NCBI RefSeq assembly: GCF_036971445.1 | Contig: NC_091480.1 | Location: forward strand, 15,066,001 to 15,130,000 | DNA length: 64,000 nucleotides | Source of the DNA: Narcine bancroftii | Lineage: Eukaryota | Direction: 5' to 3' | Shown here: in pieces, positions 1 to 64,000 of the stretch | How positions within the stretch are numbered: position 1 is the first letter of the stretch | How the letters are laid out: every line of letters starts with the position of its first letter | The notes under the pieces: model-generated | The model's database searches: none | What the model saw: the letters and a program-made list of their open reading frames with translations, nothing else | What the model was told of the DNA's origin: nothing | Position numbers and translations under genes: made by a program

Positions 1-765
1 AGCCTTCTTTGTGATTGCATCAATGCGAAGGCTCCAGGACAATCCTCGGAGTTATTGATACCCAGAAATTTGAAGTTGTCTACCCTCTCCACTACTGAGG
101 ACTGGGTTGAGTTCCCCTAACTTCTCCTGAAGTCCACAATAATCTCCTTGGTTTTGCTGACATTGAGCACAAAGTTGTTGTTATTACACCATTCAACGAG
201 CTGATCTATCTTCCTCCTGTACCCTTCCTCATTGCAGTTTGTAATTCTGCCAACAACTGTGGTGTCATCGACAAACTTGTAGATAGCATTGGAATTGCGC
301 CTGGCCACACAATCATGGGTGTATAATGAGTAGCTCATTGGGCTAAGGAAGTATCCTTGGGGTCTGCCTGTGTTGATAATCAGTGAGGAGGAGACACTGT
401 TTCCAATTCGTACTTTGATCTCCCGATGAAAGTCGAGGATCCAGTTGCAGAGGGCTAGAGTTTGTAGCTTCTTAACGAGCACTGAGGGAATAATGGTATT
501 GAAGGCTGAGTTGTGGTCGATGAACAGCAGCCATGTATATGAATTGCTGTTTTCTAGATGATCCAGAGCTGAGTGGAGAGCCACTGATATTGCATTTACT
601 GTGGAGTGATTGTGACGATAGGCAAATTGCAGCGGGTCCAGATCTTTGCTTAGATACATGTTAATTCTGGCCATGACCAGGCTCTTAAAGCATTTCATCA
701 CAGTTGAAGTTGGTGCTACTGAGTGGTAATTGTTGAAGCAGCTTTTCTTGGGTACCAGGATGATT
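1..765 (-). mobile_element. Rex1/Babar-type non-LTR retrotransposon RT fragment (degenerate)
   Basis: ORF 117..890 contains IILVPKK...TSTVMKCF...LDPLQFAYR...SAFNTIIP...CNWILDF...GRPQG...KFVDDTTVVG...LNVSKTKEIIVDFRR, the Rex1/Babar RT signature; runs off the window edge. Confidence 0.85.
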
Positions 766-923
766 GAAGCAGGTGGGAACATCTTGTCAAGAAGGAAAAC
801 ATGTAGCCAAATACTGTTATACTCTTCAGAATTTATTTTTCTATATATTGGAGTATGGCTTCTTTGTAATCCCAGATGCAGCCTTTGCACACTTATCCAT
901 ATTCTGTATGTTCAACTTCACAG

Positions 924-1024
924 ACCCTTCCTAGATATGGTGTATAGTGCACTGGAGTGCTTTGAGGAGGATTATTACGCACTGTTTGTCCTATGTCTTA
1001 TATTTGCAATTTCTCATAACAAAG
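924..1024 (+). CDS. CLEC16A: CLEC16A coding exon (~human exon 13)
   Basis: cag|A...AAAG|gttagt; encodes (R)PFLDMVYSALECFEEDYYALFVLCLIFAISHNK(G), matching human RPFLDMVYHALDSPDDDYHALFVLCLLYAMSHNKG as recalled. Confidence 0.95.
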
Positions 1025-1538
1025 GTTAGTTTTTGTCACTATTTGGTCTTGAAATATTGCTGTTAAGAAAACTTGTTTGTTTGATGTTGGAGAATTTAGA
1101 GCCCAGTTTCTTTTACTTTTAGTTTATTCCAACCATGTTCACAATGGGTATTGTCTAATTTAAATAGTTCCTTTCTCCATGACTACTTCTAAAAGTATAT
1201 ATTTAAAAAAAATAGATTTATCGGGGATGGCTTCTAACATGGGTGGGAATTGTTATGGGATCACTTTTCACAGCAGAAAATGAACAACATTCTGACTTCC
1301 AAAACTAGTCTTCAATTTGTATATATGAATGCGGGGGGTCATGTCAAAAGAAGTTAAGTGATTATCACTTTAATGCTTGAAGTTAAACTCTGCAACAAAG
1401 TAGACATTTCAGAGGAATTCTGAGGGCCTCAACGTGATGAAATGAAACTTCCAACCTAAAATATGGCACCCTCCGTATGGGTGAAGATAAGTAAGTTGTG
1501 TGATAATTCAAAGCATTTAGTGATTTAATACTATATAG

Positions 1539-1661
1539 GTATAGACCCAGACCTGTTGGAAAAAATCCAAATTCCTCCTGAGAATGTTAAGGAGAGGAGC
1601 ACGTATAGCCATGTCCTGGCCGAAAGACTCCTAAAGATAATGAACCAATCGACACGTTCTG
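1539..1661 (+). CDS. CLEC16A: CLEC16A coding exon (~exon 14)
   Basis: tag|GT...TCTG|gtgagt; (G)IDPDLLEKIQIPPENVKERSTYSHVLAERLLKIMNQSTRS; phase 1-1, in frame with its neighbours; missed by the ORF track. Confidence 0.93.
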
Positions 1662-2042
1662 GTGAGTAAACTTCCTCATGTAATTATTTTGTCTAGGTTT
1701 CTAGCTTTAATAAAATGGCAAGTTAAAAATACAGGAGTAAATTATTGCTGCCTGAGTGGTTTAATCCTCAGCAATTTGAAGGAAATTAAAATTTAGTCAA
1801 TACGGTTTGGAGGAAAAAAAATGATGTATGGAAATTTTAGCATTATGCTTAAATAAAGTTTTGCCCTATTGGTGTTGAGAATAGTGGGGATAAAAATGTT
1901 GTAATATTTATGTTCATTCGTTGTGTCAGCAATGACTCTCTTGTAGCAATATCACTGGCAGGTTGGAAAATTTTAGTTGTGCTTTGGTACACTGCAATAA
2001 AACAAAAATATATAAATGAATCTATACTTTTGGAAGAGTATA

Positions 2043-2247
2043 CAGTAAACCCCCCCCCATTATCCAGAATTCAAGCAACCAGCAAAAAAATTGCTGAAAA
2101 TTATTAGGTAAAAAAATACAGAAGTTTAAAATTGGCGTGCCTTGCTATTAGTTCACCAATCACGAAACACAAAGTTTCAAACAACTGGAAAATTCACATC
2201 CGGCATCTACTCATTTTCATGGGTGCCAGATACCAGGGGTTTTACCA
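2043..2247. mobile_element. Tc1/mariner (Tigger/pogo-type) MITE
   Basis: TA|CAGTAAACCCC...GGGGTTTTACCA|TA termini; an inverted second copy lies at 11340-11551. Confidence 0.7.
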
Positions 2248-3090
2248 TATTTTCTTTTAAAAAAGAACATGATTGTGTGAGCAAAATTCCCTCATATCAA
2301 AATGTTTGAAATTGTAGTAAAGCTTTTCCCGACGGAGAACCTACTGAAACCAGAGTCATGCCTTTAGGAATAAATGCAGAACATGTTGGAAGCAACCAGG
2401 GAAGCGCATGCCAACCAATATGTTTATATGTTTTGAGGTTCATTTGGAGCAGCAATAATACATTACATCTTTACAATGCATTCAATTTATTTTTTTATTT
2501 GCATTTTGTGGTCATCAGCATAAAGGATATTAGTGCTGGAAAACGAAGTACTTTTCTGATTCCCAATTTTGGCATCTCAAGGATTCTGGGTCATCTGTAA
2601 CATGATTAAAGAATTCATACAAATGTTTCTTTGCTTTGTCTGCAATCTTCAACAAATGCTCTGTTTTTGTTCTTTTTACTCTGTTATGCTTCTGCCCATT
2701 CAGTGCCAAAAAGATTATTGAAGGACACCACCTTTGATCTTTTCAAGATGTGCGAAAGCACTTATAAAGCAAATTTATTATTCCAGTATATGTATGCAGC
2801 AAGGGTCTACCAGCAATAATGACTAGACAGACTAATGATTTTATCACATTATCTTGAGATAAATTGTCAGATGATGCTCTCATCACAGTCTCATCTTTTC
2901 TGCAATTGTGTGGTATTTGCATAGCTGGATGCTCTAAATAAAATTTCCTGACGGGTACAAGTAATGCTTTTTCAAATGACAGTTTCCTATTTCTAAGAGC
3001 CTGGCTGGGATTTCAAAACCATGACGTGTTGCAACATAACCTTTCTAAAATTAAATTAGTACTTTTTGGTAAACTTGGTTCCTTGACCTG

Positions 3091-3093
<3 letters not shown>

Positions 3094-3129
<36 letters not shown>
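3094..3129. repeat. (AT)n microsatellite
   Basis: Pure AT dinucleotide run. Confidence 0.95.
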
Positions 3130-3131
<2 letters not shown>

Positions 3132-3448
3132 CCTGTGCATAACAAATGCAAAATGTGAACACCACGAGCTGCTGGTTCCTGTAATTGAGAAGCTTGTGTC
3201 ATGAAATTGAAGAGAAATGCAGCTGCCAATGTTTGCACATGAATCATTGCCAAGAGCAATTTTAGAATTAGTGACTGAGGTCTAAAAATTGGCCAAGACA
3301 CTGCAGGTAACTCTTCTGATTGACTTTAAAACAGTTCATTTGTGTCCTACTTGTACAGTGCATGAGACTTTATTTTACATTTTCAATTTAAGCATGGCTC
3401 CTCTCCTTCCTCTGTATTGCACTGGAAGGTCAGCATGTGTTTGAAACA

Positions 3449-3666
3449 CGGGGCGGCACAGTTAGCATAGCAGTTAGTGCAGTGCTGTTACAGTGCCAGT
3501 GATTGGGACCGGGGTTCGAGTTTGTCTGTTTTCCCAGTGTCTGCGTGGGTTTTTCCCAGGGGCTCCAGTTTCCTTCCACTGTTGAAAAGCGTATCGGGGC
3601 TTGGAAGTCAATTGGGTCGCATGGAGTCGTGGCAGAAAGGGCATGTTAATGTGCTGTATGTCTAAA
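3449..3666 (+). mobile_element. tRNA-derived V-SINE
   Basis: tRNA-like head (GGCACAGTTAGCATAGCAGTTAG...GGGTTCGAG) followed by the V-domain GCGTGGGTTTTTCCCAGGGGCTCCAGTTTCCTTCCAC; related copies elsewhere in the window. Confidence 0.8.
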
Positions 3667-3878
3667 TTAAAAAATTAAAAGCAAGAGTCGTTCCAGGATT
3701 CTTCTGTCTTGGACGTGAAAGTGCTCTCATAATATGAGTACTGGCATTGAATTGCTGGCTGAACCTTTGCGGATCAAAGATGTGCATAAGCATCAGCTGC
3801 ATTCAGTTGAATTTGATAGCTTGATGAATATGAAAACCCAGTTATTCCTAATGCTGTCAATATTATTACTTTTCACAG

Positions 3879-3988
3879 ATGCAAAAATCCGCTTGGCTAC
3901 ATTGGAGCTTGCTTGCCTCTTACTAAAGCAACTTGTGCTGTCAGATGGTGTCTGTATTATTAAAGATGTGCATCTTGCCTGTCATGAG
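3879..3988 (+). CDS. CLEC16A: CLEC16A coding exon (~exon 15)
   Basis: cag|AT...GAG|gtaaaa; (D)AKIRLATLELACLLLKQLVLSDGVCIIKDVHLACHE. Confidence 0.95.
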
Positions 3989-4309
3989 GTAAAAATTTTG
4001 ATTATAAAAAAAAATATGTGGAATATGTGAAAGGACAATTGTTACATCCTGATATCTTTTACCTTTGTATATGGAGTTCTTAAAAATGAATATCATTGCA
4101 TCATAGGTAGAGATTGATTTAGAAAAACAAATAGCCAAGTTTGTCATCTGATTGTACAAGTACAACCCGACGAAACAGCATTCTCTGGTCCTCGGAGCAA
4201 AACTCGCTGACACGCAATCTTACATAACACACATACAGCAAACAATACATATGCAGGACAAGTATTTCATCTATATAAATAAATATTGTTTTGTACATAT
4301 GAGAGACTC

Positions 4310-4500
4310 ATACACAATACACCAGGCTGGTGTTTATTAACTTCAGCTCAGCGTTTAATACGATAATTCTCCAGAGGCTGGTGGAGAAGCTGTCCTTGCT
4401 GGGACTCGACACCCCTCCCTGTAACTGGCTCCTGGACTTCCTAATGGAAAGACCACAGTCTCTCTGGGTCGGTAGCAGAATGTTGAGGACTGTCATGTTG
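4310..4500 (+). mobile_element. Rex1/Babar RT fragment
   Basis: ORF 4330..4518 [43 protein letters not shown]. Confidence 0.75.
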
Positions 4501-6434
4501 AGAAATAGACTGGATTAACAACTATTATAGAAATTCTCACCATCAGTTACCTAATTTAGAAATAAAGAGACACCATTTAATTTTAACCAAATAGTGTATT
4601 GAAAATTTGGTAGGAAATGGTAATGATGAAAGTCCAAATTAAAAAATTGTTGTAATTTAAGAAGGGATAATTATGCTGATTAAAAATCAATCAGTCCAGT
4701 CCCTTTTACTATATTTCCCTGTTGCCATACAAACTTTTCTCCTCTTGCATGCCTATCAACTCCCCCGCTGTTTGTTTTAGCACATTATGGGGTAATATAC
4801 TGCAGCTAATTAATCTTTCAGAGCATCCTTGGGACGTGGGAGGAAACCAAAGCACCAAGGAAAAGCTTGCATGCAATCCTCACACAGGAGAGAACTGAAA
4901 GTAGCCTCACAGCCACCTGTTCATTCCAATACTGAACTCAAGACGCCCATGATCCTTTCTGACCCTTTCTCCATGCTCCTGATGAGAATAAAGTAGTGTT
5001 CAGCATCTGAGGCCTTTCAAGAGCACTGTTCACCATTGGAAAACTCACAAATCCTGGTCCCAGTTCCTGGTTTGTATAAGCTGATCTCTGTCAGCCTGGA
5101 ACTTGGAATCTGGAATGAGTCCTTTGGCTGCCAGGCCACTTACTAATCCACTGTTGTGGTCTCTTGCCCTGCAGGATCCTCTCCCAGGCTTTTCCTTCTC
5201 AGAGGGGATGGGAATTGTTCTCCCATTCTCTTGCCCTGGACTGATCCACTGCTCCCTTGTGCCTGAAAGCCTTGTGGTCTGGGCTGCCATTTTGGGCACC
5301 AACCAATGTGAGTCTTCAATGTAGGAAAAATGTCCCATCCTGTAGGCAATTCAAACTGACACAGGGCCATTGAGTGGGACACAAGAACAGTCGCACTATG
5401 TTGACAGACATCTGGCTCTTCCACAACTCTGGGTTCAGTAGCAGCGGCAGTATCAGTTGGGAGAAAAATTTGTTTATTATTTATTTTTCCCCTCCACATA
5501 AAATTTTCAAGAGCGATTTTCCCCTTTTTTGATTGTCATTTGTATATTCTAGTAGGGTGAATTTCCTTTACCCAAACTGTAGGGGTCACCTGTATGTAAA
5601 TTAAAAAGCTGCAGTTAATTAAGATCTCAGTATTCAGAATTATGTGAACATAAATATGCGTATCTTGAAATTTTTAAAAATTGATCAATGACTCATCCTA
5701 AACTTGAATGTTTGCATATTCTTCCTTCAGTGGAATAAAATTAATTTTGAACTTTCCATTCACATAAAATATTTTTAATCAACTTGTACAGCAACTTCAA
5801 TTTAGATAGTGTACTCTGTGAGGGAATAAATATTTAATGAAAGATCATTTAGAAGGTTCATCAAAAATGCATATTTTGACAAGTTTTCTGATAGTGGTAG
5901 AATTGAGTGAGAGGGGGCTTAAGAAGCTGAGGACAAAGCTAAAGCCTTTGTCCCACTCAGACGAAATTAGAAAGCTTGAACTACAGGCCTAGAAAGGGGG
6001 TCTTTCCTGTCAATCCTCCATGATTTTATAGATCTCTAACTGATTACCTCTCACTGTGCTATGACCTGTTAACATACTACTGTAGTCACTAAGTTTCTCG
6101 ATTGTTTCATTTCAAATTCTTGTGACTATTACATACTGATTAGTAGTAGTACTGTAGGCCTAGGGCCGAAACCTGTGGAACATTATGCCATGCTTTTGCA
6201 TTTTATTCTTTTCTATTAAATTGGTATTCTGTTAGTTAACGGAGTATAAATTACTAAGGAATATTTTAATATGTTGACTATATGATTTGGTTTGCGGTGT
6301 AGATGTGTACGTGCTTGTATTAATGTTCCATGTGCTCGATGCCAAAATTTTCCTCTCGAGGGGAAATTGAAATTTCAATTAAAGTGTAACACTGTCACTC
6401 AACTGACAAAACCTGATTGCCATTGTTTGGTAAT

Positions 6435-8005
6435 AAGTCAATTGAGGCATTGGAAGACAGGAGGGTGGCTGATGTTGTGCATCTTTAAGAAGAGCAGCAG
6501 GGATAATCCAGGGAGCTGCAGGCAGGTGTACTTTGCATGAGAGATTGGAATTTTTTTTGGAAGGGAATTTGAGGGACATGGGTTTTTTTGCATTTGGAAA
6601 GGCAAAGACTGATTAGGAAGAGTCAGCACAGCTTTGTGCATGGGAATTTGTGTCTCATCAATCTGGATTGATGAAGAGAGGGCAGTAGACATTGTCTGCA
6701 TGGACTTTACTAAAGCCCTTAATAAGATTCTACATTGAAAGTTGTCCAGAAAGGTTATAGCAGAAAGGTTAGCCAATTGGATGCAAAAATTGGCTTCAGA
6801 TTAGGAGGCAGATTGATAGTGGAGAATTGCTTTTCTGATTGGATCGATGTCTGTGACTCACGGTGTACCTGAGTGATCAATTCTGGGTCATCTGTTTTAG
6901 GTGAGATGTAAGTAGATCCTTAATAAGTTGGATCATGACTCCAAAATTGCTTTTATTGAACAGTGAGGTAAGTTCTCTAAGATTACAACAGGATATTGAT
7001 CAACTGGGAAAGTGAGCAAGGGAATAACAGATGAAATTTGTTGAGATCTGTGGTTTTCCAACTGGTCCCCAAACTCGCCTTCCCTCTGGGAAGGTTAAGA
7101 ACCACTGCTCTAGACCCAAATGTTTCTGAAATAATTTGCTTGAGAAAAATTGTCTTTGGGCCATTTCCTTTGGAGTTATGAAACCATGCTCATAATGAGT
7201 CAATTTGGCACGATTTAAAACCGTGCTTTTCAAACTTTTTTCCACTCACCTTACACCTTAAGCAATCCCTTACTAATTACAGAACACATGGCATAGAGAT
7301 AACTAAAGGTGGATTATGAGTTTGAAAACCACTGGTTTAGATGAATGGAGAGTGACACATTTTGGGAAAATAAACAAGTGCAATTAATGGTGAGATCCTA
7401 TGGGCTGTTATTGAACAGAGAATATTTGGGGTACAGAATGTAGTTCCCACATTGTAGTGAAAAAGGTGTACGGCATGCTTGCTTTCATCCATTGAGTAGA
7501 AGACTTGGGATATCATGTACCAATTGTACAAAACATTGGTAAAGCTACAGTGAGTATTGTGTGTTGATATGGTCAAGAAAGATGTGATTAAGCTTGAGAG
7601 GATGTTATAAAGATTAGGAAAATATTGGTGGGCTTGTATTACCATAGGAGATTCGATAAACTGGGTCTGTTTTGAGAGCCAGAAACGGAATAGATAGCCA
7701 GAGTCTGTTTCCCAGGTATAGTTGAGTAAACCTAGAGGCTGATGGTTTAAGGTGAGAGGGAGAAGTTCTGAAAGCAATCTGAGGAGTGAATTTTTCACAA
7801 TGATATTTGGTATCTAGAATGTGCTACCAGAGGTGGTGGTGGAGGTAAGAACTGTAATGATGTTTAAGATGCACCAAGACACATACTTGAATAAGATAGG
7901 GCCTGGAGGGAAATGGAATTAATACAGGCATAAGGAATTAATATAGATAGGCACGATGATTGGTGTAGATGTGAAGCCAATGCTGTACAATTCCATGATT
8001 CTGAC
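6435..8005 (+). mobile_element. Degenerate CR1 LINE (RT to 3' tail), interrupted by hAT MITEs at ~7047-7335
   Basis: CR1-like RT remnants (DWRxANV, KKGSRDNPG, SQHSFV, AVDIVCMDFTKA) and a CR1-type 3' end GCTGTACAATTCCATGATTCT. Confidence 0.75.
7221..7335. mobile_element. hAT (Charlie-like) MITE
   Basis: Ends CCGTGCTTTTCAAACT ... AGTTTGAAAACCACTG (TIR CAGTGGTTTTCAAACT); partial copy at ~57966-58020. Confidence 0.65.
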
Positions 8006-8424
8006 ACTGAGAAATTAGCTTTGTAACAGAATTTTTGAGATATCCCAAGAAAATTGTAAACAGGGTAGTTTAGTTCATCAAGATTGAATATGTGCATAAT
8101 GTATAAAGAATTAGAAGAAAAATTCTGGCCTTAACTAGGCTAAGGTAGAACACAAGCATGTTTTCAGTTGCACAAAGGAAAGATAAAGTAGGGAGTGTCT
8201 GTGATGAGACAGGGAAAAAAGCCAGGAAGATTCAGATGGTGTTGGTTTCTAATGGAGAGGATAATTAAATGAACAGAACATAAGAACTAGGAGCAGGATT
8301 GATTTTTTGTGTGGACAAAAGCTGAGAGGTTCTAAAATATCTTGTTCATTTTTTTAAAAAGTCTCTTCTGACACTGAAGTTATTGTCCGAGGCCGTGCTG
8401 AAGACCTGCCTATAGTGCCAGAGA

Positions 8425-8638
8425 AACACAGGAAGTTCCAATGCTGGAATCTTGGGCAAACAATGAGAAACTGGAGGGACTCTGCAGGTCAGGTAGCATC
8501 CGTGGAGAGAAACGGTTCATCAGTGTTTTGGGTCAGGGCATTTATCGGTATTATTAAAGATGCCTGACCTGAAATATTGACTGACCATTTCTCTCCATGA
8601 ATGGTATCTGCCCGCTGAGTCCTTCCAGCTTCTCTACA
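8425..8638. mobile_element. Penelope-derived fold-back fragment
   Basis: Inverted arms CTGGAGGGACTCTGCAGGTCAGGTAGCATCCGTGGAGAGAAA / TTTCTCTCCATGAATGGTATCTGCCCGCTGAGTCCTTCCAG, similar to the termini of the GIY-YIG elements at 40720 and 53195. Confidence 0.6.
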
Positions 8639-8804
8639 CTGATATTAAGCAACAATTATCAACAGCAGTAGAAAAAAATTTGGATTTTTTTTTCTTAATA
8701 CTTGCAGGAGAGACTTATAAACTATTTCTGGTCTTATTTTCTTCATACATTATCAATGCATACTGTGTTTTGTTCCTTCAGTTTCTCTAATATTTGTTCT
8801 CCAG

Positions 8805-8849
8805 GGTGCAAGGGAAGAAAGTGTCCACTTATTACGGCGTTTCTATAAG
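8805..8849 (+). CDS. CLEC16A: CLEC16A coding exon (~exon 16, 45 nt)
   Basis: ccag|GGT...AAG|gtaagg; GAREESVHLLRRFYK. Confidence 0.95.
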
Positions 8850-10062
8850 GTAAGGCTGGAGATGAAGAGTACCATGATTAGTTTTATGAAATTTTCCTGT
8901 TTTGGCTGGTTTTATTTAGTACATTATTTAGTCCTGAAGAATGTTTCAAAAAAAAGTTCTATTTTCAATCAGATTTGAGGGAAAATGTATTTTGATAACA
9001 TTTCCCTACAGAAGGCAGGGAAATGTATTTTTTCAGAATGGTGTTTATTTTTAAAATCAGAGACTAAATTTCTCATTTTAAAAAAGAAATAATGAGTAAA
9101 TAATGGTGAAAAAGAGAATTGGTAAAGTGAGCTAAAACAAATCAATCGAAATTGGTGATTGAACTGGGAATCTGCGTTGATTATGGTGCCCTTCTCATCG
9201 AAGATGAGTATCATGAAAGAGAGAAATGAAATTCTAGTTTGGGAGAAGAGCAGAACTCCCTGTGAGGGGGCATTGGTGAAATTATCTGATCTAAATAATA
9301 TGGAAGGTGAAAGTTGGCAAAGGGCCAGCAGGGTATAGCTCACGATCAGAAGAAACCTGCCTTTATTCTGCCACAATCCAGAGCCTTTCCAGTTCCTCTT
9401 ACCCTGACCAATTTGATTCTTTTACCTAACATCCATATTCATGCTGCACTCCTCTATTTTCTGATGAGTTAACTGGTGCAGGAAAATTTTCAGTTTCCAC
9501 ATTTGTCCATCTGAGTTCTAATGAAGGGTCTTCAATCTAAAGCATTGATTCTTTCAATCACCAGGCATACTGCCTTCCCATCATTTTCTGATTTTATTTT
9601 AGTCTTTAATGACTTCACATTTGTTCATTCCTTAACTGTATGCTAATAATGCTGCGACCCCTTGCCTGATTTTCTGTGAGTTTCAAGCATTTTCCATTAC
9701 ACTAGTGTTCTAATATGCCGGATGCCAGAGTCTTGTTGCTTTGCTATGTAAAGATTACTTGTTTTTGTTTTCATTTTCTTATACAAACATTTTAACATGC
9801 ATTCTGTTTGGGAAACTTTGTATTAATTTTTCTGGATTTTATTTGGTCAGAGTCATTTTGTGAGTATTTCTTTCTTGTCTAGCCTGTGGTTTTCAGCCAG
9901 TTCTGAATATATTCTGCAAAAAAAAATGGCATCAGATTTCTCTGTTGAAGCTCAGACATTTGGACATTAAAATAAGACTAGTTCAGGTTTATCATGCACT
10001 CTCTTAATTTTTAGTAATTTTACTTATTCACAGCAGACAAATTTTTATTTGTATTCAAACCC

Positions 10063-10235
10063 AGTGCTGGAGAAACTCAGCAGGTCAAACAATGTACTTT
10101 ATATAGCAAAAATAAAGATACATAACCAACATTTTGGGCTTGAGCCCTTCTTCAAAGCTTTGTTTGATCTGCTGAGTTTCTCCAGCATTGGGTTATTACA
10201 CTACTTCAATCATAGTGTTTGCAGGCTTTTATGCT
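10063..10235. mobile_element. Penelope-derived fold-back fragment
   Basis: TGCTGGAGAAACTCAGCAGGTCAAACA ... TGTTTGATCTGCTGAGTTTCTCCAGCA inverted arms around a GGGCTTGAGCCCTTCTTCAA motif. Confidence 0.7.
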
Positions 10236-11339
10236 GTACTTTTATTTCTATTGACCCAGGCTGCTCCAATAGCACTGCCCAAGTCTATATCATTTGCTAC
10301 CAAGAAGGACAGGGGATGCAAGTACATAGGAATATCCTCATTTACAGGTTCTCCTCTGGATCACACACTGTCTTCACTTTGAAGTACATCATCACTGCTT
10401 CATTATTACTTGGTTTAAATTCTGGAACTTTCTACCAAATGAAGTGCTGGAAAATGGATTTTCACTTGACCTGCTGAATATTTCCAGTATTTTCTGTATT
10501 TATTTCAGATTTTCAGCAGTTTTTTTTTTCGTGAGACCAAAAATGTGTAAGATGATGGAATGACACTGTTTGAACTTGAGACTACTTTGAAAGCCTGCAG
10601 CACTTTTCATCCCATAGGATGATGATGGTTCCTTTCAGTCAGTTTGTGCCGTTTGATATGAGGATACCCCACTCTTCAGAAAGGAATAGTGTGTGCTTAA
10701 ATGGATTTTAGATGAGTAGGGGTTGCACAGGTCCAAACCCACCCTCTCGGCATCCCATCCCAGATCCAGCAGCCTGGTGAGGTCCAAGACGGCTGGAGGA
10801 AGTTCTGTTGTAGAGAATGGCCAGACCAAGCTTCGATGCAAGAGATGTCCTTTCTGCATTTCATGGCAGTCCACTCGATTGGCAGCCTGCAAAGCAGTAT
10901 TTTGTCTTAATTGCATTAAATATTATTTTTCTCTCTGCATATAGGAATGCAGAAATGAGATGTACCTTGTCTGCAATAGCATTCTCCCCTCTGAGGAGCA
11001 GGTTTTTTGGATCACTCAGAGTTTTGAACACTTAATGGAATCTCTTCACTGATGTAGATGGTGACTAAATGAAACACAAATTTCTCATGTAGATATCTGG
11101 AAGAATAGGCAGTTTTCTTCTTGTTCTGATCACATATACCTTTCACCCATTGCAAAATAAATAAGCATGCAGGTGCCTGTCTGATTTTTGCTTATACCTT
11201 GAAACAGGGCTTGGACCCGAAACATTGGTTACAAATTTTTAACTCCTATGGATGCAGCGCATGATCTGTTGAGTTCCTCAAGCATTGTGTTCTTATTACA
11301 ATCACAGAATCTGTAGATTTTTGCGTTTTACGACCTGTA

Positions 11340-11551
11340 GAGTAAAACCCCTGGTATCCGGCACCTATGGAGATTGTTAGATACCTGATAAGTGAATTTT
11401 CCAGTTTCTTGAGATTGTGTGTTGTGTGATTGGCAAACTAAAGCTGAGGCACACCAATTTTAAACTTCTGTAAAATTTTTTACCTATTTATTTTCTGCAC
11501 TTTTGTTGCCTTTTGCTTGAGGCTACCAGTTGCTTGAATTCTGGATAACTG
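11340..11551. mobile_element. Tigger/pogo-type MITE (inverted copy of 2043-2247)
   Basis: AGTAAAACCCCTGGTATCCGGCACC...TTGCTTGAATTCTGGATAA is the reverse complement of the 2043 copy. Confidence 0.7.
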
Positions 11552-12804
11552 TATATAACTTCCACTTTTCCTGCAATATAATCATGAAGGTGCTTGGTAT
11601 TTTATTGGTTGTAAAGGATTTTGGAACGTTCTGAAAATTTGAAAGGTGCAAAGTAATGCAATTTGTTACTTTACTGTAGCAAATCATAGGTTTGCCAAAT
11701 AAGTGTTCAAATTAGGTCTGATTATATTCAAGACATTTAGCAGGACCTGAAGCAAAACTAATGAAGAGTTTCAGATTTATAGTTGTGGATATTTTCAGAA
11801 AAAGGGAAAATCAGGTACAGAATAGACATTTTTGCAAGGTGAACTTGGGAATTCATGACACTTCAGTAGAGAAAAGCTCATTTAGAGTGTCCTTACGCCT
11901 AGACATGACTCAGCCTGCGATATATGTAGCAGTCACCACAGACCTTCCAACATTCCAGTCTGTCCACAATGTGTGGCAAATATTATTTTCACCTGAATTA
12001 AAGCATTTCTTAATCCAAGAGAGCCATGTGGGTACATCTGATCCGCACTGGAAATCAAATTCTCAGAACATTAAATCAGTAAATAGAGTGTGGATGGAAA
12101 GCAGTTTTCTATTTTGCCAGACAATGAAAAAGCTCATGTGCTTTGAAAGGGTTATGAAACACTGAAAAAAAGTGTTGACCCAGTTACCTGAGATGATTCT
12201 GAAAGAAAGCAGCAAATAATCATCTGTTGCCTGTATACATGTAACGTCAGATGCACCTCACAGTGGTACTCATTCTTCAATAAACTATAGGTTGGTATTA
12301 ATATACTCCACACCTTCCTTCAAACTGTGTTGTACTTGGGCAAGAATGCTTGATGGGAAAATGGATTTGGAGTGGGGAGGTGAACATAATGAGTTGAAAA
12401 GATCTGAGCCTATATTTTCTGAGCAACACGCGCCTGGAATTAACATCACTGTTTTTATTTTTGTTCTGATAAATGAAATCCCAGTGTTCCAACTGCTAGG
12501 TCAACAAACTTGTGGGTACATTATTAAATTTTCAGAATGTAGGCTTTAATTTAAAAACCCTCGAACCTCACACTATAAGCCAAGTTCTGCAGTGTGACAA
12601 GGATGTCAAAATCTGTTGCTACATTTTTATATAAATAAATACATGTAGTGAGCAACAGCTCAAACATAAAACTATCACAATCACAGAAGGTTAACCACTC
12701 CAAAACACCCTTTACATAAAACTTTATGACATGCAAATATATTATTACATTGAAAATGCAGGGAGGCATAGTTTCAGGTTTAAAAAAAAAAAATTAAGGT
12801 ATGG

Positions 12805-12965
12805 AGTAAAAACACTTTGGAGAAACTCAGCAAGTCAAAGAGTATACTTTATATAGCAAAGATAAAGATATCTTTGCAATATAAAGTACACTATTTGACC
12901 TGCTGAGTTTGTCCAGCTTTGCTTTTACTTGAAACACAGTGCCTGAAGACTTCTGTGTTTTACAT
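12805..12965. mobile_element. Penelope-derived hairpin element
   Basis: ~45-bp near-perfect inverted arms GGAGAAACTCAGCAAGTCAAAGAGTATACTTTATATAGCAAAGAT / ATCTTTGCAATATAAAGTACACTATTTGACCTGCTGAGTTTGTCC. Confidence 0.75.
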
Positions 12966-13071
12966 GTAACGTATGGATTTGGTAGCGGAAGGCAAGGATA
13001 TTAAAGAATCAAAGAATAGCAACCACTAAAAGTGCAAATATTGTTTGATGGCATGAGAGAGAATCAGTAAA

Positions 13072-13168
13072 GCTGATTCCTTTGGAATCTTCCACCGAAT
13101 CCTCAGCTTCATTTTCCTGCTGATTCCTTTGGAATCTTCCACCGAATCCTCAGCTTCATTTTCCTGCT
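13072..13168. repeat. Exact 47-bp tandem duplication
   Basis: GCTGATTCCTTTGGAATCTTCCACCGAATCCTCAGCTTCATTTTCCT starts at both 13072 and 13119. Confidence 0.9.
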
Positions 13169-13604
13169 CAATTCCCCTATGACTCTGCAAAGCCACACTT
13201 CGGCCTTGAAAAATACTCTGATCCTTTTTGAGGTCAAGAATTTTGAAAATTTACAGCTCCCCAGGGAATGTTGTTTCTCTTTTTTTCCTAAACAGAGGAT
13301 TGAAATCTTAAACCCTTTTGCTTGGAGGAACAATCCTTTGTGTTTGTTAGTAAAAGATAATTTCTCATTCTCCCACATGGAAGAACTTGGTTATATCCAA
13401 CTTGATCTCACCTCCTAGAACATTTATTTTATCTCAAGACTCTGTGGTGTGAATCCTTTGCTGCCACATGTAAAAGGCATGTATATTCTTTGTTACAAAA
13501 ATTGCATACAGGACATCTGATGAAATCCCTTAATTTTAGCAGATCTATCTTTTTCTTCTTGTACTCTTCTTCCCCATGCAATTAGTGCTAGTATATAGGT
13601 TGCC

Positions 13605-13868
13605 TCCAACCGTGCATCTTGGCTCACAGTTCGGCGGGCAGCAACCTCCTTTGAAGAAGACCGCAGAGCCCACCTCACTGACAAAAGACAAAGGAGAAAA
13701 AACCCAACACCCAACCCCAACCCACCAATTTTCCCTTGCAACCGCTGCAACCGTGCCTGCCTGTCCCGCATCGGACTTGTCAGTCACCAACGAGCCTGCA
13801 GCTGACGTGGACATACCCCTCCATAAATCTTCGTCCGCGAAGCCAAGCCAAAGAAAAGAAAAAGAAAG
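13605..13868 (+). mobile_element. 5'-truncated RTE (BovB-like) LINE 3' end with TSD
   Basis: Near-identical to the 3' end of the RTE at 25169-25805; (AAAG)n-like tail; TSD ATAGGTTGCC at 13595-13604 and 13869-13878. Confidence 0.9.
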
Positions 13869-15624
13869 ATAGGTTGCCATTCTCTTTTCCTGAATGATAC
13901 CCATGCAAGACTGATGATGAAGGAGAGTGTTTTCCCCCCCCAAAAGCAAAGCATCATTTAATTGATGTAAATTCATGAGATCAAAATATTTTTAAAAATC
14001 ACTTCTTACATTTACCAAACATCGCAGTTCCACTGAATAAGCCAGTTGGTCTACAACAAATGAATGATGCTTCACCGAAAGTCCCATTTGTAGCTGGTAT
14101 AAAGCTGAAATATACACGGCCCCTCAACTCAGTGCGTTATTGACTGCTCCTGGAGGCATTGATAAGTTTGGGGATGGGAAAATGTATGTGCTCCAGCATG
14201 TCACACATTTCTGTGCTGTAGTTTCCAGGCATCCAAGTCTGAAGGTAGTAGCACTCTTCTTTAAGCTACCCAGTGGTTCTCTGCAAAACCACTCAATAAG
14301 GTTAGAGAGAAATACAAGGTTTTCTTTTGCCTCAGCTGTTGATGGTCTTGGTTTCTACCTCTGATAAAATGCATAATAAATTCTAGCATTTGTATCTTAA
14401 AAGGCCTCAAAAAGCTAAATAGTGAAGAAATGAAAATCAGAACAATTGATACGAGAGCTCGATTGGAGAATGTGCCAGACATAACCATAATCAAAGACAA
14501 GATCTTCACTTCGGAACAACACCTGGTTTCCTGGAACTTTCAAATAGTACTTATTATATCAACCTAAAAATGAAACATGCGACAACAGAGTGGTTTTACT
14601 TTGAAAAGCTGCCACCGTACAAGCCAATTTCCAAAAATGCATTTTTATTCTAATTTCAAATGTCTGTTTCTAAAATGAGGTTCCAGTTCCTTTTCAGATG
14701 TATGCAATCATTTCAAAGAATATCTTATCATTTGTAAGCACCTGTAAACTGAAGTTCCTTCCACCATCTAAACATTTTTCAGAGCACGATCAGGCCATGT
14801 GATCCTCCAGGCTTATTCTGCCATTAAATAAGAGCAGCTTTCAAGTAATCTTGACTTCCATTCAGCTTTTCAGTCTGTTATCCATAGCCCACGACTCCCC
14901 AATAGATCTAAATTTTCCTGCATCACCCTTGAACAAATCAATGAATTGAGTTCCGCAGCAGCATAAGGTAGAGAATTCCATTAAAAGCTGCGCACAAGTT
15001 GAGTCCGAGAGCTTATTGTCATATACATCAGTACAATGTTCAGATGCACTGACATTCTTACTTGCTGCAGCCACACGGGAACATAAGCTATACCAACAAT
15101 AATAGTATAAATTAAAATTACCACAACATGCCATGAGATGGAAAAAGAGAAAATAAATTAAAAAAGGCAGATGCATAAATGTTCACAGTTGTAGTTAGTG
15201 CACAAAAAAGTAATTGTTTCAATGGTCCAGACAGATCTTTTGGTGGTTCTGGAGTAGTTTATAGTTGGGGTAGTCAGTGATGAGGAAAAAAACTGTTCTT
15301 GAATCTAGCGGTATCAATTCTAATCAACTCAAATGTTCACTGCATAGTACAAAGAAAACTCATCAACTCTTCAATTTTGCAATTTCCTAGATTCATTAAC
15401 AGATGTGACCCACTCCAAGTTTAACTGATTGGGATTTATTGTGGCAAGTTCTTCTCCATCAGAGATTTGAATCAAGACTTTTCAAGGCTTTTCAGAGTTA
15501 ATTTTTTTATTAGTGTCAATGGAATCCTTCCAACTAAAACTTGATTAACCCTCAACTCCTTAAGAACCAGTCAAGGGTGATGTGACTATCTGCGCAGAAA
15601 AGGAATGGTGCAAGTTATTTAGTT

Positions 15625-15875
15625 TAATTTAGACATACAGCAGGGTAACAGGCCATTTCGGCCCACAAGTCCGTACCGCACAATTTACACCCAATTAACC
15701 TAAATCCCTGGTATATCCCAAATGGTGGGAGGAAACCAGAGCCCACGGGGAAAACCCACGCAGACACACAGAGAACATACAAGCTCCTTACAAACAGCAT
15801 GGGATTCGAACCCCGGTCCCGATCGCTGGCCCTGTAAAGGCACTGCGCTAACCGCTATGCCAACCGTTCCGACCA
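15625..15875 (-). mobile_element. tRNA-derived V-SINE
   Basis: Reverse complement of the V-domain (GGGAGGAAACCAGAGCCCACGGGGAAAACCCACGCAGACAC) and of the B box (GGGATTCGAACCC). Confidence 0.85.
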
Positions 15876-15939
15876 ATTCACTCAAATCAAACTTGCTTAC
15901 ATAATGAACCAACTCCCCTGCTCTTCAAAATATTGTCAT

Positions 15940-16173
15940 CAGGTCTTTTAAAAGCCTGTATATGCCGGAGATTGATCTTGGAAGCTAAGCAGGCTCAGGA
16001 CTGGTCAGTGCTTGGAGGGGAGACCGCCAAGGGACACCAGGTGCTGCAGGTTTCTGTGAGGGGCGCTGGACCAAATGACGACTCTGTCTGCCTTACGGTA
16101 GACAAAAGTAAATAATTTCATGTATGTTACATTCTAAATGTAGTATTACGTGACAACAACGGAACCTTTACCT
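15940..16173 (+). mobile_element. 5S rRNA-derived SINE (SINE3-like)
   Basis: Head GATCTTGGAAGCTAAGCAGGCTCAGGACTGGTCAGTGCTTGGAGGGGAGACCGCC...GGTGCTGCAGG resembles 5S rRNA; followed by a non-5S body/tail shared with the copy at 39218-39428. Confidence 0.8.
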
Positions 16174-16396
16174 CATCAAAGGAAATAGAAAGAGCCTCTG
16201 TTTAATATATTATCTAATAGGTTGAACTTGCATGTTAGTCTTGAGTTAATTGAGCTTCAGTTTTCATTCTTGATCCTTGATGAAGGGCTCAGACTCAAAA
16301 TGTTGGTTATGTGTCTTTATATTTGTTCCATAAAGAACGCTATGTGAACTTCTCCAGTATCATTTGATCCATGCCTGATTGCCTTTACTTTTCCAG

Positions 16397-16447
16397 GGAG
16401 AAGAAATTTTTCTCGATATGTTTGAGGATGAATATAGAGTGATGATG
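16397..16447 (+). CDS. CLEC16A: CLEC16A coding exon (~exon 17, 51 nt)
   Basis: ccag|GGA...ATG|gtaagc; GEEIFLDMFEDEYRVMM. Confidence 0.95.
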
Positions 16448-16599
16448 GTAAGCAACCAGCTGAGTTAACAGTCTATGCAGCACAAGTAGTTGAGTTCTTC
16501 AGTTTAAATTGTGGTGCGTTGGTCCTTTGCATTCCTGTCCTATGAACATTGAAAACCATTTGTCCCCCACAAATCCCTGTAAGCGCTCTAACAGATAAT

Positions 16600-17310
16600 A
16601 TTAGATATTTTTGGCATCAAGATTCCACCTGTTCAACTAAGAGTATCAGTACACTCTCACTATACTCAATACACAGCGTAACACCATTAACAAATTTGGC
16701 AACGATATCATGGTACTAGGTTGTATAAAGAAAGGTAATGAGTTAGCGTACAGGAGGGAGATTGAAAATTTGGCTGAATGATGCACCAACAACAAACTTG
16801 CACTCAATGTCAACAAAACTAAGGACCTGATTGTCTACCTCTGACTTTCCCTTCCTGGTATCAACAATCTAGTGATCATTGGGGATCAGAGGTGGAGAGG
16901 TTGAGCAAATTTAAGTTGTTGGGAGTCATTATCTCAGAAAAACTTTCCTGGACCCAACACACCAATAGCATCATGAAGAAAGCACGTCGCCACCACTACT
17001 TGCTCAGGAGTTTGAGGAGATTTGGTATGACACCAGAAACCCTGGCAAATTTCTACAGAGGTGTGATGGAAAGTGTGCAGTCTGGCTGCATCATGGTCTG
17101 GTATGGGGATACCAATAGCTCTGAGCATAAAGCTCTCCAAAAGGTTGTGGATGTCAGACAAAATCCTCTCCATTATCGAGAACTTCTGCAGAGAACGCTA
17201 CCATCAGAGAGCAGCAGCAATCATCAATGATCCACACCACCCAGCACATGCTGTCGCTGCTGCTGCCATCAGAAAAGAGATACAGATGCCACAAGACACG
17301 TCACCAGCCT
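16600..17310 (+). mobile_element. Rex1/Babar LINE fragment (RT C-terminus and 3' ORF region)
   Basis: ORF 16892..17230 ERLSKFKLLGVIISEKLSWTQHT...KKARRHHYLLRSLRRFG...FYRGVMES...WYG. Confidence 0.8.
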
Positions 17311-17312
17311 CA

Positions 17313-17810
17313 TCAGATTTCAGATTTATTTATTGTCAGAGAACATGCATGACATTGCATACAACCCAGAGATTCCTTTTTCCCGAGGGCGCAACAGAAT
17401 TAGAACTAATTGGTAGTGCAATTTATACAGCGTAAACATATAAACAAGAAAAAGAATTATAATCAGATGACAAATGTAAGCAAACTGCAAAACAACAAAA
17501 GAAAATCAAAATGAGTCTCTGATGGAGTTTGTCATTGAGGAGTCTGATGGTGGAGGTGTGGCATCTGTTCCTGAACCAAGTGGTGTGAGGTTCGTGGCAC
17601 CTCGACCTCTTTCCTGATGGCACCAGTGAGAACAGAGCGGGTGCTGGGTGGTGTGGATCCTGGATGATCGCTGCTGCCCTCTGACGGCACCGTTCCCTGC
17701 AGATGTACTCACTAGCTGGGAGGGTTTTGCCTGCGAAGTCCTGGGCTGTGTCCACTAACTTTTGGAGGGCTTTCTGCTCAGGGGTATAGGTGTTCCCATA
17801 TCAGATCCTA
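17313..17810 (-). mobile_element. Rex1/Babar LINE 3' end
   Basis: ORF 17423..17755 RAAAIIQDPHHPAPALFSLVPSGKR...IRLLN; tail TGACAATAAATAAATCTGAAATCT; inverted relative to the preceding copy. Confidence 0.8.
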
Positions 17811-18129
17811 AGACAGTATAATAATGCCAAATCTGAGGTTTTTTTTTGGCCTAGTCTCATCAAGAAATTAGCTTGTGTTTGACCAAACTGCTTTTCTTTG
17901 CCTCCTTTTTGTGAAGAGTTTGATTCTTTGGAGTTTGGGCTAGGTCCAAACAAGATAGATGAGAAATGCATGACCTAACGTAGATCCATTACTTTTCCCT
18001 GATATATGAAGTTCCAGTTACATTCCATTTAGCGGCTGGGTGGTAGTAGATAGCATACTACTTTCAATTATTTTTATAAATGAAGACCATTTAAATCTTC
18101 TAAATTATTTTTGCTTTTATTTCTTTTAG

Positions 18130-18258
18130 AGTAAACCCCTGAATGTTGAGTACTTGATGATGGATGCATCCATTTTGTTACCTCCCACGGGGACCCCACT
18201 AACTGGCATAGACTTTGTGAAGAGGTTGCCTTGTGGTGATGTGGAAAGAACAAGACGG
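18130..18258 (+). CDS. CLEC16A: CLEC16A coding exon (~exon 18)
   Basis: ttag|AGT...CGG|gtaagt; SKPLNVEYLMMDASILLPPTGTPLTGIDFVKRLPCGDVERTRR. Confidence 0.97.
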
Positions 18259-18564
18259 GTAAGTTCCAGAATGGTCAGAACTGATCAATTCAATTAGATT
18301 TTGCATTGTTTTGCAAATGCCCAGTGCTTCAAACTAAAAAATATAATAATCAAATGAAATGTGAACTCTTTCACCTTTTTACTTCAATTTCTTACTGAAG
18401 CTTGGGTCTCAAGCCAAGTTCGTGCCTTTGAACAGTACAAGTTCTTGACTTCCCCTTTGAGTGCTTGTGTTCCATGTCTGCAAGGCAATATGACATTCTG
18501 GTGTTAACAAATTAATGAGTTTGATTTCCAAACTGAATGAATATTATATTTTTGTTTATTTTAG

Positions 18565-18685
18565 GCTATCCGGGTTTTCTTTATGCTTCGTTCTTTATCC
18601 CTGCAACTACAGGGAGAGCCAGAGACACAACTACCGCTGACACGGGAGGAGGATCTGATTAAAACAGATGACGTGTTAGACCTAA
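18565..18685 (+). CDS. CLEC16A: CLEC16A coding exon (~exon 19)
   Basis: ttag|GCT...CTAA|gtaagt; AIRVFFMLRSLSLQLQGEPETQLPLTREEDLIKTDDVLDL. Confidence 0.97.
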
Positions 18686-18728
18686 GTAAGTATTTTCAAT
18701 CTATTGCTACTGCTGTTTTTTTATTATA

Positions 18729-19029
18729 CAGTAAAACCTCATTAGAATGCGGTAGTTGGGGTCCAAGATTTCATACCGCATTACAGCCGAGTCGCGGAAC
18801 AGACGCATATCAGAAGCAGGAAAACAGACTCAAGACCTATAATAAGACCTTTAAACTCTACACATTAACCTACTCATCTTGTAAATGAGTCATAAAAGTC
18901 CATTTTTGAGTTTGTGGCTGTTCGCTACTGTTAGCCTGGCCTCCTAAAATCAATGTTTGGGGTCCACAGACACCCGCGCTATAAGCGATTCCGCAGATTA
19001 ATGAATCGCGTTCTAACGAGGTTTCACTG
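18729..19029. mobile_element. Tigger/pogo-type MITE with TA TSD
   Basis: TA|CAGTAAAACCTCATTAGAATGCG ... CGCGTTCTAACGAGGTTTCACTG|TA; 23-bp TIR with 3 mismatches. Confidence 0.85.
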
Positions 19030-19235
19030 TATTTTCCACTGCAGTCACTAGAGGGCTGTTGTATTCATTTTTAATTTTCCCGTCTTAATAAAAAGTATGT
19101 GCAACATGGAATCATTTGTAATCTTCCCCTTATTCCAGGTTGTAGAGTTGATCACCATTTATTTTGAAAGAGCAATGAAGAAATGCATGAAAGATTAACT
19201 TAAAAACTTATCGACCTTAGAGTTGATGAACAATT

Positions 19236-19745
19236 ATCAGATTTCAGATTTATTGCCAGAGTACAACCCTGAGATTCTTTTTTCCTGCGGGCGTGATAGA
19301 TTTACCACTAATTGGTCGTGGAAAAACAAACTCTACACAGCATAAACATGTAAACAAGCAAAAAAAAACTGTAAACAGGTAATGAATGTAAATAAACTGC
19401 GCCATACAGAGAGTACCAAAAGAAAATCAATAAAGTGCACAAGAGTCCTTAAATGAGTCTCTGATTCAGTTTGTCACTGAGGAGTCAGATAGTGGAGGGG
19501 GAGCAGCTGTTCCTGAACATGGTGGTGTGAGGTTGTGACACCTCTGCTTCTTTCCTGATGGCAGCAGCAAGAACGGAGTGTGTGCTAGGTGGTGTGAATC
19601 CTGCTGTTCTCCAATGGCAGAGTTCCCTGTAGATGTTCTCAATAATGGGGAGGGTTTTGCCTGTGACGCCCATGACCTTTTGGAGGGCTTTAAACTTAGG
19701 GGAATTGGCGCTCCCATTACCAGACCGTGATGCAGCCAGTCATGA
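19236..19745 (-). mobile_element. Rex1/Babar LINE 3' end
   Basis: Same family as 17313-17810 (AGATTTCAGATTTATTG tail, GAGTCTCTGAT, TTCCTGATGGCAGCAG). Confidence 0.75.
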
Positions 19746-20554
19746 ACTGCAACTTTTTATGTCTAAATTTTAAAAATTTTAAATTTATATTTGCGGTCCT
19801 TTCAGAGAGTGTTTCAGACTTGAAGGATATGCATTGTTTATTTTTTTAAGGAAGCCTCAGCATGTTTCTATAGTGTTTGTCCTGTATCTCCTTTTGGTGT
19901 TGCATTCCATGTGATGAGCAGAAATCAGGCATTTTGCAAATCAGTTACACAGTTAATACTACCGCGCTCCTGCGAAATTGCCTCAATTTCAGATCAGATG
20001 AATACGACTATATCAGTGGCATGCACATTCTCTACACTGTAATTACTTCATGTCTCCTATGGATGCATAGGAAAGAAATGCAAAAGAAATTATAAACTCA
20101 TCTTGGTAGAACAGATAGAAACATTTTTGCTGGTGGTGCATTTACGTGAGGCATTACTGTTCAGGAAAGTTGTTAGGAAGTGTTCAACCTAGCAAAGAAG
20201 TCTAAAGCGTGAAGGTTGGAAGAAAAGAAGATAAGCAAAATGAACATGGAGTGACAAAACTATGCCTCTATAATGTTATTTAATTACCTTCAGTACTTTC
20301 TCAATCTAACTTCATTTTATTCATATAAAGCAATTTTTTTTCCCCCAACTTGCAAATATCTGTTAATGATTGCATTGAAATTTGAAGAGGCTATGCCAAG
20401 GGTACATCTGTTGAATTTCAATTTGCCAATGGCTTCTTCCATCCAGGACATTTGAAAATGTTAAGGTGGTTTTACAAGCAAAACAAGCAAAGCCAATTCT
20501 AAATTAGCTTAGAAGTTCTAAAAAGAATATTATATCCTTCCATGGAAAGAAATG

Positions 20555-20900
20555 ATCAGTCAAAGTTTCAGGTCAGTACCCTTTATCAAAACTAGAAGAG
20601 GAGATAGCAAGCATAAAAATTGGGGAGGGGTCATGAGATGATGGGATACTGAACAAACGAAGCTGGGGAGTTGGACAAACAGGTAGGGGAGGAGACCACA
20701 AAGGGAAGGTTGTGGGTGGGTTGAGAATCGCCCCCACCCCCCTGGTGGAGAGGACCCTTTTACCTTTGCTGTCTTCACTTTCCACTTTAGTCTTGACAAA
20801 GGGACTCGACCAGAAACATTGACTGACCATTTCTCTCCTTGGATGCTGCGTGACTCTGTGAGTCCCTCCAGCTTCTCTTTGTTCACTCATCTGCAGTTCT
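20555..20900. mobile_element. Penelope-derived fragment with inverted termini
   Basis: TCTTGACAAAGGGACTCGACCAGAAACATTGACTG on + and its inverted counterpart at 20560-20590. Confidence 0.6.
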
Positions 20901-21002
20901 ATAGAGACCTAATATTGGGGGACTGGGAATCTATAACATCTGTGAAGTATTTATTCTGTTCTGTTGTTTTTCTAACTGTTCCAATGATTAGTTAAATATA
21001 TG

Positions 21003-21344
21003 TGTCGTGGTTACTTTCCATAAAAGCTGCTTGGAGGCTATTTTGGGCTCTTGTTTGTGACACATTTCAATTGATTCACCACAAAGTCCAGATGAGTTTA
21101 AATAGTTTATTATTAACACATAAAAGACTTGTAGCAATTGATAATAACATACTGTTCCAATTATAAACGACTGTTGTTACGATTTTCTTTAACATTCTAT
21201 GTGGAAATGGTACATACTAAACTGGCAACAATGGGAATGATACCAAGATAATGGTATCCACAAAAACAATAATTTTTTTAAATTATTCATTTTTAATAAC
21301 AACATTTCTTACTTAACTCTAACTTTCACACACACATATGTGCA

Positions 21345-21387
<43 letters not shown>

Positions 21388-24370
21388 GCAAGAAAGACCA
21401 TTATAGTTCAGCCATAATTCTGAAGAGATCATTTCAAAGTTCAGAAAGATTTTGTGTTGAAACTCAAAGTCTTTTCTCTGTTCAAAAGCAATTATGGAGT
21501 AAGTGTGAGGCATCAGACCTCTAAACTTGCAAATTTATTGTAGAGTCATTTTCAAAGAATTGCTTCTTCATATGAATGATTTTCCTCTCGCATGAAGATT
21601 TCACAAACTCAGGCAAGGGTTTCACTAATTAACCATTTAAAAATGGTTGTGTTTCGGATGCAAGATTAATTTAAGTTTTTTAATCAAAAGTGATCTTTTC
21701 AATGGAGACAAGAAGACTGTCCTCTCCTTTAAAGAGAGATTTGGAAGTGGCTATATTCTTCAAAACCACTTTTTTGCTTCAACCCTGTGTCACCTACAGG
21801 ATGGTAAGGCGTCTTCTGGCTTCAGTTTGAAATTAGTTTCTTAATATTCAAAAATTCTTTTTGTCGTATAGTGTCTTTACCACATGACATCATTCCTATC
21901 TTTTGAAGTTTATCTCTTTCAAACATTTTACGAGCTAATGCCTCCTGATAAGTCCTGGGACCAACCATTAAATGGCTTCCTTGTATACATAGCTGCCATC
22001 TGAATTTCCATTCAAACCACATAGGTAAACAAGCAAAGAGTCTTTTGTTTAATTAGATGTCCTCATTGTCCGAGATATTCCAAGGAACAAACACCGAGTT
22101 TTATTGGGGTCACTTACCAGACTTTGCGACTCCGAAAATAGCTTCTCTCTCTGAGTGTAATTGTGTGATTTTGTGTCCTATGTCCAAACCCACAATATAA
22201 CTTGACTAAAAATATATATTTTATAAGTAAAGATTATTACTGAGAAATTCTTTTCGTTGTCCTTGTCTACTGGAGCCTCTGTGCTCCATAAGGTACTTTC
22301 AGATTTGTTTTCAATCATTTGTTTCAGTCCTGTCTTAGATTTAGTTTCTCAAAAGCAATCACCAGCAATATTTGCAACATCTTCTAATACGTCATTTTCA
22401 CCTGTTTCTGACGAAAATAATTCCTTCAATGCTGGTTTTAGATGCCTTTGATTAATTTTTGTCAGTATAATTTTTGTCATTTTCACATTGATCTGTTTTC
22501 TTCAGAAGTGGCATTCTTATTTACGGTCTTGAACTGCTGCGCCCGCAGCTCTTCAAGTTTTACACCCAAAATCCTGTTCACACGTCCCTGACTCCTCCTG
22601 AGGTGTATCATTATTTCCTCCTAAAGGTCCATCTTGACAGGGTAAGGTCTGTCTCCCACATTCCATATTACATCTAGTGGTTCCAGAGCCAATCAGCATT
22701 TCTATCTCAGAGCCAATTTCAGGTAGATGAGCTTTCCTCAGATGAGACCACTGTTTGATATTGTTTTGATGTGGAAAGTTTCCTTTGTTCACAGGCATAG
22801 CCTTTTGAGTGTATATGCCTGGGAGATCACAAAAATTGCTGCTGTCCAGTCCAACGACCTCTAAGCCTGAAACAATGCCGGCTTCAATGACTTTCCATTG
22901 ACTCATAGTTTTTAATAGAATCCTTGACCTTTTTCCCTGAAGATTAAGCCCCTTGGTCTTGACTTGTACAGGCACTATTGAGAGTTTGCAGTTATCCTCA
23001 CCAGCCCCAGTAAGACCACTTGTCTGAACTGAGGCTATAACACTGTTTACAGCTTCCTTTGTTTCTGCTTGGTTATTTTTCATTTCCTTCTTTCCTTGGT
23101 GGATATGTAGTATTCTTGAATGCTTTAAACCACATATGTTGCAGCTGAGGTGCTTTCTCCAGTTTTTACTGATGTATCCTTTACACAGACAGCCAAAGCA
23201 AAAGCAGCCACTTTAGCCTGAACCTTTTAATGTGTAGATATTGTACTCGAAACTCTGGAGCTTGATTCAGAAGAACTTCATTTGCCTCTCCTTATTCCAA
23301 CATTTGACACACTGTCACCTGGTTGAATTTCATCCTGCATGTCTGAAGTGGCCTTAATATTTAACTCTTTATCCAATCTGTATTGCACATTCTTTGCATT
23401 TTCATCCTCTTCACCAACATTTGATGACACACCTTCAACCTTTCCAAGTTGCTGTCTTCAAATTCAGTAAATGTCTTGTGTGGTGGTCTTATAAGGTCTT
23501 CATTCCCATCGACCGAAGCCATCCCTTCTTCTATTGCTAGCTTTAGTCCCTCAATGAGAACACTTTTGACACCACTTGCATCTAGATTCCATTGCTAAAG
23601 TTCTGCTTTGAGATCTGTGACCCGCATGTCTTCAGTACATTGTACCTCATTGGTGATGCTGGCAGCAACGGCGGCCATTTTACATGTCTCTATCCACTGT
23701 CCATCAAGCTCGAGCACCAAGCACACACAACATGAGCTCCCAATGCAGAAGCAGCAGCATGTCCAAACTGTTCAAACTGCAACCAATAAACAGGAATCCA
23801 CAACCGCTTCTGATGGCTGTGATGTGGTGTTGTCAACAAGCGAGTTTCCACTGCAGCATCCATCAATAATATTGCTGTGTACAATGTGTCTAGAGGACCT
23901 TCTTCTCTAATATTAGAAGCACTGGACCTCTCTCTGGCCTACTCTCGGACCAATGGATGCGGATTACTGTCAGCAGCCTGCTCTTACCATTTCCAATATG
24001 GCCACCATATTATATTTAGTATCACTCCAAACCAAAGAGGAATAATTTTATATCTTCTATTTTCTATTCCAACAATTTATTTATTTTTTTTAATTTTGTT
24101 GTCTAAATGTAGCGACTACTTCCATAAAAGCAGCTTGGAGGCAAGTAGGGTTTTTGTTTGTGAAGCATTTTGATTCATTCACCACAAAGTCCAGATGAGT
24201 TTAAATGGTTTATTATTAACACAAAAAAGACTTGTACCAATCTATAATTACGTAATATTCCAATAATAACAACTTCTAACGATCTTCTTTAACATTCTAT
24301 GTGGAAATGATCTATAAATAATTTGACATCCATAATAATGATCAATGGTAATGATCAACAAAAAATATTC
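21003..24370 (-). mobile_element. Degenerate BEL/Pao LTR retrotransposon remnant (LTR-like repeats flanking gag/protease fragments)
   Basis: Minus-strand gag zinc knuckle CFGCLCKGYISKNWRKHLSCNICGLKHSRILH (~23100-23210); protease-region ORF 22553..23083 (CKLSIVPVQVK...VSGLEV...WSHL...IEMLIG); direct repeats at 21003-21280 and 24108-24370, each ending ACA on the minus strand. Confidence 0.7.
21347..21385. repeat. (GT)n microsatellite
   Basis: Pure GT run. Confidence 0.95.
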
Positions 24371-24845
24371 GAGCCTCACTTACCCTCTTAGTCTTTGACC
24401 CACCACACCAGTCGGCGGACTAACAAACTCAGGAATCTCATCCCCATTCCCGTGCATACACCAACCAAAGACTCGCGCACAGGAAGCAACATGGACTTTT
24501 GCAGCCTATGGACCCTAGGACACCGCCTAACAAAGGTACACAGCTTTGGCCCCAACAATATGGTTCTTGACAGTTTAGATCTGCGTTTCACTAACTGGGT
24601 TCCATAGAAAGAAGTGGGGGTTCTGCAGAAGGAATGATGATGTGTGCAGATGAAGCCAGTGACTATGGTCCAGAGTTGGTGCCACACTGTTGCCAGAGTG
24701 ACACATGGTGGTTTCTGGGAGCTGGTGCTGGTGGCGTGAAGATTTGTGGTGTGTGCAAGGGGGGTGGGGGGGGATGCTGAAATTCCGGTAACTGAACAAC
24801 AGGAGGGGTCCGCAGCCAGCAGTGTCCGACATGATAGGGGGAGCG

Positions 24846-25061
24846 AGGGGTGGCAGGGGTAGCCAGACCCGTGGTGGGAAGTGAGTGGCGCTGGGGGTGG
24901 ACTGGGAAGTGAGGGGGTGCAGGGGTAGCCAGACCCGTGGTAGGGAGTGAGTGGTGCTGGGGGTGGACTGGGAAGTGAGGGGGTGCAGGGGTAGCCAGAC
25001 CCGTGGTAGGGAGTGAGTGGTGCTGGGGGTGGACTGGGGAGTGAGGGGGTGCGGGGTAGCC
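24846..25061. repeat. G-rich 66-bp minisatellite (~3.2 units)
   Basis: Unit GGGGTAGCCAGACCCGTGGTAGGGAGTGAGTGGTGCTGGGGGTGGACTGGGAAGTGAGGGGGTGCA starts at 24856, 24922 and 24988. Confidence 0.92.
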
Positions 25062-25168
25062 TGGGCTCATTGCAGGGAGCAAGAGTTCTGTGAGCTAAAA
25101 TGTTTGGGAAGTCCTGATTTAGGTGAAGGACTTGAATCCAGTTCATTAACTTATCTGTGTACCATGCT

Positions 25169-25805
25169 TATAAATCTTTGGCTTGGCTTCGCGGACGAAG
25201 ATTTATGGAGGGGGTAATGTCCACGTCAGCTGCAGGCTCGTTTGTGGCTGACAAGCCCGATGCGGGATAGGCAGACACGGTTGCAGGGGAAAATTTGTTG
25301 GTTGGGTGTTGGGTTTTTCCTCCTTTGTCTTTTGTCAGTGAGGTGGGCTCTGCGGTCTTCTTCAAAGGAGGTTGCTGCCCGCCGAACTGTGAGGCGCCAA
25401 GATGCACGGTTGGGGGCGATATCAGCCCACTGGCGGTGGTCAATGTGGCAGGCACCAAGAGATTTCTTTAGGCAGTCCTTGTACCTCTTCTTTGGTGCAC
25501 CTCTGGCACGGTGGCCAGTGGAGAGCTCGCCATATAACATGATCTTGGGAAGGCGATGGTCCTCCATTCTGGAGACGTGACCCACCCAGCGCAGCTGGAT
25601 CTTCAGCAGCGTGGACTCGATGCTGTCAGCCTCTGCCATCTCGAGTACTTCGACGTTAGGGATGAAGGCGCTCCAATGAATGTTGAGGATGGAGCAGAGA
25701 CAACGCTGGTGGAAGTGTTCTAGGAGCCGTAGGTGATGCCGGTAGAGGACCCATGATTCGGAGCCGAACAGGAGTGGGTATGACAACGGCTCTGTATACG
25801 CTATA
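25169..25805 (-). mobile_element. 5'-truncated RTE (BovB-like) LINE
   Basis: ORF 25226..25786 LLFGSESWVLYRHHLRLLEHFHQRCL...QLRWVGHVSRMEDHRLPKIMLYGEL...PKKRYKD...FPC..CLSRIGLVSH = RTE C-terminus with zinc-finger remnant. Confidence 0.9.
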
Positions 25806-26869
25806 TGTTAAATATCATTTAACAAACCGTGCTTTGTCTGTCATGAAGTGTTGTTGCTTCTTTGGTTAACTGCCAAACATCAGAGTTTATTCTGGGATCT
25901 CTTTCAGACCCAACAAGGCACTTTGTAACATGTCAATTAAGAGACAGCATTTTAACAGGGCACAAAATTATTCTTGCATTTCTCAGGGTTGGTGAATGGA
26001 CAAGGAAACATACTTTTTTGGCAATATTCTACATCTGAGTAGATTTTCATGTTGTGATAGGGCAATTAACCCTGTAACAAATAAATTTATAAATATCATC
26101 AATTCTTGGACATTTGAAATTATAGTCAAAAGTACGAAACTCCACCAATGATATATAATCAATATTTTGTTATGATTATTCAGTAACTCGGATCAGTTCA
26201 GTTCTTGTGTTCAATCTACTTTATTGCAGTCATGTTCAGACAAAGTTCGTACAAGAAATCATGAGTGTGAACATCTGAATTTGAAATCATACCAGCAGTT
26301 TTCCCTTGGGTATTGAAAACTGCCATTTCAATATAAAAATATGATTCATCTACAGTTACTCAAAGACAGTAAATCTTAATAAGGCTGGCCACTCATCACA
26401 AAGTTACTTACATTTTAAAATAGAATTTCCATTCTAGAATGAGTTATTATCTGAATAGGAAAAAAAGAGGGTGTGATTGAATGGTATTTAACAAATGATT
26501 TTATTCATTTTGAGGCATAGTGAAAAGGAAAAATCCTCTTGTCACAAGCAGATGTATTCATTGTGGAAATGGCTTGCCAGAGTTTAAATTTACTCATTTT
26601 ATTACTGTTTATAAACCATAACTTCAACATTTTGAGGTTTTATACATATTTGCTCTTTGAAAATAAAGTTTATAGGTTAATATTTGATGGTAATCTGTGT
26701 AAGTAAGCAATTTTATCTCAAGCAATGCCACAAAATTTTATGAAAATTTGTTCTCTGACCTGCCACTCTGAAAGAAAGTTAAACGAAAGTTACTTCTCTT
26801 CCACGTGGGAGAGTCCTGACATCTCGGAAGTGATAAGAATGTGATGGTATTGAGTGGTTAGCCATTGTA

Positions 26870-27190
26870 CATTCAGTGCCCGGGTTACAAACGTCCAACT
26901 TGTGGACACCGTATTTACGAACGGACTATGCGTGGCTTCAGTGGTTCGTCGGTTCAAGGAAGGATAACGCTGTCCACCATTATGTCGGATCACGTTGCCT
27001 CCCTTGATGCCTCCTTCACGAAATTGAATCCAGTAATTTTATATGCATAGAAAGGTAAAGTATATACTATATACTAAGAGAAATATTTGTCGCTAAATAA
27101 GAATTTTATGTACATGTTCCGACTTACCTACAAATTTGACTTAAATACAGACTTAGGAATGGATCTCGTTTGTAACCCAGGGACTGCCTG
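26870..27190. mobile_element. Tigger-like MITE
   Basis: Left TA|CATTCAGTGCCCGGGTTACAAACG versus right-end reverse complement CAGGCAGTCCCTGGGTTACAAACG. Confidence 0.75.
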
Positions 27191-27929
27191 TCTTCAAATT
27201 GTCAGTCATATTGCCACAGGAAAAGCCTCAGAAATATTCCAGTACAAATCCACACATTCAATTTTTAAATTTTCATTATTTTTACATTTGCACCCATGAT
27301 AATAATTGAGAGCATTTCCAGTTAGTGCTGATCTAAAATTCTAATTTTAGATTTCTCTTTTTTATATCAGCCCACTCTTTGTGGGTGGATGGCAAGCACC
27401 ACTGGGGCATGAATATGCAGAAATTGAACTCCATTTGTAATACTCCCTCTGAGCTTTGCCAGTACAGCAATGCATCCTGGTGTCTTTGTGGGCTATATTT
27501 CATTTCCTGTCTGCGAGGATAAGTGATTAATGAAGTTTTGTGACTTGGTTTTTCATCACTGATTTCTTTCTGGAAAAATACATGGGCCAGATATGAGTTT
27601 AAAAAGTTGATCTCCTATCACTTATGAAGCATATTTCCCAAGCTTCTGGGAAGAAACTACATTTAAAATCAAGTCTGACTTCAACTGTGTAGGACTTCAA
27701 AAAACAATATTTGAAAACACAAATCATTCATAATGTCTAGAATGGCTTATGGGTGAAAAAGAAACTTTCTATCTGTATCCAGAGTCACTGGTCACTTATA
27801 CTAAGACTTTAATTTTGTACTCCAAATTCTCTTTGTATTAAAGATCTGGATGTGGTTTATCTTCCTAATTCCTTGTTGTACATATCTGCTATTCAGTGCT
27901 ATATATGGATGCCATCCTGGTCCCTCTAA

Positions 27930-28170
27930 ACAAGATTCAAGATTCATTTATTGTCATGTAATAAAGATAGTGCAATATTACATGGAATTTTCTTTTGTCT
28001 GCCATCAGACAGACAGATTTGCCATCGGCAGAAATTGCCTGAAGTGCCTCTTACAGTCAGAAAAAGAGAAGCAAGATGAAGTCCCCTCAGTCACTGAGCA
28101 TCTGTGGATTTGTCTCCTGCGCAGCCGCAGCCTCTGCAGTCCACAGAGTCAAGTCCAAGTCATCAGCCGC
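27930..28170 (-). repeat. Unclassified interspersed repeat with LINE-type 3' tail (second copy ~47120-47380)
   Basis: Shared blocks TTCAAGATT...TGTCATGTAATA...GAAATTGCC...TTACAGT.AGA.AAAGAGAAGCAA...CTGAG.ATCTGTGGATTT in both copies. Confidence 0.6.
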
Positions 28171-30247
28171 ACACAGTCTAGTGCAAACACTAAAATCTTT
28201 CAGTCTCTTACCATGCAAACATTTTCTAATGTGTTCTTTGAATGCCACATTCCAACTGTAATAATCTTGTTCATTCCAACCCCCCCCCCCCCACCCCCCC
28301 ACTCCTTTTCCAGAGCTCTTCTGCCCTCTCCTCACAGCACAATCTGGTGTGCTGTAATGTATTGTGGACAAACTTGTATTTTGTACATGGTCCACACATC
28401 ATTGACTGTATTTTTACCTGTTAACCAATCCTCAGTTCACTCAAGTAAATTATCCCAATTCCATGTGTGCTAATTTTGCTTAATAACCTTCTCTTCTTTA
28501 TTGAAGATCTCCTAAAAGACCAAATACACTGGTGGATCCTGTTTAGTTAATCTAATCAAAACCATAGAAAAATGGTAATGGTAACATTATTTTCCTTTCT
28601 TCAATCAATGTGGAATCTTCCCATTCAGTTATTTTTTTTCTACCACTTTTGAAGTAGATTCAAGCATTTTTTTGACCACTGATATCAGTTGAATAGACAT
28701 GTACCACCTCTCTCTTCAATACAATGGTTGAATTACATTTGCTATTTTCCAATCTGCAAACTGTTTTAGACTCATTGGAATTTTAAATGGATGACAACCA
28801 GTGCATCCACTGTCTCCACAGATTCATTCATTCAGGTACCTTGATGTTCGCCGTGGGTGATCATGACTCTCCATCCGTCATGATCTCTGACCCTCTGAAT
28901 TGGAGTTGTTGCCTCCCCGTTCTCCTTTGCTGAAGGCTCCTTCTTTGAGCTGAGACTGTAGTCGATGTTGAGTTCATGATTATACAAGGGGAAAAAAATA
29001 CTGAAGTGGTTTCCCCGTTGCCTTCTTCAGTTGCAGTGTTCAAACTGAACAGGTAACCCTGGCCATTGATCCACAGATTCATCTGCCCAGCATTTTACAA
29101 CCATAAATTCCAATTTGTAGAATCTGCTTGTAAAAAGCCATCCACCATCTGCAATCCATGGCTTCATGTGACCCTGATTGGATAGCTAAACAGGTAATAC
29201 ACCTTGCCCAAGGATGCCCTGTAGGCTATTAGAAGGAAGGAGTGATTTACACCTTTTGCTGAGCAATTGCACAGCATTGACACCGAATATAGAATATAGA
29301 TATTGCTTTCAAAACCTTGGAATGCAAGTCATCAGGTCCTAGAGATTTATTGGCTTATGGTCCCATTAATTAATTAATTTTTTAATAATGCTAATTTGTT
29401 TCAGCTCCTTATTCACTCTTTCTCTCTACGATTTCTCTAGATAATTTCTCCTATATCGGTCTGTAGGGGAACATTGTATTCTTATATTTTACATATCCAA
29501 ATAAACTTTTAGAATATTCCACTTTCCTTGTCAAGGCCTTGATACTTTTGTAGAGATGAACAATAATTGGTGCTGTCTGTAAGGAGTTTGCCATGTTCAC
29601 CATGGGTTTGTATGTTCACCATGGGTTTCCTCCAGGTGCTCTGATTTCTTCTCACCTTTCAAAAACATGTGGGGGTTTTGAGATGATTGTAGTATTTGGG
29701 CAACATGGGCTTGGGGGCCAGAAGGGCCTGTAACTGTCTTTCACAGAATGGTCAATTTCTTCAGTCTGGTTTCAAAATGCCTCTCTCTGCCTTCAGTTAT
29801 GTGTTTCTCTGAAATCATGACATGACATCACCACTGTTTAAGTTTCATTTTCTTCAAAACAATTATAGTAGATGACTTCCTTCAAATTATCATTTCACAT
29901 CCCCAAAAACATCTGGCCTCACCTCTGTCCAAGAGGTGTAAATGGTTAAAGTCTGAGTGCATGCCACTCCAGGAAGAACTTACTTAATTGAACAGCTGTG
30001 CACACCCACCCATTGTCTTAGAATCAATGAAGACCTATTTCAATTCCATTAGGGTTTTGTCATTTCAGACTCGGCAACTCCAAAATGAACTTTCTCTCTG
30101 AGTCTCTGTAAATGTGATGTGACCTGTATGTGAACCTGTATCCAGCCCACAAGCTAACTTTACTAAGAAATGTATATTTTATAACTAAAGATTAACACAA
30201 ATTTGTTAAAATATACTGAAGAAAAAATATAAAATTTACGCAGTTTA

Positions 30248-30623
30248 TGTTGTATTTCACCAACTATAACTGGGATACAGGGCATGTAAGAGCCAAAATG
30301 TGCCTACTTTGTTAGTCGATGTCCCAGGGTCCATAGGCTGGGCGCGGCCATCTTGATTCCTCTGCGCATGTGTGAGTCTGGTTGGCGCATGCATGAGAGA
30401 TAAGGATGCGAATTCAATATCATCAGACCGATTAATTCTTGTGCATGCACCCACTGAACTCCAATGCGCAAACCCACTTTGCATGCACCAACCAAAGACT
30501 CGCGCACAGGAATCAAGATGCTGCGCCCAGACTATGGACCTGGGACACCAATTAACAAAGGGGTTGAGCACATTTCGGCTCTTAGATGCCCTGTATCCCT
30601 GTTATAGTTTGTCAAATACAACA
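30248..30623. mobile_element. Palindromic (fold-back) MITE with ~140-bp TIRs, TGT...ACA ends
   Basis: Left TGTTGTATTTCACCAACTATAACTGGGATACAGGGCATGTAAGAGCC versus right reverse complement TGTTGTATTTGACAAACTATAACAGGGATACAGGGCATCTAAGAGCC; partial copy at ~24390-24580. Confidence 0.8.
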
Positions 30624-31829
30624 CTTGATCAGAAAGTTTGCTTTAGACTTTGGTACTCCAAGCATGCAGGCAAAATTCCGACTTGCGTCCATTTTGCGAT
30701 CATGACCGATCCTTTGGTTGCAATTATGGGGAGTATCTGTACTTCATTCAGATTAGGAGTAGCAAAGAAACATGTTTAGTGGGAGCTGAAGCATGGTACA
30801 AACAGTTCTAATGGTTAACTACACACTTTTTTTTTATCTAGCTGTATTCCTGTCATCCTTAAAGTAATCATTGCACTTAACATTTGAACCACGAACAATT
30901 GAACATAATTGAACCGTAATATTTTTGGGGACATCATGAACCATTTCCCTTAGGCATGTAATTTATTTCTGGTCTTTCTCATTTGAAATCCATCACATGT
31001 TGCTGCTCATGTGATGTCATAAATGTGGTAAAAGGATGATCAAATACATCTATATATGACTTTATAATATGTGCCAGATAGTGTTCGGAAGTGACACAAG
31101 GATGACCAATTATAGCGGTTTAGCCAGTGACCTCTTCAATTGCAAAAAGAAGGAGAATTTTAGTTCCTCATTTTGGTTAACAATAAATTAACAAGCTAGC
31201 TGTTGAAAAAGCTAAATATAAAATCTGCTGATAAAAGCTGTGTAGCACTAAATGAGATTGTTAAACCAAAATTAATTTTATTATTGAGCTTTAGTTTATG
31301 AAAGCACAATGCTAGAATGTTTACCAAAACAAGGAGATCATTTGGGTAGACACAAGTGAGGGGCCAAAACTTCAGATGTCACACATTGAAGAATTCTTGG
31401 CATCTTGATTCGGGGTGTGCTTCTTTATTGTGGATGACTGAATGACACTGTGAAAATGAGCCTATAATGAGATGTCTTCCCCGAAATGGTTCAGTTTAAT
31501 TTCCCAGTGGGTGGAATGTTGATAACGTGGCAATTATGACCAAACGTGATCACAGACAGCTAGGTTCAGATGGTCAGGTCGGATGACCAGCTACATCCTA
31601 CGAAAGGCAATTACCAATGCAAAAAGATAATTCTGGACCAAACTGGAGTCGTGGACTGATGCTTGGCACCTGTGGCAGGTCTTGCACATTCTACAAAGTA
31701 AAGCGATCTTGTATCTAGTTCATTTCTTTTGGGTGAGCTCAGCTCGTTTTGAAAATTATATACCCTCATGAAACCTCACAGCACCAGCAATTCTGTGCTC
31801 TCGGTTTTGGAGTCTGATGTGAAAGGAAT

Positions 31830-32861
31830 CTTCAGGTGGGTGAATTGTTGGAAGCCATCTGGCCAAGATGATGTGCATGGCTACATCTTCAAAATACCAC
31901 TGGCTGAAGTTTTTGCAGACTTTAACAACCTCTAGCTGTTATGTTCTAAGTTTCCCACCTGATTGAGAAGGACATCTATTGAACTGATGTCCAAACAAAG
32001 CAAAGTAACCTGCCTCAATGACTATCAGCTTGTGGTTTTGCATCTACATCTTTTGAGAGGTTGATTAGATCTCTGGAAGGATCTAGACTCACTTCAATTT
32101 GGCTGTTGTCACAGAGGTCAATGGCAGTTGCCATCTCGCTAGCTCTCCACTCTACATCAGATCACCTAGAGTACAAGTATACCAGGCTGTTTTATATTGG
32201 CTACAGCTTAGTGTTTAACACCATCATAACACCAAAACCTGTGATCAAACTAAGGAATCTGGAACTCTTGTTCCACCCTCCTTAACTGCATCCTTGAGTT
32301 CCTCATCTGCAGACCCCAATGAATGCAAATTGGCAGTAACATTTCATCCTCACTGACCATCAACACGCACACCTCTGGGCTGCCTAGTTAGTGACCTGAT
32401 GTATTCCCTATGCACTCATGATTGTATAATCAGGATCAGCTCCAATGCATCCATAAATTCGCTGGTGACTCAACAGTTGTTGGTAGAATAATGGGAAATT
32501 GAGTCAGAATGCTGAATCATGAATCTGATTGCATGGTGCTGGAATGACGTTTTCTCTCAATGTCAGTAAAGTCAAGAGGCTAATTGTGGATTTTAGGAAG
32601 AGGGGGGTTGAAGAATTACACACCCATCCATATTGATGGAATGACTGTGGAGAAGGTTAGTTCCTTCAAGTTCTTGGGAGTCCACATACCATGAGGACAT
32701 TTCTGGAACCAACACTTTGAGGGAACTGAAGAAGGCACACCAATGACTCTACTTTCCAAGAGGTCTGAGGAGATTTACATATCATCAAATACTCTATCAA
32801 ACTTCTACAGGTCTACTTTGAAAAGTATACTGATTGGTTCCATCATGGCATGGTTTGGTAA

Positions 32862-32864
<3 letters not shown>
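31830..32864 (+). mobile_element. Old Rex1/Babar LINE, 5' part (target of the L1 insertion)
   Basis: ORF 32061..32285 AISLALHSTSDHLE...FNTII..KL; continues after the L1 at 38903-39180. Confidence 0.8.
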
Positions 32865-32892
<28 letters not shown>

Positions 32893-33139
32893 TTTATTTT
32901 TCACACCATAAATCACAATACCCATGATATACACTTTTTCTTTTCCACACATTTACAGTGACTTTTTCTCCCTCCCCCCTCCCTCCTCCCAAGCCACCCC
33001 CCCATCCCTCCCCCCTCTCATCCATTTTAGTTATACAATCTAGGTTGCATTAATTCAGTTAGACAATGTTGTCATTCAACAAAAATACACCAGAAATTCT
33101 ACTGAGTCCATTTTTTTCTTCTCTTCTCCTTCCATCAAC

Positions 33140-36100
33140 TTAGGTAATGTTTGTTCCCGGTAGGTTTTCGCTATTGTATTTAATGTAAGGCTCCCAAACT
33201 TGTTCGAATATTTCAATATTATTTCTTAAACTATATGTTATTTTTTCTAATGGAATACATTTATTCATTTCTATATACCATTGTTGTATTTTCAAATTAT
33301 CTTCCAATTTCCAGGTTGACATAATACATTTTTTTGCTACAGCTAGGGCTATCTTAACAAATCTTTTTTGTGCATCCTCCAAGTCAATTCCAAATTCTTT
33401 ATTTTTTATGTTACTTAGGAGAAAGATCTCTGGATTCTTTGGTATATTGTTTTCTGTTATTTTATTTAATATCTGATTGAGATCATCCCAAAATTTTTCT
33501 ACTCTCTCACATGTCCAGATTGCATGAATTGTTGTTCCCCTTTCTTTTTTACATCGAAAACATCTATCAGATACTGTTGGGTCCCATTTATTTAACTTTT
33601 GCGGTGTAATGTATAGTCTGTGTAACCAATTATATTGTATCATACGCAGCCTCGTATTTATTGTATTTCTCATCGTTCCAGAGCATAACTTCTCCCATGT
33701 TTCCTTTTTTATCTTTATATTTAAATCTTGTTCCCATTTTTGTTTAGTTTTACCATTTGTTTCCTCATTTTCCTTTTCTTGCAGTTTAATATACATATTT
33801 TTTATAAATCTTTTGATTAACATTGTATCTGTAATCACATATTCAAGGTTACTTCCCTCTGGTAAACTCAAGTTGCTTCCTAATTTATCTTTCAAGTAGG
33901 ATCTCAGTTGGTAATATGCCAGCGCTGTATCTCCCGTTATATTGTACTTATCTCTCATTTGTTCAAAGGATAAGAATCTACTTCCTGAAAAACAATTTTC
34001 TATTCTTTTAATCCCTTTTTTTTCCCATTTTCTAAAGGCAAGGTTGTCTATTGTAAAAGGGAGTAGCTTATTTTGCGTCAATATTAGTTTTGGTATTTGG
34101 TAATTTATTTTATTTCTTTCTACATGTATCTTCTTCCATATATTGAGGAGATGGTGTAATACTGGAGAAGTTCTATGTTGTACCAATTTTTCGTCCCATT
34201 TATATAATATGTGTTCAGGTATCTTTTCCCCTATTTTATCTAATTCTAGTCTCGTCCAGTCTGGTTTTTCCCTTGTTTGATAAAAATCTGATAGGTACCT
34301 TAATTGTGCGGCTCTATAATAATTTTTGAAGTTTGGCAATTGTAAGCCTCCTTGTTTATACCATTCTGTTAATTTGTCTAGTGCTATCCTCGGTTTCCCC
34401 CCTCTCCATAAAAATCTCCTTATTATTTTCTTTAACTCTTTGAAGAATTTTTCTGTCAGTTGTATTGGCAATGCCTGAAATAAGTATAGTATCCTTGGAA
34501 AAATGTTCATTTTAATACAGTTTATCCTTCCTATCAGTGTTAGTGGTAGCTCTTTCCAATGCTCCAAATCGTCCTGTAACTTTTTCATTAGTGGATTGTA
34601 ATTGAGTTTATATAATTGGCCTAGATTTTTGTTTATTTGCACACCTAGGTATCTTATTGCCTGCGTTTGCCATCTGAATGGGGATTCCTCCTTAAATTTT
34701 GAGAAATCCGCATTATTCATAGGCATTGCTTCACTTTTATTTACGTTTATCTTGTATCCCGACACTTCTCCATATTCCTTCAATTTCTTATATAGTTCTT
34801 TTATTGATAGTTCTGGTTCTGTTAAGTACACTATCACATCATCCGCAAACAGACTGATTTTATATTCCCTGTCTTTTATTTTTATTCCTTTTATATTATT
34901 ATCTCTTCTTATCGATTCTGCTAGTGGTTCTATAGCTAGCGCAAACAATAATGGTGATAGTGGGCATCCCTGCCGCGTTGACCTGCTTAAGTTAAATTGC
35001 TTTGATACATGTCCATTTACTGTCACTTTCGCTAACGGTCCCTTATATAATGCTTTAATCCAATTAATATACTTCTCCGGTAAACTGAATTTTTGCAATA
35101 CTTTGAACAAGTAATTCCATTCTACTCTGTCGAAGGCCTTCTCTGCGTCTAAAGCAACTGCTACTGCCGGTGCTTTATTTCCTTCTACTGCATGAATTAA
35201 GTTAATAAATTTACAAATATTGTCTGTTGTGCGTCTTTTTTTGATAAATCCAGTTTGGTCTAAATTTACCATTTTCGGTACCTGTTCTGCTAATCTGTTC
35301 GCTAATAGTTTAGCTATTATCTTATAATCTGTGTTTAGCAAAGATATTGGTCTATATGACGCTGGTGAGAGTGGATCTTTCCCTTGTTTTAGTATCACTG
35401 TAATTATTGCTGTTTTACATGAATCTGGTAAGTTTTGTGTCTCATCAATCTGGTTGATTACATCCAGGAGGGGCGGTATTATTAGGTCTTTAAATGTTTT
35501 GTAGAATTCTATTGGGAGTCCATCCTCTCCTGGTGTCTTATTATTTGGTAAATTTTTTATTATCTCTTGTATTTCTACTGTTCCAAATGGTTCTGTTAAT
35601 TTATTTTGTTCCTCTATTTGTAGTTTTGGTAGTTCAATTTTAGTCAAAAATTCATCTATTTTCCCTTCTTTCCCTTCGTTTTCGGTTCGGTATAATTGTT
35701 CATAGAATTCTCTGAAGTTTTCCTTAATTTCTTTTGGATTATATGTAATTTGTTTGTCTTTTTTCCTTGTTGCCAATACCATTTTCTTAGTTTGCTCTGT
35801 CTTAAGCTGCCATGCTAGGATTTTGTGTGTTTTTTCCCCTAGTTCATAATATTTCTGTTTTGTCTTCATTATATTCTTCTCCACCTTATATGTTTGTAAT
35901 GTTTCATATTTTATTTTTTTATCCGCCAATTCTCTTCTTTTGGTTGTATCTTCCTTTATTGCTAATTTTTTTTCTATGTTTATTATTTCCCTTTCCAACT
36001 GCTCTGTTTCCTGATTATAGTCCTTCTTCATCTTGGTTGCATAACTTATTATTTGCCCTCTAATGAATGCTTTCATTGCGTCCCATAGTATAAACTTATC

Positions 36101-36937
36101 TTCCACTGATTCCGTATTTACTTCAAAGTACATTTTTAATTGTTTTTCAATAAATTCTCTAAAATCCTGTCTTTTAAGTAGCATGGGGTTTAATCTCCAT
36201 CTATACATTCTTGGAGGGATGTCTTCTAGCTCTATTGCCAATAACAGGGGTGAGTGGTCCGATAATAGTCTAGCTTTATATTCCGTTTTCCTAACTCTCC
36301 CTTGTATGTGGGCTGATAACAGGAATAGGTCTATCCTTGAGTATGTTTTATGTCTAGTCGAGTAGTATGAGTATTCCTTTTCTTTTGGGTTTTGTTTCCT
36401 CCATATGTCCACAAGTTTCATTTCTTGCATAGATTTAATTATAAATTTGGTTACTTTGTTCTTCCTGTTAATTTTTTTCCCCGTTTTATCCATATTTGGA
36501 TCCAAATTCAGATTGAAATCCCCTCCTATTAGTATGTTCCCTTGCGTATTAGCTACCTTCAAAAAGATATCTTGCATAAACTTTTGATCTTCTTCGTTAG
36601 GTGAATATATATTAAGTAGATTCCAAAGCTCTGAATATATCTGACATTTTATCATAACATATCTCCCTGCTGGATCTATTATTTCCTCTTCTATTTTAAA
36701 TGGCACATTTTTGCTAATTAATATAGCCACTCCTCTTGCTTTTGAATTATACGATGCTGCTGTTACATGTCCTACCCAATCTCTCTTTAATTTCTTGTGC
36801 TCCAATTCAGTTAAATGTGTTTCTTGGACAAATGCTATATCTATTTTTTCCTTTTTCAGTAAATTTAGTAGTTTCTTCCTTTTAATTTGGTTATGTATTC
36901 CATTAATATTTAGAGTCATATAGTTCAGCGTAGCCAT
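33140..36937 (-). CDS. L1 ORF2p: APE endonuclease, reverse transcriptase, C-terminal CCHC zinc knuckle (1265 aa)
   Basis: LNINGI, VQETH, GGDFN, YSRID, SDH (APE); PGEDG, YRPISLLNTDYK, LDAEKAFD, RQGCPLSP, LFADD, YLG (RT); CFRC...HAIWTC. Confidence 0.97.
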   Translation of the reverse strand: MATLNYMTLNINGIHNQIKRKKLLNLLKKEKIDIAFVQETHLTELEHKKLKRDWVGHVTAASYNSKARGVAILISKNVPFKIEEEIIDPAGRYVMIKCQIYSELWNLLNIYSPNEEDQKFMQDIFLKVANTQGNILIGGDFNLNLDPNMDKTGKKINRKNKVTKFIIKSMQEMKLVDIWRKQNPKEKEYSYYSTRHKTYSRIDLFLLSAHIQGRVRKTEYKARLLSDHSPLLLAIELEDIPPRMYRWRLNPMLLKRQDFREFIEKQLKMYFEVNTESVEDKFILWDAMKAFIRGQIISYATKMKKDYNQETEQLEREIINIEKKLAIKEDTTKRRELADKKIKYETLQTYKVEKNIMKTKQKYYELGEKTHKILAWQLKTEQTKKMVLATRKKDKQITYNPKEIKENFREFYEQLYRTENEGKEGKIDEFLTKIELPKLQIEEQNKLTEPFGTVEIQEIIKNLPNNKTPGEDGLPIEFYKTFKDLIIPPLLDVINQIDETQNLPDSCKTAIITVILKQGKDPLSPASYRPISLLNTDYKIIAKLLANRLAEQVPKMVNLDQTGFIKKRRTTDNICKFINLIHAVEGNKAPAVAVALDAEKAFDRVEWNYLFKVLQKFSLPEKYINWIKALYKGPLAKVTVNGHVSKQFNLSRSTRQGCPLSPLLFALAIEPLAESIRRDNNIKGIKIKDREYKISLFADDVIVYLTEPELSIKELYKKLKEYGEVSGYKINVNKSEAMPMNNADFSKFKEESPFRWQTQAIRYLGVQINKNLGQLYKLNYNPLMKKLQDDLEHWKELPLTLIGRINCIKMNIFPRILYLFQALPIQLTEKFFKELKKIIRRFLWRGGKPRIALDKLTEWYKQGGLQLPNFKNYYRAAQLRYLSDFYQTREKPDWTRLELDKIGEKIPEHILYKWDEKLVQHRTSPVLHHLLNIWKKIHVERNKINYQIPKLILTQNKLLPFTIDNLAFRKWEKKGIKRIENCFSGSRFLSFEQMRDKYNITGDTALAYYQLRSYLKDKLGSNLSLPEGSNLEYVITDTMLIKRFIKNMYIKLQEKENEETNGKTKQKWEQDLNIKIKKETWEKLCSGTMRNTINTRLRMIQYNWLHRLYITPQKLNKWDPTVSDRCFRCKKERGTTIHAIWTCERVEKFWDDLNQILNKITENNIPKNPEIFLLSNIKNKEFGIDLEDAQKRFVKIALAVAKKCIMSTWKLEDNLKIQQWYIEMNKCIPLEKITYSLRNNIEIFEQVWEPYIKYNSENLPGTNIT

Positions 36938-37537
36938 TTTATATTTTGTTTATCTTCTCTTTCCGTTTTTCCATCATTACCTTTCCTCCTTTTCCATTTC
37001 TGTTTTCTTATTTTCAACTCTTTACCAGACAACATTCCTACAACATCCAACATTTTCCTTATTCTCCTATTTCTATCTTCTTTATCCCCAATCTCCCCTT
37101 CCCCTCCTGAGTTGCCCTTTATCCCTTGTCGGACAACCACATCTCCCCTCTCCATTTGGATTTGCGAATCCACTCGCAAGCGTCAACTGATTTTGCAGTG
37201 ACCGCTCTTTTCCCCCCACCCAGCCCCCCCCAGAAAAGATTTCGTTTTTTATATGTCACAAAGGTCACTCTTTTAGTTCCCTCCTTATTCTCTCTATTCC
37301 ATTACCTTCCCTTATTAATTCTTGTCTATACTTTCTATGTTTTCCTCTAATTACAGATACTTTCACATATGCCCGTTGTCTCTATTCACTCTTATACCTC
37401 TTTACCCGCATACATATCAATCGTGGTCATTTTTACCCTCCTTACCCGTCTTCATCCCTCAGTCTATTTTTGTCTTTACCCACATACATATCAATCGTGA
37501 TAATTTTTGCTCTCATTACCCGTCTTCATCCCTCAGT

Positions 37538-38767
37538 CTATTTTTGTAATTGTTCTGCAAATTTTCGTGCTTCTTCTGGATCCGAGAATAGTCTGTTTTG
37601 TTGTCCTGGAATAAATATTTTCAATACCGCAGGATGCTTCAGTGTAAATTTATATCCTTTCTTCCATAAAATCGCTTTTGCTGCATTGAACTCTTTTCTC
37701 TTCTTTAGGAGTTCAAAGCTTATATCTGGATAAATGAAGATTTTTTGCCCTTTATACTCCAGTGGTTTGTTGCCCTCTCTTACTTTTTCCATTGTCTTCT
37801 CCAGCACCTTTTCTCTTGTAGTATATCTTAGGAATTTTACTACAATAGATCTTGGTTTTTGTTGTGGTTGTGGTTTAGGGGCCAATGCTCTATGTGCCCT
37901 TTCTATTTCCATTTCTTGCTGTAGTTCTGGACATCCTAGGGCCTTAGGGATCCATTCTTTTATAAACTCCCTCATATTCTTGCCTTCTACATCTTCCTTA
38001 AGGCCCACTATCTTTATGTTATTTCTTCTGTTATAATTTTCCATTATATCTATTTTTTGGGCTAGTAATTCTTGTGTCTCTTTAGTTTTTTTATTAGATT
38101 CCTCCAATTTCTTTTTTAAGTCTTCTACCTCCATTTCTGCTGCTATTGCCCGTTCTTCCATCTTGTCCATTTTTTTCCCCATTTCTGTTAAGGTCATATC
38201 CATTTTATTTATTTTCTTTTCTGTGTTGTTTATTCTTCTTCTTAAATCATTGAATTCCTGTGTTTGCCATTCTTTAAATGACTCCATGTATCCTCTAACA
38301 AGAGCAAGTACCTCCTTTACCTTGCCTATCTTTTCTTCTTCTATTTCCCTGTACTCTTCCTCTTCCTCTTCTTCTTCCTCTAGGTTGACCATCTGTTGTT
38401 TCTTTGCTGCCCTTTCCTCCTCTTCTTTCTTGTTTCTATTGTCTTCTGTGGTCTCTTCTTGCTGCAGGTGTTCTGCAGCTGTCGTTGCCGGCTGTGGAGA
38501 TCGACTCCCCAGCTGGTCCCCCCTCCCGTCGGTGTGTTTTTTTGTATGCGCATCGCGCATGCGCGAGGAGTCGCGCATGCGCGGTTGCGCACTTTTACTC
38601 GGCTCTGTGAGCCATTGTTGTAGTTCTCTTTCTACCGACCTGAGGTAGTGGGGTCTTCTCTCCACAGCGGGCCTCTTCGGACAGGTAAGGCCTTCACCTT
38701 TTTCCTCCGTTGTCTTCTCTTCCTCTCTTCTTTCCGTTGATTTTGATTTTTCTCCTTTTGTCTCCAT
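37538..38767 (-). CDS. L1 ORF1p (coiled coil, RRM, CTD; Transposase_22-like); true start codon uncertain
   Basis: E/K-rich coiled coil, then ENYNRRNNIKIVGL, IERAHR, PRSIVVKFL, IFIYPDIS. Confidence 0.93.
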   Translation of the reverse strand: METKGEKSKSTERREEEKTTEEKGEGLTCPKRPAVERRPHYLRSVERELQQWLTEPSKSAQPRMRDSSRMRDAHTKKHTDGRGDQLGSRSPQPATTAAEHLQQEETTEDNRNKKEEEERAAKKQQMVNLEEEEEEEEEYREIEEEKIGKVKEVLALVRGYMESFKEWQTQEFNDLRRRINNTEKKINKMDMTLTEMGKKMDKMEERAIAAEMEVEDLKKKLEESNKKTKETQELLAQKIDIMENYNRRNNIKIVGLKEDVEGKNMREFIKEWIPKALGCPELQQEMEIERAHRALAPKPQPQQKPRSIVVKFLRYTTREKVLEKTMEKVREGNKPLEYKGQKIFIYPDISFELLKKRKEFNAAKAILWKKGYKFTLKHPAVLKIFIPGQQNRLFSDPEEARKFAEQLQK

Positions 38768-38902
38768 CTTCTTTCCACCTTTATATTCACTTTTCTTTAA
38801 CTTGTATTTCTGTGCCTTTGTATTTTCTCTTGTTTTTCCCGACTTTTCTGGAGAGGGCTGGAGTTCACCGTCCGGCCACTACTCCATCACGTGACTCCTC
38901 CC

Positions 38903-39180
38903 CATGGTTTGGTAATTTGAGAGCTCAGGAATGCAGAATGCTTTGGGAAATAGCAAACATAGCCAAGTCCATCATGGGCTCCAACCTCCCATTCATTGAC
39001 GACATCTGTGAGGCACTGCATCAAGAAGGCAGCCAACATCATACAGGGCCCCCATCTCACGGATTACAACCTGTTCCTTACTGCTACCTTCAGAAGAGAG
39101 GTGCAGAAGCTTGAAGACTTCCACCTCAAGGTTCAAGAATATGTTTTTTCCCAATGGCTATCAAGTTCTTGAACTTCCAC
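38903..39180 (+). mobile_element. Old Rex1/Babar LINE, 3' part (resumes after the L1)
   Basis: Continues (W)FGN...IAKSIMGSNLP...; collinear with other Rex1 3' fragments in the window. Confidence 0.75.
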
Positions 39181-39217
39181 AACAACCCTCACCATCAACT
39201 ATGAGACCACAAGAAAA

Positions 39218-39428
39218 GTAAAGGCTCCATTACTGTCACATAATACTACATTTAGAATTTAACATGCATGAAATTCTTTGACTTTTGTCTACCGTAAGGC
39301 AGGCAGAGAATCGCCACTTTGTCCAGTGCCCCTCAAAGAAACCTACAGCACCCCTCCAAGTACTGACCAGGCTTGCTTAGCTTCTAAGATCAGACAATCT
39401 CATGCATATTCAGGCTATTAGACCTGTC
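39218..39428 (-). mobile_element. 5S rRNA-derived SINE (second copy)
   Basis: Reverse complement TAGCCTGAATATGCATGAGATTGTCTGATCTTAGAAGCTAAGCAAGCCTGGTCAGTACTTGGAGGGGTGCTGTAGG plus the shared tail CTGCCTTACGGTAGACAAAAGT...TGTAGTATTATGTGAC. Confidence 0.8.
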
Positions 39429-39542
39429 TGCTCCATTGAAAAGCTGTTTTTTCTTTCTTGCATCAAATGTAACTGTGAATATTTATTTATCGATCTATCT
39501 TTTATATTTATTAACTCTTTCTCTAAAAGGTAATTTAATGTA

Positions 39543-39975
39543 CCATATATACTTGAGTAATCATTGATATAGTGTAATAGTCGACCCTCCCTTTTTTGCC
39601 CAAAAATTGCGCATTTTCGTATGACCCGTGTAAAAGTCAACCCTCCTTTGACCTCTGACTGCCTGCTCATCCAAGCTCCCGACACCTCGACCACAGATCC
39701 TTGCCCTGGCGGCCTGCCCACCAGAGCTCCAGACCCCTTACCGTGGATTCTTGCTTTAGCCGCCTGCCCACTGGAGTTCCCAATGCCATGACCGAGGATC
39801 ATTGCCTCGGCCGGCTGGCCGCCCGCCCGTCTAAGCTCCTGACACCCGAACTGACTCACCACCCAGCCCTCGTCATCTGAGGTCCCGATGCCTTGAACGA
39901 CACAGTCAAACGTATAACCCAAATAAAAGTCAATCCCTCAAATTTGACCGAAAGAATTGTCCAAAAATTTTGACA
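39543..39975. mobile_element. Tc2/pogo-like non-autonomous DNA element (degenerate)
   Basis: Begins TA|CCATATATACTTGAGTA (CCGTATATACTCG-type TIR) with repeated TAAAAGTC(G/A)ACCC sub-terminal motifs. Confidence 0.5.
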
Positions 39976-39976
39976 A

Positions 39977-40080
39977 TTGTCCCGCATCGGACTTGTCAGC
40001 CACCAACGAGCCTGCAGCTGACGTGGACATTTACCCCTCCATAAATCTTCGTCCGCAAAGCCAAGCCAAAGAAAGAAAGA
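39977..40080 (+). mobile_element. Very short RTE 3' end
   Basis: TGTCCCGCATCGGACTTGTCAGCCAC...AGCCAAGCCAAAGAAAGAAAGA, same family as 13605 and 25169. Confidence 0.88.
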
Positions 40081-40445
40081 TTGTTTTTTTTATCAAAAAA
40101 ATCTGTTTGCCTGCAGCAACTAAGAATTTTGCTGTACTTGTGTGTATGACAATAAACTAATTATCATTGTTTTTTTAATGCTTTTTAAGCACAAAAGGGT
40201 GCACTTAAAGCCAGGATTTCTTGAAGTGTAGTTTTATTTCTCTACAATTGAAGACAATTTTGCAAATGGTTCTTTTTACTTTTATTCTCTATTGAATGAC
40301 ACCCATTGCCTCAAATACATGAATATATCAGTAATATTTATAATTTTGATTTACTCAATTGATTACTTCAATGTTTTATATCGATATGTCAATTTGCTTC
40401 AAGTGAAATGATCATCTAAGTTTGTTTTCCATTTTCTTCTTTCAG

Positions 40446-40597
40446 ATAATAGCGATCTAATTGCTTGCACTGTAGTTACAAAAGATGGCAGTCAAGTGTA
40501 TCGGTTCCTGGCAGTAGATGTTTATCAAATGAGCCTCGTGGAACCTGACAGCAAACGGCTTGGATGGGGAGTGGTAAAATTTGCAGGTTTGCTTCAG
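40446..40597 (+). CDS. CLEC16A: CLEC16A coding exon (~exon 20)
   Basis: tcag|AT...CAG|gtaaaa; (N)NSDLIACTVVTKDGSQVYRFLAVDVYQMSLVEPDSKRLGWGVVKFAGLLQ. Confidence 0.97.
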
Positions 40598-40719
40598 GTA
40601 AAAGAGTTAAATGAGGAGGTACATTTGATCAATTCAAAAATATTGCATGTTTTCTCAAGCCAATCTGACCTCTCCTGCTACAGGCTTTGCCAAAAAATCG
40701 CATTTGTTAAGCTTAATGC

Positions 40720-41700
40720 ACAGAAGTGCTGAAGAAACTTAACATGCCGTAGGAGGCAAAGATCTATAACCAACTTTTCAGGCCTGAGCCCTTTGTAAGA
40801 TATGAGCAAAGAGTGGGCCAGCATCTGAATAAAATGATGGGGGGGAGGAGGAGGGAAGAAGGGGCTTGGGGTTGGTGAAGAAATCAAAGGCCAACAGCTA
40901 AGAGGCCATAGGTGAACATGGATAGGAAGGCAGGAGAGGTGAGAATTGATTGGGTGACTGCAGAGCTGGATGAAAGGAGACAAAGGGGTGGGGAAAGTGA
41001 GAGGCAGGGGAAGGAAGCTGGAGGAAAAGAATAGGGATAGGAAATGAAAGGCAGTGGGGGCGTGGTGGGGGGGTGGGTGGAGAGAGGAAATGGAAACCAG
41101 AGAAATTGATGTTAATGCCATAGTCTTGGAGAATGCCCAGAAGGATATGAGGTGTAGTTCCTCCGATTTCCAATTGGCATCAGCTGGGCAGTGTACGAGT
41201 CCATGGACAGACATATCAGCATGGGAATGGGGCGGGGAATTGAAATGTGTTGCCACTGGGAGATCCCCACAGTACAGTAGACGGAGCAAATGTGAGATCT
41301 CTCAGTCTGTGCCCAGTCTTTCCAATGTTGAGGAGATCACAACAAGAGAAACAGATGCAATGGATATTCCCTACAGATTCTCAAGTGAAATGTTGCTTCA
41401 CTTGGAAGGACTGTTTGCTGGTGAGAGAGGAAGTGTGTGTGTGTTTGTGTAGCATTTTCTGTGGTCATAGGGGTAGGCACCAAGTGTGCGATTGGTGGGC
41501 TCGAGAGTTGAGGAGGGAGCCGTCCCTGCGGAAGCTGGAATGTTGGGGGGGAGGGGTGCCCTGCCTCCTCTTTGCTCATGCCTTGGTGAACAGCTCAGGC
41601 CCAAAGTGTTGGTCCTATGTATGCTGCAGGACCTGGTGAGCTTCTCTCGCACTTTTTTTTATTCACTACCATCACAGTGTCTGCACACTGTCTTGTTTAA
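40720..41700 (-). mobile_element. Penelope-like element fragment (GIY-YIG C-terminus, inverted pseudo-LTR ends)
   Basis: DLPVATHFNSPPHSHADMSVHGL...EELHLI...LQDYGININF; inverted terminal copy at ~41570-41690. Confidence 0.8.
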
Positions 41701-42030
41701 TTACATTAGTTATGTGCTGCTTGGGTTTCAGCATGGCTTGAACTTCTTCATGTGTACTTTGAAAGCCATAAAGTCCAAGATGTGCTGGAAGTTACTTGTA
41801 GGTGCTTTGTCTGCTCCATTGATGGTGTACCTTTGAGCCAAGCAGTGGAACAGAGACTTGGTGAAGAGAGGATCCAGATGCACTTTGCATCAGGTCTCAG
41901 CATTTTACCTGGGAAGGGTGGCGGACAAACAGCTAACACGTGTTTGTAGGCACTCGACCCCAGCATCCGCAGACTTTCATGTTTACCTTTATTTGTAGAA
42001 ATAGATTAATTATTTTACTCTCAATGTTTT

Positions 42031-44400
42031 TTTTTAAACTTTATTTATTTGTTCAAAATACAAATAATAAGTAACATATATAACAATAAACAAAACATGA
42101 ATGTTATATTTTATATATATTAAAAAAAAAGAAAGAAAAAAAAGGAAAGAAACCCTTTCAGCCAACTCTTCTAAGGAGAGCCATAAAGAAAAAAGAAAAA
42201 AATAAAGAAAAATAAAGCATACATATTAAAATCTAGTCAATATAAATCAAAATGTAAATATTCTGAATATAACAACCACCTATTAATAAAAAAACTATAG
42301 TTATCTGCAAAACATATGTAATTTTTTCCATTATTAAACAATATTTCATCTCATTATGCCAAAAGTCTCAAATTTAATCATTTCAGATAAAATCATAATC
42401 TCTACCGAACACATGTTTTATCAAAGATCGAACTTGATAAAAATACACTTACGCTTAATCGGACTGTTTAAACCCCGAACATTAAAAGTAGCAAACTTCA
42501 ACTTTGACATATCCACTAATATTACTAAAAACTAATAATATCAATATATAAAGACTCAGATCAACGTAAATAGGCCCTCCAATGGGAGAAAAAGAAACCA
42601 CAAATTAAAGTCTAAATAAAATGAAAATTTTTAAAAAAGATAAAAAGAAACCCCTCCCCCCAAAAAAAAACTACCAAAAGGTAGTAATCCCTAAACAAAA
42701 GTTGGGTGTGGATTACCCACCAGTGGCTGATGACTAGTAGAACATAGAGCAAATTTCTCCCTCGCCAGCCAAACAAAGAATAACAACAAGATATCATAAT
42801 GACATAAAAAGAAAATAAAAATAAAAAATTTCTTCTATTCATCCAAGAAATTCCAGACTCAGCGACCCCATTTCAAAGAAACGGACTCTTTCCATTCCCA
42901 TTTCTACCGTTTCTTCCATTTCCAGAGCAACCAGATTTTTCTTTAGGAGACAATGGTGGGCTACGTCTTTGTCCTCTTACATCTGGCAACGAGTCAGCAA
43001 AACTCATTGCTTCACACTCATTCTCAAAAAACCAAGATTGAAAGTCTCCACAAAACACCTTCAACACTGCCGGATAGCGAAAAGTAGACTTATAACCTTT
43101 ACGCCACAAAACTTCTTTAACTGGATTAAATCGACGCTGACGCTGAATAACCTCTTGACTCAAATCAGGATAGAAAAAAACTCTACTGTTCTGAATCATT
43201 AACGGAGCTTGTCGTTGTCTCGTGTTTTGGACTGCTGAATTAAGTATCGTTTCTCTGTCCAAATAATTCAAACATCGAATTATCACGGGTCTCGGTGGTT
43301 GACCAGGCAGAGGTCTTCTTCTTAAGGCTCTATGAGCTCTTTCCAATACCAGACCTCCAGAGAAAAATTCCTGCCCCAGTATTTGTGGAATCCATTCGGT
43401 AAAAAAACGAAGAGGATCTTGTTCTTCCATACCTTCTGGCAAACCAACAATCTTCACATTATTCCTTCTACTTTGATTCTCCAAATAATCTACTTTCCTC
43501 TCTAACTCCCTCTCACGTTCTCGCAATTCTTTAACAGATTCTTCCACCTCCAACACTTTTTCTGTATTGGAAGTCACTTGTTGTTGACATTTCAAAAAAG
43601 CAGCCTGAAATTGTTTAAAATCCTCACAAGATGCTTCCAAATGTATTTTAACTGTATCCAGTTCCAAACTGAGCCTCTGAGACATGAATGATAGGCTGAA
43701 TGATAAGGCTTAGCTGTTTACATTGTAATTCAGAAAAGCTCAGCCTTGCCTTCTCTTGCGTAGTGGCAGAACCAGGTAACTGCAGCTCCTGCTGCATCTC
43801 AACAACAGGCAGTTTAACAGTTTTACTGCGGGTCTGGACTCCCAGCGACGGCACCCCGACTTCCTCAGCGGGCCGACGCTGTTCTCCCTCTGCAACCCGT
43901 TGATGCTTCAAAAACTCACAAAAAAGACCAAAATATTCAGATTGGAGTATATCCTGGGGTATTTCAAGCAATGGAGTCGTCTTCTTGCGTACCCCCTCCG
44001 TTAAAGTCAGCAGGCTGCCAGAATCAGGATCCACATCGGGGGCACACGCACCTTCCTCCTGAGAACGGGTAATTCCAGCGATGTCCTTTTCCTGGTGAGT
44101 AGTAGTCATTTTTTCAGCTCCCACAGGAATTCTCTGTGGTTTAGGTTTGAAAAAAAGCAAACCTGAAGTTGTAGCAGACTGTTTAGGCTCTAAATCTTCA
44201 ACACTCCGAAAATGTAGTTTCTTCTGTACTTGAGGTTTAATCTTTTTACTATTAACAGCCATAACAATTCCTTGATCATTTAAACTAAGTTTTTAAAAAT
44301 TTAAACCTGAAAACAAAGAATTAAAAACGGGTTCTTAAAAGTCTGGCCAGAGAGGTCGAGATTACACGTCTAGACTCTACGCCATCTTGCCATGCCCCCC
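42031..44400 (-). mobile_element. Internally deleted L1 of a second family: ORF1 retained, ORF2 almost gone (HAL1-like)
   Basis: TSD ACTCTCAATGTTTT at 42017-42030 and 44401-44414; 5' GGGGGCATGGCAAGATGGCG; ORF1; ORF2 scraps at 42237-42510; AATAAA and short poly(A). Confidence 0.92.
42873..44262 (-). pseudogene. L1 ORF1p of the HAL1-like element, split by one frame change near 43650-43700
   Basis: ORF 43648..44262 (N-terminal part) overlaps ORF 42873..43685 (LENQSRRNNVKIVGLPE, LERAHR, PRPVIIRCL, FFYPDLS). Confidence 0.85.
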
Positions 44401-45099
44401 ACTCTCAATGTTTTGAACTATGTGTTTTCCATGAAATTTGGTTTTTTTAGTTTTATCAATCTTGTGAGTTTTTAAAAATATTTCTATCAAAACTAAGCAA
44501 GATGAACTGATGATTTTGGGGGGGCAAATACAAGACGATGTGGCATATGATGAAGTTACCAAGACTGAGGACTTTGGTGTGCAGGGCAACAGTCTATAAC
44601 ATTGAGACTACTTGCATTACTCAGCTAATTCTCCCTTGTCGGTCATGGCATGGTGAATCCAGGCTCTAGGCTGAGTTCACGATGATCCAAATCAACTTTG
44701 GACCTCTTTATGGCATCTGACTTGTCCATGGTGACAAAAATAGGATTTTAATGTTACTTGAGGAGGTGTAAGTAATCTTTCAACAAAATATGGAGGGACA
44801 GCTATAGTCTATCTTTTGATTAAATTTATTTTGTTTTTTGATGCCTTTCATCTCAGCCACACAATAGCTTGTATTCAGACGAGTGCTTCCATATTTAGCA
44901 AAGATTAAGTTTTTCATCGTTTATTAATCAAAAGATGTAGGTGATTCTTGACTTAACTTGTGTCTGTCTTATTAGCTAATTTTACAGTGTGAGAAGTCTG
45001 GAGCCCAATTATTTTTCATCCTTCCACTGAAGTGAAAAGCTTCTCTCAAGAGGCATGTTTCATCAAATTCATATTATCAAGCACTATTGTTAACAGTGA

Positions 45100-45310
45100 A
45101 ACACTGAGTTCTGCAGATGCTGTGATTGTATTAAAAACTCGCAGTAAATGCTGGAGGCGCTCAGCTGGTCTCACAGCTGACATTTGGGTCTGAGCCCTTC
45201 TTCGTTAGGCTTGAGGAGGGGCTCAGGCCTGAAACATCAGTAATATATCGTTAGCTCCTATGGATGCTGTGAGACCAGCTGAGTTCCTCCAGAATTTACT
45301 GTGTATTTTT
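45100..45310. mobile_element. Penelope-derived fold-back element
   Basis: CTGGAGGCGCTCAGCTGGTCTCACAGC / GCTGTGAGACCAGCTGAGTTCCTCCAG inverted arms with two opposed GGGCTCAG(G/A)CC motifs. Confidence 0.7.
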
Positions 45311-45514
45311 TTACTTTTGTTAGCAGGATGGGGATGAACTAAATTTTATTTTGGTAGGTCTATTTTGGATTCACTTTAAACTTCTGTAGTATTGTGTCTG
45401 ATGTCAAATATAAAAATACTTTTGCATCCATTTCTTCCTGCATTATGTTTGAAAAACAAAGCTATGACACAATTAAGTTATTTCAAACTTATTTGAATTA
45501 TTGTCCCTTTATAG

Positions 45515-45719
45515 GATATGCAGGTGATGGGAGTAGAAGATGACAGTCGGGCTTTAAGCATAATTATCCATAAGCCTGCATCAAACCCTCATGCTAGGCC
45601 CTTCCCTATTCTCCAGGCAACATTCATCTTTGCTGATCATATTCGTTGTATCATCGCAAAGCAGCGATTAGCGAAGGGTCGCATTCAAGCGCGACGTATG
45701 AAGATGCAACGGATAGCAG
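45515..45719 (+). CDS. CLEC16A: CLEC16A coding exon (~exon 21)
   Basis: atag|GAT...GCAG|gtttgt; DMQVMGVEDDSRALSIIIHKPASNPHARPFPILQATFIFADHIRCIIAKQRLAKGRIQARRMKMQRIA. Confidence 0.97.
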
Positions 45720-45799
45720 GTTTGTTTCTTTTTTCTCTGAGCTGGATTATCTTGGCCTATCAAGTATATTGCTGGTTACCTGGTGAAGTATGATATATA

Positions 45800-46700
45800 T
45801 GTGTATCCCACACTTTTCGAACTTTCGCTTTACACTACTTCGCTTTTACGAAAGACCTACATGTTTTTGTTAATCCAAATAGGATTTTATGGAAAAAGGT
45901 GACCGAAAAGTCACAATCTCCAGAAGAACTGTCAATTGCTGCAGCCAGACTGGGGGTGCAGTAGTGCGCAAAATAGACGGCGACAAGGAGGTCTTGCGAG
46001 AGCTGGCCTCGGTGGCCGCCATGTTTCATTTGGCTTCAGCCTTTTAATAAGTTGAGAGCGAACAGGAGGAGGAGGAGGAAGGGTAGACGGAGCGAGGGAA
46101 GTACTGAGCGGAGGGGTATTGGGAGGGAAAGGCCTGTGGCAGGGAGTGGTGGTGGTGCCACGAACCTCTGTGCACCACTGACATATTCCCCCCCCACAGA
46201 AGTGATGCTAGTTTCACTAGTGGCACTCACCACGTTAAATACAGCATCCCAGTGTCTATACGCCGTGCATGGCCACGTTTCTTGCGTGCATGCGTGAGTG
46301 CCGGCTATTGTATGCGAGCAAGAAGAAATATGGTCATGCATGGCCTACGGACCCTGGGGTGCTGCATTTAACATGGTAAGTGCCTCCTTCCTTGCCCTTT
46401 CTTCCCTACACCCCCAAGTGGAGAACAAATGAACATTAGGATTGAGGTGGCTCCAGACGTAGGACAGATTGCTCAAAAAACAGACTGTCCTGCTTAAAAC
46501 TGGTCGTCTGGCTACCCGAGCGCCAGTTGAGGAATGAGAGGTGAGAGGTGGCAAGTGGGCGAGGGAGAAGAAGGGTGTGTGATGGGGCGGGGGGGGGGGG
46601 TGTTGGGGGAGGAGAAATGTGGCCTGGAAGCCAAGGTGGTGTTTGGGAACCACTGCGTTACATGAATGCAGTATGATTTGATGGGTTCTTTTTTGGGTCT
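45800..46700. promoter_or_regulatory. Candidate intronic enhancer/promoter (CpG-rich; IRF-type, YY1 and GC-box motifs)
   Basis: Local CpG retention; ACTTTCGCTTT 45821-45831; ACTTCGCTTTT 45837-45847; GCCGCCATGTTT 46015-46026; GGGGCGGGG at 46584; no resemblance to repeats seen elsewhere in the window. Confidence 0.4.
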
Positions 46701-46865
46701 GGGGATGCTCAAAAAAATGTTACCATATAAATTAATGGTAATTGCTTCTTTCCTTTGAGCCATTTCGGCTTATGAAAGATTTCATCAGAGAGCTCTACTT
46801 TTGGATAGCAGGGGATTGGTGTGTGTCTGTGTGGGATATAGATATATTAGAATATTTAATATCTT

Positions 46866-46879
46866 ATATATATATATAT

Positions 46880-46911
<32 letters not shown>
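46866..46911. repeat. Compound (AT)n(AC)n(AT)n microsatellite
   Basis: Seen directly. Confidence 0.9.
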
Positions 46912-46918
<7 letters not shown>

Positions 46919-48249
46919 ATCATTTTATATCCTTATAATTAATATTAAATATAATTAAAATTATACAAGTGTATTATATATTATCTATATTATGTAATTA
47001 TATTGATATTTTATATATTGAGTGTTTGTTTTGTGCTGACCTTTTCATCATTTGTTCGAACTCTTGTGGACATAGATCCAATGAAGGAGTTTCACCAGGT
47101 GGTGATGAGTTATCCAGTACTGTATTCAAGATTTATGATTCCTTTACTGTCATGTAATAGTACAGAACAGAATATGAAATGAAATTGCCGCCTTCCAGCC
47201 TTAAGGCAGACCAAGTCATCATTAGTGGTGCCCTTTACAGTAAGAGAAAGAGAAGCAAAAGAGAGTCCCTTCAGAGTAGCTGAGTATCTGTGGATTTTCT
47301 TCCAGTGCTCCTGCAGCCTCGGCCATCTGAGCTCCAAATCCAAACCTCCAACCCTATCAGGAGGCCTTCAGCACGTGAGGCCCTTCAGGAGTCATTGCCC
47401 TCAGCACCCTTTCAAATCTGGCTCCGATATCTCCTGACCACAAGTTGTCCACAGCCTGTATGGGTACCTCAGCCATTGAGCCTCTCACTGGTTTGCTGCC
47501 ATGGTCTCTTTCCTTGTACAGTTGTCTACTCTGCTGCTCCTTCTCAACCAAGGATGTTCTTCCCGTTTATGGTGTCCTGCGCCAGTTCACTGCTCCTTGG
47601 AGTCTTCAATCTCACAGGCACAGGCATCCCCATCATAGACACAGATCTCCACAGTTGCAGGATTTTACTTGCAAACATTGTCAGCTCCTTTAACAGGGCG
47701 TTTAGAGGCTGTATGGATCTGCTGCCATCAGGACTGCACTGGGACCATTATTTCCAAAAGAAGTGTTAGCCACGAGACATAAATGAGTAGGAATTTGTTC
47801 TATTGAGAGTTGTGAATCTTTGGAATCCTCGAACCCAACAAATCTGTGAATGCGAGGCACTCACAACTAACATAGATTTCTACAAGAGAACTGAGGATAA
47901 TGGCCAACACTGCCTCAAAGAGGAAGCCAATATCAGAAAGGACCCCAATCACTCTGGTCACAATCTCTTCTTGCTGCTCCTTTCATCCAATCTCTTGAAC
48001 CTCTCTGTACTATTCTAACCATAAACTAGTCTGGATGACCAAAAGATCTATTTCCAACATTAAAATATCACTTTTTTTCTTCTTGAACTAACTTCAGCTG
48101 TGAATATTTATCCTTTTATATTTATTGCCTCTTTTTCTGTCAGCATATTGTGGAAATGTAATGTGTGCTATTGCAATTAGTATGTCTGGTGTAGCTGTTT
48201 GGCTGCCACAAGCAAGAATTTCAGTGCATTACTCATTGCTTATTGAATA

Positions 48250-48757
48250 AGAATGTGGACTTGAAACCACAGATGACCAAATACGTTGTTGTTTAGGATG
48301 ATCCAAAACTTAAAATTTTCACCTTAAAATGGGTCGTCCTATACAAGGAGTCTAAAATTCTTGTCGATGAAATCACAACGCCGCCGCCATCTTCCTGTCT
48401 GCTCCAACGCAATCTCACACATGCCCTGTTTAGTTATTTGCAGAGTCTCAGCACTCCTCCGCAGGGTCCATCTGCCCAGTCTGACTGGTGTTGGCTTTGT
48501 GCAAGTTTTATAAACGGCCTGTTGCAGGAGCCGACAGTAGTTTATTTTAAAATATCCAAATAAAATTTAAACTTTTAAATGATCATTAAGATATTGTGAT
48601 TTGTTTTTAACAGCATCCACTGGTCAGCGGTGCTAGATTTTGGGGAGTTGGAGGGGGGGTCATCTTATTCAAAAAGTATCACTCAAAGCTAACATTTTAG
48701 GTGCAAATTCCAGGGTTGTTCTATACAGAGTTGTCCTATATAATGGCATATACGGTA
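48250..48757. mobile_element. Tc2/pogo-like non-autonomous DNA element (right end clear)
   Basis: Repeated GTCGTCCTATAC/GTTGTCCTATA motifs and terminus GGCATATACGG|TA. Confidence 0.5.
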
Positions 48758-50486
48758 GATCAGCCATACCATATTGGCCATTGTTACTGTTCTTTGGCAC
48801 AGATTATAAAAGTCCAATATGATTGGTCTCTGATCATCTTAAATTGATAATATTTTAATAGTAGGTTTACAGGAATTGTACTTTCAGTTTTGCTTTGAAG
48901 CAATATGATAATTTTCATTTACATAATTGAATTTTGAAAACTGAGTTTTTCCTGTCAATATTCTGTCCCACATCAGGCCCTCTGCCCCTCTCTACTTTCC
49001 TATCCAAGTACTTGTCTAAACATCTTATAAATGCTGAATACTATTTTCCTCTACCACTTCCTCTGCTTCATCATTCCTTACGAGCACCACATTCTATTTG
49101 GGAGAAAAAAATCTCCTCAAATACTTGGCTTTCTCTTCCCTCACCTTAAACATTTTCTCTCTAGTTTTGGACCTTTCAGGGAAAAGACTCTCACTATCTA
49201 CCTTATCTCTGCCTTTCATAATTTTATTATACACTCTATTAATCATCAGCCTTAAAGTATTATGAATTACCAGATTATCTAATTGGTATTAAATTCAATA
49301 TTAACAATTGTAATTAAATAATCAAAGCATGTAATCCTTAACAACCAAGTGAAATATATGGGAGATATGTGGTCAATAAACTGAAATTTCACTTTCAAAA
49401 TTAGCTGCTTTTCCCAGAATCAATCATTCTTTTTTTTTTAAACTAACATAGTGTTTGACTTAGATATAAGTGATATCTGCCTGCTGAACAGGCCCTTTCG
49501 TGCTAAAGGTTACAGTTTTGCAAGGTGTTGTTGGAGTATCATAGGTGAGAAAATGTGTATTTTATGAATAGTACATGAATAGTGAGGGAGTGTTTGTTAA
49601 GGAAGGTCATTGGGGTCCCAACTAAGGAGGCTGCTTTATCCTGAGAAGTGCTGAACTGCCTAAGAGTTGTTCGAGTATTTCATCATACTCCTGACGTATG
49701 CTTGTAGATAATGGAAAGATTGCAGGGTGCTACTTGCATGTTACCTAGCCTCTAACCTTTTCCTGTTGTCTCTGCTCCAATTGAGTTTCTAGCAAATACT
49801 GTCTCTTTCAGTGTTAATGCGGGGACTTGACAATGCTATTGCATTGAACGTCAAGGCGAGACTGTCTTGGGTGTCTATTAATTGGAAGTGTGCATTACTG
49901 CCCTCCCCTAATTGTCTTTATTAAGCCATTTCTGCTCACTATTTTTAAGACTCCATGACATGACTGAGTCAGGAGTCATGGTTATTTTAGCTGATATTTT
50001 GTATTCCAGATTTATTTAATGATGTAAATTTAAACATAAACTCTTGTTACTATTATTTCAATTACTAGTTCAGTTACTTATCTACTGCAACAGTCCTACA
50101 ATTGTTGATTATTATCAATAGAGAAGGCCAAAAACTTGCTCCATCTCCATTCTTCCCTTATGGCAGTGTAAATGTTAATCAGGAGATATGTGGCGTTCAA
50201 ACCTGCAACTGGAATAGTTTATTATTTCAGAATCAAATATAATGGATAATTTGACATTTTAATGCAAATGTTTAAAAGAAATTTCACACCATCGAAAACA
50301 CAAAATTTTATAATTCACATTGACATAAACCAAATATTGGGAAGGACAGAATTGGAAAGCTGCAAGATAGATTTATTACAATTGTTGATTTCTTCCTTTA
50401 AAGATTGTAATTTGCACTACAAAGTTTATTTAAGCATACTTATTTGGACTAGAATTTTCTAACTATTCAATGCACTTGTATTCCAG

Positions 50487-50654
50487 TTCTGTTGGATCTC
50501 CCTGTGCAAACATCTTCAGAGATTATGGGTTTTGGGCATGGATCATCATCTTCAGCCCATCACCTTCCTTTTAGATTCTATGACCAATCTCGCCGGGGTG
50601 TCAGCGATCCAACAGTTCAACGTTCAGTTTTTGCGTCTGTTGATAAGGTTCCAG
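50487..50654 (+). CDS. CLEC16A: CLEC16A coding exon (~exon 22)
   Basis: ccag|TT...CCAG|gtaatg; (V)LLDLPVQTSSEIMGFGHGSSSSAHHLPFRFYDQSRRGVSDPTVQRSVFASVDKVP. Confidence 0.96.
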
Positions 50655-51159
50655 GTAATGGTGAATATTTTCTCCTGAACTAAGTCTGTCATTTTAAACA
50701 TTGTGCAAAACATGGGTTAAATGTCATTCTTTGAGAAATAGCTTCATTACACAACGTAACTAACATGTTTAGTGCTTCAATGTATTCTCATAATAAATAA
50801 GAAGCTCTCTCTCGGACTACCCATTGCTATGAATTTGTTTTGTGGGTTTTTTAATTTGTATTTTCTGCATGAATAGTGTGAAAAGTTATATTCTCGGTTT
50901 GACCAAGGGCACCTGTTATATATAAGTCAGCAAATATAATTTAAAATTTCTGTCCATGACAACATCAAACTAGAAATAATTTGTTTGGCAACATTTATCT
51001 ATTATATGTAAATTTCTAATGAATTTTCCCATTAGTGATAGAGTTTGTATGAGCATTTTGAGTATAAGAATTTGGTTATTGGCAAACTTTGGCTATTTGA
51101 TTTAGATTTTCAGTTCACTTTAAATCCCTGAAACATGCAATATTATTGCTAATTAAGGA

Positions 51160-51455
51160 GATAGTATCCAGGTACTTATCAAATTGAAAGGGGAAAATTA
51201 TTAGGGGACTATGAGGGGAAATTTCTTCACGCAAAGGGTGGTAGGGGTGTGGAATAAGCTTCCTGCGGAGGTGGTTGAAGCAGGAATGTTATTTACATTT
51301 AAGGAAAGACTGTCTAATTACATGGAGGGGAGAGGATTGGAGGGGTATGGACCAGGTGCTGGTCAGTGGGACTAGGAGGGTGGGGATTTGTTTCAGCATG
51401 GACTAGTAGGGCCAAACTGGCCTGTTCTGTGCTGTATATGGTTATATGGTTAAAT
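51160..51455 (+). mobile_element. CR1 LINE 3' end
   Basis: TTCTTCACGCAAAGGGTGGTAGGGGTGTGGAATAAGCTTCC (FFTQRVVGVWNKLP) and tail GGCCTGTTCTGTGCTGTATATGGTTATATGGTT. Confidence 0.85.
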
Positions 51456-52589
51456 ACCAAAATTCCTTTTAATCGCATTGTCTTACTGCACATTTGTAAC
51501 TTCAGGACAACATCACCAAACCACATTAACTCATTTCTGTATGAGTGATTAGACTTGTAATTTCACGTTGCTTTGGGATTTTTACAATGGTTATTGTGTC
51601 ATGCTTATTATCTCCCACGATCCCACCCAAATCAAGTGATTATCAACTTTTACGCCGAGGTCCTCTTCCTACAATGTTGATCCTTCCAAGTATTGCCCTT
51701 TGTATAATAATATGTTTCTATGTAACAGCATGTCTTTTGCTGGTGAATCTTGCAAAAAAATTGTTTGACTGCATATGAGCATTTTTCTGCTAATTTTAGC
51801 TTCTAGACTCTCATGCATTTCTGTTTCTATTTCTTTGTAACAGATCTTACCAAGTAAAATGTTATATTTTATCACTGGCTGTTTCAATTGTTCATAAAGC
51901 ACTTTTTTTGATTGAGTGCAATACTTGCATTTCAGAAACTTAATTTTAATTCAGTGCTCCTCTGAGACCATATCCTCCTGACTTCCCATCTCCTACCCTT
52001 AATGCCAGACCAATGAAGACAAACACGCCACACACCCCTCCACCACCCCATCTACCATACGGTCACTCTAGGGAACCAGGCAGGTTAATTTTTTATTCTT
52101 TTTATCTATATCTAACTGCAAGATCCACTTTGCACATTGTCTTTGACTAATAGGCTTAGATTCTCATGAGCTGAGTCTCTTATTGGTTAAACACAAAAGA
52201 TCTGCAGACACCGTGGTTGAGGTAAGAACCACCCCACCCCTGCTCTCTTGTTTGGGTGCCTGCCAACATTTTCCATACCTTGTTGAAGGCCTGAAGCCCA
52301 AAACGTTGGTTGTGAAGGACACTGCTTCACCTGCTAAGTTTCTCCGGCTTTGTGTTTTTATTCTTATTTTACTTTCCCTTTCTTTATCAATTTATTAGTT
52401 GTCCTTGGCTGATTTCCAAAACACTTCCAATCCTTGGGCTTGTAGCTTTTTTCTGGTAATCTTGTGTGTTGACATTACATTTGCTTTGTCCTATTTTATC
52501 TTCTACTTTCAAGTACCCTGAAACCTCATCCTTAAAATTTCAAACAATGTCTTCACCATTTTCAGGGAACTTTGTACTTGTATCCCTAG

Positions 52590-54330
52590 GTCTCGCCTCC
52601 ACAGCATTCCCTGCTGCCTTGCCTATTCTGGTTTATCTTCTCAATGTGCATCACTTCACACTTGTAAAAATTAAGTTTCTTTGCCTGTTGATCTAGATTC
52701 TTTTGTAACTGTAGACAACTTTCTTCACTCTCCATTATTACCACCAATTTTGTATATTATCTGCACATCGGCATGGCATCGGAAACCTTGGCCAACTTGC
52801 ACAGATGTGTAGTGGAAAGTGTGCTGACGAGCTTCATCACTAAAAGTCCTGCAAAAGGCAGCCCAGTACATCACAGGCAAAATCCTCCCCACCATCGATA
52901 AAAATCCATGTGGAATGTTGCTGTTGGAGAGCAGCAGTAATCATCAAGGATCCACACCACCCAGGACACATTCTGTTCTTGCTGCTGCCATCCGGGAAGA
53001 GGTCCAGGTGCCACAAGACTCACACCACCGGGTTCAGGAACAGTTGCGACCTCTCCACCATCAGACTCCTCAACGACAAACTAAGAGACTCATTTAGGGA
53101 ATCTGACTTTGCACATCACCAATTATTTTCTGTATTTACACAGTCAAGTTGTTTACATTTCTCTCTTTGTACATACATATATTTTTCTTGAAGTAAGACA
53201 CCGTCTGCAGACACAGTGATTGAAGTAAAAACACAATGCTGGAGAAATTTAGCAGATTAAACAGTGTACTTTACATAGCAAAGATAAAGATACATGACCA
53301 ACATTTCAGGCTTGAGTTCTTCATCAAGGTATGAGCAAAATGTAGACAGGCATGGAATAAAATGGAAGGGGGTGGAGATCTGGAAGAAAGGAGACTGAGG
53401 GATAGGGAAGAGCGGGAGTTCGGGGAGTGGTCTAGCATAAACTGGAGAAATCTGTTAATGCCATAAGGTTGGAGAGTGCTCAGACGGAATACTAGGTGTT
53501 GCTCCTCCAATTTACAGGTTGCCCTGGTTTGGCAGGGCCTGAGGCCATGGACATACATGCGGGAGTGGGATGTAGAATTGAAACGGTTGGCCACTGGGAG
53601 ATCTCTGTCATTGATGTAGATGGGGCGGAAGTGCTCAGCAAAGCGATCTCCCAGTCTGCGTCCAGTTTCTCTGATGTTAAGATGGCCACGATGGGAGCAC
53701 CAGATGCAGTAGATGACTCGCAGATTCACAAGTGAAATGTTGCTTCACTTGGAAGGACTGCTTTGGGGCCTGAATGGTGATGAGGGAGGAGGTCATAATA
53801 GAAGGTGCCGAGGGAGCGACTACTGGAAGGGATGAATACTATTTACACTAGTGATAAGTAGAAATTCTGCCTGGCCCGCAAGAAAAAGAATCTCAGGATT
53901 GTATGTGGTGCCACGTATGTACCCTGATAATAAATTTGAACTCTAACTTGATACCATGTCAACAACATTTTCATCCAAATTATTAAAATGCATGATGAGC
54001 AACAAAAGACTCAGTACCAATTCCTGCTGCACACCTCTGGTCACAGCCCTCCACTACCAGCCTCTGACTCCTGTGATCTCATGATCCAAAGTTCTGTCAC
54101 AGCTATCATGTGAGACCTCATCAAAGACCTTGCTAAATCTACCACTGTGCTCTCAACAATCCTCTTGGTCACCTCATCAAAAAAAATCTTAAATCAGATC
54201 TGCAAGAGGCAATTTCTAACATGGAAAAACATGCTAACAATCCCAAATTAGTCCTTGCCTTTCCAAATGCAAGTAGAACCTGTCCCTCAGAATAACTTCT
54301 AGTAACTTTCCACTACTGATGTTACTTTTC
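52590..54330. mobile_element. Nested cluster: CR1 (-) interrupted by Rex1/Babar 3' end (+, ~52770-53940), itself interrupted by a Penelope fragment
   Basis: CR1 text breaks at ~52768 (ATTATCTGCACA) and resumes ~53945 (AACTTGATACCATG...TCATCCAAAT); Rex1 ORF 52910..53191 (IIKDPHHPGHILFLLLPSGKR) has its tail at 53830-53940. Confidence 0.65.
53195..53830 (-). mobile_element. Penelope-like element, GIY-YIG endonuclease fragment and pseudo-LTR
   Basis: ORF 53271..53729 VIYCIWCS.RG.LNIRETGRRLGDRFAEHFR...DLPVANRFNS...KLEEQHLVFRLSTLQPYGIN. Confidence 0.85.
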
Positions 54331-55547
54331 CACCTTGTTGTTGATGCAGTTTGCATGTAGATCTATTGCTTCGAAATTTATCCTTACAATATTTATTTGT
54401 ACTTTAACCCTATTTGCTTTCATTGCATGTTTAATTTGCCTAATGTATTTCTAACTTTTGTTTCTTTTTTTATTTTTTCTTCCGGCTCTGAGGTTGCCAT
54501 TTCTTAATGTTGTTTTTACCTTCCCCATAAAGCCTGAGCAAACATCACTGCGAGGGTGTTGGACCCAGTCCTGCTGAAGTATTAAAGTCTTAGAAATCTC
54601 AAACTCTCCCTGCTCTGATATCTCTCTCCCAGACATTCTGTAGACCATTTCATAAATATGTCAGCAAATTCTATTGGGAATAATCCTGAAATTACTGTCT
54701 TTTGAATACCTGCTATTTAAATTAATTCCTAGCTTCAGAAGATCTATTGCCAGTTCTGTCATTGATATTAATGCAGACCACAACTTCCATTTTCTCTGTT
54801 TCAGGATGCTCTTTAACCATTCATTATTAGCAAATCAGTGACCCGATTATCAGCAAAGTCCATTCTGAACTGTGGCATCATGTCAAAGCAATATCATTGC
54901 TCCTAATTCGCCAGACTCCATGTTCTCCGCTTTTCTTTTGAGGCATTCAGGTTCCGCTAGCAGAGTTGCATGGCATAAATTTACTGGTCGCTGAGAGTAA
55001 GAGGCTTCCCAATTATATGCTTCCCAGTCAAGTTTGTTTGTTTCCTCCCCGTACCTGAAATCAACCCAAAATTAAGTAAGCATGAGGCTCTTTCATGGGT
55101 TTTTACCACACATTGTAAATCTGGTCAAAATAATATGCCAACAGCCAAGGAAAATGTGTTACTGATGGGGTAATGATTTGAAGTCCAGTGCTAAAATGTA
55201 TCACGTGTGATTACCTTTTGTGATTTTTGAATGGATCCATCTGCAGTGAGAAATAGCAGTTTGGGGAAATGCTGTTGTCCTCTTTTAATTTTAATGAATT
55301 GTTGATAATTGCAAGCAACAATACCAAAGCAAACATCAATAATTCACATAATTGTGGATAAATTTAGTTGATCATAGCAAACCTTGACTTGGACAACAAA
55401 TGGAACTGAATTCACAGATGTACTGACCTAATTCAAACAGTTACAGCCTGGAAGAGTCCGTGTCATGAATTAAAAGGGATGTGTCATCATCAGTGCCACT
55501 TGTTTAAAGAAACCGTTTTTTTTTACTTTACCTATTTTCTGAATGAT

Positions 55548-55720
55548 GTGTAGACATGGAATAGTATTGACAACCATAAATAACTGGCGTTTCAGGCTTT
55601 AGCCCAAAAGGCCGGTTATGTATTTTTACCTAACGTGTAGACATGGAATAGTATTGACAACCATAAATAACTGACGTTTCAGGCTTTAGCCCAAAAGGCC
55701 GGTTATGTATTTTTACCTAA
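55548..55720. repeat. 87-bp tandem duplication
   Basis: GTGTAGACATGGAATAGTATTGACAACC...CCGGTTATGTATTTTTACCTAA at 55548 and 55635, one mismatch seen. Confidence 0.9.
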
Positions 55721-57244
55721 AGGTTTTGTATTTTTACCTAAAGGACACTGACCTGCTGAGTTTCTCCAGCATTGTATATTTACTTCAAAGTGTCTGCAGA
55801 TTTCTGTGCTTTACTATTGACAACTATCTATTGGTTGAGAAACTTTATTGTGCAAGATATTATGAAATCTTATCAATGCCTTTCCTTGAGAAAATCATTA
55901 ACATGGTTTAACGTCGGCACTAAAGTTTCCTTCCATCTGATGCAGACAACAGATCCAGGAAATAACACTTAAAATCTGCAGGAACAGTGGTGTCAGAAGA
56001 ATAAGATCACCTGTTTCAGTAATGTAAACAAGGAACAATTTGAAATCCTATCTCTTATCTGAAAGTCAGGCCAGATAAAAATAAATGTGAAAAACAATAG
56101 GAATATAGATATGAAAACTAATCCTAATCTATTACCTCTTGAAGTGAGAAACTGCATGAGGGAATCCAACCAGACATCTGCTGGAATTAACAAACAAGTG
56201 TTAAATGTTTATGATGCTTAGAAACAGTAAGTTTATAAAAATAATCTTAGAACTAAAATTTATTTAAAAGGTGTTGCTTTTTTTTGAAGTTTGCCATTTT
56301 CTTTGTCCCAGATCTGCAGGTCTAAAACTTGCAGGAAAATTATTGAGGTTTGAAATCCTGTCCAAAAGTTGATCATGGCACAGGATCAAGTAGTGACTCC
56401 CCATCATAATATTGGAAATCTAACCCTCTGGTCTAATACTTATGCTCATCCAAAACTGCTTCAATTTGAAAGGTGATGCCTCTTTTCAGAATCGCAAACG
56501 TGAATCACACATAGGTTTTTTTTACACAGAAATCCCATGATACTAGCTTAATGAAAACCCGCCAATAAGCCAGCATTGGTCATTCACACTGAAATGAACA
56601 AAGCCAGTATTTTTCCGGGTCGCTGGGTTTTTACACAGCAACCTGGCATTCTGCGAACAAAAGGGCAGGATATGTAACTCAACAGCATTGGCCTCTGTGT
56701 CCTAATACCACATTTGACCCACTTGTTTTTCCCAAAAGAATGGCTCAAAAATATTCCATGGTCTTGTATCCGAGATTGAAATTAGGGTGATAATGGTGAG
56801 TGACGCTAACAGTAAAGCTGTCAGTCCCCTCAATGGTCATTGTTGTGTTGAGAAAGTGTCAGGTCCGTGAGATCCGAGTCTGGACACAAGGGTTTGCCAT
56901 CAATTGTTACTTTTATTGACACAACAATTAATAGAAGAGTGTGGGAATAGAACATATACAAAATGTATATAAGAGTGTGAGGAAAAACAGATTTCAGTTT
57001 TTTAAAAATATTTTCTTTGATTTTCCAGTTATCAACATTATCTGCGTCAATGTTAACAGTATCAGCATTGACTCCAGTTTACAATTATCAGTTTTATACA
57101 GAGTTCAAGCTCTTTTTGCTCCCTCCCTCCCTACCCCCCACCCTCAACATTTAACACTTAACTAACCACAGTTACACACGACATTCAAGACACAACAAAG
57201 GTACAAGACATATATCAGGGTTTATAATGGGTTTGTTATCAGTC

Positions 57245-57822
57245 ATTTTTAAGGTACAATTAGAACCAGGCCCCTTAATTGCCCTATTTGGTGTTTCTCA
57301 CGAAGAGAAGATACTATTGACTTAATCTCAGAAGTGAATCTTAGCTTTTACCTCATTGATAGCTCAACGGGTAATTTCAATGAAATGGAAAGAGAGCACT
57401 GCACCTGCTCATATTCAAGGCATGTCTTTTCTCAGTTTAGAAAAAATTAGACCTATTGTTAAAGATGTAAAGATGAACTTTTTTTTTAATAAGACGTGGG
57501 GCCCATTCATGGATTATTACCATAATTTAAAGAATTCGGGTGTTTGGATGCTCCTGAGTACCGTGGTCTGGTTTCCAAATGTCGTCTTTGTTTCCTTGTT
57601 TTGGGGGGGTGGGGGAGGAATGGGAGGGTAAGGAGTTCTTTTTTTTTTCTTTTTGTTTTTTTAAATTTTCAGATATTTTGATAAAATGAGTAATCAAGAA
57701 TTTATACTATGTACATTTAAGGTTTTTTTTGGGAATTACAAATTATCTGTCTTGTATTTCAGCCCATGTATTGGATTAATATGTGTGTGTTTTTTATTAA
57801 ATTCAATAAAGATATTTTTAAA
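57245..57822 (+). mobile_element. 5'-truncated L1 3' end (third family, degenerate)
   Basis: PLIALFG...LAFTSLIAQRVISMKWKE...LEKIR...NKTWGPFMDY = L1 ORF2 C-terminus; G-rich/T-rich 3'UTR and AATAAA. Confidence 0.75.
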
Positions 57823-60800
57823 AGGAAAAATTAGCAAAATTTAATAAGACGTACACGCACAATGTATAAAGGAGCATGGGAAAATACACGCACAATTTAA
57901 TAAAACATTTGCTCAAAATTTATAAAAGAGTGTGGGAGAATCCACTGCAAGTATTGATTTATAGCAGTGGATTTTAAACTTTTTCTTTCCACTCACATAC
58001 CACATTAAGTAATCCCTTACTCATCACCATTGTCTATCGTTGGGGGCTGGTGGCGGGCTGTTGGGATGGAGAGGGGAGCAGGGCGATGGGTTTCAGACTG
58101 TTCAAACTGAGGACAAACCCACAGACTGATTTGTTCACAATCTGGCAGAACTCGTGTTAGGGTTAGGTTGCTCGTATGTGAGTAGAAGGATAGACATCCC
58201 AGTTATGTTCACTGGTCTCTTCTCTGAGGTTCTACATGACTATAAACTGCGACTTTTGGTTGGCCCATGCTTTCACTACCCTGTGCCTGTTTCTAGTTCT
58301 TAGCAAGATCAGTGTCTTACTTCCATTCCAGTACTTGTGCATCTTGATGTGTCCTGGGGTAAGTTTATTCTCTGTATAGTGGGTGACCTTATCTCCATGC
58401 GTTAGGGTTAGATGTGGGATTTGGGTTAGGGGCCAACAGCAACAGAGAGCAGGGAGCGAACCGCCAGGGCAGAGGGCCACGGGAGGGTGTGGGACAGCAG
58501 TATTATTAAAAAGATTTTTCCTGTTGTCTGACTTTCATTTTTTTCCAAGTTTTAAATGCTTACCTGATACATTTTTAAAAATTAAGGTGTCCATACACAT
58601 CCTGACCCAAATGGGTCCCAGAATGCCAGAAGCACCTTTTGCACTGCAGGTGTTCCAGGTATTTTACAAGGTCCCTTTGCAGACTGGTATGAACCCCCCC
58701 CCCCACAATTCTGTCTTGGTGCTTTTTACATAACAGACATTCTGGGGAAAAAGAAAATGTCCTGGAACAAAAGGGCTGTGTAAAAAGCTTAATAGTCGCC
58801 ATAATCTGACCCAAAGTTTTCAAAAGTGATGTCAGGAACAGAATGGAGAAAATGGATTGAAATTTTTAAAAAATATATAGGTGGACAATTAAATAGAATC
58901 ACAGCAAACACCATTCCACAAAATGTACTTCTTTTGCTTGTTGAAAAAATGGATTTACCTGATCCCCATACTTAAAATTTATGTCCATAACTTTAAATGA
59001 TTTTCATTCTTGAGAAGATGTATTTTAAAATTATTGCCAACAATGAATAGACGTTCATGTGCTGTGGTGCCTACCTCCCAAGAGTGGACAAAACATAAAC
59101 TTGCAGTGTTTTTACTATGGATGCGAGAGGTTTTACCTCTTATTTAGGAAACTGAGACTTAAGAAATGAGAAACCAACTGCTTGGTTCTCAAAATATAAA
59201 TGGGCTTAAGTTTTCAAAGTATGGCCAGGTAGTTTTTGACATGTACCAGACAACACTGAAATGCTTTTTCCCTTCATTGCTATTAACAGAAGTTTTCTTC
59301 AAGATTGTGAAAAGGGCAAAGGATGTACTTTAGGCAGAGATGATATCCAGACATAAATAAAACAATTTGAATCATCTCTGAACAAGATGGGACACTTTAA
59401 GTGGACTGGAGTCAACAACTTCAGTTAATCAGCTTTGAAATAGAAACCCCCTGCGCCCCCCCCCCCCCAATCATTTCTAAGTTTATTGAACTGTGAAAAC
59501 AATTCAGCAGGAACTAATGGATGAAACCTGCATTTTTCTGGAAACCATTTAACTGCAGTATTTGTTGGCCAGACTATCATGTGTGGTGAGAAGAAAGCTT
59601 TAGCTAACCTTTTGCCAAATGGTCCTGAGCAAATTAGATAATCCTGTGTGCTGAATTAGGACTTGTTCAACCTTAGCATAATTGACAGTATTTGGAAGGA
59701 TTCCAACTGAAGTGATTTACAAGCATTTACTATATTGATCTTTCTGGGCAAATCAGTTAAAATTTCCCTTAATACTTCAGGTTATCATGAATATTTTAAA
59801 TCATTATTTCTTTTCCCATATTATCTTGTTGTGTATGGTGCCAACTTAATGTTCATTTCCATATGGTAAACATAGATGTTAATTGCTTTGTTCTTACCTC
59901 TTATATGGAGCTGTCCAAAATGAGTATATAAAGATGTGCTTTTTCTAAAGAATGGTCATCAGCTTTGTCCAATCTGAAAATAATGGAAAGCCTCAGTAGC
60001 TAAGACAATAGAATGTGAATCAGTGGATGTTTCTTCCAGAGACATTATCTGGCCCATTGTAGATTTCCAGCAATTTTTTTTTTATTTCCAGCACATAATT
60101 ATTTGGCATCAACTTGCCATTTATTTTATTTTATCCATTTAGGTGACTAAAAATTGTATTTGGTATTTAAAGGCCGAACATCTCTTAAAATATTTATGTA
60201 CAGTAAATAAACTATGCTTGATGTCAGTAAGCAGATTAGTTCTGTGATGCAGATCTGCTGTATTATTTTATGAAAGGAAATTATGAAAATATAACCCTAG
60301 GGAAAATATTTTCATACCTCAGTAGCCTATTGATTTCTTAGTATGTTACTGGGTTCTCTTTAAGGTAAGCAACTGAAGTTAAAAGGCAATTCTTAAAAAT
60401 TGTTTCCAAATTTTTGAAATTTGTTTTTACACTTTAAATTCTGTGTTCCTCTTCGAAGAGCCTGAAGCTTGGGCTTCTTGTCCATTAATGAATTTATCCA
60501 AATAGATTTGTCGTAGAAATTAGTGGTAGCATTGCAAAGTGGAATTAGTATAATTTTACAATCCCAGAATATAACACTGTTTTCTAACTAAACATTATAT
60601 GATTAAATCAGTAATGCTCATCTCATGGTGGGCACATTTTCAGGAGGACTGACAAAATGGGTAAAGAAATTAAGGTTCTAAGGCTGAGCATAATGAACTT
60701 CCTGAATCAGGAAATTCAATTGTACATTGCTTTTGATTCCAGCAGTACATAATTAATTTTTTTTGGGTGGTTGTGTGACACTCATGGGAAGGGGGAGCAA

Positions 60801-61019
60801 AATAATGACCATTTCCAGATTGTTTTGTTTCTTGGAAAATTCAAATGGTCACTTTCTGTTGTAAGTCACCTTTGTGATCCCCAGTGCAGTTTACCGCATT
60901 CAGGCCAGGTAAAACATTATCATTCCTTTTTGGAGCATTTCAGGGGAATTTGGATCAGGTTGTCCCAAGGGTGCTTCTCATTGGGTATTTTCAGGACAAC
61001 AAAGTTTAACTCTCACAGT

Positions 61020-61375
61020 ACTAAAAAAACACAAGGCTGGAGAAACCCAGCAGGTCAAGCAGTGTCCTTTTTATAGCAAAGAAAAAGATGCAGAACCATC
61101 ATTTTGAGCTTGAGCCCTTCATCAAGGAATGGAAAAATGTCGGCAGGCATCAAAACAAAATAATCCACTTATTACCTCCTGTCTTGGGGACTGTGCTTCT
61201 CCTCTACTATTTTGTTCAGATGCCTGCTGAGATTTTTCCTTACCTTGATGAAGGGCTCAAGCCCAAAACAATGATCTATTTTTACTATATACATTAATTA
61301 CACTGTTTGACCTTCTGAGTTTCTCCAGCCTTGTGTTTTTATTTCAACCATGGTGTCTGCAGACTTTCGTGTTTA
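61020..61375. mobile_element. Penelope-derived fold-back element with ~140-bp inverted arms
   Basis: AAAAACACAAGGCTGGAGAAACCCAGCAGGTCAA...TTGAGCCCTTCATCAAGG...GCAGGCATC versus GATGCCTGC...CCTTGATGAAGGGCTCAA...TTGACCTTCTGAGTTTCTCCAGCCTTGTGTTTTT. Confidence 0.8.
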
Positions 61376-62225
61376 ACTTTTAACTCTCAGAATGCATAGC
61401 AGGTAGGTATTCAAGTTAAATATTTATCTATATCCATCCTCCTGCTGTACTATTGCCCACTCAATTCCCTCAATTTTTGGGTGTCCCTCAAACTTTCTCA
61501 ATCTTCCCTTCTCTTCACCCCCCCACCACCCATCCCCCATGATGATCCCCTTGTCTCCTGTTTCTTGTAAAGCAAGTATTAATAAGCTGTTGGTTTCTTA
61601 GCTATCAGAAGGACAGAGTGTATTTTTTTAATTGCCAAAACGTGTCATGCTTGGTTTGTTGCAGCTGAGAATTTGGGCTCAGCTCGAACTGGCAAGAGTC
61701 CAACAAACAAAATCATTGTTCCATGAAACTTGTGTCATTTAATTTCATCTTTGTGAGGTGCTCTAGAATTTCAAGGCACAAGTTTGCACCTCAACTTTGC
61801 TCCAGGAAAAGACCAAACAATTTCTTGCATGCGTACTCGTACTTCTGCCCTTAGTTGAGCTGTGCAGAAGACTAACATTGACAATGGTAAAGAATTGCCA
61901 AGTTCTGATTTGGAAATCTGCATGGTATCTATGCAGGTAAAAGGTTAAACAATAGAAACTCTTCATTACTGAAGATTTAAATGTATATTCAAAAAATATT
62001 CAGCAATTTGTTTTCAAACCATACCCAATTGTATGAAATTTCTTTAAATTGTTTATATTTTAGACAAAGTCGTTAAGAAGGCTGATGATACATTTAATTT
62101 GATTGCGGAGGTAAAACTAATTATTTCTAGGAAAGGAATCCGGTAGCCTGAATTATTTAAATTGGAAACTATTTAAGGAATCAAGATTTTTTTTTTTAAA
62201 CAATTTTTCTTGTACTGCTTTCTAG

Positions 62226-62381
62226 GATTTGCTGTGGCACAGCACATAAACCAACAGAGCCCCTCTCCAGCATCATCCCCTTCCCCACCCTCTAGTGGCA
62301 CCATCACAACAAGTACCGGCTACAGCGATACCATCACCACCAGTGTAGCTTCCACTCCCTCAGCAGCTCAGAGTCCCGCAG
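62226..62381 (+). CDS. CLEC16A: CLEC16A coding exon (~exon 23; Ser/Pro/Thr-rich disordered tail)
   Basis: ctag|GA...GCAG|gtaatt; (G)FAVAQHINQQSPSPASSPSPPSSGTITTSTGYSDTITTSVASTPSAAQSPA. Confidence 0.93.
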
Positions 62382-62805
62382 GTAATTCTACTGCAGATTT
62401 TACATATTGATCTAGTTCACGTCAATAGCATTTCCCTTAAAAAGTAGTAAAATAAGGATATAGATTTCTCTCTCTTTTTTTGAAGTTGACTAAATTCAAA
62501 CGAGTGTCACATATTGGCGACAAGATGTGCTCCCAAAATCTAGTTGGGCTTTTGCATCTTGTTGGGCTGCATTCACAAGGAAGCTCACTGAAGTTTAGTT
62601 TCTGCTTCCCTGTGAATTATGAGTTTAACAAAGTAAAATTTATTTACCAGCCATATTTCTTGGGCAGACGTGGCTCAAAGATTGATGCAGAAGAGGTTGG
62701 AATGGGATGGTAAAATCCATACTGGGAAATTAGAGAATAATGAACTGTGTGCTGAACCAGAGTTCTCACAAATCAAATAATAGTGGAATAATAAAGTGCT
62801 GTAAG

Positions 62806-63035
62806 AGGCAACATGGTTAGCACAATGTTATTACAGTGCCAGAGAACCCAGGTTCAAAGCCAACACTGTAAGGAGTTTCTACGTGCTCCCTGTGACTGGG
62901 GGGGGGGGTTTCCTCTGGACGCTCCGGTTTCCTCTCACTGTCCATAAACGAATGGGTTTAACAGATTAATTGTTGAATTTGGGCATCACTGGCTCTTGGG
63001 CCAGAAGGGCCTGTTACCATGCTGTATCTCTAGAT
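62806..63035 (+). mobile_element. tRNA-derived V-SINE
   Basis: GGTTAGCACAATGTTATTACAGTGCCAG...GGTTCAAA...GGGTTTCCTCTGGACGCTCCGGTTTCCTC...GGGCCAGAAGGGCCTGTTACCATGCTGTATCTCTA. Confidence 0.8.
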
Positions 63036-63229
63036 GTATTTTTAAATTTATGGGGAATAAGAAGAGGAGAGGGAGTGTGGGTGGAGAATACTTGGATGGG
63101 AATTCAGTGCTGCCGCTTCAGTCGTCTGGAGTGGAACAAGATGAAGATGGAGCTAGAAAATGATTGGACTAAAAATCATCAGATTCCATTAAGAATGAAA
63201 ACAACTCGAGTTATTGCACAAAATAAAAG

Positions 63230-64000
63230 GATTAAAAGGACTAAAAATTAAAGATAATATGCAATGCTGTATGTCAAAACATTTATAACAGGGTGACAAA
63301 TTAATTAGGTCGTAGAAATAGATTAAGTGGGTATGATGTGGTAGCTATGATGGAAAACTGGCTGCAAGGTGACTAAGGCTGGAAACAAAATATACAATGG
63401 TGCTCAGTATTTTGGAAGGACAAGCAAAAAGGAAAATGAGGTGAAATGGCATTTTTAATTAAAGGATGATATCAGTGCAGTGATGAAGAATATTGGGTCT
63501 GAAAGAGGAGATGTGAAGTTGGTCTGAGTGCATCTAAAAAGCAGATGATATTGTTGAGAGGCTCAACTAACAACAGGGATCTAACAAAAGGGACGACAAA
63601 CAATAAATTAAGATGCCTATAGCAAGGGTCCCCACAGTAATCATGGGTAACTTCAAACTACCTACAGAGTGGCCAAACCAAATCAGCATTAATACTTTTG
63701 GATTGTTTCCAGGAATAATATCTCAGGCAGCTAACTAAGGATCAGGCTATCTTAGGTTTGGGTATTGTGGAACGAGGAAGGTTTACCTTCAAAATCATGT
63801 GGAGGGTCCTTTTGGGTGTCCATAACATGATGGAAATCTTCATTGAGAGGGAATGTGAAATAATTCGATCCAAAACTGGTACACCGAATCTAAATTTTGA
63901 AAGTTTAAAGATTGAATTAATGTGATAGATTGGGGAGGCTATGATGGTAGATGGGACAAAAAATGGAGTAACCCTAAGCTGACAATGAACTTAAAGTTTG
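63230..64000 (+). mobile_element. Degenerate CR1 LINE, endonuclease region
   Basis: Remnants of YDVVA.ETWL, IMGNF and CR1 APE-region text; many frameshifts. Confidence 0.55.

What the first reader, a model, noticed from the sequence alone, without database searches (positions are those of the whole stretch)
42031..44400. HAL1-like 'half-L1': ORF1-only retroelement with TSD and two deletions through ORF2
Seen: a 2.37-kb minus-strand element with a 14-bp TSD (ACTCTCAATGTTTT), an intact 5' end, an ORF1 of ~460 codons (one frame change), a ~360-bp spacer and AATAAA plus poly(A). ORF2 is reduced to three joined scraps: start MSKLKFATFNVRGLNSPIKRK (ATG at 42510), middle YQVRSLIKHVFG (~42439-42404) and end WHNEMKYCLIMEKITYV...RWLLYSEY (42361-42237). 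These correspond to MATLNYMTLNINGIHNQIKRK, YQLRSYLKDKLG and WYIEMNKCIPLEKITYS...VWEPYIKY in the intact L1 nearby, so roughly 3.5 kb is missing in two deletions. Established: ORF1-only HAL1 elements are described in mammals. Inference: this may be an independently arisen non-autonomous HAL1-type family in a cartilaginous fish, mobilised in trans.
Basis: partly seen in the sequence, partly recalled or inferred. Interest (0 to 1): 0.75.

Follow-up and report, generated by a model that had tools for sequence, protein, structure and literature searches.

The report
Half-L1 retroelement family in cartilaginous fish
This 2.4-kb stretch is one damaged copy of a many-copy jumping-gene family, likely from a ray or shark, that kept the first LINE-1 gene, lost almost all of the second, and likely borrowed its copying enzyme from intact LINE-1s, a lifestyle already known from mammals.

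Summary
Observation confirmed: 14-bp TSD, L1-type 5' end, ~464-codon ORF1, 362-bp spacer and three collinear ORF2 scraps missing ~3.5 kb. Contigs of four public runs show a high-copy family. In run X1, flanks have depth 11-17 and interior bins 5,700-130,000. All four runs, one labelled as another organism, hold contigs that differ from this copy yet cross deletion junction 1. Copies with unlike 5' flanks exist. The ORF1 frameshift is not shared by the contigs that span it. Junction 2 is weaker: crossed by a non-self contig only in X1, while 31 contigs there continue as undeleted ORF2, so it may mark a later subfamily. The nearby intact L1 is not the parent. No autonomous parent was retrieved, and selection on ORF1 was not shown. 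Verdict: a HAL1-type, ORF1-only non-autonomous L1 family, likely of independent origin in a cartilaginous fish. This is a new member of a known kind. My searches found HAL1 described only for mammals (Repbase and Dfam not searchable). The scan noted ORF1-only elements before in two other genomes.

The parts
44401..44414 (.). 5' target-site duplication copy (14 bp); on the element's sense strand the site reads TC/AAAA
   Evidence: X1 contig record 8 spans 44374-44650 with 0 differences at depth 12.2
44263..44400 (-). 5' UTR (138 nt): starts with six G; YY1-type motif CAAGATGGC at element nt 12-20 (44381-44389); likely internal Pol II promoter
   Evidence: the motif and its position match the mammalian L1 5' consensus quoted in PMC5381506; unlike flanks behind 44398 in 7 (X6) and 5 (X8) contigs
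43691..44262 (-). ORF1, N-terminal part (~190 codons), little conserved
43686..43690 (-). frame change in this copy; the contigs that span it are 5 nt longer
   Evidence: table 4: X1 21/21, X5 72/75, X6 356/364, X8 200/200 depth, from 1-2 contigs per run
42873..43685 (-). ORF1, C-terminal part (likely coiled-coil end, RRM, CTD) of L1 ORF1p type
   Evidence: phmmer to the solved LINE-1 ORF1p chain 2yko_A, E=1.2e-6; 60-62% to Narcine bancroftii proteins
42511..42872 (-). T-rich inter-ORF spacer, 362 nt
   Evidence: T-rich spacers are typical of fish L1 (PMC5381506)
42441..42510 (-). ORF2 scrap 1 (start codon and first ~23 codons); reads on across junction 1 to a stop after 29 codons
42362..42442 (-). 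ORF2 scrap 2 (~aa 1008-1034 in nearby-L1 numbering) between junction 1 (~42441) and junction 2 (42362/42361); 1-nt frame slip at 42397
42237..42361 (-). ORF2 scrap 3 (last ~41 codons and stop); 1-nt frame slip at ~42306
42031..42236 (-). T-rich 3' UTR, overlapping AATAAA signals (42049-42040), 5-nt A tail
   Evidence: no folding beyond shuffles
42017..42030 (.). 3' target-site duplication copy (14 bp)
   Evidence: X1 contig record 1 spans 41750-42053 with 0 differences at depth 11.4

Best explanation
This is one damaged copy of a high-copy L1-derived family that keeps ORF1 but only scraps of ORF2; it likely arose by internal deletion of a T-rich fish-type L1 and likely spread like HAL1, its RNA likely coated by its own ORF1 protein and likely copied into new sites by ORF2 protein borrowed from intact L1s. 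Shown: the anatomy; single-copy flanks against a many-copy interior; junction 1 in other copies; other 5' flanks; and the absence of this copy's ORF1 frameshift from the contigs that span it. Inferred: transcription from the 5' UTR promoter (YY1-type motif), ORF1p acting in cis, trans-supplied ORF2p, and target-primed reverse transcription at TC/AAAA giving the 14-bp TSD. The most likely history is stepwise. Deletion 1 (~2.95 kb, removing endonuclease and RT) founded the family. Deletion 2 (~0.55 kb) followed in a sub-lineage, which would explain the stranded 80-nt middle scrap. This copy later lost its ORF1 frame.
For: TSD and scraps. X1 flank bins have depth 11-17 against interior bins of 5,705-130,116 (median ~30,000). 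The bins holding the junctions (75,566 and 68,144) do not dip; summed depth is no copy number. Position 42447, about 6 nt from junction 1, carries a non-self base in 41/1/2/6 contigs of X1/X5/X6/X8. The best piece in each run passes the junction by at least 23/44/27/28 nt. X5 record 10 (organism B) spans 42398-42505 at depth 18.7 against flank depth 2. Mean X1 contig depth is ~9.5x flank depth at 42447 and ~110x at 42387. X6 and X8 have zero depth in the outer flank bins yet hold junction-1-crossing contigs, and show unlike sequence behind 44398 in 7 and 5 contigs. No loose end at junction 1 is among the 24 shown. None of the 24 ORF1 substitution rows examined creates a stop. Precedent for the mechanism: an ORF1-only RNA is mobilised by ORF2p in trans and needs RNA-binding-competent ORF1p (10.1101/2024.05.03.592410, passages).
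Against: Junction 2 is crossed by a non-self contig only in X1, by at least 25 nt, which is short of the tool's 31-nt bridging rule. In X6 and X8 the best such pieces are only guaranteed to reach 42362, and in X5 they do not reach the junction. 31 X1 contigs and 5 X8 contigs show a loose end at 42361, which in X1 reads as undeleted ORF2. 1013 of 1037 loose-end rows and 247 of 287 substitution rows were hidden, so the rarity of parent-type sequence at junction 1 and an open family ORF1 are not proven. One X8 contig has a 1-nt loss in ORF1 at 43889 (166 of 190 depth there). No selection signal on ORF1: 10 of 24 sites are synonymous against 29% expected, p=0.14. No autonomous parent ORF2 was retrieved. 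No whole second copy with its own TSD was seen. ORF1-less derivatives exist at low depth, so ORF1 in cis may not be essential.
Confidence: 0.8

Rival explanations
1. The family is defined by deletion 1 only (~2.9 kb long, keeping the last ~260 ORF2 codons); deletion 2 is confined to this copy and very few others.
For: 31 X1 contigs continue upstream of 42361 as in-frame ORF2 with the same K-9-W spacing as the nearby L1. Junction 2 is not shown crossed in X5, X6 or X8. X5 record 10 crosses junction 1 but leaves the reference at 42398.
Against: An X1 contig with the non-self base at 42387 covers at least 42337-42437. No loose end on the middle-scrap side of 42362 is among the 24 rows shown. The undeleted contigs could equally be 5'-truncated autonomous copies.
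Confidence: 0.25
2. The element spread as a SINE-like passenger: only its promoter and poly(A) end matter, and ORF1 is baggage that decays without selection.
For: No significant synonymous excess. Low-depth joints remove ORF1 while keeping both ends: 42739->44311 in X1 (depth 26.9) and 42983->44376 in X6 (depth 138.5).
Against: ORF1 bins are as deep as the ends (median ~29,600 in X1), so ORF1-containing forms dominate among what was laid. The frameshift is not shared by the contigs that span it. The test used 24 sites, mostly this copy's own post-insertion changes, and has little power.
Confidence: 0.15
3. A one-off, dead-on-arrival event: a single L1 lost ORF2 during or after insertion, and the high depth comes from ordinary autonomous relatives.
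For: Parent-type sequence exists at junction 2. No whole second copy was seen, and no genome was available.
Against: Non-self contigs cross junction 1 in 4 of 4 runs, two of them without flank cover and one from organism B at ~9x its flank depth.
Confidence: 0.04
4. Copies were multiplied by DNA-level duplication (segmental or tandem), or the junctions are assembly artefacts.
For: One X1 contig joins a 5' end to a 3' end through 33 nt, a head-to-tail pair (table 5c).
Against: Flank depth is single-copy. Both element/flank borders are matched exactly by contigs. 5' flanks in X6 and X8 agree only ~0.5 among themselves. Most X1 contigs are 90-99% alike, not identical.
Confidence: 0.04

Closest known systems
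HAL1 (half-L1) of mammals, e.g. rat RNHAL1 and guinea-pig HAL1 (Smit 1999; Bao & Jurka 2010, seen only through citing papers PMC5753468, PMC3627910, PMC2241872, PMC13756887)
   Same: L1-derived, ORF1 kept and ORF2 deleted, multi-copy, L1-type 5' end and poly(A) end; HAL1s are said to have arisen several times independently (PMC5753468).
   Different: Host is likely a cartilaginous fish and the ORF1 is closest to batoid L1 ORF1s; it has a short 5' UTR, T-rich spacer and 3' UTR of fish-L1 type, and three ORF2 scraps from two deletions. Long-term ORF1 coding constraint, reported for guinea-pig HAL1, is not shown here.
ORF1-present bipartite non-autonomous LINEs of insects: HeT-A (Jockey clade) and Ag-Sponge (CR1 clade) (PMC5786205, passages)
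   Same: ORF1-only elements that depend on an autonomous partner's RT.
   Different: They come from other LINE clades; HeT-A is telomere-specific, whereas this copy has an ordinary TSD.
Engineered ORF1mneoI reporter (10.1101/2024.05.03.592410, passages)
   Same: Experimental model of the proposed mechanism: 5' UTR plus ORF1 RNA, mobilised by ORF2p in trans and dependent on functional ORF1p.
   Different: A human or mouse construct, not a natural family.
Spliced integrated retrotransposed elements, SpIREs (PMC5860796, passages)
   Same: Internally deleted L1 copies with intact ends.
   Different: SpIREs arise by splicing and are described as dead ends. Here the undeleted sequence before junction 2 does not end in AG, and junction 1 has been amplified.

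Membership tests
HAL1-type (ORF1-only non-autonomous L1) | Derived from L1: L1-type ORF1 and ORF2 remnants | tested here: met
   2yko_A E=1.2e-6; scraps collinear with an L1 ORF2
HAL1-type (ORF1-only non-autonomous L1) | ORF2 (endonuclease and RT) absent between intact ends | tested here: met
   ~274 nt of ORF2 left, ~3.5 kb missing; the remnant reading stops after 29 codons
HAL1-type (ORF1-only non-autonomous L1) | Deleted form amplified as a family | tested here: met
   Junction 1 crossed by non-self contigs in 4 of 4 runs; unlike 5' flanks in 2 of 4
HAL1-type (ORF1-only non-autonomous L1) | Both junctions shared family-wide (this exact 2.37-kb form) | tested here: inconclusive
   Junction 2 crossed by at least 25 nt in X1 only; undeleted form in 31 X1 contigs
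HAL1-type (ORF1-only non-autonomous L1) | TPRT hallmarks: TSD, poly(A) signal and tail | tested here: met
   seen for this copy only, and the tail is short
HAL1-type (ORF1-only non-autonomous L1) | ORF1 open in the family and under purifying selection | tested here: inconclusive
   Frameshift not shared and no stop in 24 rows examined, but 247 rows hidden; synonymous excess not significant
HAL1-type (ORF1-only non-autonomous L1) | Mobilisation in trans by an autonomous L1 ORF2p | not testable with these tools
   Inferred; an intact L1 of another lineage lies 3.1 kb away, and no parent ORF2 was retrieved
Mammalian HAL1 lineages (descent) | ORF1 and UTRs descend from a mammalian L1 or HAL1 | tested here: inconclusive
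   Closest ORF1s are batoid (60-62%), and the solved LINE-1 ORF1p is a distant match. No mammalian HAL1 sequence was available and the tree is weakly supported; independent origin is likely but not formally tested
SpIRE (splicing-derived L1 deletion) | Junctions at GT..AG splice sites | tested here: not met
   Junction 2: the undeleted sequence ends in GA, not AG, before 42361 (table 7). Junction 1 is not testable without the parent

The most novel reading that the evidence does not exclude
A HAL1-type family that arose independently in cartilaginous fishes, outnumbers its autonomous parent, and is preserved as a shrinkage series in one genome (full L1, one deletion, two deletions, ORF1-less derivatives). 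It would extend the half-L1 strategy beyond mammals and give a natural test of whether cis-made ORF1p is what lets an RNA capture ORF2p in trans.
Probability: 0.4. Interest if true: 0.6.

Novelty: new member of a known kind. Interest (0 to 1): 0.42.

Why it matters
ORF1-only L1 derivatives are described for mammals. My eight literature searches showed none described for fishes, but Repbase, Dfam and the primary HAL1 paper could not be read. An abundant, independently derived case in a cartilaginous fish would show that 'keep ORF1, borrow ORF2' recurs across jawed vertebrates. With many copies 90-99% alike, it would make two questions directly testable: whether ORF1 is under selection in cis, and whether non-autonomous L1s arise by stepwise deletion. 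It also matters for repeat annotation, since ORF1 pieces of related batoid elements appear in public gene models. It is not a new kind of system.

Tried and rejected
No whole genome is held, so the direct junction BLASTN could not be run. The nearby intact L1 was rejected as parent. Searches for the parent ORF2 found nothing: scrap 3 gave 2 candidates and none scored; scrap 1 gave no candidate. Among 150 ORF2 C-terminal representatives, none was close to the scraps beyond the shared family motifs. Pfam returned no family for any of the three ORF1 frames. No match in metagenome or viral contig collections. No RNA holder is listed: X6 and X8 are only guessed to be RNA, so nothing is claimed on expression. 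No RNA structure beyond shuffles in 6 of 6 segments, z from -1.33 to +1.07. No tRNA or Rfam match in the window. The ORF1 tree has 2 of 11 inner branches supported and does not resolve the element's place. Synonymous test: 26 of the 40 displayed rows lie in ORF1; I dropped 2 at the frameshift. Of 24, 10 are synonymous (6 of 17 near-fixed, 4 of 7 variable among copies; Fisher p=0.39), which is inconclusive. My scrap-3b frame was off by one and was corrected. Earlier-finding look-ups by sequence and place were empty. Bao & Jurka 2010 is not held; no supplements were read, and repeat libraries in genome-paper supplements may already list this family.

Full report
Observation. The element lies on the minus strand between two exact copies of a 14-bp sequence (42017-42030, 44401-44414; chance expectation 0.07). 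From its 5' end it has: six G and a CAAGATGGC motif at nt 12-20; a 138-nt 5' UTR; ORF1 from 44262 to 42873 in two frames; a 362-nt T-rich spacer; about 274 nt of ORF2-like sequence; a T-rich 3' UTR; AATAAA; and five A before the TSD. The C-terminal ORF1 frame matches the solved LINE-1 ORF1p (2yko_A, E=1.2e-6). Its closest named relatives are batoid proteins (Narcine bancroftii 60-62%, a Hypanus sabinus gene model 51%), which is the only basis for calling the host a cartilaginous fish.

ORF2 scraps. I aligned every stop-free segment of at least 10 aa downstream of ORF1 to the intact ORF2 at 36937-33140. The middle scrap is weak alone. It falls on a Y/F-Q-V/I-R motif seen in other ORF2 C-terminal proteins, and likely continues to 42362 past a 1-nt slip that about half of the X1 depth at that position lacks. 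About 983 and 185 codons are missing. The remnant ORF2 reading ends after 29 codons. The nearby L1 is only a yardstick: no blastn similarity, ORF1 41% identical, and an A-rich sense strand where this element is T-rich outside ORF1.

Family or single event. No genome was held. Nine public runs hold the stretch, and I laid 4 of the 9: X1, X5 (organism B), X6 and X8. All are contigs, laid at 85% likeness. In X1, which may be the assembly's own sample, both element/flank borders are matched without a difference at depth 11-12. Flank bins are 11-17 and interior bins 5,705-130,116. Summed contig depth is no copy number, but mean contig depth at three interior sites is 92-110 times flank depth. Of 11,415 X1 contigs, 1,716 are at least 99% alike, 3,383 are 95-99%, 4,374 are 90-95% and 1,942 are under 90%.

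Junction 1. At 42447, about 6 nt from the junction, 41, 1, 2 and 6 contigs (X1, X5, X6, X8) carry a base that this copy lacks. The table's 'from_end' value matches the distance to the end of the aligned piece in three listed records. On that reading, the best piece in each run passes the junction by at least 23, 44, 27 and 28 nt. X5 record 10 spans 42398-42505 with 4 differences at depth 18.7, against 2 on the flank. X6 and X8 have no depth in the outer flank bins. They also show 7 and 5 contigs with mutually unlike sequence beyond the 5' end, meaning other insertion sites. No loose end at junction 1 is among the 24 rows shown of 1,037. Junction 1 is therefore shared by other copies.

Junction 2 is less secure. 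One X1 piece with the non-self base at 42387 covers at least 42337-42437, crossing by 25 nt or more, which is under the tool's 31-nt rule. X5, X6 and X8 do not show a crossing. Against family-wide sharing, 31 X1 contigs and 5 X8 contigs leave the reference at 42361. The X1 loose end translates as ten codons that place Lys and Trp at the same spacing as the nearby ORF2. These may be 5'-truncated autonomous copies or a family with deletion 1 only. The second reading gives a simple history, deletion 1 first and deletion 2 later, which explains the stranded middle scrap. The undeleted sequence does not end in AG before the breakpoint, so canonical splicing is unlikely for junction 2.

ORF1. The contigs that span the frame change are 5 nt longer (72 of 75, 356 of 364, 200 of 200 and 21 of 21 depth; 1-2 contigs per run), which gives a 464-codon frame. 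None of the 24 ORF1 substitution rows examined makes a stop. However, 247 of 287 rows were hidden, and one X8 contig has a 1-nt loss at 43889. Ten of 24 changes are synonymous against 29% expected (p=0.14); most are this copy's own later mutations, so selection is untested. Low-depth joints that remove ORF1 (42739->44311 in X1, 42983->44376 in X6) show still shorter derivatives. The 33 letters between the sides of the first joint align to the spacer, so its true break is near 42772.

Mechanism. Shown: anatomy, TSD, and amplification of the junction-1 form. Inferred from established L1 biology: Pol II transcription from the 5' UTR, ORF1p binding its own RNA, capture of ORF2p from an autonomous L1, and target-primed reverse transcription. 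The YY1 motif heads almost all mammalian L1s (PMC5381506, passages; PMC11602158, passages). The target reads TC/AAAA; the TT/AAAA endonuclease consensus is recalled, not from a call. An engineered ORF1-only RNA is mobilised this way and needs RNA-binding-competent ORF1p (10.1101/2024.05.03.592410, passages). The donor of ORF2p is unknown. The parent was not retrieved, and the intact L1 3.1 kb away is of another lineage.

Comparison. HAL1 is a non-autonomous L1 derivative encoding only ORF1p that arose several times in mammals (PMC5753468, passages; PMC13756887; PMC2241872; PMC3627910). HeT-A and Ag-Sponge are the insect parallels (PMC5786205, passages). This element works like HAL1 and meets the structural and multi-copy criteria; ORF1 selection and trans-mobilisation are untested. 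It likely does not descend from mammalian HAL1, though my tree does not resolve this. Searches (listings and abstracts) showed no HAL1-type element described for fishes. Term look-ups for HAL1 found none in PMC5203782, PMC5381603, 10.1101/2025.06.08.657570 or PMC5860796. Bao & Jurka 2010 was not held, Repbase and Dfam are not searchable here, and no supplements were read. The family could already be in a repeat library. The scan holds two earlier notes on ORF1-only elements in other genomes, not checked by me.

Verdict. A real HAL1-type family (confidence 0.8), a new member of a known kind, interest 0.42. The boldest reading not excluded is an independently born fish half-L1 that outnumbers its parent and preserves a stepwise shrinkage series (probability 0.4, interest 0.6).

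Noticed in passing
window 32849-38918 (-): Full-length L1 with both ORFs open (ORF1 409 aa from 38767, ORF2 1265 aa with endonuclease and RT), a 16-bp TSD (32849-32864, 38903-38918), a long A tail and a 74-bp tandem duplication in the spacer. PMC5203782 reported only L1 fragments for Chondrichthyes (passage).
   Followed up: partly
window 44381-44389 (-): The element's 5' end closely follows the mammalian L1 5' consensus with its YY1 motif, whereas the nearby intact L1 starts differently. This hints at deep conservation or convergence of the L1 initiator.
   Followed up: partly
window 42739-44311 and 42983-44376 (joints in runs X1, X6): Shorter derivatives that keep the 5' end and the 3' part but lose most or all of ORF1; SINE-like offshoots at low depth.
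   Followed up: partly
window 44398 -> 42029 (run X1): One contig joins a 5' end to another copy's 3' end through 33 nt: a head-to-tail pair elsewhere.
   Followed up: no
window 44364: The share of the alternative base differs strongly between runs (23% X1, 11% X5, 77% X6, 98% X8), and X8 depth peaks at the 5' end. A 5' subfamily variant may be enriched in the runs guessed to be RNA.
   Followed up: no
window 117-911 (-): 264-codon frame with an RT domain (RVT_1, E=3.8e-23), another LINE fragment.
   Followed up: no
window 30248-30623 and 61025-61340: Self-complementary elements of ~320-380 bp with terminal inverted repeats, MITE-like.
   Followed up: no
P0001, P0003-P0007: Public batoid gene models, one named syntaxin-binding protein 6, consist largely of L1 ORF1 sequence: likely annotation contamination by related elements.
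   Followed up: no
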